From: Eledone cirrhosa | Lineage: Eukaryota | Assembly (NCBI GenBank): GCA_964016885.1 | Contig: OZ024742.1 | Location: 340,814,001-340,878,000, forward strand | DNA: 64,000 nt | Direction: 5' to 3' | Shown here: positions 1 through 64,000 of the stretch, in pieces | Layout of the letters: every line of letters starts with the position of its first letter | Numbering within the stretch: position 1 is the first letter of the stretch | Notes under the pieces: model-generated | The model's database searches: none | What the model was told of the DNA's origin: nothing | Seen by the model: the letters and a program-made list of their open reading frames with translations, nothing else | Translations under genes and position numbers: made by a program

Positions 1-99
1 AATTCATTATATCACTTTGTCTCGGCATAACATCGTTGTACAACCCTCAGCGTATATGATTCATTAGATGGTCTAAGTAACTCGGCATGGCCATAGAGG

Positions 100-620
100 G
101 GATATTATGCGTTCTTAGCCTCGTACTGTGACCGTAGATGTTTTATTGTGTGTCCTATCATACTTATCGGGATCGTAGAGATTTCATTAAATGTCCTACG
201 TTCTCCGACGTCTGTGGATGGTTTCTTATAACTCTTACCTTCGTCAATGAGAACTGAAATCCTTCATGGTGGCATGCTTCAACGGGAGAGACCATAGTTT
301 ATTCACTAAGTACCCTACATACCAGTGAAGGAGTGGACGACATGTTGCGTGGCTATGTAATACACTCCTTAGACGCTAGATTAACTCCTCCAAGTCATTA
401 CTCCGATGTCTCTATTCTTGGGTACTTAACTCTCTCCAAATCGACACTAGAGTGCCTGGGCGCCAAACGATTTGACCTGGTAAGAATGACTGACAAATTG
501 CGCCTCAACGACAGCTATTCTCCGTTCAGCCTCCTAAAGATCTGCTTAGCTTTCCCCAAACTTCATTGTAACAGTACAGTGTGTCATGTCATCCTTAAAC
601 ATGACGCCTCAGCAAATTTG
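100..620 (+). pseudogene. Degenerate CRE-like non-LTR retrotransposon RT C-terminal fragment
   Basis: ORF 333..683 contains DVSILG...DLVRMTDKLRLNDSYSPFSLLKICLAFPKL. This resembles the LLGSP...L..L..RL..L..HDA..LL..C...PKL segment after the RT of CRE-clade elements (recalled motif, not searched). Confidence 0.4.
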
Positions 621-1618
621 CCACAACCATCTTCTGCAAAATCGGGAGGCGGTCATCCCACCTGGGAAAGAACCCTCATGTGATGGAACAGTTGATACAG
701 TGGGTGTCAACGGCTGTTTTTTCCGTGACAATGCATTCTTTTTCTTGTCCGCGAAGCGAAGCTGAGATGTACCGTAGCCAAAGGTATAGAGTTTGCCCTT
801 TTCAATTAAAAAAAAAATTTTGTATTCCTTTTTTTTTTTTCTTTTCAAGTCATATATATGTCTTTAGGAAAATAACCCCGTTTAAAAACATGCACACACG
901 CACAAACAGTTAGTAGTCTAAGGGAGACAATTATAATTGTAAAAATACTTCTTTACTCATAAAGCAGTTCTTTCCCTTAGATGCATCACTCGTGCTTATA
1001 GATACACATACACACACACATACAGTATATATATTTAACCTCAACGTGTTGAGCACACCGACCTTTCTTTTCCTTTCTTTCTACACAAATACACGCACAC
1101 GGATGCACATGGATGCACACGGATGCACATGCATGCACATCGTAATGTCATTACAACCTCCGAATATTAATCGATGCGGTAGAAACAAGAGATAATATAC
1201 CGCCAATATTTTTTAAAAGAACATGCTAGAAACAACAGCTAATGATCCACCATCGTGATTAGCTGCTGTCCTTCATTTTTGAAATATTACAGTTTTTTTA
1301 AACATTCTAGTTCCTATACTTGAATGACATTCACTTTTTAAAGCTGGCAGGGACTTTAGCTATTGTTTCTAGCATGTCCTTCAGATTTTTAATGCTGACA
1401 GGGTCTACTGTATCCTTCAGTTGTTTTTTGTGAAGATATCTAAGGACATTAGCTGATGTTTCTACTATTTGTTTAAAACCTGTACGACATCAACTGCTAT
1501 TCCTCGTATGTCCTTTGTTTTTTAATCATTCTTTGGAGTTTAGCTACTGTTTCTGGTATGTCATTCTTTTTTTAAAATTCTGTTAGGGAAATTTGCTGCT
1601 CTTTCTAGCATGTCGTGA

Positions 1619-3770
1619 GTGAGGTTCGCCTGGCAAGCGGAGGTCCATGGTGGAACATGGTGCAGGCTGAAGAGGAAATTTCAGGAAAAGCTGGAAGCAA
1701 AGCTCAACACTATTGTAGCTCCCAACGATGAACCAGAGACTTATTGGGACGTGGTGGATTTCTCTACAAGAAAGAACAAAGACTGGTTCGATGAAAATGA
1801 TAATGAGATTCAAAAGCTCATTGATGAGAAACGCTCTGCACACCAAGGAGTGCTGTCAAATCCAAATAGCCAGTCAGCAAGGTTGACATACAGGAAACCT
1901 GCAGCACCCTACAGTGGGAGCTCAGCGAGATGCAGAATAACTGCTGGACAAAACAGGCCAAGAGAATACAGAATTATGTGGATACTGGCAAAATCAGAAC
2001 CTTCTCTGAGGCACTCAGGGATTTCTATGACCCCATTCACCAAGCACAAGCCCCTCTCCGTTCAGCAGATGGGTCAGCACTGTTCAGAGACAAAAGGGCC
2101 ACCATGAACCGGACTGATCACTATGGCAACCTGTTTGGAGACAAACGTTCGGTAGCAGACACTTCGATCAGCAACATCTCACAGCAGCAAGTCAAAAGTA
2201 AGCTGGAAACACCACCATCCCTAGAGGAGATAAAGACTGTAATCACCCACCTGAAAACACACAGGGCTCCCGGTGTTCATGGTATTCCCACTGAGGTGTA
2301 CAAGTATGGCAGTGGCTCACTCATTGAGAAGCTCACGGGCCTGTTTATACAGTGCTGGTCAAAAGGAGAGATAGCAACAGACTTCCGAAATCCCGTGATA
2401 GTGTCCCTGTACAAGAACAAAAGCCAAATGTCAGACTGCTCAAACTACCCTGGCACCATGTTACTCTCCACCACAGGCAAAATTCTAGTTTGTATCCTGC
2501 TCAATAGACTCATCCCACCCATTGCAGAGTATGTTATCCCAGAAACTCAATGTGGATTCTGTGCCAACCGCGGAACAAGAGACATGATTTTCGTACTCAG
2601 CCAGATCCACAAAAAAAAATGTAGAGATCAAAATATGGCCTTGTACGCTGCCTTCATTGACCTTACGAAGGCAGTTGATACACTTAGTAGGGATGGACTG
2701 TAGAAGATTCTCAGCAGATTTGGATGTCCGCCAACATTCCTGATAATACTCCAACAACTCCACACAGGAGTGGTCTCTCCGATAAATTCCCCATCGATAA
2801 TGGTGTGAAGCAAGGCTGTGTCCTTGCCCCACCTTATTTGCAATATTCTTCAGCATGATGCTCCGCGAGAGGGCATTTACATCCGGTTCCGTACTGATGG
2901 AAGTGTGTTCAACTTGCGACAACTGCTCGCCCGCACCAAAACACTGGATGAGATGATCCTGGATCTGCTGTTCGCAGACGACTGTTTCATTCTGGCGCAC
3001 ATGGAGGAAGATCTCCAGGTAGCCGTCAGCTGCCTTACTCGGGCAGCCAAAGACTTTGGTCTGACCATCAGCCTCAAGAAAACGGAAGTCATTTGCCAGA
3101 AGCTAACAAATGAAGAGGAACACCGCCCACAGATTAACATCGATGGGCATCCCCTCAGTGCAGTGAGGCACTTCACGTATTTGGGAAGCCTCATTACCAA
3201 CGATGCTACCTCATCAAACGACATTGACAACCGCATTGTCAAAGCCAGCAGTTCATTTGGACGCTTGCAGAAACGTGTGTGGTAGACCCACTCTCTATGC
3301 CTCGCAACAAAGATCAGAGTCTATAGAGCTGTTATAGTCACTACCCTCGTCTATGTAGATGAATGTTAGGTCTTGTACTGGAAACAGATCCCGTTGGTAG
3401 GACTATATAACAAGCGAGGAAGTTCTCAAGAGGGCAGATATCATAAGCATTGAGAGCATGATAATGCTTGGAAAGCTCTGCTGGGCAGGTCATGTCTCGC
3501 GTATGAACAAATCTAGAATGCCAAAGTCAGTTTTCTACTGCGAACTACATCAAGGCAATCGAAACCGCCTTAAGGACCAACTCAAGCCCCAGCTGATCCA
3601 AGGCAACATTGATTACAAGGAATGGGAACAACTGGGAGAGGACGGAGAGAAATTGAGAGTGACCATCAAAACACCTCCAGCCAGATTTGAAGGGGCCAAG
3701 AAGGCGGCAGCTGAAGACAAACATCAAAGAAGAAAGCTGTTCACCACCCAGCCACCAACTGACGAAATAT
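1619..3770 (+). mobile_element. 5'-truncated, frameshifted RTE-clade LINE (RT region and C-terminus)
   Basis: ORFs 1619-2107, 1930-2703, 2818-3285 and 3458- carry KNKDWFDEND, APGVHGIP, PETQCGF, AFIDLTKA.D, LFADD, FTYLGS, WAGHV.RM...R.PK...Y.EL. Confidence 0.92.
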
Positions 3771-4269
3771 ACACATGCATGCGCTTTTATCTGTACGTAT
3801 TTGTGTGTATAAATATTTTTTTATATATATGTGTGTGTACGTGCGTACCTATGTTTGTTTTCTTTTCTCTAGTGTTAATTGATTACTTTCTCTTTGATTT
3901 CAAATTTTTTTCATTTTCATATATTGTTTCATTTTTATACATATATCGAGAATGACACTTCTTTTTACTATTACACTCCCTTCCCTCTTTATCTTCCGCA
4001 TATAAGTGACCGCGCGCGTGTGTGTGTGTTTATACGCGTGCTTTCATACTCGTATGTGTATTTAATACCTGTATCTGGATGCGTGTTAACTATATTATCA
4101 TACAATTTCTTTTTCAACTCATATTATACGTACTTGTGGTCACATATACACAAATATACTTGCCCTCATATATCTACTTACGCACACATTTTCACCATAC
4201 ACATGCATTTGTACATACACACATATGTACATTTGTGAGTGTATACACATTCATATACACATACCCTAA

Positions 4270-4563
4270 CTATATTTCCTTATTTTTTTATATATCTCTT
4301 GCATTACTTTTATTTATATATTTTTGCCCGTTAAACTCTTGCATTTCTTGAGGAGACTTTTCAAATATTTCACTATGTTTTAAATTGCCTTGTCCGACGA
4401 ACGAATGAGGACGTTTTTCGTATTCGTCTTATTCGGGAAACCTCTGGTAATGAGGTGATTATATTGTATTGTTTATTATACATCAAATTTTGCTCTGGTA
4501 CTTACATAGAGCACTCTTCACTCCTATGACATCTCAATTTTTAACGGAAACTTCAATACTTAT
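4270..4563 (+). repeat. 5' pseudo-LTR of the PLE
   Basis: Nearly identical to 7509-7804. Confidence 0.9.
4390..4461 (+). ncRNA. Hammerhead-like motif (CCGACGA core, GUG at cleavage site, probably inactive)
   Basis: CCGACGA - stem II cgaatgaggacg/cgtcttattcg - GAAA - stem III cctc/gagg - TG; stem I weak. Confidence 0.45.
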
Positions 4564-7508
4564 ACAGCTCCCAAGGGAATGATCGTCGCATATTCTACAT
4601 TTTTATGAGATTGGCACCTTCCAGCCTTTTTAAAGTCGAGCACTCTTCAGTCAATAGGATTTTAAACCAATACTGAACATGGATAAATATCCTTTGGATT
4701 ACTCTATCAAGAATATCCCAACACCTTCTAACACTTCCTACACGAAAATGCTGATAGACAAAGTAGAGAAAGTTGTTAAAAGAATGAGATGGAATGCTTT
4801 GATTCTCGATGGACACTTTAACACGGAATCTACGGAACATTTTGATATCAAAACTCATAAATACCCGCAAAGATATGACCGCTTTTGGACTAGACTTAGT
4901 TAATCTAATCAACAATATCAATTTTCGTAAGTACTCTAACCCTTTTCAATCTAAACTATCTAATGATATTTCAATATTCAAATCTTCTAAAAAAAGTTCA
5001 TTTTCTCCGACAAAACTAAAAACTTATATGAAGTTAATAATAATTTACATGACCAACTCTTAATAGATAACATCACCTCTAAATACCAAATAGCTAATAT
5101 AAACACGTATAATAATATAAATAAGGAAGCTAAAGAATTAGCTAGTTCTTTAAAAATAGATAATAGGACAGAAAAACTTGCTAAACGTAATGTATATATC
5201 ACCCTTAAAGATCACAAACCTGACTTTATTAATCGTCCTAGTTGTAGATTAATCAACCCTACTAAGACTGATATCGGTCTTGCCAGCAAACATTTTTTAA
5301 ATAATATAAACACACAGATTAGAAGTAAGTCTGAATTACTCCAATGGATAAATAGCTCTTCCGTAGTACATTGGTTTAATAATATTAAAGATGAAAATAG
5401 TTCTAGATTCACCCAATTTGACATTGTAGATTTCTACCCGTCTATCACTCAGACTCTTTTAGCGAAAGCCTTAAATTTCGCTAGAAAGTTTACCAATATT
5501 TCTGATATTGAAGAGAATGTCATCTTGCATGCTAGAAACAATCTACTCTTTACTGATAATGACACTTGGATAAAAATATCTAACCCAGAGAACCTATTCG
5601 ATGTCTCAATGGGTTCTTTTGACAGTGCTGATGTTTGTGATTTAGTCGGCCTATTCCTCCTACACACACTTAAAGAAAAATTCCCTAACCATATTTTGGG
5701 GCTTTATCGCGACGATAGTCTAATACTTTCCCATACCACCATAGGCCATAACTTAGATAGATTAAGGAAAGACTTAATAAAAACCTTCGCTAGTTTTAAT
5801 CTTAAAATTACTATTGACACTAACCTTTCCAATGTTAATTTTCTAGATATAAACCTAGATCTGCCTACTGCTTCTTATAAACCATACCATAAACCTAATG
5901 AAAATTTAAAATATATAAATAAAGGCTCTTGCCATCCTCCTATAGTTTTTAAAAACCTTATCCCTAATATTAACCGTAGATCTCCACCCTCTCTTGCTCA
6001 GAAGCTATTTTCAATAAGGCATCCCCCTACTATAATAAAGCCCTTCAAAATAGCGGATTTAGCAAACCGATTAAGTACATACCAACAATACTAACTCTTT
6101 TAAACATACTAATAGGAAAAGAAAAATAATCTGGTTCACCCCCCCCCCCCCCCACTCTCTAGCAGTTAAAACTAATGTAGGCAAACAATTCCTAGGGCTC
6201 TTAGATAAACATTTCCCTAGAACACATAGATACTATAAGATCTTCAATAGCTACTCCTGAGGTCCCCCTATTAAATCTTATATCATCAATAAGAAATCAC
6301 ACAGAGAATATCAAAATTGCTCCTGTAGAGTCAAAAGTGAATGCCCATTACAAGGTAAATGCAACACCAAAGCCATTGTATATGCGGCTAAAGTGACAAC
6401 CATCAGTAACAACCAACAGCCACCAGAGAACGATATGTGGGTATGACACAAGACAAATTCAAAACGCGTTATTACTCACATGTCGCATCTTTCCGACATC
6501 CAGAAAAAATATTCACAACAGCTCTGGCTAGTAGAATATGGGATTTGAAAGACCAAGGTATCCAATATAAATTGGATTGGTCAATTTTGAACCAATCTAA
6601 AGAATATGCAAGAGGAACAACACTCTGCATAAGTGAAAAATATTGGATTTTACAGAACCTTAAATCACCAAAAACCTGCCTAAATACAAAAATAGAAATG
6701 TTCACCAGTTGCCCACACATGAAATCACAGTTGCTTTCCAGCTCATATAAACTTAACTCACTTTCAGATACTTATCCTCCATAAACTCTTATTCTTCACT
6801 TTCCTTAAATTATCCTCTTTACAGACTTCTCTTTCTCATTTACTTTCATTTTTAACTTTATTTTTAATTTTATTTTTATTTTTACTTCAATCCACCAGTA
6901 ACCCCCCTCCCCCTTCTTTTCGATTCACTTACCTAATATCTTCATATTCCACATTTTACTTCCCCATTTTCTTTCACTACCTGATATAAGAGTCACTTGC
7001 GTTTTCCACTTCAGATATATTTTGTTGTTTCGCAGCCGATTTTATATTTGTACTCATTTATTCATATGGCTGGTTTATAATCTGTATCTATGTGTGTGAG
7101 TGTGCTTATGTGTGTATATGTTCTGTATATGTATACGAACGCCTCCGTATGTGTGCGTGCGTACGTATATATATGTGTGTGTATGTGTGTTTTTATATCT
7201 ATGTTTTTTTTATATCTATGTTTTTTACATACTTATTTATACGTGTGTGTGTATGCGGGTGAATGTATGTGTATGTGTATGTATATGTGTGTATATGTAT
7301 ATGTATGTATGGGTGTGTATGTATATATATATATATAGTCGCGTACGTACGTGTGATTAGATATACATGTGGCGATATATATATATATATATATACATGC
7401 CTCGTGTGTATGTATGTACGCATGCATGCGCCTTTGTCTGTACGTATTTGTGTGTATAAATATTTATATATATATATATATATGTGTGTGTACCTCGTAC
7501 CTATGTTT

Positions 7509-7804
7509 CTATATTTCCTTATTTTTTTATATATCTCTTGCATTACTTTTATTTATATATTTTTTGCCCGTTAAACTCTTGCATTTCTTGAGGAGACTTT
7601 TCAAATATTTCACTATGTTTTAAATTGCCTTGTCCGACGAACGAATGAGGACGTTTTTCGTATTCGTCTTATTCGGGAAACCTCTGGTAATGAGGTAATT
7701 ATATTGTATTGTTTATTATACATTAAATTTTGCTCTGGTACTTACATAGAGCACTATTCACTCCTATGACATTTTCAATTTTCAACGGAAACTTCAATAC
7801 TTAT
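7509..7804 (+). repeat. 3' pseudo-LTR of the PLE
   Basis: Nearly identical to 4270-4563. Confidence 0.9.
7630..7701 (+). ncRNA. Hammerhead-like motif (CCGACGA core, GUA cleavage triplet)
   Basis: Same fold as 4390 but with GAGG-TA; stem I weak. Confidence 0.5.
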
Positions 7805-7940
7805 ATATATATATACATATATATACATACATACATACAAATACATATACATATATTTATATATAAATATATATACACATACATTCATACATACATACAT
7901 ACATACATACATACATACATACATACATACATACATACAT

Positions 7941-7986
<46 letters not shown>

Positions 7987-8197
7987 ATAATAATAAATGT
8001 GAAAACTAAAATCCCAAGAGGGCTCGATAAGGATAAATATATATCAAATATATAAGAACCGTAGAGTAAATATTTTTAATAAATATATATTAATCGATAT
8101 ATATATAGAGAGAGAAAGAGTCATATACCGTTCGAGAAGCTCATAGTATTTTGTACACACATAAAGTACATTATATTGAGAAGAAATATGTAGGTAG

Positions 8198-8284
<87 letters not shown>

Positions 8285-8742
8285 CGTGTGCGTGTGTGTG
8301 TGCGTGTGTGTGCGTGCGTGCGTGCGTGTGTGTGTGCGCGCATATGAGCGTGTGTTTGTGTGTGTGAATTTTAACTTATTCTTTTTGCCTTTGTTTACTT
8401 CCCTGTTCCTTATGTACTAAATATTCTACCAAAGTTGTTTCCCCTGGAAAAAGGAGAAAAAAAAATCAATAAGAGTTATGTTCCTTATAACAAAATATAT
8501 GACTAACTAAACATAGCAGCCAAATTACTCTCTTCTCGATTTAAAAATATGAATGCAAATTCTTTCGTTAATTAGTCAGTCAAGAAGGTGAGTTATAGAA
8601 TGCTCCAGCAGAGACAATAAGTTATCAATGAAATCAAAGAATAAGAGAGTTCGTATATGTGTCTATATATGTACACACACATACACACACCCATATTAAG
8701 TATACATACATAATGCATACATATATATATAGATATTCTATT

Positions 8743-11460
8743 CTAAGGCGGGTAAAATTCCCGAGAGCCATGGACGAGTTCTCTCCAGCAGTCTCTGTCC
8801 CTCATTATCGCTGCCATGTCCTGCGTCTCCAAAAGACCAGTGTCTGTCCTTAGGGCATCAACATACGTTAACCTTGGTCTTCCTCTTCTAGTGTGTCCAT
8901 GTAGGGGCTCCCAAAGGAGCACTGAGTGCAATGTCAACTCTGGATGTCGGTGAGCATGTCCAGCCAACCTCAGTCTCCTCTGTGTCACTTTTGAGCTGAC
9001 TTTTGGGATGCTCCCATACAACTCTGAGTTTTTCATCCTCAGTGTATACTAATGTTCAGAGCCATCCTCAGCATTTTCGTGTAGCACCCATCCACCATCT
9101 GAGTGAGTTCCTTGGTCAGTGTCCAAGTCTCAGACCCATACAGCAGCACAGACTCCACTACAGCAATGAAGAGGCAGATTTTCAGGTCTTTACGAAGGTC
9201 CGACTTCCACACCGATCTCAAGCTGTGGCACGCCGCCCAGGCCTTGTTCTTCCTCTCAGCCACATCATCTTCCGCATTCCCAATCTTTGCTCCCAAATAC
9301 AGGAAGTCCTCAACCAATTCTAGCGACTTCCCGCCTACATTAGTGATCCCCTCTGGCTTCTCAACATTCTCTACCAGATATTTTGTTTTAGTCTCATTCA
9401 TTCTCAGTCCCACACTCGACACAGTCTCAACCTCCCGCATCAAATCCTCTGCCTCCTTCACTGTATTTGTCACCAAAACTATGTCGTCGGCAAATTCAGC
9501 ATCCGATACCTTTTTCGCCCTAACTCTCCTGCTCTGAGCCGGTGCTACAGTAAAGCCAGAGTCCTGGTGTTTCTCCAGTGCAAGGCGCATACAATAGTCC
9601 ACTACGATGATAAAAAGGTAGGGAGCCAATGTATCTCCCTGGAGCACTCCAGCCAATATCTCAAAGAACTCTGTCATCCCATCAGGTGTAATGACTTGGG
9701 ATTTGGTGTTGGTGTAGAGCAGTGATATCAGGTCCACTATCTTCTTGGGGATTCTATAAGCCTGTAAGATCTTCATCAAGCAGTAACGGTCCACAGAATC
9801 AAAGGCCTTCCTAAAGTCAATTAAAACCATGACCGCAGGAAGGCACTTTGCTCTAGCTTCCTCTAATATCCTCCTCAGCATCAGGATGACTGGTTGTTGA
9901 TCTACCCTCTCTGAAGCCGTTCTGGTTGTCCCTGAGCTCCTTCTCCATCTCAGGCTGGATCCTGTTAAGAATCATCCTGTTGAGGGTATTTGCCACAAGT
10001 GACGTCAGTGAGATCACCCTGTAGTTGTTGGTGTTAGAGAGATCTCCCTTCTTTGGCACTGGGACGATGTTACTGATCCTCCACTGATTTGGGACAACTC
10101 CTTTCTCCAGTGCCCCGTTATAGAACCCCAGGGTGATATCATCAAAATCACACCTCTTCATCACCTCTGATGCCACTCCATCTTCTCCATGAGCCTTGCC
10201 CTCCTTGATCCTCTTCTTGGCTCTCTGAAGCTCCTCTCTGGTGAAGGGCTCTGTCTCAACATCCAGTTCCTCAAACAGCCGCCTGATCTCCCCGGTGCTC
10301 TGGGCTGTGGAGGGTGGCTCTCCTAGTAGGGTCCTAAAATGGTCTAGCCATTTCCTCTTCCTATCCTCGAGCCCCGTTCCCTGGATCTGACTCGAACACC
10401 TTCTCTTCCTCCCTGTGATCTCGTTGATGATCATCCAGCTCTCCCTACATCCAGATCTGTCAACCACTCCCTCCACACTTCTGATCTTCTCTATCAGTGC
10501 CTCCTCTCTGACCTCAGTGTAAGCGGTACAGAGCTCTTCCCTCATCTCCTCCACAGTCTCCATCCTCTCCTCCGTAGGATCAGCATTGAATTGTTCCTTA
10601 GCAGCTTTCAGGTGTTCTCTGGCTGCACACACTTTTGGGTTTGCAGAGCTGACGTGCTTCCCTTTGTTCTTTTTCCTCGGCACCAGGGTTTCACTTGCTT
10701 CCGCCACTGCATTGGTGAAGTGCCCGTACCTCCTCGTCACACTCTCCTGAGTCCATCCAATCTCTCTCTCCTCTGACTCTCCACACAGAGCACTAAACCT
10801 GTTTCTCACTTCCACTGTGAACCTCTCCTGTAGCTTATCATCTTCCTTGAAAGCTCGCCAGTCATAGATTGCTCTCCGGGGCCGAGCCTTGCTCTTTCTT
10901 AAGCTCACCAGGACCTCACTCATAACAAGCCGGTGGTCACTACCCAGTGTACTGAAATAGTTGTATGGTTCTGTGTTCAGAACACTATTCCGCCACTTTC
11001 TCCTCACCAGAATGAAATCAATCTGGGACTTGGACAGGTGCATATCTGAGATGTAGGTCCACATCTTCCCCAGATTCTTCCTAAACCTTAGGTTGGTCGC
11101 CATCAAGTTCGCCTCCAGCAGGGTGTCTCTCAGTAGTCTTCCATTTCGGTTGGTGTTGTTATGGAAGTACCAGCAAGGATCTTCACTGCCCTCCTTACTC
11201 AGATGTGCATTGATGTCCCCCAAAACAAGCAGGATATTGTGTGCCTGAGTGGTGTTGACAGCTCTACACACTTCCTCATGGAACTCTTCCGCACTCACAT
11301 CACCGCCCCTCGGTTGGACTATAGGCTGAGATGACTGTCAGTCTTTGGTTTCCATTGAAGGTCACCCTCAACACTCGCGGGGAGATAGGCATTATTTCCC
11401 TCACCAACAGATTGGTTTTTGCACTGAACACAAAACCCACTCCTCCTACTGCAGCATTAA
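8743..11460 (-). mobile_element. RTE/RTEX-like LINE: partial AP endonuclease plus RT, few frameshifts, 5'-truncated
   Basis: ORF 9853-11298 (LGDINAH, SQIDFIL, SDH, PKKGDLS, NQNGFR), ORF 9039-9881 (IDFRKAFDSV, GVLQGDTLAPYLF, FADD, YLG), ORF 8743-9036 (RRLRLAGH, LWEP.HG..RGRP). Confidence 0.95.
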
Positions 11461-11699
11461 TAAATCAATGAAGAATTAATAAATTAAATAATCAGAGCAA
11501 TATATCATAAATCATGTCCCGTTAGGTTGAGATACAATTTGGTGATATTTAGCTGCGCTTTCTAGCAACAAGCCTACCCGCCGTAAGCAACCAATCACAT
11601 TCTTTCTAACTTGACCACTGCTAAATTGCGGTTCTTAGCCATTTTTTAATCTAATTTTGGCGCGATCACTTTGGAAAACTAAGTGTCTAATTTTGAGTT

Positions 11700-11779
11700 T
11701 GTCTCCTGATGAATCCGAACTCTGGGCAGTTCCTATTAATTGGATGTCTAAAAATACGGATGAAACCATGGTAGAGATA
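11700..11779 (+). ncRNA. Type I hammerhead ribozyme (minimal palindromic stem III)
   Basis: tgtctc-CTGATGA-atccg...cggat-GAAA-CCATGG-TA-gagata. Confidence 0.85.
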
Positions 11780-12262
11780 TAATTACGGTATGTACACATT
11801 TCTTCTAAGTTTGAATTTACACCTAATTGTGTATGGTTGATGGTATATTTAGTCAGTTTCTACATGCTGTCGAAATGTTGGATAAATACTCTATTGGGGC
11901 CACCGCGAAGATGCCACTTTCGGTTATTTGTCGGAGATTTCTTCATAATAGTCTCCAGAAATAGCCGTCGAAACGGCTTGAACTCTGCCGTCGGGGTCAT
12001 ACATTTTCCTATATATATACATATATATATGGAATGTAGAAAAGTGACACAGGTTGATATATATAAACAAATTGTAAAAAGGATTTTAGATTTTACATAC
12101 ATATTTAGAGAGGACAGTTAATATTTTGTTCGAAGTTTTCTTTCGATCTCTGTTAGTGTTGACCAACAGAGGAGGTAGCAGTTTAAATTCAGGGTTTAAA
12201 TTTGTTTTCTCCATTTTATTATTATTCGTATAGATATGCAATTTAACTGCACTATACACTTC

Positions 12263-12302
12263 CGTCGTTGAAAAAGCATATAAAGCTGAAACCGGTACAC
12301 GA
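12263..12302 (+). ncRNA. Minimal hammerhead, U3-A8 core variant
   Basis: cgtcg-TTGAAAA-agc atataaa gct-GAAA-CCGG-TA-cacga; stem I has one bulge. Confidence 0.55.
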
Positions 12303-12514
12303 TTAAACGCGGAACTCCCTACTTTATAAATAAATGTTTTGATATTATACTAAAAAATTCCCTCCACCATTTTTTACTGTATGTTTTCTTTTTTACTATT
12401 TGTTTATATATATATAACATACTCACACACATACATACAAATTTATATTGGTATATATATTTTTGAACGAAACATTTCTAGTCTCTCGTAAAAGCCGTTT
12501 CTATATTAAACTTG

Positions 12515-12631
<117 letters not shown>

Positions 12632-12639
12632 CTCTGTAA

Positions 12640-13590
12640 TACAACAGCCTCCCTCACAAGCTAAACTGATGATACAAAAGTAACCCAGGTAATCAAGAAA
12701 CCGGCTGATGCTACTGTTACAAGATTTAGATGCCGCATACAGATGGGCTGAAAACAACAACATGCAATTTAATGCAGGTAAGTTTCAAGCTCTCCGCAAT
12801 CAACCCACAAACGTAGGACCACCACAATAAAGGTACACTGGAACATGAGGGATCGAAATTCCAGAGTCAAAATCAATACGGCCCTGGATATTGACATAAG
12901 CAATGATGCATTGTTTCATGCACACATCACCAAAATGGTGGCAATGTGCAGACGACTGGTGGGATGGATTCTGAGGACATCCAGGACAAGAGACTCGAAA
13001 ACTATGTTGGTGTAGGAATTTCATCCTCAGTCGACTGGACTATTTCTCTTATCTGTGATCGCCACGCAGTGTGAAACTAACTGCAGAACTTGAAGCAATC
13101 CAACAAAGCTACACCAAGAGGATTACCTTAATAAAAGAGATGAGCTACTAGGAGAGGCTGAGGAAGCTAACGCTTTATTCCATGGAGGGGGGACGGGAGA
13201 AATAGGCAGTGATATACATATGGAAGATCCTGGAAGGGTTAGCACTAAACTTCGACATTGAAGGCAGTGCCAGCCCACGAATAGGGGGCTAAAGGTTCCA
13301 TCCGTCGCATCGAGAATAAGGATTACATACTGCAATAGCTTGTGATTCAAGGGACCCCAGCTTTTATATAAGCTGCCAAAAATCAGAGAGATCTACATAG
13401 TGTGTATATAGATGTTTTCAAGAAACATCTCGACATTCTACGGACCAAGATCCCGTATGAACTCACAGCACAATGCGAAGCGCAAATAAGAGCAGCAGCA
13501 ACAAACTCCCTTTTGTAACAATGGCCAACCAGGGAAGGCTGACTAGGGAAAGTGTAGCATCGGTGGTCACAGCCCCTCGGCTGGAACGCA
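12640..13590 (+). mobile_element. Degenerate 3' fragment of a CR1/L2-group LINE
   Basis: Broken frames read LQDLDAAYRWAENNNMQFNAGKFQAL, MCRRLVGWILRT, SRLDY, LEAIQ.SYTKRI, MSYWERL, IYIWKILEGL. Confidence 0.85.
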
Positions 13591-13606
13591 AATATATGTA
13601 TATATG

Positions 13607-13697
<91 letters not shown>

Positions 13698-13772
13698 ATC
13701 AGGATAGAAGCAGTTTAAAACTAGTTAGATCATTACTCAGAGTACTCGATACTTGGGATAGTAACGCATGGC

Positions 13773-13898
13773 TATATTAGAAAGAGTCGGGGCCCGACGG
13801 CTGAGCTCGTGCCGTTTCAACATCTAGTTTCAGTTCAAGTCTGAACTAGCTGTTGAAAGGGAAAGAGCTCAGCCCTCGGGTTCCGATATTTCTAATAT
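13773..13898. repeat. Palindromic half-hammerhead element (diverged copy)
   Basis: Imperfect palindrome related to 41034, 47487 and 55896, with a similar upstream tail from ~13740. Confidence 0.8.
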
Positions 13899-14037
13899 AT
13901 ATATATAGACATGATAAACATTGATTGCCAAATAAATTAAATATGGAGATATAAAAGAAACAGAAGCGAAAACCAACCCAAACTAAACAGTGAGTCTATT
14001 CTGGCAATATTATAACAATATGACCCTCCCCAAGTAT

Positions 14038-14089
<52 letters not shown>

Positions 14090-14164
14090 CCAAAAGTTTA
14101 TATGGTACCGTCCAGAATTAGCCGTCGAAACGGCTTGAGCTCAGCCGTCGGGGTCTTACCCGTT

Positions 14165-14257
<93 letters not shown>

Positions 14258-14730
14258 TAAAATAACAGAGCCCTCTTTGGATTTTAGTCTTCAAATTTTT
14301 TATTATTACTATATATATATATATATATTTATCGTTCTTTCGTTGCTACAGATCACGCGGCTAAATTAGCGGTCGCGCTATTTTCAATTTGCAAAGCCCT
14401 TTAAACAGTATGTTATTACTCTGAGGTTTATTCCTTGTCGAGTGCTTGGCTCCACTGCTGAAGGCATTCGTTGGCTTGACTGCTGATCGAACTTCGAATA
14501 TGCTGTACTATTGTATATATATATATTGTTATACTTGGGGAGGGTCATATTTGTGTAATATTGCCAGAATTAATAACAGAACACACTCACTGTTTGGTTG
14601 GTTTTCCCTTTTCGCTTCTGTGTCTTTTATATCGGTAATCTAATTTATTCGGTCCTCAATGTTGCCATTGATTTACCAACGGTAAAAAATTATACAGATA
14701 CAATATAGACACAAACAGATATATATAGTT

Positions 14731-14773
14731 TATCAAAGTTCTTTCGTTGCACATCTGCAACATCGTCAGTGGT
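14731..14773 (-). ncRNA. Minimal hammerhead, GAAAGAACUU family
   Basis: rc: acca-CTGACGA-t gttgca gatg tgcaac-GAAA-GAAC-TT-tgat. Confidence 0.6.
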
Positions 14774-16147
14774 GCTATTGTTTCCTCCCGTTGCATTGTA
14801 TTTTCTATGCCATCTTTATTTAGTCTGTTTATATATTTATTTATTAGTTTATTTTATTTTGTCTTCTTTGCGCATGTGTTTGCGTATGTGTATAGGGTTT
14901 TGTTTGATGTGTGTTCGTGATTGGGAGACTGTGTATTGGTTAATGTATTCTATCTTTACTAGTGTGTGTTTATATGTGTTTGTTGTTATTGTGCTTGCGT
15001 ATGTATTTATTTATTTATTTATCTATTTATTTATTTATACTTCTCTTAGGTCAGTGTTGTTTGTTTGGGTGTTGTTGTTATTCCATTCATTCTTTCTGTT
15101 TAGTCTTGGTCTTCTAAGTTCTATTTCACTGGCATCTCTGATTTGCCTATCTGCTGGGTCATTTCTATGTTTAGATATTATTCTAATTTCTATGTTGTCT
15201 ATGTTACCGTCATGTTGTTGTCTGGCATGTTCGTATAGTACTGACCCGTTTTTTCGTCCTTTTAGTTCCCCCAGTGTTGGTCTATCCTTTCACCTATGCT
15301 ACGAGCTGTCTCACCTATGTATGTTGTTGTCATGTTTCTGCAAGTACCCTCTGTACATCTTATGCTATAGACTACGTTTCTAGTTTTACAGTTTATCCGG
15401 GGGTTTACCTTACATATGATACATTTCCTATTAGTACAGTGGGTTTTCTTAAAAGGGTAGGTCTTGCTGATCAGGGATTTTATGGTGGTTCCTGGCTTTT
15501 CTACCACCTTAATCTTTAAGTGGGTCTTTCTCAGGGTCTTTCTACACTGGTTAGCTAATTTCCCTCCAGGGGTAGCGTCCACAAACATGACACTCTGGTA
15601 TCTCTGGTTGTCGTACCATGAGGTGGCTTTCCCTATCTTATGTCTAGCCCTATCTAAGCTATTCCATGATTTTCTCCTGTATAATGGGCAAATTCCTTTC
15701 CTATCCAGTTCTATGATGTTCTTATACTTCTCCATGGCTCCTTCGTATATTATGAATCTGTCTCTTTGGTTGTAGCCAGAGAACTGCATGTGGTTGATGA
15801 AGTGTTGGATGTGAAATAGAACTTAGAAGGCCATGGCTAAACAGAAAGAATGAATGGAATAACAACAACACTGACCTAAGAGAAGTATAAATAAATAAAT
15901 AGATAAATAAATAAATACATACACAAGCATAATAACAACAAACACATATAAACACACACTAGTAAAGATAGAATACATTAACCAATACACAGTCACCCAA
16001 TCACGAACACACATCAAACAAAACACTATACACACACACAAACGCATGCGCAAAGAAGACAAAATAAAATAAACTAATAAATAAATATATAAACAGACTA
16101 AATAAAGATGGCGTAGAAAATACAATGCAACGGGAGGAAACAATAGC

Positions 16148-16191
16148 ACCACTGACGATGTTGCAGATGTGCAACGAAAGAACTTTGATAA
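16148..16191 (+). ncRNA. Minimal hammerhead, GAAAGAACUU family (inverted pLTR copy)
   Basis: acca-CTGACGA-t gttgca gatg tgcaac-GAAA-GAAC-TT-tgataa. Confidence 0.6.
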
Positions 16192-16506
16192 ACTATATAT
16201 ATCTGTTTGTGTGTATATTGTATCTGTATTATTTTTTACCGTTGGTCAGTCAATGGCAACATTGAGGACCGAATAAATTAGATTACCGATATAAAAGACA
16301 CAGAAGCGAAAAGGGAAAACCAACCAAACAGTGAGTGTGTTCTGTTATTAATTCTGGCAATGTTACACAAATATGACACGTAAATAAAGGGAATAGCAAG
16401 AGTGTAAACAAACAAAGATCGTGAAGCAACGAAAAGTGAGGAAGAACGAGTCAAGTCCCATATGTAACCCATTTGCCACCCCCGCAGCACGTTTATTCTC
16501 ATATTT

Positions 16507-16555
<49 letters not shown>

Positions 16556-16894
16556 TTGGTGCTCTGAAATAGCCATATATATATGAATGTATATATAGTG
16601 TATTTTGCAATACACTTTATGCTTAATTAAAAGCATTTTGAAGACCGTATGCTATTGTTTTAGAGTAGTGACAGACTCACTTACTTTAATTTCAGCAAAC
16701 AGGGGGAGATAAAGCTGACAAGGCCTTGTTTCTGCATTTATTGATGCTTATCAAAGCCAACTACTCCCTCCCGTCTGCTGAAATTACGGATGTTATATTC
16801 TTATAGAATTCTAGTAAATAATCAGGAACTGATTATACAGAGCGGTTGCCGGTCAAGCAGAAATTAAAAATTAGAATTGGAGCTCTGAAATAGC

Positions 16895-17263
16895 CACTTA
16901 AACACTTAACAAGGCATGTACAATGAAACCCCTTTTAAAGGGAGACTACTCTTTATCCACCTAACCTTAACTCTTTGACATTAGAGATAGAACAGATACT
17001 CTATACCATTCCTGTCAGCATGATTTGGCAAGCTATTTAGAACACTGGTTTAACCGCTTTACTTCCCTCCGAAGAAGAGATATTATCTCGAAAATTAAGG
17101 ACATTTAAATAAATCTAAGGTAAAAGACTAATTGTCAACAATATCTTTTGCATTTGCATTCTTTATTCTATGTCCATACCTGCATTGTTTTGGCTTTATT
17201 ATACATATACAAACGTTTATACCTCATTACACAATGCTTCAAGTGAACTATAACTTCCTCCAT
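16895..17263 (+). repeat. Solo pseudo-LTR of the Penelope family at 50340-54025
   Basis: Near-identical to 53660-54025; ends in the ORF start atgcttcaagtgaac and then (TA)n. Confidence 0.9.
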
Positions 17264-17356
17264 ATATGTATATATATATATATATACATATATAATTAAA
17301 ATATATATATATTTATTAATAATATATATATATGTGTATATATATATATATATGTA

Positions 17357-17401
<45 letters not shown>

Positions 17402-17454
17402 TATATATATATTTATTAATAATATATATATATGTGTATATATATATATATGTA

Positions 17455-17577
<123 letters not shown>

Positions 17578-17761
17578 TAATAAAAACAATGAATAAAAAC
17601 AAAGAAACAGTTCCTTATATTAAAAGATTCATCATTTTACGATCGTTTCTAGGATATATATGTGTGTGTTGGTATGTATATCATATAGATCTATGTAACA
17701 AACTTTACAAACTATCAGAGGAAATATACATACCTACACATATATATTCTGTCTTCAGAAA

Positions 17762-17942
17762 TAGTTGTTTATACTTTAGGCACAAGGCCAGAAATTACCC
17801 AGTACATTACTGGTACTTTATTTTATCGACCCCGTAAGGATGAAAGGCAAAGTTAACCTCGGCGGGATTTGAACTCAGAGTGTAAAGGGACGTAACTATG
17901 CTAGAAAGCATGGCGTCCAACCCTCTACCGATACTGCCAACA
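17762..17942 (-). mobile_element. tRNA-derived SINE, family A
   Basis: rc has A-box-like tggcagtatcgg, B-box gagttcaaatccc and body ctttcatccttacggggtcgataaaataaagtaccagt; multiple copies in the window. Confidence 0.85.
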
Positions 17943-17979
17943 GAAATAATGATATTTGTTTATTGAAAAAACCAACAAA

Positions 17980-19480
17980 GATTTAATATAATAGGTCTGT
18001 TTGGGAACAGGTTTTGAATTGACCAATAGAAAAGTAGTAAGTGGTTAAGTTGATAGAATAGTAATAGTAGAAATTTAATTTAGAGGGAGAGGAATGCAGA
18101 CTTAAGTTTTGAATGGAAAGAATACTTTGAATGAAAAGATTACTTTGGGGATGAAAAGAGGTCAAGCCGGTGAAAGGTACACGAACATTTGATGTTATTA
18201 AAGAATAATGCTAATGTTAAAATCGAAGGGGAACACAATTTTAGGGAAAATGTGTTAGTGAGAGATACCAATCTTATTTAAAACACAAGGAATTTAGATG
18301 TATAACAAGAAATTAAATTTATTTAATTGATAGGTATACTTATAGGGATACATTTATATTAATTCATATAGATGTGATAAATAAGAGTTAGATGTTATTA
18401 AAGAATGTTGTTAAAAACGAAGGAAAAAAGTTTTGGGGGATAAATGTATTAGTGAGAAATAACAAACTTATATAGACTACAAGGAATCTAGATTCATAAC
18501 AGGAAATTAAAATAGTTTATATGTATACTTATAGCTATTAATTTTAGGAAAAGAGAGCTGTAAAAGGGAAATAAAATTATAGGTTTATATAATTATAGGT
18601 TAACTAAATTAAGAAAACTAATTATAATAATTTGTAAAATATAAGTGTAAGGTGTATATTAATTAGGTTTATAATATTTGAAAGTTCTTCTAATTCTATG
18701 ATTGCACGATATGATTAATTCTTGTCGCTTATTTAATAGGATATCCTTAGATTTCATTATTTCAAAAATTCCTGGGAACATAATCTACACTCATATGTTA
18801 TTTTGAGCACACTCCAGGTCAGGTTATAATCGATATTCTTTTTTCTATAATTATTAATTATTTCAGCCAAGTGTGTTGTATTAGCTAATGCGGCATTTTT
18901 AAAGCTATGTTTGTGGGTATTAAATCTTACTTTAAATTGGTTAGAAGTAGCTCCTATATATGAATAAGTTGAGTCCTTAGTGCTAATTTTACATATATAT
19001 ACTATGTTTTTAATAAGACAATTTCCCTTTAATGGGCACTTTCTTTTGTTTCTACAGTTACAACCATTCGTGAATATTATATTAGGGGAGTTAGTCAAAT
19101 TTGGTATGGAATTTACTCGACTTGTTATATGTGAAGGAGATGGTGGTTTGTTGCGGTTTATTTTAGTATTATGGTTAGTTTGATGTGTTGGTTGTATATT
19201 CATGTTTTTTTTTTACATTTATATGCATTGTAGGCACTTATATTTTGTTGTATATTTTTGGTAGTGGAGTAGGAAAATTTGACCGTTGATCTATTTAAAA
19301 TTTGGTGGTATTTATGGTTTGGCGGGAAGCTTTTCTCTAGGATAGTAAAAAAAATTTTAGGGATATTATCCTTAATTTGTAGATTAAATGGAGCATTATA
19401 CCAGGTAACTCGTCTATTACGGTTTCGATGTTTTTTATATTTATACGATGTTTTTTATATTTATACTGGGGAACTGGAGT
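17980..19480 (-). mobile_element. Degenerate Neptune-like PLE 3' fragment (GIY-YIG) plus AT-rich 3' region
   Basis: ORF 18757-19203: CNCRNKRKCPLKGNCLIKNIVYICKI...YIGATSNQFKVRFNTH. Confidence 0.85.
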
Positions 19481-19703
19481 CATATGACTATATATATATA
19501 TATATAATAATGTATATAATATATATATATATATAATATATATATATAATATATATATATATATAATATATATATATATAATAATGTATATAATATATAT
19601 ATATATATATATAATGTACATATATATATATATATATATATATAATGTACATATATATATATATATATATATATAATGTACATATATATATATATATATA
19701 TAA

Positions 19704-19820
<117 letters not shown>

Positions 19821-19837
19821 ATATATATATATATATA

Positions 19838-19938
<101 letters not shown>

Positions 19939-19986
19939 AATAAAGTTAAATAAAAGTCAAATGATTAAAATTTAGCTTCGTTTATT

Positions 19987-20041
19987 ACTGCTATATATAT
20001 TTCAGTGACAGCCATCTTTGGCTGTGACCTCTTCAGGCAGT
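19987..20041 (-). ncRNA. Type I hammerhead ribozyme
   Basis: rc: actgc-CTGAAGA-ggtc acagcca aaga tggctgt cact-GAAA-TATATA-TA-gcagt. Confidence 0.85.
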
Positions 20042-20203
20042 TTGAATTACTATGGTATAGACAAGTACATATGTTATTTAGGTGTATGATATTGTCAATA
20101 CTCTGATATACCCAGTTCCTTGTTGGGTTGTTAATTCACATATGTTGATTTAAAACTGCACTATCAACAAGTGTTTTTTTAGCCTTCATATCATGTTCTC
20201 CTG

Positions 20204-20270
20204 TTTTATCTGATGAAAACACAAATATTATTGCTTGATGATGTTTGTTTTTGAAATGCGCATAATAAAA
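20204..20270 (+). ncRNA. Type I hammerhead ribozyme
   Basis: ttttat-CTGATGA-aaacacaaatat...atgtttgttttt-GAAA-TGCGCA-TA-ataaaa. Confidence 0.8.
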
Positions 20271-20326
20271 TATATGGAACTCCTTTAACCATCTTTTGAT
20301 CTTATATTATATATATATATATGTAC

Positions 20327-20362
<36 letters not shown>

Positions 20363-20384
20363 TTATATATATATATATATGTAC

Positions 20385-20418
<34 letters not shown>

Positions 20419-20475
20419 TTATATATATATATATATATATATGTACATTATATATATATATATATATATATGTAC

Positions 20476-20535
<60 letters not shown>

Positions 20536-20693
20536 AGAAGATAGACAGAGAGAGAGGAACAGATAGAGAGATGGAGAGAAAGACAGGGATAAAGACACAG
20601 AGAAGTGAGATGAGGACGCTGTTGAGATTGACTGTGTAAATGTTATACTAGCGGAGTATTCCATATTAAGTGAAATATTCTGTTACATATATA

Positions 20694-20805
<112 letters not shown>

Positions 20806-21240
20806 TGTTTGCGTGTGTGTCTGTCTGTCTGTCTGTCTATCTGTGTTTGTGTGTGTGCATGTGTATATTCATGTGAGTATATAAATAGACATATACGTGC
20901 AAATGTATACATATACGTATATACCTGTATGTATATATATATATATACGTACGTTTATGTATGTATGTGTATGTGTGAGTATTTCTGCGTGTATACACAA
21001 TCTTATATGTATATAAACATATGTCAAATTGCAGGCGTAAGAAATTTCGATCCACAAGCTGCTAATGAAACAAACCGGAAATGCCTCGTCATTTGAACCG
21101 GAACTGCAGTCATTTGGAGCGAAATGGTTTCCTTTATCAATAGGGAACCAAATATATCAAGAACTATAATCCATCCCATAAAGTATGTCGAAAAATATAA
21201 AAATATATATACATATATACGTATCTAAGTACATATGTAC

Positions 21241-21289
<49 letters not shown>

Positions 21290-21301
21290 TATGTACATAT
21301 G

Positions 21302-21405
<104 letters not shown>

Positions 21406-21554
21406 CGTATATGTATATCTACATACATATAAATATATATATATATGTGTATATAACCAAAGGTTCATTGATAAATCAATGAATATAGTTTTACAATAGA
21501 TTAGAAGCACTCACTCAACAGTAAATTTTCTGGAGTTATTAATATTAATTAAAG

Positions 21555-21837
21555 ATATTAATAAATATAGACATTCATGTGATCAAATATATTTTATTAT
21601 ATATAGTTCCGAGGTACTGTGCTGTTTCCTCAGTACGTCCTCATCATATAAAATAAATTGATGTCTGACATATCTCAATTGTGCTGATGGTTTAATTCCA
21701 GTCTTGGCAGAACTGCCAATTCCAGTCTTGGCAGTATTTTATCTGATGAGGACGTAGTGAGGAAATAGCACAGTACCTCTGAAATATATATATTAAAATA
21801 TATTTGATCACATGAGTGTCTATATTTATTAATATTT
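21555..21837. repeat. Inverted repeat carrying a hammerhead in each arm (21590-21655 on -, degenerate; 21735-21800 on +)
   Basis: + arm: tattttat-CTGATGA-ggacgtagtg..cacagtacctct-GAAA-TATATA-TA-ttaaaata; the - arm has ATGATGA and GAAC substitutions. Confidence 0.7.
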
Positions 21838-21845
21838 TGAATTAA

Positions 21846-21876
<31 letters not shown>

Positions 21877-21974
21877 GTATATCTATATATATATGTATAT
21901 CTATATGTATGTATATATATATACATATATGTATATATGTCTGTATATGTATATATATGTATCTATTTATATAT

Positions 21975-22585
21975 AAATGTAAGTATGTATGTACGTATAC
22001 GTACATACATATATGTATACAGACGTACAGTAGTATGTATATCTATACATACATGTACACATATATACATGCACGTATCGGTTTACCGAACATTTATTAT
22101 AATGCTCGGTTTATTTCTTTGTAAACAAACAAACAACCCGAATTACGCCGTACAGTGTTTAAGCAACCACGTCACCTTTTTGTTCAACACTGACACAGGA
22201 ACGATGTACTAGTTTCAAGCTTATTAGCTATCGTCAGCATCGTATACCTTCCTGCCAGAGGGTTGAACATCTGAAAGTATATACTTTCCTTATGCATATT
22301 AACGGCTGAGCAACCTAATTTGCATATCGAGTGCGTTCAGTCGGCTGGGCGCACCGAAAACGGCGGCGTAATTCGGGCTGTTTGTTTGTTTACAAACAAA
22401 TAAACCGAGCATTAAAATAAATGTTCGGCAAACCGATACGTGCATCTATATATGTGTACATGTATATATATATATACATACTACTGTACGTCTGTATACA
22501 TATATATATGTACGTATACGTACATACATACTTACATTTAAGTAAGTGCCGTACTAAGAGTGAGAAATGAAATTTCGTTTCATTC
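21975..22585. repeat. Copy of the 466-nt HHR repeat family with an inverted arm
   Basis: Homologous to 56956-57700; 21975-22150 and 22365-22540 are inverted. Confidence 0.8.
22201..22243 (-). ncRNA. Minimal type I hammerhead ribozyme
   Basis: rc: acgatg-CTGACGA-t agct aata agct t-GAAA-CTAG-TA-catcgt. Confidence 0.85.
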
Positions 22586-22591
22586 TATTCC

Positions 22592-22659
<68 letters not shown>

Positions 22660-22685
22660 ATATATATATGTATGTATATATGTTG

Positions 22686-22719
<34 letters not shown>

Positions 22720-22802
22720 TATATATATGTATGTATGTATATATATTTATATATATATATAAATATATATGTATGTATATATATATGTATGTATATATGT
22801 TG

Positions 22803-22835
<33 letters not shown>

Positions 22836-22857
22836 GTATGTATATATGTTGTATATA

Positions 22858-22920
<63 letters not shown>

Positions 22921-22922
<2 letters not shown>

Positions 22923-23100
22923 AAGGAACGATCGACTTTCGTCAAATCGGACCGAGGGAACAATGTTTCCGTTGGTCTTTCCAATTGCTAATACTATCTA
23001 TCGGTCGCAACTCCAGGTAGAAGGAGCAACGTGAAATAAAGTGTCTTGCTCAAGGACATAACGCATCGCCTGGTCCAGGAATCGAACTCACAACCTTACA
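22921..23100 (-). mobile_element. tRNA-derived CORE-like SINE, family B (partial)
   Basis: rc B-box gagttcgattcc followed by ccttgagcaagacacttta; nearly identical to 58163-58390. Confidence 0.75.
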
Positions 23101-23228
23101 ACTGGAATCATATCTGATTCCAGTTCCTCAGTGAAATAACAACCCAACCAGGATCTGGGCATATCAGAGTATTGACAAAATTATACACCTCAACAACATA
23201 TGTACTTGTCTATACCACACTAATTCAG

Positions 23229-23283
23229 ACTGCCTGAAGAGGTCACAGCCAAAGATGGCTGTCATCGAAATATATATAGCAGT
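23229..23283 (+). ncRNA. Type I hammerhead ribozyme (inverted copy of 19987)
   Basis: actgc-CTGAAGA-..acagcca/tggctgt..-GAAA-TATATA-TA-gcagt. Confidence 0.85.
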
Positions 23284-23333
23284 AATAAACGAAGCTACAT
23301 TTTAAACATTTGACTTTTTATTTTACTTTATTT

Positions 23334-24664
<1,331 letters not shown>

Positions 24665-25144
24665 TGGAGTAAGACAGTGTGAGATGAATTAGAACGTTAG
24701 CTAGATTGTGACTTTATGACATTCCACTCATCACTCTACGTTCTGTGTTCAAATCCCACCGCTCTCAACTTTCAATCTCATTCTTTTGAGGTCGATACAT
24801 ATAGAAACTGTCAAGTACTATGGCTAACTCCTCCATTCTTCTTCTTCTTCTTCAGTATATAAATGAACAATTTCTCAACAATTATTTGACTCTTACTATT
24901 ATTATTTTTCTACTCTTGAGTGTTCTACTAACGATACGCTACCGGGATATACGTTGTGTATTTGTCCTTTTAAACTTTAAACCTGGCAAGCGAAGGAGAA
25001 AGAGAGATCGTCGCACACAGATGGAGGAAAATTGACTTCAGTAGTCTACTGGTAGTGTCGATTTATTGTCTTCGAATTGGTGGAAAGTAAAGTTGATTTA
25101 TATGGTGTTTGAACTGAAAGTTCAGAGAACCGAAACGACTACCC

Positions 25145-25184
<40 letters not shown>

Positions 25185-25332
25185 ATGCTTTGGGAGGGTC
25201 ATGTTGCCAATAAGAAACACACGCACCAGTTGCTTTCACTCCAATTTATTATAAATTAAATTTATAAATTTAAGAATTTATAAATATCCGGTTGGCTGGT
25301 TGGTTCCATAACCGGACGGTTGTTCATATATT

Positions 25333-25375
25333 GTCAAAGTTCTTTCGTCACACATTATGTTACCTCTTCAGTGAC
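25333..25375 (-). ncRNA. Minimal hammerhead, GAAAGAACUU family
   Basis: rc: gtca-CTGAAGA-g gtaacat aat gtgtgac-GAAA-GAAC-TT-tgac; lies between short inverted repeats at ~25180-25230 and ~25457-25510. Confidence 0.7.
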
Positions 25376-25566
25376 TGAGGATTCTTTTCTTTGTTTTTGT
25401 GCCTCTCCTTTGTTCTGTCCTATGCCATCTTGTTTTTGTGTGTGTTGCGTGCTTCACTGATGCGTGTGTTTTCTTATTGGCAACATGACCCTCCCAAAGC
25501 ATAACAATATCGGTTTCAACACACGTTTTCAGATAAAGAATCTTGCTAAACAAATTTTGAAACGAA

Positions 25567-25599
<33 letters not shown>

Positions 25600-25619
25600 T
25601 ATATGAACTTGCACCAGGA

Positions 25620-27999
<2,380 letters not shown>

Positions 28000-28068
28000 T
28001 ATGAAGAGAGAAGAAACATTTAGATATAATTAGTAATAAAATGTATCATACCTAAACTGCTCCTAGAT

Positions 28069-28158
28069 TCCTCGACTACGTAGTTTCGTGGCATAAACAA
28101 AAACAATACATCATAAAGATATAGAGTCCTTGCGAGGTCTGCTGACTTATCAAGAGGA
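28069..28158 (-). ncRNA. Hammerhead ribozyme, U3-A8 variant
   Basis: rc: tcctc-TTGATAA-gtcagca...tgccac-GAAA-CTACGTAG-TC-gagga. Confidence 0.7.
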
Positions 28159-28435
28159 TACCTCATTTTACTAGTCTCAAGAACGCGTCTACACGACGTG
28201 AGAAAGAATCCCAAAAGGGGGAGGGGGAGATAGTCACGCGATATAACGGTCGAGAAACAGAGCTAAGCCTCTTATAACCCCGAAGAAAATACCACGGAGG
28301 CGGAGGGGGTATTTATATCGAAGAGGCTTAGCTCTGTTTCTCGATCGTTATATCGCGTGACTATCTCCCCCTCCGCCTTTTGGGATTCTTTCTCACGTCG
28401 TGTAGACGCGTTCTTGAGACTAGTAAAATGAGGTA

Positions 28436-28525
28436 TCCTCTTGATAAGTCGGCAGACCTCGCAAGGACTCTATATCTTTATGATGTATTGTTTTTGTTTA
28501 TGCCACGAAACTACGTAGTCGAGGA
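28436..28525 (+). ncRNA. Hammerhead ribozyme, U3-A8 variant
   Basis: tcctc-TTGATAA-gtcggca...tgccac-GAAA-CTACGTAG-TC-gagga. Confidence 0.78.
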
Positions 28526-28762
28526 ATCTAGGAGCAGTTTAGGTATGATACATTTTATTACTAATTATATCTAAATGTTTCTTCTCTCTTCATAATGTAT
28601 TTTTAACTCTGATACTGGTTCAGTCTAGTTCAACCGGATTGGTCTGTCCCAGTCATTCATTGAGCAACATCGGTGAAGTTGGCACCCTTAACTCACGGTT
28701 GGGTGCGGATGCATTCATGTATATGTGTGTGTCCGAATGTATCTGTGTGTTTCTAAATATAT

Positions 28763-28803
<41 letters not shown>

Positions 28804-30006
28804 AAGGGTAAACAGAAATAACAAAGCAAAGGACACAGTACGAAGAAGAAATATATTATTAGTTTACTCTCGATATAATAAGAAAATATTCTTAACGTTC
28901 ATCAGAAAATAGAATGAGAAATTATAGAAGAAATAGAAAGTTAGAGAAGAGAGGGCAGTGACAGATACGAAACAACATTTCTATTGAAACAACAGTTCTA
29001 TTAATGTCAGCATCTCTTGGAAAATTGTTGATGTTGGCGCTTTGTGTCAGACGATCTTATTTTAAAAGCAGTGACTGAACCGTCTAGCTGAAAAGGAAAA
29101 ACAAATCGTTCTGTAAATAGAGAGTATACGTGTGCACACGCGTATATATTTGTTATTCGTCTGTACGAAGCTGAGAGGAAATGTGTGTGTATATTTAAGT
29201 TTACGAGTGTGTGTATGTTTGTAAGTACGAAGATGTGAACATATGTGTGTGTGTATATACACGGCTGTGCAGGTGTTAGTTGTTTATCTGTATAAGCTGT
29301 ATGCGTGTGTGTTTCTGAGCATAACAGAGTCACAGATACCTAGGGGAAGAATATATGCGCGCGTCTCTAATAGGTAGGGCTGACAGTGTCTAGAGGTAGA
29401 GAAGTAAACACGAGCGTATGTGTATAATATATAAAAAAAGCTAAATAAATTACATAACTTTGGATCCCCTTTTGTTTATTTTAATAGTGGAATATTCAAA
29501 CTAGTGTGGCGTGGATGGAATGCTTGATAAATTCAAATCCTCTATTGATTTTGTTTCCAATATCTAACTGTCGATAGCTAAGCAAACATTGAACTAAATA
29601 CCAACATGAGGGGAGTGGTTTGTTTATGTGTGTGCGTGTATGTGTGTGTGTGTGTTTATGTGATTGCGGATGAGTATAGACAGAAATAGAGAATGTGTAT
29701 GTGTGTTCGTGTAGAGACACAGCAAGAGTGTGTATGTGTACAGATGTGTGCGTATGTGCGTGTCCGTATGACTGAGACATACGAGAAGAGGGGGATAAAA
29801 AGTTACAGAGAGGGGAGGAAAATTTAGAGAGATAAATGGTGAGAGGAAGAAGTACAGAGAGAGAGCAAAAGCTGTCTATCTCTCTCTCTCTCTCTTTCTC
29901 TCTCTGTATATATATATATATATATATATATAAACCAGGGAGCCAGTACATAGAATTAGCTAAAGAAAAAGAGGGCGTAGGTGGGCGAGATACATAGAGT
30001 GAGCGA

Positions 30007-30090
<84 letters not shown>

Positions 30091-30355
30091 AATATAACGC
30101 TCGGAGAGGAGTTATACAAATAAAATATGCCAAACAGAAGCAATATGATTTCAACATGAAAATATGTCGGTCGCAAATTTCTGTTCTGAATGAGTGAAGT
30201 TTCCATGTGTCTAATTTTTTTTTTTTTTTATGATTTGTAGTAAAAAGCGCGTGGCTTGGGGGTTGGGGTGGTTGTTTTACAGTCGTAAAGGTATGATTTT
30301 GATTACCTTGTTTCCTTGAGCAAGATACTTTATTTCTCCATGCTTCACTCCACTC

Positions 30356-30594
30356 AAGTATCCTCCACTCTCTGATAGGTTTGTGGTAGAGCCTGTAGCA
30401 GTGGAGACTTCCGGCGTTCGTGACCCTCCCCCGGTCCACATCTCTGCTCACTGCTATTAGAGTGGAGATGGCTGCCCACCGGTACAAACCCGACGTGGTG
30501 GAGTGGCTGTTCCAGAGCGACTCTCTCGCCGTCTACCGGAGCAATGTATTCTCCATCATATCGGCTGGGAGCCAGAGGCGGAGGATAAGTTAGT
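30356..30594 (+). pseudogene. 3' end of a CRE-like non-LTR retrotransposon (restriction-like endonuclease C-terminus)
   Basis: With one frameshift it reads KY..LSDRFVVEPVAVETSGV...LLTAI...EWLFQSDSLAVYRSNVFSIISAG, matching the recalled P.AVET.G...WL.QR.SLAV.RGNA motif. Confidence 0.65.
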
Positions 30595-30885
30595 TGGAGG
30601 TGGAGGATACATTAGTTGGAGGTGGAGGATACGTTAGTTGGAGGTGGAGGATACGTTAGTTGGAGGTGGAGGATACGTTAGTTGGAGGTGGAGGATAAGT
30701 TAGTTGGAGGTGGAGGATACGTTAGTTGGAGGTGGAGGATACGTTAGTTGGAGGTGGAGGATAAGTTAGTTGGAGGTGGAGGATACGTTAGTTGGAGGTG
30801 GAGGATAAGTTAGTTGGAGGTGGAGGATACGTTAGTTGGAGGTGGAGGATACGTTAGTTGGAGGTGGAGGATACGTTAGTTGGAT
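30578..30885 (+). repeat. 22-bp G-rich minisatellite (gttagttggaggtggaggatac), about 14 units
   Basis: Direct reading. Confidence 0.95.
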
Positions 30886-31824
30886 TAGTTATAATAAAAG
30901 AAGCTAATTAGTAATGTTAGCATAGCAATAACAATATTGAATTGTACCTTGTAACTCACTGTGTCACGCCGAATCTCCATGAGAACAACGTTAAGTACAC
31001 ACTTGTTGGTGAATTGCTCAGCCACTTACACCATATTAGAAGATAGATTGTACATGTGAATGAAAGGGGTAACCTTGTCACACCCTGTTTCAAGCAGAAA
31101 CTCCCAAAGTTCTAAGTTATGGGTACACGTGTCTGTGGAATTTTCTGTCGCTTACATTATGATACGAAATAGACTGTAATCTCGGGTCCCAAATAATAGG
31201 GAGGCTGGAATAAGTGAGGGTGGGGTTAAAATAAGAGGGAGGGCTGGAATAAGCGGGGTGTGGAATAAGCGTGTGGTGGTGTGGGGTAAAAACCGGTAAC
31301 TTTCTTTAAAACCAGAATTAGTCGTTTAGTTTACATAGTGAGACCCCAACCCATCCTATTTATTTTACAACATATGGGATTTCTAGTAAAGTACTTTTTT
31401 TTTGTCATGTAAAATGTTTTTTAGTATCTAAAATAAAATTTAGCTGAAGATAGATTAGCAAAATGTAATAAGAGGAGGGGATAAGACCGGGGGGCGGGGT
31501 GTGGAAAACAGTCTGAAAATAAGCGGGGGGGGGGGAGTACCTGTTATTCAATGGGATAGCTTTATTAAACACTGCATCACACTGAATTTCCCTCAGAACT
31601 TCATGTGTCAATGGAATGCTCAGGTACATATACTATAAGACAAAATAGAATAAAGGGTTACCTTTGATGCAACACTGTTTCATACTGAATCTCCCTGAGA
31701 ACTGAGTAATGTATACACTCGGAAACAACTTCTCATGTTTAATAAATATATAGGTCTCACGTCAGTTTCGGCGATGAGTACACCAGTTGATCAATTATCT
31801 AAACTACCTATTCATTGATTTTTA

Positions 31825-32034
31825 CAGAGTGGGCCGTATGTCACACACCAAACATTAAAAATAATTTAGTATTCATGTACATTGTTTTGTATTAATAACA
31901 AAATTTATGTTGAATAACAAATGTATCGTTTTTTTTCATCCTGTCATCTGTGATTTTAAGGTACTGAGTGAAGCAAATGGTTGATATTATGCACAAAATC
32001 TCACATTTTTGGTGTCGACTTAAGGCCCACCCTG
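31825..32034. mobile_element. Tc1/mariner-type MITE
   Basis: TA-cagagtgggcc...ggcccaccctg-TA terminal inverted repeats with TA flanks. Confidence 0.75.
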
Positions 32035-32559
32035 TAGTATATGTAGGTTAGTATATCACAGAGACCAGTACCATCTGTGGTTGAGTATTCCAGATAGTTG
32101 TACTCATTAACCTAACTCTGCGGTAGAAATTGCACAACAGCATGACACAGTGTGTGGCACTCGTCTTCGGAACCGTCGAGGATCCAATGCACACACATTC
32201 TTCTTCTTCTTCTTCTTCTTCTTCTTCTTCTTCTTCTTCTTCTTCTTCTTCTTCTTCTTTGCTGTCCTCGAAGTTAACTTAGAAATCGATACTTTTCTAA
32301 ATATTATTCAAGTATTTATTGAAAAACTAATGGTGACAGTTTTACGAGTAAGTTCCCTTATAGATTGCCTGGAGAACGTAACCATGATACATCATGAAGC
32401 TGTCTGGTGAGATCATGACACTGGTTGCTTGAAATCGCGTTGCCACTGTTGTCATTGATATATGTATCGCAGCCTCATCAATAACTTCGCATTTTTCTTA
32501 TATATATACATACACACACACACAAACATATGAGTATCTCTCTCTCTCTCTCTCTCTCT

Positions 32560-32626
<67 letters not shown>

Positions 32627-32657
32627 CTCTTATAATGATATATATATATATGTATAT

Positions 32658-32957
32658 AGTATTAAAAAACGAAAAATCAGTGATGCATCTGGACTCAGTT
32701 TATTACGTGTTACAATTGTTTCGCCGGCAGGTAGCTCGAGACATGATCACTGTATGGATCTGGCTGATACTACGGCTGCAGGTTCCTTCGTGAGAAAATT
32801 TGCTTCGAACGAATTGCCTGTGTCCGAAGGAACCTGCAGCCGTAGAATCAGCCAGATCCATACAGTGATCATGTCCCGAGCTACCTGCCGGCGAAACAAT
32901 TGTAACACGCAATAAACTTAGTCCAGATGCATCACTGATTTTTCGTTTTTTTATACT
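32658..32957. repeat. Long palindrome (~130-bp arms) containing a hammerhead-like motif
   Basis: Arms 32658-32790 and 32825-32957; an inverted copy of 32490-32720 also lies at ~35220-35400. Confidence 0.9.
32819..32909 (+). ncRNA. Hammerhead-like motif, CCGAAGG core variant
   Basis: tgtgt-CCGAAGG-long imperfect stem II-GAAA-CAATTG-TA-acacg. Confidence 0.55.
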
Positions 32958-33078
32958 ATTCACACTCTGCTCTGTATGAATATTGAGTGCTAATTTTGGC
33001 ATACCGCCTATGGAAGCACCATTATACACGCACACACACACACAGACACAGACACACAGACACAGACACACAGACACA

Positions 33079-33200
<122 letters not shown>

Positions 33201-33409
33201 CATTTAGGTTTGATGGTTCACAACTGGATAGAACTGGTCATTCCGTATAGTCAACCGTGCTGTAATATTAGGAAGAGCACTCGACATAATGCAACTCACC
33301 CATCTTGGTTTATGTTGAATCTTGTTGGTGGGGCTAGAACGGAGTTAATTATTATTAAGTAAAATGAGAGTTAGCTGGACTGGTGAAATTCATTAAAAGG
33401 TTTATTATA

Positions 33410-33469
33410 AACACTATGTACATTTCAATGACCGGCTTCTGCAGGAACCCGGTGACATCATCAGTTGTT
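33410..33469 (-). ncRNA. Type I hammerhead ribozyme
   Basis: rc: aacaa-CTGATGA-tgtcaccgg..ccggtcatt-GAAA-TGTACA-TA-gtgtt (one stem I mismatch); 3' half repeated in inverted form at ~34463-34545. Confidence 0.7.
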
Positions 33470-33804
33470 ACGAAATTTATCTAATAAAGGAATATAATAA
33501 TGGTAGACACAATCCAAGAGGCTGAAAAGTAGAGAGAAATGTTTAAGCCCTGAAGGCGGCCAGAAGCAGCAGTTGCCAATTTGGATGACCGCCTACAAGT
33601 GAGCAATCTACTTAATTTCGTCTTCTCTGTCTGGTCTGGGGGCCGTATGCTTATAGTGCACACCACTACCACCGTGCTATGGACACGTGCTAGTGGGGAA
33701 TGAGACCAGGTGACATAGAAGAGAAATTTTTCGTTGGCGTTCGTCAAAAGTACTAAAAAATACTAAAAAATATAGTGGACAGTCAGAACCAGGACCCAAA
33801 AGGA

Positions 33805-34460
33805 TTTAATGTAGAGTTAGAAATTACGATTAAAGATTAGAAATTTAAAATTTAGGTTTAGAATTGAAAGATATAATTTAAAATAAGATTAAAGATTAAA
33901 AATGTAGAATTTAAGTTTAAAATTGAGAGATTTAGTTAAAGAATTTGTAGAAGGAAGCATTTATGTAAAAGTGAAATATATCTTTGATAGTCATAATAAA
34001 GTTTTAGGGTAGAATTTAAAGTTAAGATCAAAGGTTAAAAATGTAAAATTTAAGCTTAAAATTTAAGAGTACTGTTTGGCAGCCAATAACCAGTGACGCG
34101 ACGGATTCTCGGTCCACCCAGGGCCCAAGGGTGCACTAACCGTGCCGAGTATTTTCGTCTACCGAAGAAAAAGAAATTTATTTTTCCAAGCACACCATGA
34201 AGGTTGACACTCTCAGGCGCTGCGGGTGCAAGCGGTAAGGCCGTTACAGCCAGCCGATCATCCAGTGGTGTGAACTTTAATTATATTTAACTTTTACATA
34301 AATGCTTCCTTCTACAAATTCTTTAACTAAATCTCTCAATTTTAAACCTAAATTTTATATTTTTAATCTTTAATCTTACTTTAAATTATATTTTTCAATT
34401 CTAAACCGAAATTTTACATTTCTAATCTTTAATCGTAATTTCAAACTGTACATTAAAACC
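33805..34460. repeat. Inverted repeat (33805-33985 and 34283-34460), AT-rich pLTR-like sequence
   Basis: Arms are reverse complements. Confidence 0.8.
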
Positions 34461-34539
34461 TTGTCATTGAAATGTGCATAGTGTTTATAATAAATCTTTA
34501 AGGTATTTCACCAGTTCAGTCTCCTGTCATTTTACTCAA

Positions 34540-34578
<39 letters not shown>

Positions 34579-34597
34579 ACATTTTCATTTCTATACT

Positions 34598-34650
<53 letters not shown>

Positions 34651-35130
34651 AAAGAAACCAAAGAACGCTTACATACTCAAACAGTCTTTATTCACTAACA
34701 ATGTTTCATCCTCACCTTTGGCAGGAATCATCTGAGCTCAACAAATACCGTGTTGAGTATAAGCTCCACAATAACTTAGTCACATGAACAATCAGAAAAA
34801 ATAATATGGGGATTGGAGATAGCTAACAAAGCGGTTCATGCTTGGGTTATTAAGCATCACTGCAAAATACCAAGGTACAATTGGATTCAACAAGATGAAG
34901 ACACAGTAGATGGCACTCAAAAATGTAGAATGTAAAATTAAAAAGTGTGAAAGCATTAAAAAGTACATAATAAATACATAAAAATGCATTAAAATACATA
35001 AGAAATTCATAAAAAATACATAAAAATATCTAAAAATACATAAAGAAATAGCGGCAAATATATATATATAGTGCAAATTTATACGGGAACAAAACAGAGA
35101 GGCAGACAATAAAGTTTTATTGGGTTCACG

Positions 35131-35222
<92 letters not shown>

Positions 35223-35355
35223 TTTGTGTGTGTGTGTATGTATATATATAAGAAAAATTGTAACACGTAATAAACTGAGTCCAGATGCATCACTGATTTT
35301 TCGTTTTTTAATACTATATACATATATATATATATCATTATAAGAGAGAGAGAGA

Positions 35356-35441
<86 letters not shown>

Positions 35442-35754
35442 AATATATTACGAGGTTAATGATATTCATTTCCGATACTATAAGGTCTTATATTTTTTCA
35501 TAAAATATATCAAGTTGATCAACTTAATCTGAAAATATTGTCTATTATGTCTGAAATGTAATCATCGAACTAGACAAAAGATTATGGAAAGAATACGATT
35601 AAACGAATTTTTTGATATTATCAAACTATTCTCATTACAAACCTTTTCTTTTTTATAAATTCCATTGCATTATTCAGGAATACTGCTTCCTTTTGTCAAA
35701 ATACTAGTAGCAGAACCCAGTCTTACTCGGATATATCTATTTCTTCTTCGACAA

Positions 35755-36065
35755 CTTATTCCTGAGAAGGTCGTGGGGGAAGGGAAGAGCCATCAGTCAC
35801 CCCTTCCAGCGGGTCTGTCAGAAGCAACCGTCTCCAACGGATCCAGCTGGATCTCCAAGCAAGAACAGCCAATCTCATGGATGTTATCCAACCATATTTT
35901 TCGGGTCTCCTGCCGGTTTGTTGGTTTTGCCCGTAAAATTTGTCCAGCGATTCTTTCCTAAGACATTCTAACCACATGCCCATAGTATCGGAACTGTGAT
36001 TTCTCAATTCGGAGAAGTAGCGGCTCTACCTGGACTGACTCCAGATCTTCGAGCTACACCCTCTA
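35755..36065 (-). mobile_element. Short 3' fragment of an RTE-like LINE
   Basis: Frameshifted LGHVVRM..ERI...I....PTGRRP...W.DNI and VASDR..W. Confidence 0.55.
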
Positions 36066-36336
36066 TCGAGACCCTAATACTCGGATATATTGATAGCTAA
36101 AATAAAGACAATCACATCCGCATTCTGTATGTTTTGGTTAAATTGATTTAAACATATAGTCATAATATTCAATCTTTTCAGGAATGTTGAATGGCAAAGA
36201 ATCCAATAATTCATAAAAGGCATCAATTTCGATTTTAGTTGATCCTGTCAACTCCAATACTTATTCTTTCAAGTCTGGTATTTATTTAATCGTTCTCTCG
36301 AAACACGAGGCTACCTACATAAACACACACACACAC

Positions 36337-36472
<136 letters not shown>

Positions 36473-37171
36473 GCGCGCACACACGCACACACGCACGCAC
36501 GCACCCACGCACGCACACACGCACACACGCACACACGCACACACGCACACACGCACACACACACACATATATATATATATATTTATATATATTTATATAT
36601 ATATATATATATATATTTATTTATATATATATATTTATATATATATATATATACATACATGATGATGGCTGCAACTTGATTTCGATTCATGCCATCGCTT
36701 GATACTTAAGCATGAGCATCACGGACATGGCTTCCTAGTTCTGCTAGGGATTCGCCTATGGCCAGGAATGCCTTGCATCGGGAAAAAAATGTCACATATC
36801 AAGCGGAGCCTGTGCTTGAAGCTTTTTTAAATGAGGAAAGGCTTTGCACGAAGCCAGTCCCACTCTCTGAACATGGAATGTATTTGCCCCCAAATAAGAA
36901 CTGGTCTAATCATTGGATGCAAACAAAGTTGCAGGTTTTATATCAGAGTGACTTTTTCCTAGAGAAATGGGTTTTGTTTTTCATCCCGCAGGGTGTTGAA
37001 AATAACTCTCCTCATCATGCAAGCAAGTTTGGTGGCGTTGCTGGTTTAGCACAGGTTGTACTGGGTTACATGTTACCAGTAGCGCTGAAGGGCGACCTGA
37101 CACTACATACATATGTACGTTTGAATGTGTTTGTGCGTGTATATAAAACACTTACACATATATTATATATA

Positions 37172-37420
37172 TGTGAAGGCGAATGGCTTAGTGGTTAGAG
37201 CGTTGAGCTTGCAAACATGAGGCTGGGAGTTCGATTCTCGGACCGGATAATGCGCTGTGTCTTTGAGCAAGACACTTTATTTCGGGTTGCTCCAGTTTAC
37301 TCAGCTGTAGAAACAAGTTGGGATATCACTAGTGCCAAGTTATATCGGCCATTGTCTTTCTCTTGGACAACATTGGTGACTTAGAGAGGGGAGACTGGTA
37401 TGCATGGACGACTGCTGGTT
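37172..37420 (+). mobile_element. tRNA-derived CORE-like SINE, family B
   Basis: A-box tggcttagtgg, B-box gagttcgattc, ctttgagcaagacacttta. Confidence 0.75.
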
Positions 37421-37429
37421 ATATATATA

Positions 37430-37616
37430 TATCAGACTCGGTTTGGATACTCCTGTCGCCCGTCATTTCTGTTCATTCTTCCCTACATTTTTCAGACCTG
37501 GGTGTCCTTTACATAATGGATCACAGGCCTTGCGCACCAGGACTGAACAAAGTCTGATTCACCGCCTTGGGTCCTATTCCCCTCTTGGACTCAACTCACC
37601 TCCCCAATTTCTCTAA
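37430..37616 (+). pseudogene. PLE GIY-YIG C-terminal fragment
   Basis: PVARHF...RTRTEQSLIHRLGSYSPLGLN. Confidence 0.65.
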
Positions 37617-37699
37617 TACCCCGTCCATTATCAGACCCCTAGATTCTTATCGCTTTCTCTTGATTATTAACATCTTCTCTTACAAGTAATACAGGCTGA

Positions 37700-39700
37700 C
37701 TATATATGTCCACACCTATAGAAACAACAAATCTAGGACTAAACATAGAAATTAGCAACAAGCACCAGAAATAATTGAACCGAATACTAATATAAGGACC
37801 ACTAGAAACTATAGAAGATGCAGAGATAGAAAATACTTATGGTTCAATCCAATATTTAACTCCTCTATAACTACCTTCTACTTTCTTTAAATTAATTGAC
37901 AAGCACTTCCCTAAACTTCACAAATACCATAAAATCTTTAATAGAAATACTATCAAACTATCATACTTTACTGCCACCAACATAGAATCGCACATACATA
38001 AAATTAACTATAAAAGAATTTCTAAAACAAGTAACCCGCAAACAAGTGCCATAACACCAAATATAAAACACAAACACATAACAACATCACAACCAAACAC
38101 ACGTCAGAACAAATCACAACAATACATCAACAACCCACTTCTCAGCCCATACACAACAACATACCGTATCGCAGAACCGGCACATAGGAAAGCATCAAAA
38201 TGTAACTGTCATTTACCTGATAAATGCCCATTAAAAAATAGATGCCTGGAGTCAAATATAGTGTACCTATGTACTATAAATTCAGGCAACTTAGCATGGT
38301 AATACATAGGTTCGACGACGGGGGAGTTCAAGAAAAGGTGGTATGTCCACAGACACTCTATAAATAACCGTAAACTTATGAATACAACGACGCTCGCCAA
38401 TAAAATTTGGCAGCTCAAAGATACAAACCAGGAATACAGAATTAGCAATGGCATGTCCCATTGTAGACTTTGCAATATGGAATTATTCCATATTTTAAAA
38501 TATGACAAAATGCTGTTTAACAGCTAAATTGAACGAACAATTTTCTGTAGGCATAAAACGGCGAGCTAATTCGATAATTTCAGACCAGCTTATTCATCCC
38601 ATCTATCCCATAATTCAAATTGTACCACCTGAATCTATAATAATAATAATTATTATTATATTTATTATCATTATTATTATTGTCACCAACTGTCAATGAA
38701 CCAATATCATAACCTCTTATATTTTCTCTCTTTCATTTTCTATATTTCTATTTCTTTCCCTAAATTTATTTCATCTCTTACATTATATCTTATCGTATTA
38801 TTTTCACTTCTACCATAACTTACAATTAATAATTAATTAATTAATTAATTATTTATTTAATTAATTTATTAATTTAACTAATACATATATGAATATATTT
38901 AACATTTTCATGTTTATACCATCATATCTCTATTTTAACAATCAACACCACAACTACTCTCAATAATCATACAATGTTTACTTTTCTTCGCACACATATT
39001 AAATTTTTTTAATTTATTTTTTATCATCCTCGTTATAAATTATTTATTAACATTTATTCATTTATTATTATTTTCTTTATTATTTTTCTCTGTATTTTTC
39101 TTTTTCTTTATCTTTTATCTTTTTTCTTCATCCTTTTCTCTTCTTTCTTTTTTCTCTCTATCTGTTTTCTCTATATCTTTTTCTTTTTTCTTTTTCTCTC
39201 TTTTTTTCTCTCTCTTTCTTTATTAATTGTTTCTACTTTAGGCAAAAGGCCATCAAATACCCAGTACATTACTGGTACTTTATTTTATCGACCCCGTAAG
39301 GATGAAAGGCAAAGTTAACCTTGGCGGGATTTGAAGTCAGACCGTAAAGGGACGTAACTATGCTAGAAAGCATGGCGTCCAACCCTCTACCGATACTGCC
39401 AATTCACCGCCTTTCTCTCTTTCTTTATTAATGATGTAATTTGAATTCGTAAACGCTGAGTGTATTTTTAATAGTCCTTTCTGATAATCTGGTTAAGCTG
39501 ACAACGTATTTAAAATTGGGTAGCACAGCTTCAATTGTTCAGCAATTTTTAGACAACTTAATCAGTGAAAGAATTGTTAATACTGTAAATAAAACCCTTT
39601 TTTGTACAGTTGACCATGTTATTCTTCACTCTTTCAATATTATTACTCCAAAATTAACTTACATAGGAATTCAATAGAACTCACAAACTCGCCACCTACG
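37700..39700 (+). mobile_element. Degenerate Neptune-like PLE 3' portion
   Basis: WFNP, IDKHFPK.HKYHKIFNRNTIKLSY, CNC....KCPLKNRCLESNIVY.C, YIGSTTGEFKKRWY.H; interrupted by a SINE. Confidence 0.8.
39227..39412 (-). mobile_element. SINE family A, full length
   Basis: Matches 17762, 43960 and 45780. Confidence 0.85.
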
Positions 39701-39801
39701 GAATCCTCTTTTTGAGTCAAACAACGCCGTACGCTAAAACTATCCACATACGGAGTATTCACAACCTCTAACTGGATTACCCATAACGATATTTTGTTAT
39801 C

Positions 39802-39914
<113 letters not shown>

Positions 39915-39928
39915 TTTTAATATAGATG

Positions 39929-39979
39929 AGATTCTACAGGACTAGAACTGTTTCATTCTTTAGAAATCATCAGGAATCT
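39929..39979 (-). ncRNA. Canonical type I hammerhead ribozyme
   Basis: rc: agattc-CTGATGA-tttctaaagaat-GAAA-cag ttctagtc ctg-TA-gaatct. Confidence 0.88.
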
Positions 39980-40464
39980 GGGTATCCAAAAATAAAAGTG
40001 GTATATATAGCTCTTTTCAGGTGCTAGGAGAGGGTGGGGAGTGGGATGGGTAGAGGTCATTGGTTGATAGAAAAGGGAATTCATTAAAAGCTAATTCTTT
40101 AAAGCTATAATTTATATTCAGAGTGACAAAGGCAGAAAGAATTCTATAAACAAGTTCAGATTGGGGTGCCACTCCTTATTTTTAAGTTTCTCTTAAGCTA
40201 ACAATGCCTATATTTCAGGTGTCTATAAGATCGTTGGGGGTCGGTCATGGTTGAAGCATTTAAAGAAAAGGGAAATTCTTTAAAAGCTAATTCTTTAAAG
40301 CTCTACATAGAGTGACAAAGGCCAAAAGAATTCTATAGACCAGTTCAAAATATTGGGTGCCTATCATATCATTATCTTCAAATTTCTCTTAAGCTATATT
40401 CCAGGTGTCAACAGACACATTCACACACACACACACACCCACACACACGCACCCCCACACACAC

Positions 40465-40508
<44 letters not shown>

Positions 40509-40513
<5 letters not shown>

Positions 40514-40690
40514 TTAGTTAAGCAAAAGAAGACCACAAATTTCACAAGGAAGACATTATTAAAAGATTGTCAACATATTTTAGTTTGATGTAAGGAATGT
40601 AGAAAATAATAATAATAATATGTTGACAATCTTTTAATAATGTCTTCCTTGTGAAATTTGTGGTCTTCTTTTGCTTAGCTAATGAATATT
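40509..40690. repeat. Inverted repeat, ~70-bp arms
   Basis: 40509-40580 versus 40618-40690. Confidence 0.9.
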
Positions 40691-40876
40691 TCCACCTCTG
40701 CGCGCCTAACTTCTGCATGAACCCATCCACCTAGCTGCATTCTACTGCATATTGCACATTGAGGACATGCCTTTACGCTTTGGCTTCTAACTAATTCACC
40801 AATCTCTCCTCTCCTATCTCCTCTCCTATCTCCTCTCATATCTCCATCTCTCTCTTTAAGATTGGTTACTCTTGAA

Positions 40877-41277
<401 letters not shown>

Positions 41278-41354
41278 TACACATATAGATACATATACAC
41301 ATACATATATACATACATACACACATATACAAATATATACATATATACATATAT

Positions 41355-41395
<41 letters not shown>

Positions 41396-41746
41396 AATCA
41401 TCATCACCAATATCATCATGATGACGATGGTATGGGTGATGATGATGATGATGATGGTCATGATGATGATGATGAGTATGATGATGATGGTGATGATGAT
41501 GATGGTCATGATGATGATGATGATGACGATATTGGTGATGATCATGTCAATATCGTGCGTTATACCATAACAACCACCATTGCTGTTACACTTTATTTCT
41601 GACGTCTGCTATTCGGGAGATGACGAGACTGACGGTGAAATATACAAGATGGCCGATTTATTTCGATGTAATATAATTCTTCCGGAAATGTGTAGAACAT
41701 TTATTTCCGGCTACAGAAATAGACCACTTGACTGATATGTAGTTTG

Positions 41747-42057
<311 letters not shown>

Positions 42058-42414
42058 ATATATATATATATGTGTGTGTGTATATATATATATATATATG
42101 TGTGTGTGCATATATATATATATATGCATATATATGTATATATATATATATGTATATGTATGTGTATATATATATATATATATATACACACTGGCATATG
42201 GTCGGACCTTACTTGTGTCCCTGTGTGTATTAATTATATGTAGGAACACATACGTTTATTAGTATTCTCCCCAATGGTAGAGACACCTTTGGTTGTTTGA
42301 ATGGACACGGTACCATGGCACAGGGTACCATGACAAAACTGCTTTATTATTCATTTCCTCTCATTCGGAGGCAGTTTGGAATGGCGCCAGTTTGTAATTT
42401 CAACTCGGGAATTC

Positions 42415-43549
42415 GCACACACACCTACAGACCCTTCCATAAGCTAAACGAAAAACTCAATTACATTCGCAAGGACTCGTGCCACCTTCCCACTGTTTTT
42501 AGAAACTTCGTAAATAATATCAGTACTAGATCTCAAACCTCTCCTCTAATAAGGCTATCTTTGACAGGGCGGCACCCTACTATAACACGGCGTTAGCTAA
42601 GAGCAGCTTCTCGCAACGTATCACTTACTCTCCCACTATCAACAACAGCAATAAGAAAAGAAAGCGTAACAATAGACAAACTATCTGGTTCTCTCCTCCC
42701 TTCTCACTCAACGTTAAAACCAATGTAGGCAAAACATTTCTAGCCCTCTTAGATAGACACTTTCCCATAGGTCATAAATACCGCTCCATCTTTAACCGAC
42801 ACAAAGTAAAACTAGGATACTCCTGCGCTAAGAACATGAAGATCCACATTACCAACAGCCCTAAGAGCAATACCCCACCAGGGTGCTCTTGCCGTAAGCC
42901 CGAAGCTTGTCCCCTTCAACAGCAATGCAACACACCCGCTGTAGTTTATGAAGCTGTGGTCACTTCCAACCGACCAAATCAACCACAGGATGTCAAATCC
43001 TATGTGGGTATAGCGGAGGGCCGATTTAAGGAACGTTTCCTGAACCACCAGTCGACCTTTAGGTGCCTGGACAGACGTTCATCTACGAAACTCGCGATCC
43101 ACGTATGGTCCTTCAAGGACTCAAGTATAGACTACTCCATTCAATGGAAAGCCATTACTAAGTCCATGCCATAACAACGGGCAATCCCTCGTGATGAACG
43201 AATAAATATTCTGATTACGCAATAGTGATTGCCTAAACACGAGAAATGATTTCTTCACACGCTGTCCACACGTCTGGAAACACCTCTTACATAACTACAA
43301 AGCTCCGGATTGAATTACAACAACATCCTAATTTTCTTATGAACTAGAAACTTTCGGACTTCCGCAGTTATCTCCCTTACACCTCTCGCACGCAATTTAG
43401 TATTGCCTGTGTGAAGTGATCGTTTCTGCGCATGCGCGTTCGTACGGTTGTCCTTCCTGTTCCGTATAACCATGTCCATTACGAGCTGAGGATCCGCTAA
43501 GGTGAAACAACTGTTCTCGGTATGGTGAACTAACTGTTGTGTAACCACT

Positions 43550-43550
<1 letters not shown>
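42415..43550 (+). mobile_element. Neptune-like PLE 3' fragment with terminal HHR
   Basis: YRPFHK.NE...YI.K.S.H.P, IWFSPPFS.NVKTNVGK.FL, CSCRKPEACPLQQQC, YVGIAEGRFKERFLNH. Confidence 0.88.
43476..43525 (+). ncRNA. Minimal type I hammerhead
   Basis: ccattacgag-CTGAGGA-tcc gctaa ggt-GAAA-CAACTG-TT-ctcggtatgg. Confidence 0.7.
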
Positions 43551-43643
<93 letters not shown>

Positions 43644-43959
43644 TATATATATAATATATGTATAGATAGAGATAGATAGAAGCACACGCATACATATATA
43701 TGTGTATGCGCCTGGGTGTGCATGCGTATGCGTAGGTGTATGTGTGTATTTGCTTGTGTGTGTGTGTGGCTCAGTTTCGATATAAGTTGTGTTTATTATA
43801 GTTTAAAATATATAGGGCGGTGAATTGGCAGTATCGGTAGAGGGTCTGACGCCATGCTTTGCAGCAAAGAGTTACGGCCCTTTATGATCTGAGTTCATCG
43901 TCATCATAATCATAATCATCATTATCATAATCATCATGATTATTACTATTATTATACAA

Positions 43960-44148
43960 GGGCGGTGAATTGGCAGTATCTGTAGAGGGTTGGACGACAT
44001 GCTTTCTAGCATAGTCTGTCCCTTTACGGTCTGATTTCAAATCCCGTCGAGGTTAACTTTTCCTTTCATCCTTACAGGGTCGATAAAATAAAGTACCAGT
44101 AATACACTGGGATAATTGCTGGCCTTGTGCCAAAAGTAGAAACAATTA
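43960..44148 (+). mobile_element. SINE family A, full length (5' partial copy at 43815-43897)
   Basis: ggcggtgaattggcagtatc...tttcaaatcccgtcgaggttaactt...gtcgataaaataaagtaccag. Confidence 0.85.
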
Positions 44149-44724
44149 TAGTTTAAAATATATGAATAGAAGAGAAAAATGAGAAATTTAGAAGAGTGTG
44201 TTGTACCTATATCGTTTCAGCCGATACATGTTCCAGATTCGAACAACGAAACACCCTGCTCTTGTAAATAACGTGCAAGTGGCTGAGCATTCTACAGACA
44301 CGTGCATTCTTAACGCAGTTCTTATGTATATTCAGCACGACACAGTGTGTGACGTGGCTTGACTGTGAACAAGAGCACAATTTGTTTTTCCAGTTGAGTT
44401 GACTGAAACAACGTGACATATAGTTTCTTGGTCAGAGTGAACTAACTGTTGTGTAACCACTCATGAAATTAAGATCGTGAATTGAACATTATTACCGCTA
44501 CGTCACACTCCATCACATTAAATGTGTATTTATGTATGGCCACTTAACTCCTAAGGAAGTCGTAGGGGCGCCATATCGACATATGGCGTTTCTAGCGTAT
44601 TCTTTTAAAACCTGATGGAGCCTATCGCCTCCCCAGGTCTGAATACAGCAGATTTCTTCCAAAGAATGATAGAGAGTAAGAGAGAGGAAATGAGAAAGAG
44701 ATATAGAGGAAGAATCGACTCCAG

Positions 44725-45550
44725 TACTAGAGTGGTACTTTTTTATCGACCTTAAATGGATAAAAGGCAAAGTTGGCCTCAGTGGGATTTGAACCGAGAG
44801 AGCATTGAGTCGGACTGAATACCACAAATGATTCTATCTGACGTTCTAACGCCTCACATTAAAAGTAGCTGCAATATAATTAACAAAGAAAGAGATGGAT
44901 TTACGGAAGCATTAGAGAGGCTGACGAAATAGTTTGTGGTATTTGTTCCTGTTCCTTTAACTCGGGATTCAAATACTGCCATGTTTAACTTTGCTTTTCT
45001 CCATTTTAGGGCTAGTTTAATTAAAAACCATTTGGGGTGGGGTTAGAGAGGAGGGTTGGAAATTGTGTCTCTTTATTTATAGTTTGGAATATGGGAAGAG
45101 ATAAGGTTTGCGGATTGACGGGATTAGTAGAGAGTCGGATAAAATGGTAGTGAAGGCTTTGTTCTCGCTATTTACATTCTGAGTTCAATTCCTGACGGGG
45201 TCAACTTTCCTTACATCCTTCCGTGGACGATAAAATAAAATACCAGTCGGATTCTGTGGTTAGATTAATCAACTTTTTCCTTCCCTCAATTTTCTCGGCC
45301 TAACTTAGAAATCAATAATAGAAGAGAAAATATAATCAGGCAATCAGAGGTAATGAATACGAAAAGAAGTAGAAAAAGGTGAATTGTCGGGATACTTGAA
45401 TTGTAAGTTCTAATCTCGGCGATGTCACCTTTATCTTTCATCTTTCCGAGGTCGAGAGAGTCAATATATTTTAAATGAAGAGCAGCGGTTTAGCAGAATT
45501 GTTAGAATATCGATATTTGCTTTGTTGGTTTGTTACGTTCTGTATTCAAA
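44725..45550. mobile_element. Cluster of old diverged SINE-A-related fragments
   Basis: Repeated gagttcaa(a)ttcc..gtcaacttt..catcc..gataaaataa-like motifs. Confidence 0.55.
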
Positions 45551-45779
45551 TCGTAGCGTGGCGTATTGGTGGGGCTGACTTTAACCAGTTGTCTAGTTAG
45601 ACACTACCACCCAGCCCCTTTGGCACAGTCAACTCTGTTGCAAGCATTCGAACTAGGTCTTCAGTAGGAGGGTGACTTTCTACCTCCCTCTAAACTTCGT
45701 GGTTCTGAAAGTGTTCATGGGCACTGTTCTACTTCCTCACTAATAGACAAAATACAATCTGAAACACATTATTTTGGAT

Positions 45780-45963
45780 ATAATTGTTTTTACTTTTGGC
45801 ACAAGGCCAACAATTATCCCAGTGCATTACTGGTACTTTATTTTATCGACCTCGTAAGGATTAAAGGCAAAGTTAATCTCGGTGGGATTTGAACTCAGAC
45901 CGTAAAGGGACATAACTCTATGCTGGAAAGCATGGCGTCCCGACCCTCTACCGATACTGCCAA
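45780..45963 (-). mobile_element. SINE family A
   Basis: Matches 17762-17942. Confidence 0.85.
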
Positions 45964-46709
45964 TGCGTTTTATCGCTTTCGATTCTGTTGATTGTCCAAA
46001 CGTAAACATCTAAATATGTTTGCTTTTTTTCCTACAAAATCTTCATATGGTTTAAATTCACAAGTCTCCGATATCCGAATGGCTAAATGTCAGCAGAAGG
46101 TCACCCAGGAGTCACGATCTGGATGTAACCCAAACCCTTTATAGTGTAAGAAGTTAAGGGCCGAAACACTCGCTTGAGCGGGGTTTTCTTCTCAGAACTT
46201 CTGCAATCCAGCTCTCCTGACATATTCTTACCACTGGTATGTATTTTATCGCTTCCAGTTCTGTTTATTCTCCAAACCTAAACATGTAAATATGTTTTCG
46301 TGGTTTATAAATTTCTAACATAAGCACAAAACCATACAGATTTGATGGCGGATTACAGACGATTTAAAAGAAGATGAAAGCTAAAATCAACCTCAGCGAA
46401 ATTTGAGCAGAGGATATATAAAAGCTATATAAGTAAACAACATTACGCCCACTGCTCTGATAATTATGATAATTTAACGTTCTTAATCACATAAAAAATA
46501 ATATGAAAAGGAAATAATTTAAAGAGGTTAATTATCTTCCTGCGCTGCAGAAATTAATCAAATCAAAAAACATAAACATGTTTGTGTTATGAGAAAAGAT
46601 TTACCAAGAAGAGAAAAACAGAAAACTTGTTCCAAGATATCTAAATTTTGTTTGACGAAGATATTAACTTCATTAATATTGCTGTGTATAGATACCTGTG
46701 TGTATGACG

Positions 46710-46825
<116 letters not shown>

Positions 46826-46869
46826 ATACAGATACAAACGCACGTACACGCACACACATATATATATAC

Positions 46870-46908
<39 letters not shown>

Positions 46909-46910
46909 TA

Positions 46911-46944
<34 letters not shown>

Positions 46945-47000
46945 CATATATATGTGTATATATATATGTATGTATATATATATATGTGTATATATATATG

Positions 47001-47057
<57 letters not shown>

Positions 47058-47178
47058 ATATATATATGTATGTATGTATATATATATATATATATATATG
47101 TGTGTATATATATATATATGTATGTATGTATGTATATATATATATATATATGTGTATATATATATATATGTATGTATG

Positions 47179-47219
<41 letters not shown>

Positions 47220-47244
47220 GTGTATATATATATATATATGTATG

Positions 47245-47283
<39 letters not shown>

Positions 47284-47302
47284 ATATATATATATATGTA
47301 TG

Positions 47303-47357
<55 letters not shown>

Positions 47358-47374
47358 ATATATATGTATGTATG

Positions 47375-47713
<339 letters not shown>

Positions 47714-48909
47714 TATATATATATATGTATATATATGTATATATATGTATCTATATATATATATGTCTGTGTGTGTGTGTGTGTGTGTGCATACAGATAC
47801 AAACGCACGTACACACTCACACAGATATATATATATATATGTGTGTGTATGTATATAAATACATAGAGATTAAACGGTGGAAAGTGGGCAGAAACACTGA
47901 AAACAGCCCACGATAGACAATATATGTGTGTATGTGTGTATGTGTGTGTATGTGTGTCTGCGTGTGTGTGTGTGTCTGTATACTTAACAACGAGAAATAT
48001 TTCTTTACGTCAAGTAACTTATAGGTTGAACATATAGTGAGCGAAAAATAAGAACAGAACTTAATTTTAACTTCTTGGATCATATGATTGACTACACTGT
48101 CCATTGCGGTACCGTAGCTTGGCCCGTGTGCGCTGACACAAGATAGTAACATTATATGCTGGAATATGCAGTGAACTAACATAAAATTCAACATGGTAGA
48201 GAGACCGCCGACACAAAACCTCCTTGGGTCATTGAAGTTAAAACGTCAGCCATCGGCAGTAAAAATTTAATTGTTTATTTGAGATGCAAAACTTGTCTTT
48301 GTAATTACTTTTTTCATGAGGTGGCTGTTAATAGGAGGTCATTTATATCATTAAACAGACATATATATATATATGATAGCTGCCCCCTCGTTATCGAGTA
48401 TGGCCATTGCACGATATACCATTATTAATAATTATTAATTAATTCTATCGTGCAATGCCTGTGCGTGATGATATTTTTTAAAGTGAGGAAAGACTGTGCA
48501 CCGAGCCAATCTCACTCTCTGAGCGACAGTAGCTATAACCTCAAAAGAAGTAAAGATCAACATCATCGGTAACTACTGAGCCGCTGGCTTTATATCGGAG
48601 TTATCCGAGTTTCCTGAGTGGCCTTCGCCTAGAAGAATGCCGTGACAAAAGCTAGGGGTCCTTCACTCCCAGGGGTTTAACCGCACGGTACATGTGTATA
48701 TACATATTTACACACTTTCGGATGACCGTTGACTCTTATGAGTTATTCCCCCCTTTGTCAGGTTTTGTTTTTTATCCAGCAGGGTGTCCAAAATGACCCT
48801 CCTCACCAAGTAAACTTGGTGCGGTTGCCGGTTTAGTGGGCGACGACCCGACCATGCGACAGGTTGTACTGGGTTACATGTTACCAATAACACTCAAGAG
48901 TTTCCCGAC

Positions 48910-48941
<32 letters not shown>

Positions 48942-49125
48942 TGTTATACATGGGGAGAGTCATATTGTAATAATATTGTTAGAAGTAATAACAGAACACA
49001 CTCACTGTTTGGTTGGTTTTCGCTTCTGTATCATTTATATCTACATAGTTAATTTATTTGGCAATCAATGTTTATCATTGATTGACTAATGGTTAAAAAT
49101 ACAGATATAAATATATATATATAGT

Positions 49126-49171
49126 TTATCAAAGTTCTTTCGTTGCACATCTGAAATATCATCAGTGGTAA
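49126..49171 (-). ncRNA. Minimal hammerhead, GAAAGAACUU family (stem II decayed)
   Basis: rc: ttacca-CTGATGA-tatttcagatgtgcaac-GAAA-GAAC-TT-tgataa; in a pLTR copy related to 14520-14790. Confidence 0.55.
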
Positions 49172-49193
49172 TATTATGTTCCCTCCTATTGTA

Positions 49194-49306
<113 letters not shown>

Positions 49307-49322
49307 CGATATTGCATGGGCA

Positions 49323-49445
49323 TCCACTGATGAGTTATAAGGGCCCGCTTGTGTGTATATCTATGGATTATATACAAGTTTCTACATAACTTGGACATTA
49401 TTTATGCCACGTTGTAGAAATCTTATAACGAAACGATCGTATGGA
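49323..49445 (+). ncRNA. Type I hammerhead with a long stem II insertion
   Basis: tcca-CTGATGA-gttataag...(~80 nt)...cttataac-GAAA-CGATCG-TA-tgga. Confidence 0.85.
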
Positions 49446-49705
49446 AGGAAAGAGAGATTTATTTAATTATGTCTCATATAAAATAATACAACCAGCTATC
49501 CACGGAATACTCTAGAGTTAGCACCCCATACACTAAATTGGGATTATACTTAAGTATATCATATTGGTTGTTGAGTGAGATGGAGTTGGTCAGAGTATCG
49601 CTTATAGCTTTCTCTGTTAATGTATTAAATATATATATATATATATATGGGTTGTTATATCTGTTTATCTTTTACATACATATATATATGTATATATATA
49701 TATAC

Positions 49706-49763
<58 letters not shown>

Positions 49764-49796
49764 GTTTGCATGCATATATATATATATATATGTATA

Positions 49797-49888
<92 letters not shown>

Positions 49889-50339
49889 TGTATGTATATA
49901 TATCTCCGGGAGAGATGACCCCTTAGCCTTTGTCAAGGCAGAATTCTAGAAGGAAAACTCTGATATAACACCTGCAACCCTGATGGTATCCAATGAAGTT
50001 GACTTGTTCTTCTTTTTGGTAAATATCATCTTGGTTAAGAGAGTGGGACTGGCTTTGTGCAGTGTATTTGCTCACTATAAAAGCTTCACGGCACAGGCAT
50101 TGCTTTATATCTGGAGATCTCTCTGCACTTGTCGTCACATGGTACCATGGGCCCAGCACTATGTGTCAATAATTGTCACAAGTGTAGTGTTTGTACCAGA
50201 GTTTTCAAGTCGCAGACTGGACTAAAAAGTCACACTCGTTCGGCGCATCGGTAGGGGTTCTCCTACATGGATATAAAGTAGTGGCCGTACTCGAAAACGA
50301 GTTGGCAGCCGCCATATATATATATATATATATATATAT

Positions 50340-53300
50340 AAACGTTTGTATATGTATAATAAAGCCAAAACAATGCAGGGATGGACATAGAATAAAGAAT
50401 GCAAATGCAAAATATATTGTTGACAATCAGTCATTTACCTTAGATTTATTTAAATGTCCTTAATTTTCGAGATAATATCTCTTCTTCGGAGGTAAGCAAA
50501 GCGGTTCTAAATAGATTGCCGAGTCATGCTGACTGGAAATGGTATAGAGTATCTGTTCTATCTCTAATGTCAAAGAGTTAAGGTTAGGTGGATAAAGAGT
50601 AGTCTCCCTTTAAAAGGGTTTTTTTTTGTACATGCCTGTTTAAGTGTGTGGGAGAATGCATGAAGGTGTAAGTATGTGATTGTGTGTGTGTGAGTGTGAG
50701 AAGATATGTCTATACGTAAATGTGGGGGATAGATGTTATCTCGTGTTAGAACTGGTCTTTGTGTGTGTATGTGTGTGTGTGAGAGAGAATAAGTGTTTTG
50801 GCTTTATTATACATATACAAACGTTTATACCTCATTACACAATGCTTCAAGTGAACTATAACCTCCTCCTTTCATTACGCCTGAGCCAGGCCCAGTTCAC
50901 AACTGTAAAGAAACTCTTCAATCTATCTGAAAAGCGCGCCAAAGCCGGCTGCCAAATAAACTTCCTAAAACGATGCCTGAATAACATCATCCCCAAAACT
51001 ATCAAAAGCTTGCACCTACCAACATGCTTCAAATCACCAGGCCTCAAACGATCACTTAGTTACATACAAAAATTTTGCCTAAGAAAACTCATACAACACC
51101 TACGCCGCACGCTACAACAACACATACAGACTATTTCCAGCCTTGTACTACAACTCGCTGAAACCCCAGAACCTCTGTCCAGAGTTATCTCCGCCGCTAT
51201 AGACAGGTCATACCACCATCGCCGAGACTACGAGAAAATACGCCTAATGCAAACATTTCTCAAACTCAGCACGGCTAACCCTCTTAACAACATCCCAACT
51301 CTAAGCACCAACAGAGGCGAACAAGACGGTACCAACACCGAAACTAGCCGACCAACAACACACCTGACGCAAAACACCTCGTCACAGACTTGACAGGATC
51401 CCTCTCCCGAGAGGAATTAGACCTCCTCAGCCTGGGTCCCAAGTTCATATTGAAACAGAGACTGGACGACAAATTATGGCTCGACATAGAAACGAATTTC
51501 TGTCGGGCTGCCTACCAACTAAAATGGATATCGACTCTCGGCAACAACACCACGGAATCTAACAAACCCAGATTCCCAATATACCAACTGGATCACCCAC
51601 TCTGTCGACCGCCTGCCAACCGCGAGCTTGAAGAAAAACTCTCGAGGCTAAAACATTCCGTATTTAACATCTTACGTAAACAGAAGAAGATAGCCCCAAA
51701 CCTCTCCAGGACACAACAACTCGCCCTGAAGAACCTACGGAATAGGGAACTTATATACTTACCATCCGACAAAGGTAAAGAGTTTTGCGTCATCTCTCAA
51801 GCCACATACAATAACCTAGCCTTTGAACACCTAAGCTACAATAAATTATATACAGAGATCCCGGACATGACTGCAGCCCAGATCGAAAAACAGACCAACT
51901 CCATCTGGTTCGATATCTGTAGGAGAAGACAACTCCCAAATAAAATTAAGCTCAACTACACCACTTGAAATAGCAGACTGCCCACTTTCTACCACCTCAT
52001 CAAGACCCACAAGAATAGTACTAAGACGCAAATAAGACCCATCGTCTCTAGCATAGAAGGACCCCCATACAAAATTTCCTGGCTCCTCTCCCAGGTCCTC
52101 AAGCCTCTACTCTCCACCTTTCCCGGGCATGTCAGTAGCTCCGACAAAGTTATACGAAGACTACACCAACTCCAGCCAGAACAACTTAAACTAAATAGAT
52201 ACGCCTTTAGCCTCGACGTTGTCTCCCTCTACACTACAGTCCACGCTCATCCAGCTGTCGATTTATTGACGGACTGCGTGGTCGTAGAGGACATCCCCTG
52301 CTACGGCCTCCATCCGACGGACATACACCAGCTTTTGTCCTTCACAGTAGACAACACGTACTTCACCTTGCACCACCACACATACAGACAGACAACAGGA
52401 TTACCCATGGGATCCAACCTATCGGGCCTACTGGCCATCACCTATATGAACCAGCTAGAATGCCGAGCCCTCAACACCTGCCATTCCCATACCTTCTTCA
52501 CCCGATATGTAGATGACATACTCATCCTTACATCATCCCTTGAGGAGGGAGATAAAATATACACAACATTCTCCAGCATGGACGCCAGTATGAAGTTCAG
52601 CATCGATCACCCCGATGACCGCGGATCCCTATCCCTACTGGACTTCCAACTCAGGGTAACAGAGGAAGGCAACATCCACACCTGCTTCTATAAAAAAGCC
52701 GCCAGCAGGGACCTGGTCGTACATTTCAGATCGGCCCTCCCAGCCGGCGCTAAGTTCGGATACATAAGGAATGAACTAACACGTATCCGGAAGAAATGCA
52801 CCGACGCTAGAGACCGAGACACACACACCACACATTTCCTGGAAGTACTCAAATTGAACGGATACACGACATCCACCACAAACCGTTCCAGAAAGAACAG
52901 AGGACACCACACCCGAGGCACTAACACTTGCTTCCTGAAGCTCCCACACTTCAGTGACGAAACAACAACAGCCATCCGCAGACGAGAGGGACAGATATCC
53001 AACTGGCCCACTCAGGTCCTTCTCTACGCGGACAGCTAACCAAAAGACACTCCACCAGACATGACAACTGCTGCAGGCTAGCCAACTGCCCCATCAACGA
53101 CACAGACCTATGCCACCAGGCTTACGTCGTATACAGACTAGAGTGTGACAAATGCAGCAACTTCTACGTAGGTAGCACCACCAGACCACTCCACATAAGA
53201 ATAAAAGAACACCTCAATACTAACCCTTCTTCATTTAAGAAACACCTAGTTAAATGCAAAAACACCGACAAAACCATAACAGTTAGGATAGAAACTAAGG

Positions 53301-53474
53301 AAAGAAACCTCGGCAATCTTAGAATTAAGGAAGCACTAATTATAGACAAAATATAACTACCAATCAATAATAGACTAGAACTCAACACCCAATTTATAAC
53401 TTGATAGAGCTTCTAGCCCCATATTTACACACACCCCAAACACACACACGCACACACACACGCACACACACACG

Positions 53475-53505
<31 letters not shown>

Positions 53506-54025
53506 GCTTACACCTCCACTTATTCTCTCTCACACACACATACACACACAAATACCAGTTCTAACACGAGATAACATCTATCCCTCACATTTACGTATAG
53601 ACATATCTTCTCACACTCACACACACACACTCACATACTTACACCTTCATGCATTCTCCCACACACTTAAACAGGCATGTACAAAAAAAAAACTCTTTGA
53701 AAGGGAGACTACTCTTTATCCACCTAACCTTAACTATTTGACATTAGAGATAGAACAGATACTCTATACCATTTCCAGTCAGCATGGCTTGGCATGCTAT
53801 TTAGAACACTGGTTTAACCGCTTTACATCCCTCCGAAGAAGAGATATTATCTCGAAAATTAAGGACATTTAAATAAATCTAAGGTAAAAGACTAATTGTC
53901 AACAATATCTTTTGCATTTGCATTCTTTATTCTATGTCCATACCTGCATTGTTTTGGCTTTATTATACATATACAAACGTTTATACCTCATTACACAATG
54001 CTTCAAGTGAACTATAACCTCCTCC
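50340..54025 (+). mobile_element. Near full-length Penelope/Poseidon-like PLE with inverted 5' pLTR and 3' pLTR
   Basis: Disrupted ORF 50842-53404: PSDKG, FYHLIKTHK, IRPIVS, FSLDVVSLYT, GLPMGS.LS, RYVDD, VVY.LEC..C..FYVGST.R.L..RIKEH; 50340-50795 is an inverted copy of ~53517-53985. Confidence 0.95.
50842..53404 (+). pseudogene. PLE RT plus GIY-YIG polyprotein (few frameshifts and stops)
   Basis: ORFs 50680-51393, 51390-51968, 52266-53039 and the downstream GIY-YIG frame. Confidence 0.9.
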
Positions 54026-54235
54026 TATATATATATATATATATATAAATGAGGTAAATATCTCATTGAGTACTAAGTACACATTGAGATATATAGGGTG
54101 TCTATAATATAATTGTTGTTCTATGGTACTAATTAGAGATACCAGAACTATAAAAATTGATGAGCAGAACAAACAAACATTAAACAATCCTTTAAATAGA
54201 TTAAAAAATAATTTAAATATCTACCTGTTCATAAT

Positions 54236-54314
54236 GCTATTACCGGCGGTTTCCATCCACAAAAGATTGGAAATTTAGAGAATTTCCAACGGAAAGTAGA
54301 TTTCATCAGATAGC
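54236..54314 (-). ncRNA. Type I hammerhead ribozyme
   Basis: rc: gctat-CTGATGA-aatctac..ttggaaatt/aatttccaa..gtggatg-GAAA-CCGCCGG-TA-atagc. Confidence 0.8.
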
Positions 54315-54594
54315 TATTTCCTTTCTATAGGACATATGTCCCATGGTCTGCAAATATAATGCTAACTACCAGCTCGTATGAGTTATAGCCGTTAAAGTGA
54401 CCCATACGTGACCCGGCCACTAGAACAAGCGGGAATATTACAGACTTGTTGATGGCTTGGCTGCTAAAATAATAGCAGTAAGCAACTAGTGACCAGGTCA
54501 CGTATGGGTCACTTTAACGGGTATAACTCATACGAGCTGGTAGTTAGTATTATATTTGCGGACCATGGGACATATGTCCTATAGAAAGGAAATA

Positions 54595-54673
54595 GCTATC
54601 TGATGAAATCTACTTTCCGTTGGAAATTCTCTGAATTTCCAATCTTTTGTGGATGTAAACCGTCGGTAATAGC
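54595..54673 (+). ncRNA. Hammerhead copy with G12 to T (TAAA), probably inactive
   Basis: gctat-CTGATGA-...gtggatg-TAAA-ccgtcgg-TA-atagc. Confidence 0.65.
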
Positions 54674-54751
54674 ATTATGAACAGGTAGATATTTAAATTA
54701 TTTTTTAATTTATTTAAAGGATTGTTTAATGTTTGTTTGTTCTGCTCATCA

Positions 54752-54785
<34 letters not shown>

Positions 54786-55615
54786 TCTTCCTCGCACTTC
54801 CACTCACTCACTCTCTGTTTCTCCCCTTCTCACTTCCTCCTGTTCGCTAGTAGTGGGGTTCCTTCTTTCTCACACCGCATTCACGGCGGACGGTCTGCTT
54901 CACTGACCGCTCATGTAATTCACCCAGCTTATGCTGATCGGATAACTATCATGTTGCTTGCTGTTTTCCCAACCTTCGGTTTGCTTTTCCTTTTGTTGTT
55001 TACTTGTCTCACTCGCTTTACGCGTTTCACTTGTCCCAATAGCTTATTTTAGTTATTGCTCGCACCAACCTGAGGTATCTGATTTTTAATGCGATGAAAT
55101 ACCAATGATGGTTGGCAAATCACTGATGAGGGACTAATTTTATAATATGTAATCCATGTGCAACCATGCAGTATTCTTCTCTCCTTGTTTTTCATATATA
55201 TATATATATACATATCTCTCTGTATATATATATATGTATATATATATATATTTATATATATATACGTATATACACACACATATAAATATATATATATAAA
55301 TATATATGTATATGACGGCTGCCCCCTCGTTATCGAGTATGGCCATTGCACGATATACCATTATATCGAGGTTAACTTTACCTTTCATCCTTACGGGGTC
55401 GATAAAATAAAGTACCAGTAATGTACTGGGTAATTGCTGGCCTTGTGCCTAAAGTAGAAACAATTATTAATAATTATTAATTAATTCTATAGTGTAATGC
55501 CTGTGCGTGAAGATATTTTTTAACTTGAGGAAAGACTGTGGACTGAGCCAATCCCACTCTCTGAGCGACAGTAGCTATAACCCGAAAAGAAGAAAAGATC
55601 AACATCATCGGTAAC

Positions 55616-55658
<43 letters not shown>

Positions 55659-55895
55659 CATGTAACTGAGTATGTTATGTGTGTTTATATTTAATGGGGA
55701 AATATATATTTAAGGAAATTCGCTCTAACGAAAGCACCTACTTTTCCAATATATTAAGATACTGTGTGTATAACTGTATGTGTTTGTATGTGCATGTGTG
55801 TGTGTTTTTGCTTGCCTTGTTTGTAAATGTCTGAGTATGCATGTTTATATGCCTGTATGCATGCATATTTATATATAAATATATATATATATATA

Positions 55896-56090
55896 TAGGA
55901 AATGAGTCAGGACCCTGACGGCTGAGCTCCGGCCGTTTCGACAGCTAGATCATTTCGGATCTAGCTGTCGAAACGACCGGAGCTCAGCCGTCGGGATCCT
56001 GACTCTTTTCCTATTACCCACTCTACTACCCCAAGTATCGAGCACTCTGGTGCGTTATGGTCCACCTGGTATCTTACTATACCTTCTTTT
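55896..56090. repeat. Palindromic half-hammerhead element with tail, within (TA)n
   Basis: Palindrome 55896-56013 (centre gatcatttcggatc) plus tail. Confidence 0.9.
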
Positions 56091-56102
56091 TTATATATAT
56101 AT

Positions 56103-56899
56103 ATATTTCTTTAGGCCGTTTTGGAAGCCTCAACAATGCAGATGAGTAAATCTCCGGGTAACAAGATCCGGTGGTGGAGAGAGAGATGTAAGGGAATGTA
56201 GGTTGAGATGTGTAGTGTGTAGAAGAATGTAGGAAAGAGCGTAAAGGATAATAATAATAATACGAGATAGAGTTACATTGGGAGAGATTTAATTGTCCCT
56301 ATATATTTCGGATTCACATCCATCAACTAGAGGGGGGTCCGGGAGGGGGGAAGGTTGTCTGTCGGAAAGGTGTGAAACGTGTCCTCCGCTGATCGTTGAG
56401 GTATTCAGCAGAACGCGTGAAATGGGGTCGGTTAAGCAGAGGTTGTCGGCCGAAATAGTCTTTCAATTGTGGGAGTGGGGTGGCGTTAGCTGTCAGTCCA
56501 TTGTATTATCTGCCCTATTGAATAGTGTGTGGTTGTGATAGTATTCTCTGCCTGTTTGGTGAATGTTACTGTGTGTGTGTGTGCGTGTGTTGTCTCGTTC
56601 GTCTGTATTAGCAGTGTAGTATGTTCATATGGTGTAATGCTACTGTGTGTATGTGTGCGTGTGTTGCTGTCTCGCTTGTGTGTGCGTATGCGTGTGTTGC
56701 TGCATCGTTTGTTTCTCTCCCAAAGTAACTCTATCTCGTATTATTTTTATTATCCTTTACGCTCTTTCCTACATTCTTCTACACACTACACATCTCAACC
56801 TACATTCCCTTACATCTCTCTCTCCACCACCGGATCTTGTTACCCGGAGATTTACCCATCTGCATTGTTGAAGCTTCCAAAACGACCTAAAGAAATATA
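56103..56899. repeat. Inverted repeat (~185-bp arms, 56103-56290 and 56713-56899)
   Basis: Arms are reverse complements. Confidence 0.85.
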
Positions 56900-56955
56900 C
56901 CTTATTATTCCACAATGCTTCAAGCAAACTTCAACACTCTCTTATATATATACAT

Positions 56956-56998
56956 ACGGTGCTGATGATAGCTAACAAGCTTGAAACTAGTACATCGT
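56956..56998 (+). ncRNA. Minimal type I hammerhead
   Basis: acggtg-CTGATGA-t agct aaca agct t-GAAA-CTAG-TA-catcgt. Confidence 0.88.
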
Positions 56999-57421
56999 TC
57001 CTGTGTCAGTGTTGAACAAAAAGGTGACATGGTTGCCTTAACACCGTATGGCATAAATTCAGGCTGTTCAGTTTGTTTACAAACGAACAAAGCGACGTTA
57101 GCGCCGCTAAACTGATACGTGCATATATGTATGTGTACCTGTATGCATATGTATGTATATGTGTATATATATATATATATGTGCATGCTACTGTACGTCT
57201 GTATACATATATGTATGTACGTATACATGCATACTTACATTTAAGTAAGTGCCATACTAAGAGTGAGAAATGAAATTTCGTTTTCATTTTGTTTCAATTT
57301 ATCGTTTTCGGTATGCCTGACCGATTTAACTCACTCAATATGCAAATTAGGCTGCTCAGCCGTTAATTTTCATAAGGAAAGTATATACTTTCGAACGTTC
57401 AACTATCTGGCAGATGGGTAA

Positions 57422-57464
57422 ACGGTGCTGATGATAGCTAACAAGCTTGAAACTAGTACATCGT
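57422..57464 (+). ncRNA. Minimal type I hammerhead
   Basis: Identical to 56956-56998. Confidence 0.88.
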
Positions 57465-57721
57465 TCCTGTGTCAGTGTTGAACAAAAAGGTGACATGGTT
57501 GCCTTAACACCGTATGGCATAAATTCAGGCTGTTCAGTTTGTTTACAAACGAACAAAGCGACGTTAGCGCCGCTAAACTGATACGTGCATATATGTATGT
57601 GTACCTGTATGTATATGTGTATATATATATATATATGTGCATGCTACTGTACGTCTGTATACATATATGTATGTACGTATACATGCATACTTACATTTAT
57701 ATATATATATATATATATATA

Positions 57722-58125
57722 TTAATCACTCTCACCACAGCGTCTCTACTTCCATCTACATTAAACCAACAGACTACCAATCTTATCTCTACTTCACCTC
57801 CTCCCCTCCAACCCACACCTAACACTCCATAGCCTATTCCCAATTCCTTCGTCTTCGTCGACTCTGTAGCCAGGACGACGATTTCGAAACCCATTCCCTT
57901 CGCATGGCTTCTTGCTTCATCCAGCGTGGATATCCCCCCCTCCCCACCTTGATCCAAGCTGCTCTCACTCGCGCCCGTGAAACAGACCGCATCACAGCCG
58001 TCTCACCTCATCCCCGCCCTCCCAACACGCGTGTTCCTTTCTCTCTCACCTACCACGCCATCACCCTACCACTCCGCCGACATATCCTCCGTTCCTTCCG
58101 TATCCTCTCTTCTGACCCCGTCACG
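57722..58125 (+). pseudogene. PLE RT thumb/C-terminal fragment
   Basis: STSIYIKPTD.QSYLYFTSS.P, SIAYSQFLRLRRLCS.D.DF, FIQRGYP, RVPF.LTYH. Confidence 0.8.
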
Positions 58126-58162
58126 GCTCCGGCCGTTTCGAAAACCAGATATTATACATACA

Positions 58163-58390
58163 TGAAAAGGATCGATCGACTTTCGTCAAATCGGACCGTG
58201 GAAACAATGTTTCCGTTGGTCTTTCCAGTTGCTAATACTATCTATCGGTCGCAACTCCAGGTAGAAAGAGCAACGTGAAATAAAGTGTCTTACTCAAGGA
58301 CATAACGCATCGCCTGATGCAGGAATCGAACTCACAACCTTACGATTGCGAATCCAATTCTCTAACCACTCAGTCACACGCCTTCACATA
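58163..58390 (-). mobile_element. CORE-like SINE, family B
   Basis: rc starts tgtgaaggcgtgtgactgagtggttagag, with a B-box; matches 22921. Confidence 0.8.
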
Positions 58391-58391
58391 T

Positions 58392-60595
<2,204 letters not shown>

Positions 60596-60951
60596 ACTTA
60601 TATATTATGAAGTGCTGTTGGCTTTTCGCTGCAGTATTTTCTATACCTTTCATTTATATATTTATACTCGGATTTTTTTCCTAGAGTCCTTAAATTATTT
60701 GTGACTAATCCCGTTTTTTTTAATAAAAAACTGCGATAATATTGCTTTTAGCTGAATTCCTTTTGTAGAGTTTTTTTTCGGAATGTTTTTGACTGTTGTT
60801 TCTTGTAAACAAACATTCGTCTCATTCTGACGTCACTAGCGATGTCTTTCCTCATATGCGTTTTTCATAATTACGCATGACGGTGAACTAGCCAGTTTTA
60901 AAATTCCCTTTTTGGCATATTAATCTGTGAGAGTCCTGGTTATCGAGTTGA

Positions 60952-61031
60952 GCTCTGCTGAAGATTGAATTCCAACCGTGACCATCTTCACTGAAAGTTT
61001 TCATGAAATAGTCTTTAAGACTATACAGAGC
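60952..61031 (+). ncRNA. Canonical type I hammerhead ribozyme
   Basis: gctctg-CTGAAGA-ttgaa...ttcat-GAAA-tagtct tta agacta-TA-cagagc. Confidence 0.9.
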
Positions 61032-61581
61032 ATTTGAAGTTTTTCAAAATTGAAGGATGAGTATTTTAGACTTTATTTTATCATGAGTTAAGGCTCTATT
61101 GATTTTCCCCTGGATTTCACTAAATTCTGTGGATGAATTTATATCCTGATTCTCTTTGAGATGAGTTTGAATTATTATTCCCACATCTTATGTTAACTAT
61201 TTTTCCCATTTTGACGCTATAGTCACTTATATATTATGAAGTGCTGTTGGCTTTTCGCTGCAGTGTTTTCTATACCTTTCATTTATATATTTATACTCGG
61301 ATTTTTTTCCTAGATTGCTTAAATTATTTGTGACTAATCCCGGTTTTTTTAATAAAAAATTGCGATATTATTGCTTTTTGCTGAACTCCTTCTGTAGAGT
61401 TTTTTTTTCGGAATGTTTTTGACTGTTGTTTCTTGTAAACAAACATTCGTCTCATTCTGACGTCACTAGCCATGTCTTTCCTCATTTGCGTTTTTCATAA
61501 TCACGCATGATGGTGAACTAGCCAGTTTTAAAATTCCCTTTTTGGCATATTAATCTGTGAGAGTCCTGGTTATCGAGTTGA

Positions 61582-61661
61582 GCTCTGCTGAGGATTGAAT
61601 TCCAACCGTGACCATCTCCACTGAAAGTTTTCATGAAATAGTCTTTAAGACTATACAGAGC
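61582..61661 (+). ncRNA. Canonical type I hammerhead ribozyme
   Basis: gctctg-CTGAGGA-ttgaa...ttcat-GAAA-tagtct/agacta-TA-cagagc; differs from copy 1 in the core only at the free N7 position. Confidence 0.9.
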
Positions 61662-61910
61662 ATTTGAAGTTTTTCCAAATTAAAGGATGAGTATTTTAGA
61701 CTTTATTTTATCATGAGTTAAGGCTCTATTGATTTTCCCCTGGATTTCACTAAATTCTGTGGATGAATTTATATCCTGATTCTCTTTGAGATGAGTTTGA
61801 ATTATTTTTCCCACATCTTACGTTAACTATTTTTCCCATTTTCACGCTATAGTCACTTATATATTATGAAGTGCTGTTGGCTTTTCGCTGCAGTGTTTTC
61901 TATACCTTTG

Positions 61911-61998
<88 letters not shown>

Positions 61999-62232
61999 AA
62001 GGTATATATTGAGTTAGAAACTCAAAATGGTCTCTTACGATAAAATAGCTCTAGGAAAGAGATTTTTCCGAGCCGTATATTATAATTGAATATAAAAGAA
62101 AATGGTAAGCGACCAGATTTGCTAGGGAATATACTAGAAAAGAATACTAACTATAGATAATCGGGTTTGCCAGACTCAATTTAAGAATAAATCAAGAAAA
62201 TAAATACAAACCCGAATTGTAGTAACTACCAA

Positions 62233-62311
62233 TCACCCAGACAGCTTTCGTCAGCTGTTTCGCAAAATTAATTGTGAAGAAGAATACCGATTCTTGCTCA
62301 TCAGTGGGTGA
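62233..62311 (-). ncRNA. Canonical type I hammerhead ribozyme (GUC)
   Basis: rc: tcaccca-CTGATGA-gcaaga...ttttgc-GAAA-cagct gacgaa agctg-TC-tgggtga. Confidence 0.92.
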
Positions 62312-62377
62312 AGAATTAGTATCCTGAACACTTCTAAGTATATTAAAAAACGGGATAGTGTGCGTATATATAATAAC

Positions 62378-62445
<68 letters not shown>

Positions 62446-62511
62446 GTGTGATTCTAATTTATTGTAAAATTGTATTCGTTGAATAATCAACGAACCATAT
62501 ACACTTTTGGT

Positions 62512-62544
<33 letters not shown>

Positions 62545-62555
62545 GTATATATATA

Positions 62556-62625
<70 letters not shown>

Positions 62626-62758
62626 TATATAAATATGTATCGAGTACTATTCTGAGTTGTGATCTCGCTGTCCGTATCGCAAAGAATTTCTGTATATAAA
62701 TATATATGAATAGAGATCGATATACAATATATAATGATCAAGTGGCTCTATGATACCT

Positions 62759-62833
<75 letters not shown>
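62759..62833. repeat. (TATC)n microsatellite
   Basis: Direct reading; one of dozens of (TA)n, (CA)n, (GA)n, (TTC)n and (GAT)n tracts in the window. Confidence 0.95.
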
Positions 62834-62834
<1 letters not shown>

Positions 62835-62847
62835 TTATATATATTGG

Positions 62848-62942
62848 ATTGTAGAGTAGGTAATATGAAAAAAGTCAGGACCCCGACGGCTGAGCTCCGG
62901 CCGTTTCGACAGCTATCGGATCTAACTGTCAAATCTAGCTGT
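62848..62942 (-). repeat. Partial half-hammerhead palindrome family copy
   Basis: ggaccccgacggctgagctccggccgtttcgacagcta. Confidence 0.75.
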
Positions 62943-63091
62943 AAGTATGCATGCGTACACACATACAAAACACCCACCCAAACACACACACACATATATA
63001 CACAAACACACACCAACCCACCCACCCACACACAAACACACACACACATATACACAAACACACACACACACAAAAGCATACGCAAACACTC

Positions 63092-63176
<85 letters not shown>

Positions 63177-63237
63177 TATACACAAACACACACATACGCA
63201 AATACACACCCACACAGACACAAACACACACACACAA

Positions 63238-63272
<35 letters not shown>

Positions 63273-64000
63273 CATACATATGTAGGTATGGGTACATTAA
63301 CAACATTTGATTCATGTGTAAACAAACGCCCCGATTAATGCTGTGCCATGGCCGATGACAAAATGTCATCTGTTTGTTCAACACTGGCATTGAGGAACAA
63401 TCAACATGTTTTTGGGTCATTATCCTTCATCAGGTCAGCATACATCTACAAATCTGTTGACCGGTTGAAAATATATAGTATTTTCTTAAGTACACATCGG
63501 CTGAGTAGCCTCATTTGCATGCTGAAAACTAAAAGTAAAATTAGAATTTTATTTATCGTATATATATATATATATATAAGCAAGATGTATGGTAGGTCGT
63601 ACGTGAATCGCGATGATCACGCCTGGCCTACCAAATATGTGACGGTAGCTAGTTAAGCTCTATGCGTATAAGCAGAGCAGAAATATTAATGAAAAAGAAC
63701 AAAGGAACTATTATGACATTATAACAAGTTTATTGCAGACAGCCGTTTCGTCCGACTATATGGTGGGTCTTATGAAGACATATAACAGGTGATTGTAAGT
63801 TCATTATTTACATCAACGTTTCACTCAAGATTAGCAGTTTGAAATCGTGGTATACATCAACAGCTCCGCTTGTATATTTGGGGTCTATATTCTAAGGGGG
63901 CTCTTTTATATTAGTTGTAGGAGTTGTAAAAGGGATGGGTTATAGGGAGTTAAGAGAATTTGAAAAGGGCCTAAGAGTTAGGGATTGAAGGTTAAAAATT

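Follow-up and report, generated by a model that had tools for sequence, protein, structure and literature searches.

Metazoan non-LTR retrozymes have been proposed to be non-autonomous derivatives of Penelope-like elements (PMC7229834; bioRxiv 10.64898/2026.07.22.740005), and the word "inverted" is absent from the main text of the first of these papers (PMC7229834). In the Penelope-like elements themselves, hammerhead ribozymes are located in the pLTRs and a dimer arrangement is known, and about 1,300 motifs with a U3-A8 pair have been described in connection with the Penelope-like elements of Schistosoma (PMC4209133). Natural U3-A8 cores have been reported in a survey that covered all domains of life, together with the statement that such variants had already proved active in vitro (PMC3088659). 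Insertions of EN+ Penelope-like elements can consist of an inverted 5'-truncated copy and partial tandems, often with a tail at one end only and with a bias for TA, and tandem non-autonomous elements, Chlamys such as MRC1, have been described in the same work (PMC8557442). How the tandem and inverted insertions arise is named there as a question that needs an in vitro system (PMC8557442). The only reconstituted Penelope-like system is that of the Anolis element Poseidon PAc, in which both target strands are cut and extended in vitro, the tail is delimited by two internal sites, downstream of the hammerhead, at which the RT starts, and the ribozyme is dispensable for insertion in vitro (PMC11167929).

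The window discussed here is a stretch of 64 kb from Eledone cirrhosa, the genome of which measures 3.0 Gb and is rich in TA microsatellites and Penelope-like fragments. The original prediction described a near-perfect inverted repeat with the hammerhead core UUGAUAA in both arms, and this was confirmed: in the alignment, the 280-bp arms (27994-28273 versus 28321-28600) differ by 3 mismatches and 0 gaps. The arms of the hairpin predicted at 27994..28600 are thus real, but the element continues to 28764. The whole insertion (27994..28764, corresponding to block 1195-1965 of locus L001) consists of two 5'-truncated copies of a ~590-bp repeat, placed head to head, with both 3' ends entering (TA)n. 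The left arm (27994..28321, minus strand) is 328 nt long, with its 5' end at unit position +343 and its 3' end at a short site, +80 after the predicted cut. The right arm (28321..28764, plus strand) is 444 nt long, with its 5' end at unit +391 and its 3' end at a long site at about +245. The arms overlap by 1 nt at their junction, and the 47 nt that had been taken for a loop are the longer 5' part of the left arm, not a separate loop. Between the short and the long site, which are both fixed, lie ~165 nt, a "tail" (28601..28764, plus strand) that only the right arm has. The (TA)n target tract flanks the insertion on the left (27947..27995) and on the right (28766..28801), and the single insertion holds less than one repeat unit per strand.

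We regard it as highly probable that this hairpin is an insertion of a ~590-bp non-coding U3-A8 repeat, which is likely a non-autonomous Penelope-like element (a non-LTR retrozyme). Its RNA was likely copied two times, starting once from each of the cut DNA strands, by an enzyme of Penelope type that it borrowed. The partial tandems, the inverted 5'-truncated copy, the one-end tail and the TA bias match Penelope-like elements, and the unit is therefore read as their non-autonomous passenger; by analogy with published insertions, the hairpin is their usual head-to-head insertion product. Since the U3-A8 core, the opposite-strand pair and the inverted repeat have all been published for Penelope-like elements, the finding that was originally flagged is an ordinary one.

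The predicted duplication of the ribozyme holds in that each arm carries one hammerhead, with the correction that the two lie on opposite strands (28436..28525, plus; 28069..28158, minus). In the plus-strand motif, stem I is formed by TCCTC (28436-28440) and GAGGA (28521-28525), and the core UUGAUAA (28441..28447; TTGATAA in the DNA) comprises U3, U4, G5, A6, U7, A8 and A9. It is followed by a stem II with a long hairpin extension, GAAA (28507-28510), the palindromic stem III ACTACGTAGT (28510..28519) and C17 (28520), with the cut predicted at 28520/28521. The minus-strand motif has its core at 28153-28147 and C17 at 28074, with the cut predicted at 28074/28073. Both strands have what defines a type I hammerhead: a YUGANRA core with a Watson-Crick 3-8 pair, GAAA and a UH cut site (GUC), with stems I-III surrounding the core, stem I open and G10.1-C11.1 present. 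The left-arm hammerhead has lost one pair of stem II through a G-to-A change (28143), and the present copy is likely decaying.

RNA folding placed the hammerhead fold only 1.1 kcal/mol above the minimum-energy fold, and the single-strand fold of the 116-nt ribozyme region was no more stable than shuffles (z -0.97, -0.51). Stem III has a computed energy of +1.5 kcal/mol as a hairpin and -12.9 kcal/mol as a two-copy duplex; because it would be unstable in the first form and stable in the second, the ribozyme is likely of the dimer type. Only one ribozyme is present per strand in this copy, so a partner in trans would be needed for cleavage. The 5' strand of stem I (28431-28441, plus strand) can also form a small hairpin of its own, GAGG/CCUC, which is present in the predicted circular fold and could, according to this model, keep the monomer inactive. 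At gathering thresholds, Rfam gave 0 matches in the whole 64-kb window; canonical C3-G8 motifs in the window that were found with our own descriptor were likewise missed, and the Rfam result is therefore not attributable to the U3-A8 pair.

A splice-donor-like GT (28542-28547, plus strand) lies ~22 nt past the predicted cut and is conserved in all subfamilies seen, to 66% identity, while its surroundings vary. A 5' intron is known in Penelope elements. For an intron that would start at the conserved GT, neither of two candidate acceptors led to an open frame by eye, and no acceptor could be assigned.

The exact ribozyme pattern has 7,155 matches in the genome and 0 for the reversed control, so the hammerhead is not a product of chance. 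The first 100 of the listed motif matches, all on one contig, fall into 51 clusters: 23 single motifs, 13 same-strand arrays and 15 mixed-strand clusters, and all 15 of the latter are in head-to-head orientation. Tandem arrays contain 2-5 same-strand units at a spacing of 585-607 bp. The monomer measures 588-595 bp, ~591 bp in the arrays and ~590 bp as a round figure. (TA)n adjoins 105 of the 106 mapped 3' ends listed, overlapping loci counted. A search of the units for a Penelope-like protein gave no match inside them. The ORFs of at least 150 aa listed in L001-L027 belong to microsatellites or flanking elements, except for one 169-aa frame that spans array units. In addition, the unit was present in all four contig runs, which are of unknown type and uninformative on expression, with no core difference among those listed. 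One natural unit that was folded as a circle gave a z of about -7 against 40 shuffles. Searches of the literature on C3U/G8A swaps and on cephalopods yielded nothing on this repeat family.

A genome search for the family had been set beforehand as a test, in which other copies with CUGAUGA would have spoken for chance mutations. No such copy was found: the genome pattern counts are 7,155 for U3-A8, 0 for C3-G8, 14 for C3-A8 and 10 for U3-G8, the C3-A8 and C3-G8 counts coming from a slightly looser pattern than the U3-A8 count. The 24 single-change cores are scattered and at the level of post-insertion mutation. When relatives were sought that have either a canonical core or a shorter stem II, 7 matches came up and C3-G8 was not among them; three more distant relatives had no ORF. 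As no C3-G8 relative was found, the swap predates all copies seen and is itself not visible, and fixation alone indicates only descent from a single source element. The original prediction had drawn selection on catalysis from the double change. Fixation amounts to inheritance and does not carry that claim; what speaks for it are compensatory stem changes between subfamilies, and these concern the transposing lineage only. The U3-A8 pair had also been called rare, which does not fit the ~1,300 motifs in the Schistosoma elements (PMC4209133) and the other U3-A8 families in this genome.

The subfamilies, at about 86%, 78% and 66% identity, retain the core, and their stem III occurs in several forms. 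The palindrome CUACGUAG has 7,068 matches and the palindrome CUGCGCAG has 49, with two half-changed forms between them that total 38 by subtraction, and a third palindrome, CUGUACAG, is found in 39 of the 42 motifs of the farthest subfamily. For the analysis of pairs, 10 rows were chosen across the subfamilies and the misaligned row L141 was left out. In these rows, 95.9% of the cells in the stem alignment are paired. Two-sided changes affect 7 of 27 pairs, which belong to stems I, II and III and to the extension of stem II; all 10 rows have the same core bases and the GUC site. Shuffle controls reached these values in 0/500 cases for the cells and the score and in 26/500 for the pairs, so that the pair count alone is not beyond shuffles. 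Because the rows share descent and also served to derive the structure, the significance of the shuffles is overstated and the covariation inflated. Since the subfamilies keep the core and change stems I-III in a compensatory manner, the fold has likely been selected in the transposing lineage. These comparisons of sequences thus suggest that selection likely acted on a dimer-type ribozyme in that lineage, not in this copy.

The hammerhead could instead be a folded relic or a protein-binding handle, with copies made from uncut multimeric RNA and the fold kept for recognition by the RT. In Anolis, hammerhead mutants insert normally in vitro and no RNA-seq reads end at the cut site (PMC11167929), and weak in vitro cutting by metazoan Penelope hammerheads (PMC4209133) is cited for this reading as well. 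In our data, a cleavage footprint in the 5' ends is weak, with only 2 of 54 arm ends within 2 nt of the cut site, and the arrays continue unbroken across it; with unbroken arrays and no pile-up of 5' ends, an uncut multimer fits as well as a circle. Against a relic stand the core bases and the GUC, which are the same in all 10 aligned rows, in contrast to the changing stems, and stem III, which has passed through three states that are each palindromic, as expected if dimer cleavage matters. Position 7, the free position of the core, differs in two distant relatives, a weak point since the pattern fixed most of the other core bases. On this balance, loss of ribozyme function appears rather unlikely, and a ribozyme kept under selection in the transposing lineage is preferred.

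Past the predicted cut, the 3' ends of the insertions occupy two fixed positions, +80 nt and about +245 nt, and enter (TA)n. The 66 loci of the main family were merged into 45 stretches with 46 blocks, of which 1 was cut by the edge of a locus, 16 were single-armed and 29 were two-armed. A long and a short end are combined in 28 of the 29 two-armed blocks (27 of 28 if a duplicated block is counted once); the remaining block has an odd end, and no block has two like ends. The loci for end mapping were chosen by a similarity search, by which like-ended pairs were equally findable. Among the 22 two-armed blocks of the 78% subfamily, long plus short is seen in 16, one end is unresolved in 6, and 0 have ends that are alike. 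In the 66% subfamily, where the end sites are at +62 and about +235, the combination is seen in 16 of 17 two-armed blocks, two of which are a likely duplicate pair; the 17th reads as long plus long owing to an interrupting repeat and resolves to long plus short. A repeat of ~150 bp interrupts older-subfamily copies at L120, L157 and L161, twice at the long-end site.

The 5' ends are variable in the 27 main-family insertions that were mapped, and those of the long-end arms are spread across the unit. Of 54 5' arm ends, 12 lie between +385 and +394, next to an inverted repeat within the unit, and the inner junctions have an overlap of 1-11 nt in 20 of the 27 insertions. Across blocks, arm lengths range from 78 to 1,464 nt and the inner junction differs at every locus. 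L1-style twin priming, in which one arm stops at the start of the other, was considered and rejected because the 5' ends of the long-end arms are spread over the unit.

Long inverted arms, the lack of an ORF and TA-rich targets would also be expected of a DNA transposon of the foldback or MITE-like kind, whose terminal inverted repeats are long, the hammerhead then being incidental. Such a transposon has matching terminal repeats, whereas the two ends here are different sites of the unit, ~165 nt apart. Nor do the range of arm lengths, the inner junction that is different at each locus, the 16 of 45 complete blocks that are single-armed and 5'-truncated, or the common head-to-tail arrays agree with it. 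This origin is already contradicted by the end map and is scarcely credible.

The two arms of an insertion resemble each other more than they resemble arms elsewhere: for shared arm variants, the median distance is 0 within an insertion and 3 between insertions (19 insertions). One explanation is a single priming event, after which the first cDNA folds back to give the second arm and an endonuclease trims one end, leaving a one-sided tail. The shared variants agree with this, a tail has been ascribed to endonuclease-mediated resolution of the intermediate (PMC8557442), and folding back is geometrically possible in 17 of the 27 insertions. In the other 10, including 27994-28764, each arm holds sequence that is absent from the other, so that folding back cannot have produced one arm from the other; as a general account, single priming is improbable. 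The two fixed arm ends likely mark where copying starts, and two distinct fixed ends together with shared arm variants point to two primings on one RNA.

In the mechanism that we propose, a tandem array would be transcribed, and two hammerheads would pair via their palindromic stem III and cut out monomers, which may then circularise. An RT/GIY-YIG protein would nick both strands of the TA tract, and reverse transcription would begin at +245 on one strand and at +80 on the other. Synthesis of the two cDNAs would end at varying positions, and short inverted repeats or microhomology would allow them to anneal. An inverted repeat with a one-sided tail would result, and the hairpin would be a by-product. 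The asymmetry may come from a dimeric enzyme that gives one strand the +245 start and the other the +80 start on one RNA, so that every two-armed insertion becomes long plus short; this part of the proposal is tentative, a serious candidate that we would stop short of calling probable.

No autonomous RT/GIY-YIG partner sharing the ends was found among the best candidates scored, and the other loci had no consistent ORF neighbour. Fragments of Penelope-like ORFs do lie near other copies; they are scattered, and their frequency is about that of the whole window. At L003:1-1007, a unit copy abuts an ORF that is broken off near its C-terminus, which we take from its motifs to be Neptune-like and whose protein family has at least 150 close copies; a Pfam search with its last 318 aa found no family. 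This ORF was rejected as the parent, as the unit is present at 1 of 30 loci of that protein family, and the other family loci whose 3' ends were in view among those listed have an ORF end and a 3' region of their own.

The original prediction that a read-through transcript would form ~280 bp of dsRNA agrees with the predicted fold, a long near-perfect duplex with 344 pairs and -582 kcal/mol, in which the sense core would be paired with the antisense copy and thereby buried. With the hammerheads on opposite strands, any single transcript contains one sense and one antisense copy. Such a duplex could be the product of a host-selected hairpin gene, in which the ~280-bp dsRNA would feed small RNAs or A-to-I editing and silence the family, and the long near-perfect duplex predicted for read-through is what this would require. 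The geometry, ends and junctions are nevertheless those that insertion produces, and unrelated loci show them too. In addition, the arms differ by 1%, near the copy-to-copy level, which does not indicate an old conserved hairpin. We consider a hairpin gene very improbable. With a duplex as the predicted fold and this geometry in 15 of the 51 clusters sampled, such dsRNA may well be formed incidentally. The hairpin is thus likely a by-product of insertion that needs no function, and a functional role of the dsRNA is putative.

About ten hammerhead motifs lie within the 64-kb window. At 27844-27900 (plus strand), ~50 nt before the TA tract of the insertion, there is a type I hammerhead from a different family with the canonical C3-G8 pair, and Neptune-like RT/endonuclease fragments lie 1.1 kb upstream of it on the same strand (25736-26728). 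An older Penelope-like copy may have its 3' end here, in which case its TA flank was used a second time. Another long inverted repeat (14544-16377), with 491-nt arms at 97%, overlaps a broken Penelope/Poseidon-like GIY-YIG fragment (15095-15822, minus strand) and is likely another inverted Penelope-like insertion. Further type I hammerhead motifs with a canonical core lie at 62235-62309 (minus strand) and, given by the position of the core, at 11706, 20210, 23234, 49327, 56962 and 57428 on the plus strand and at 22237 on the minus strand. Most of these further motifs have a palindromic stem III, and those at 56962 and 57428 are identical and 466 bp apart. Beyond this family, 527 kb of DNA was scanned with a descriptor that leaves positions 3 and 8 open, which gave 13 distinct motifs with C3-G8, 4 with U3-A8, 1 with U3-G8 and 0 with C3-A8 (reversed-sequence control of that scan: none). 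A looser scan showed three other U3-A8 hammerhead families, with the cores UUGAUAA, UUGAGAA and UUGAAAA, at L057, L117, L011, L015, L063 and L106.

The family is a clean and natural source of data on the way in which tandem and inverted insertions of Penelope-like elements come about. The long-plus-short rule, observed in three subfamilies, and the paired arms, which have variants in common but cannot all stem from folding back, give a sharp prediction for the reconstituted Anolis system (PMC11167929). If asymmetric double priming is true, the ~165-nt spacing of the sites and the thousands of young copies record the rule cleanly and offer a direct substrate for testing; under that model, a structured 590-nt circle with the U3-A8 ribozyme would be the likely template. 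In addition, surveys confined to CUGANGA would miss more than 7,000 hammerhead motifs in this genome.

Like metazoan non-LTR retrozymes, the repeat is non-coding, occurs in tandem with a single type I hammerhead in every unit, and has a GC content below 45%. Its monomer is ~590 bp, versus ~300 bp typical of animal retrozymes (PMC7229834), a typical value and no strict limit, and it is unlike them in the U3-A8 core, the long stem II extension and the frequent head-to-head insertions. With natural U3-A8 hammerheads in general it shares the same covariation of the core (PMC3088659), and activity of the present family is a prediction. The Cercyon elements of Schistosoma likewise have U3-A8, a short stem I and a dimer-type palindromic stem III, and opposite-strand pairs occur in both, the Cercyon motifs being 100-700 bp apart (PMC4209133). 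In contrast to Cercyon, stem III is a 10-nt palindrome here, stem II has a ~35-nt hairpin extension, and the repeat family is young and uniform, without an attached ORF.

The insertions agree with those of EN+ Penelope-like elements and Chlamys in the inverted truncated copy, the partial tandems, the one-end tail and the (TA)n targets, whereas the tail is ~165-175 nt long here versus the published 30-40 bp (PMC8557442). In the Anolis system, the start sites are adjacent and no strand difference was seen, while the sites here are ~165 nt apart with one per arm (PMC11167929). A strict pairing of long and short ends or a tail of ~165 nt was not found stated in this literature, the supplements of which may list the element (PMC8557442, PMC4209133, bioRxiv 10.64898/2026.07.22.740005). 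Unlike the elements described in PMC8557442, every resolved two-armed copy here has one long and one short end; as the one-end tail is already in that paper, the long-plus-short rule is a sharper count of a known trait.
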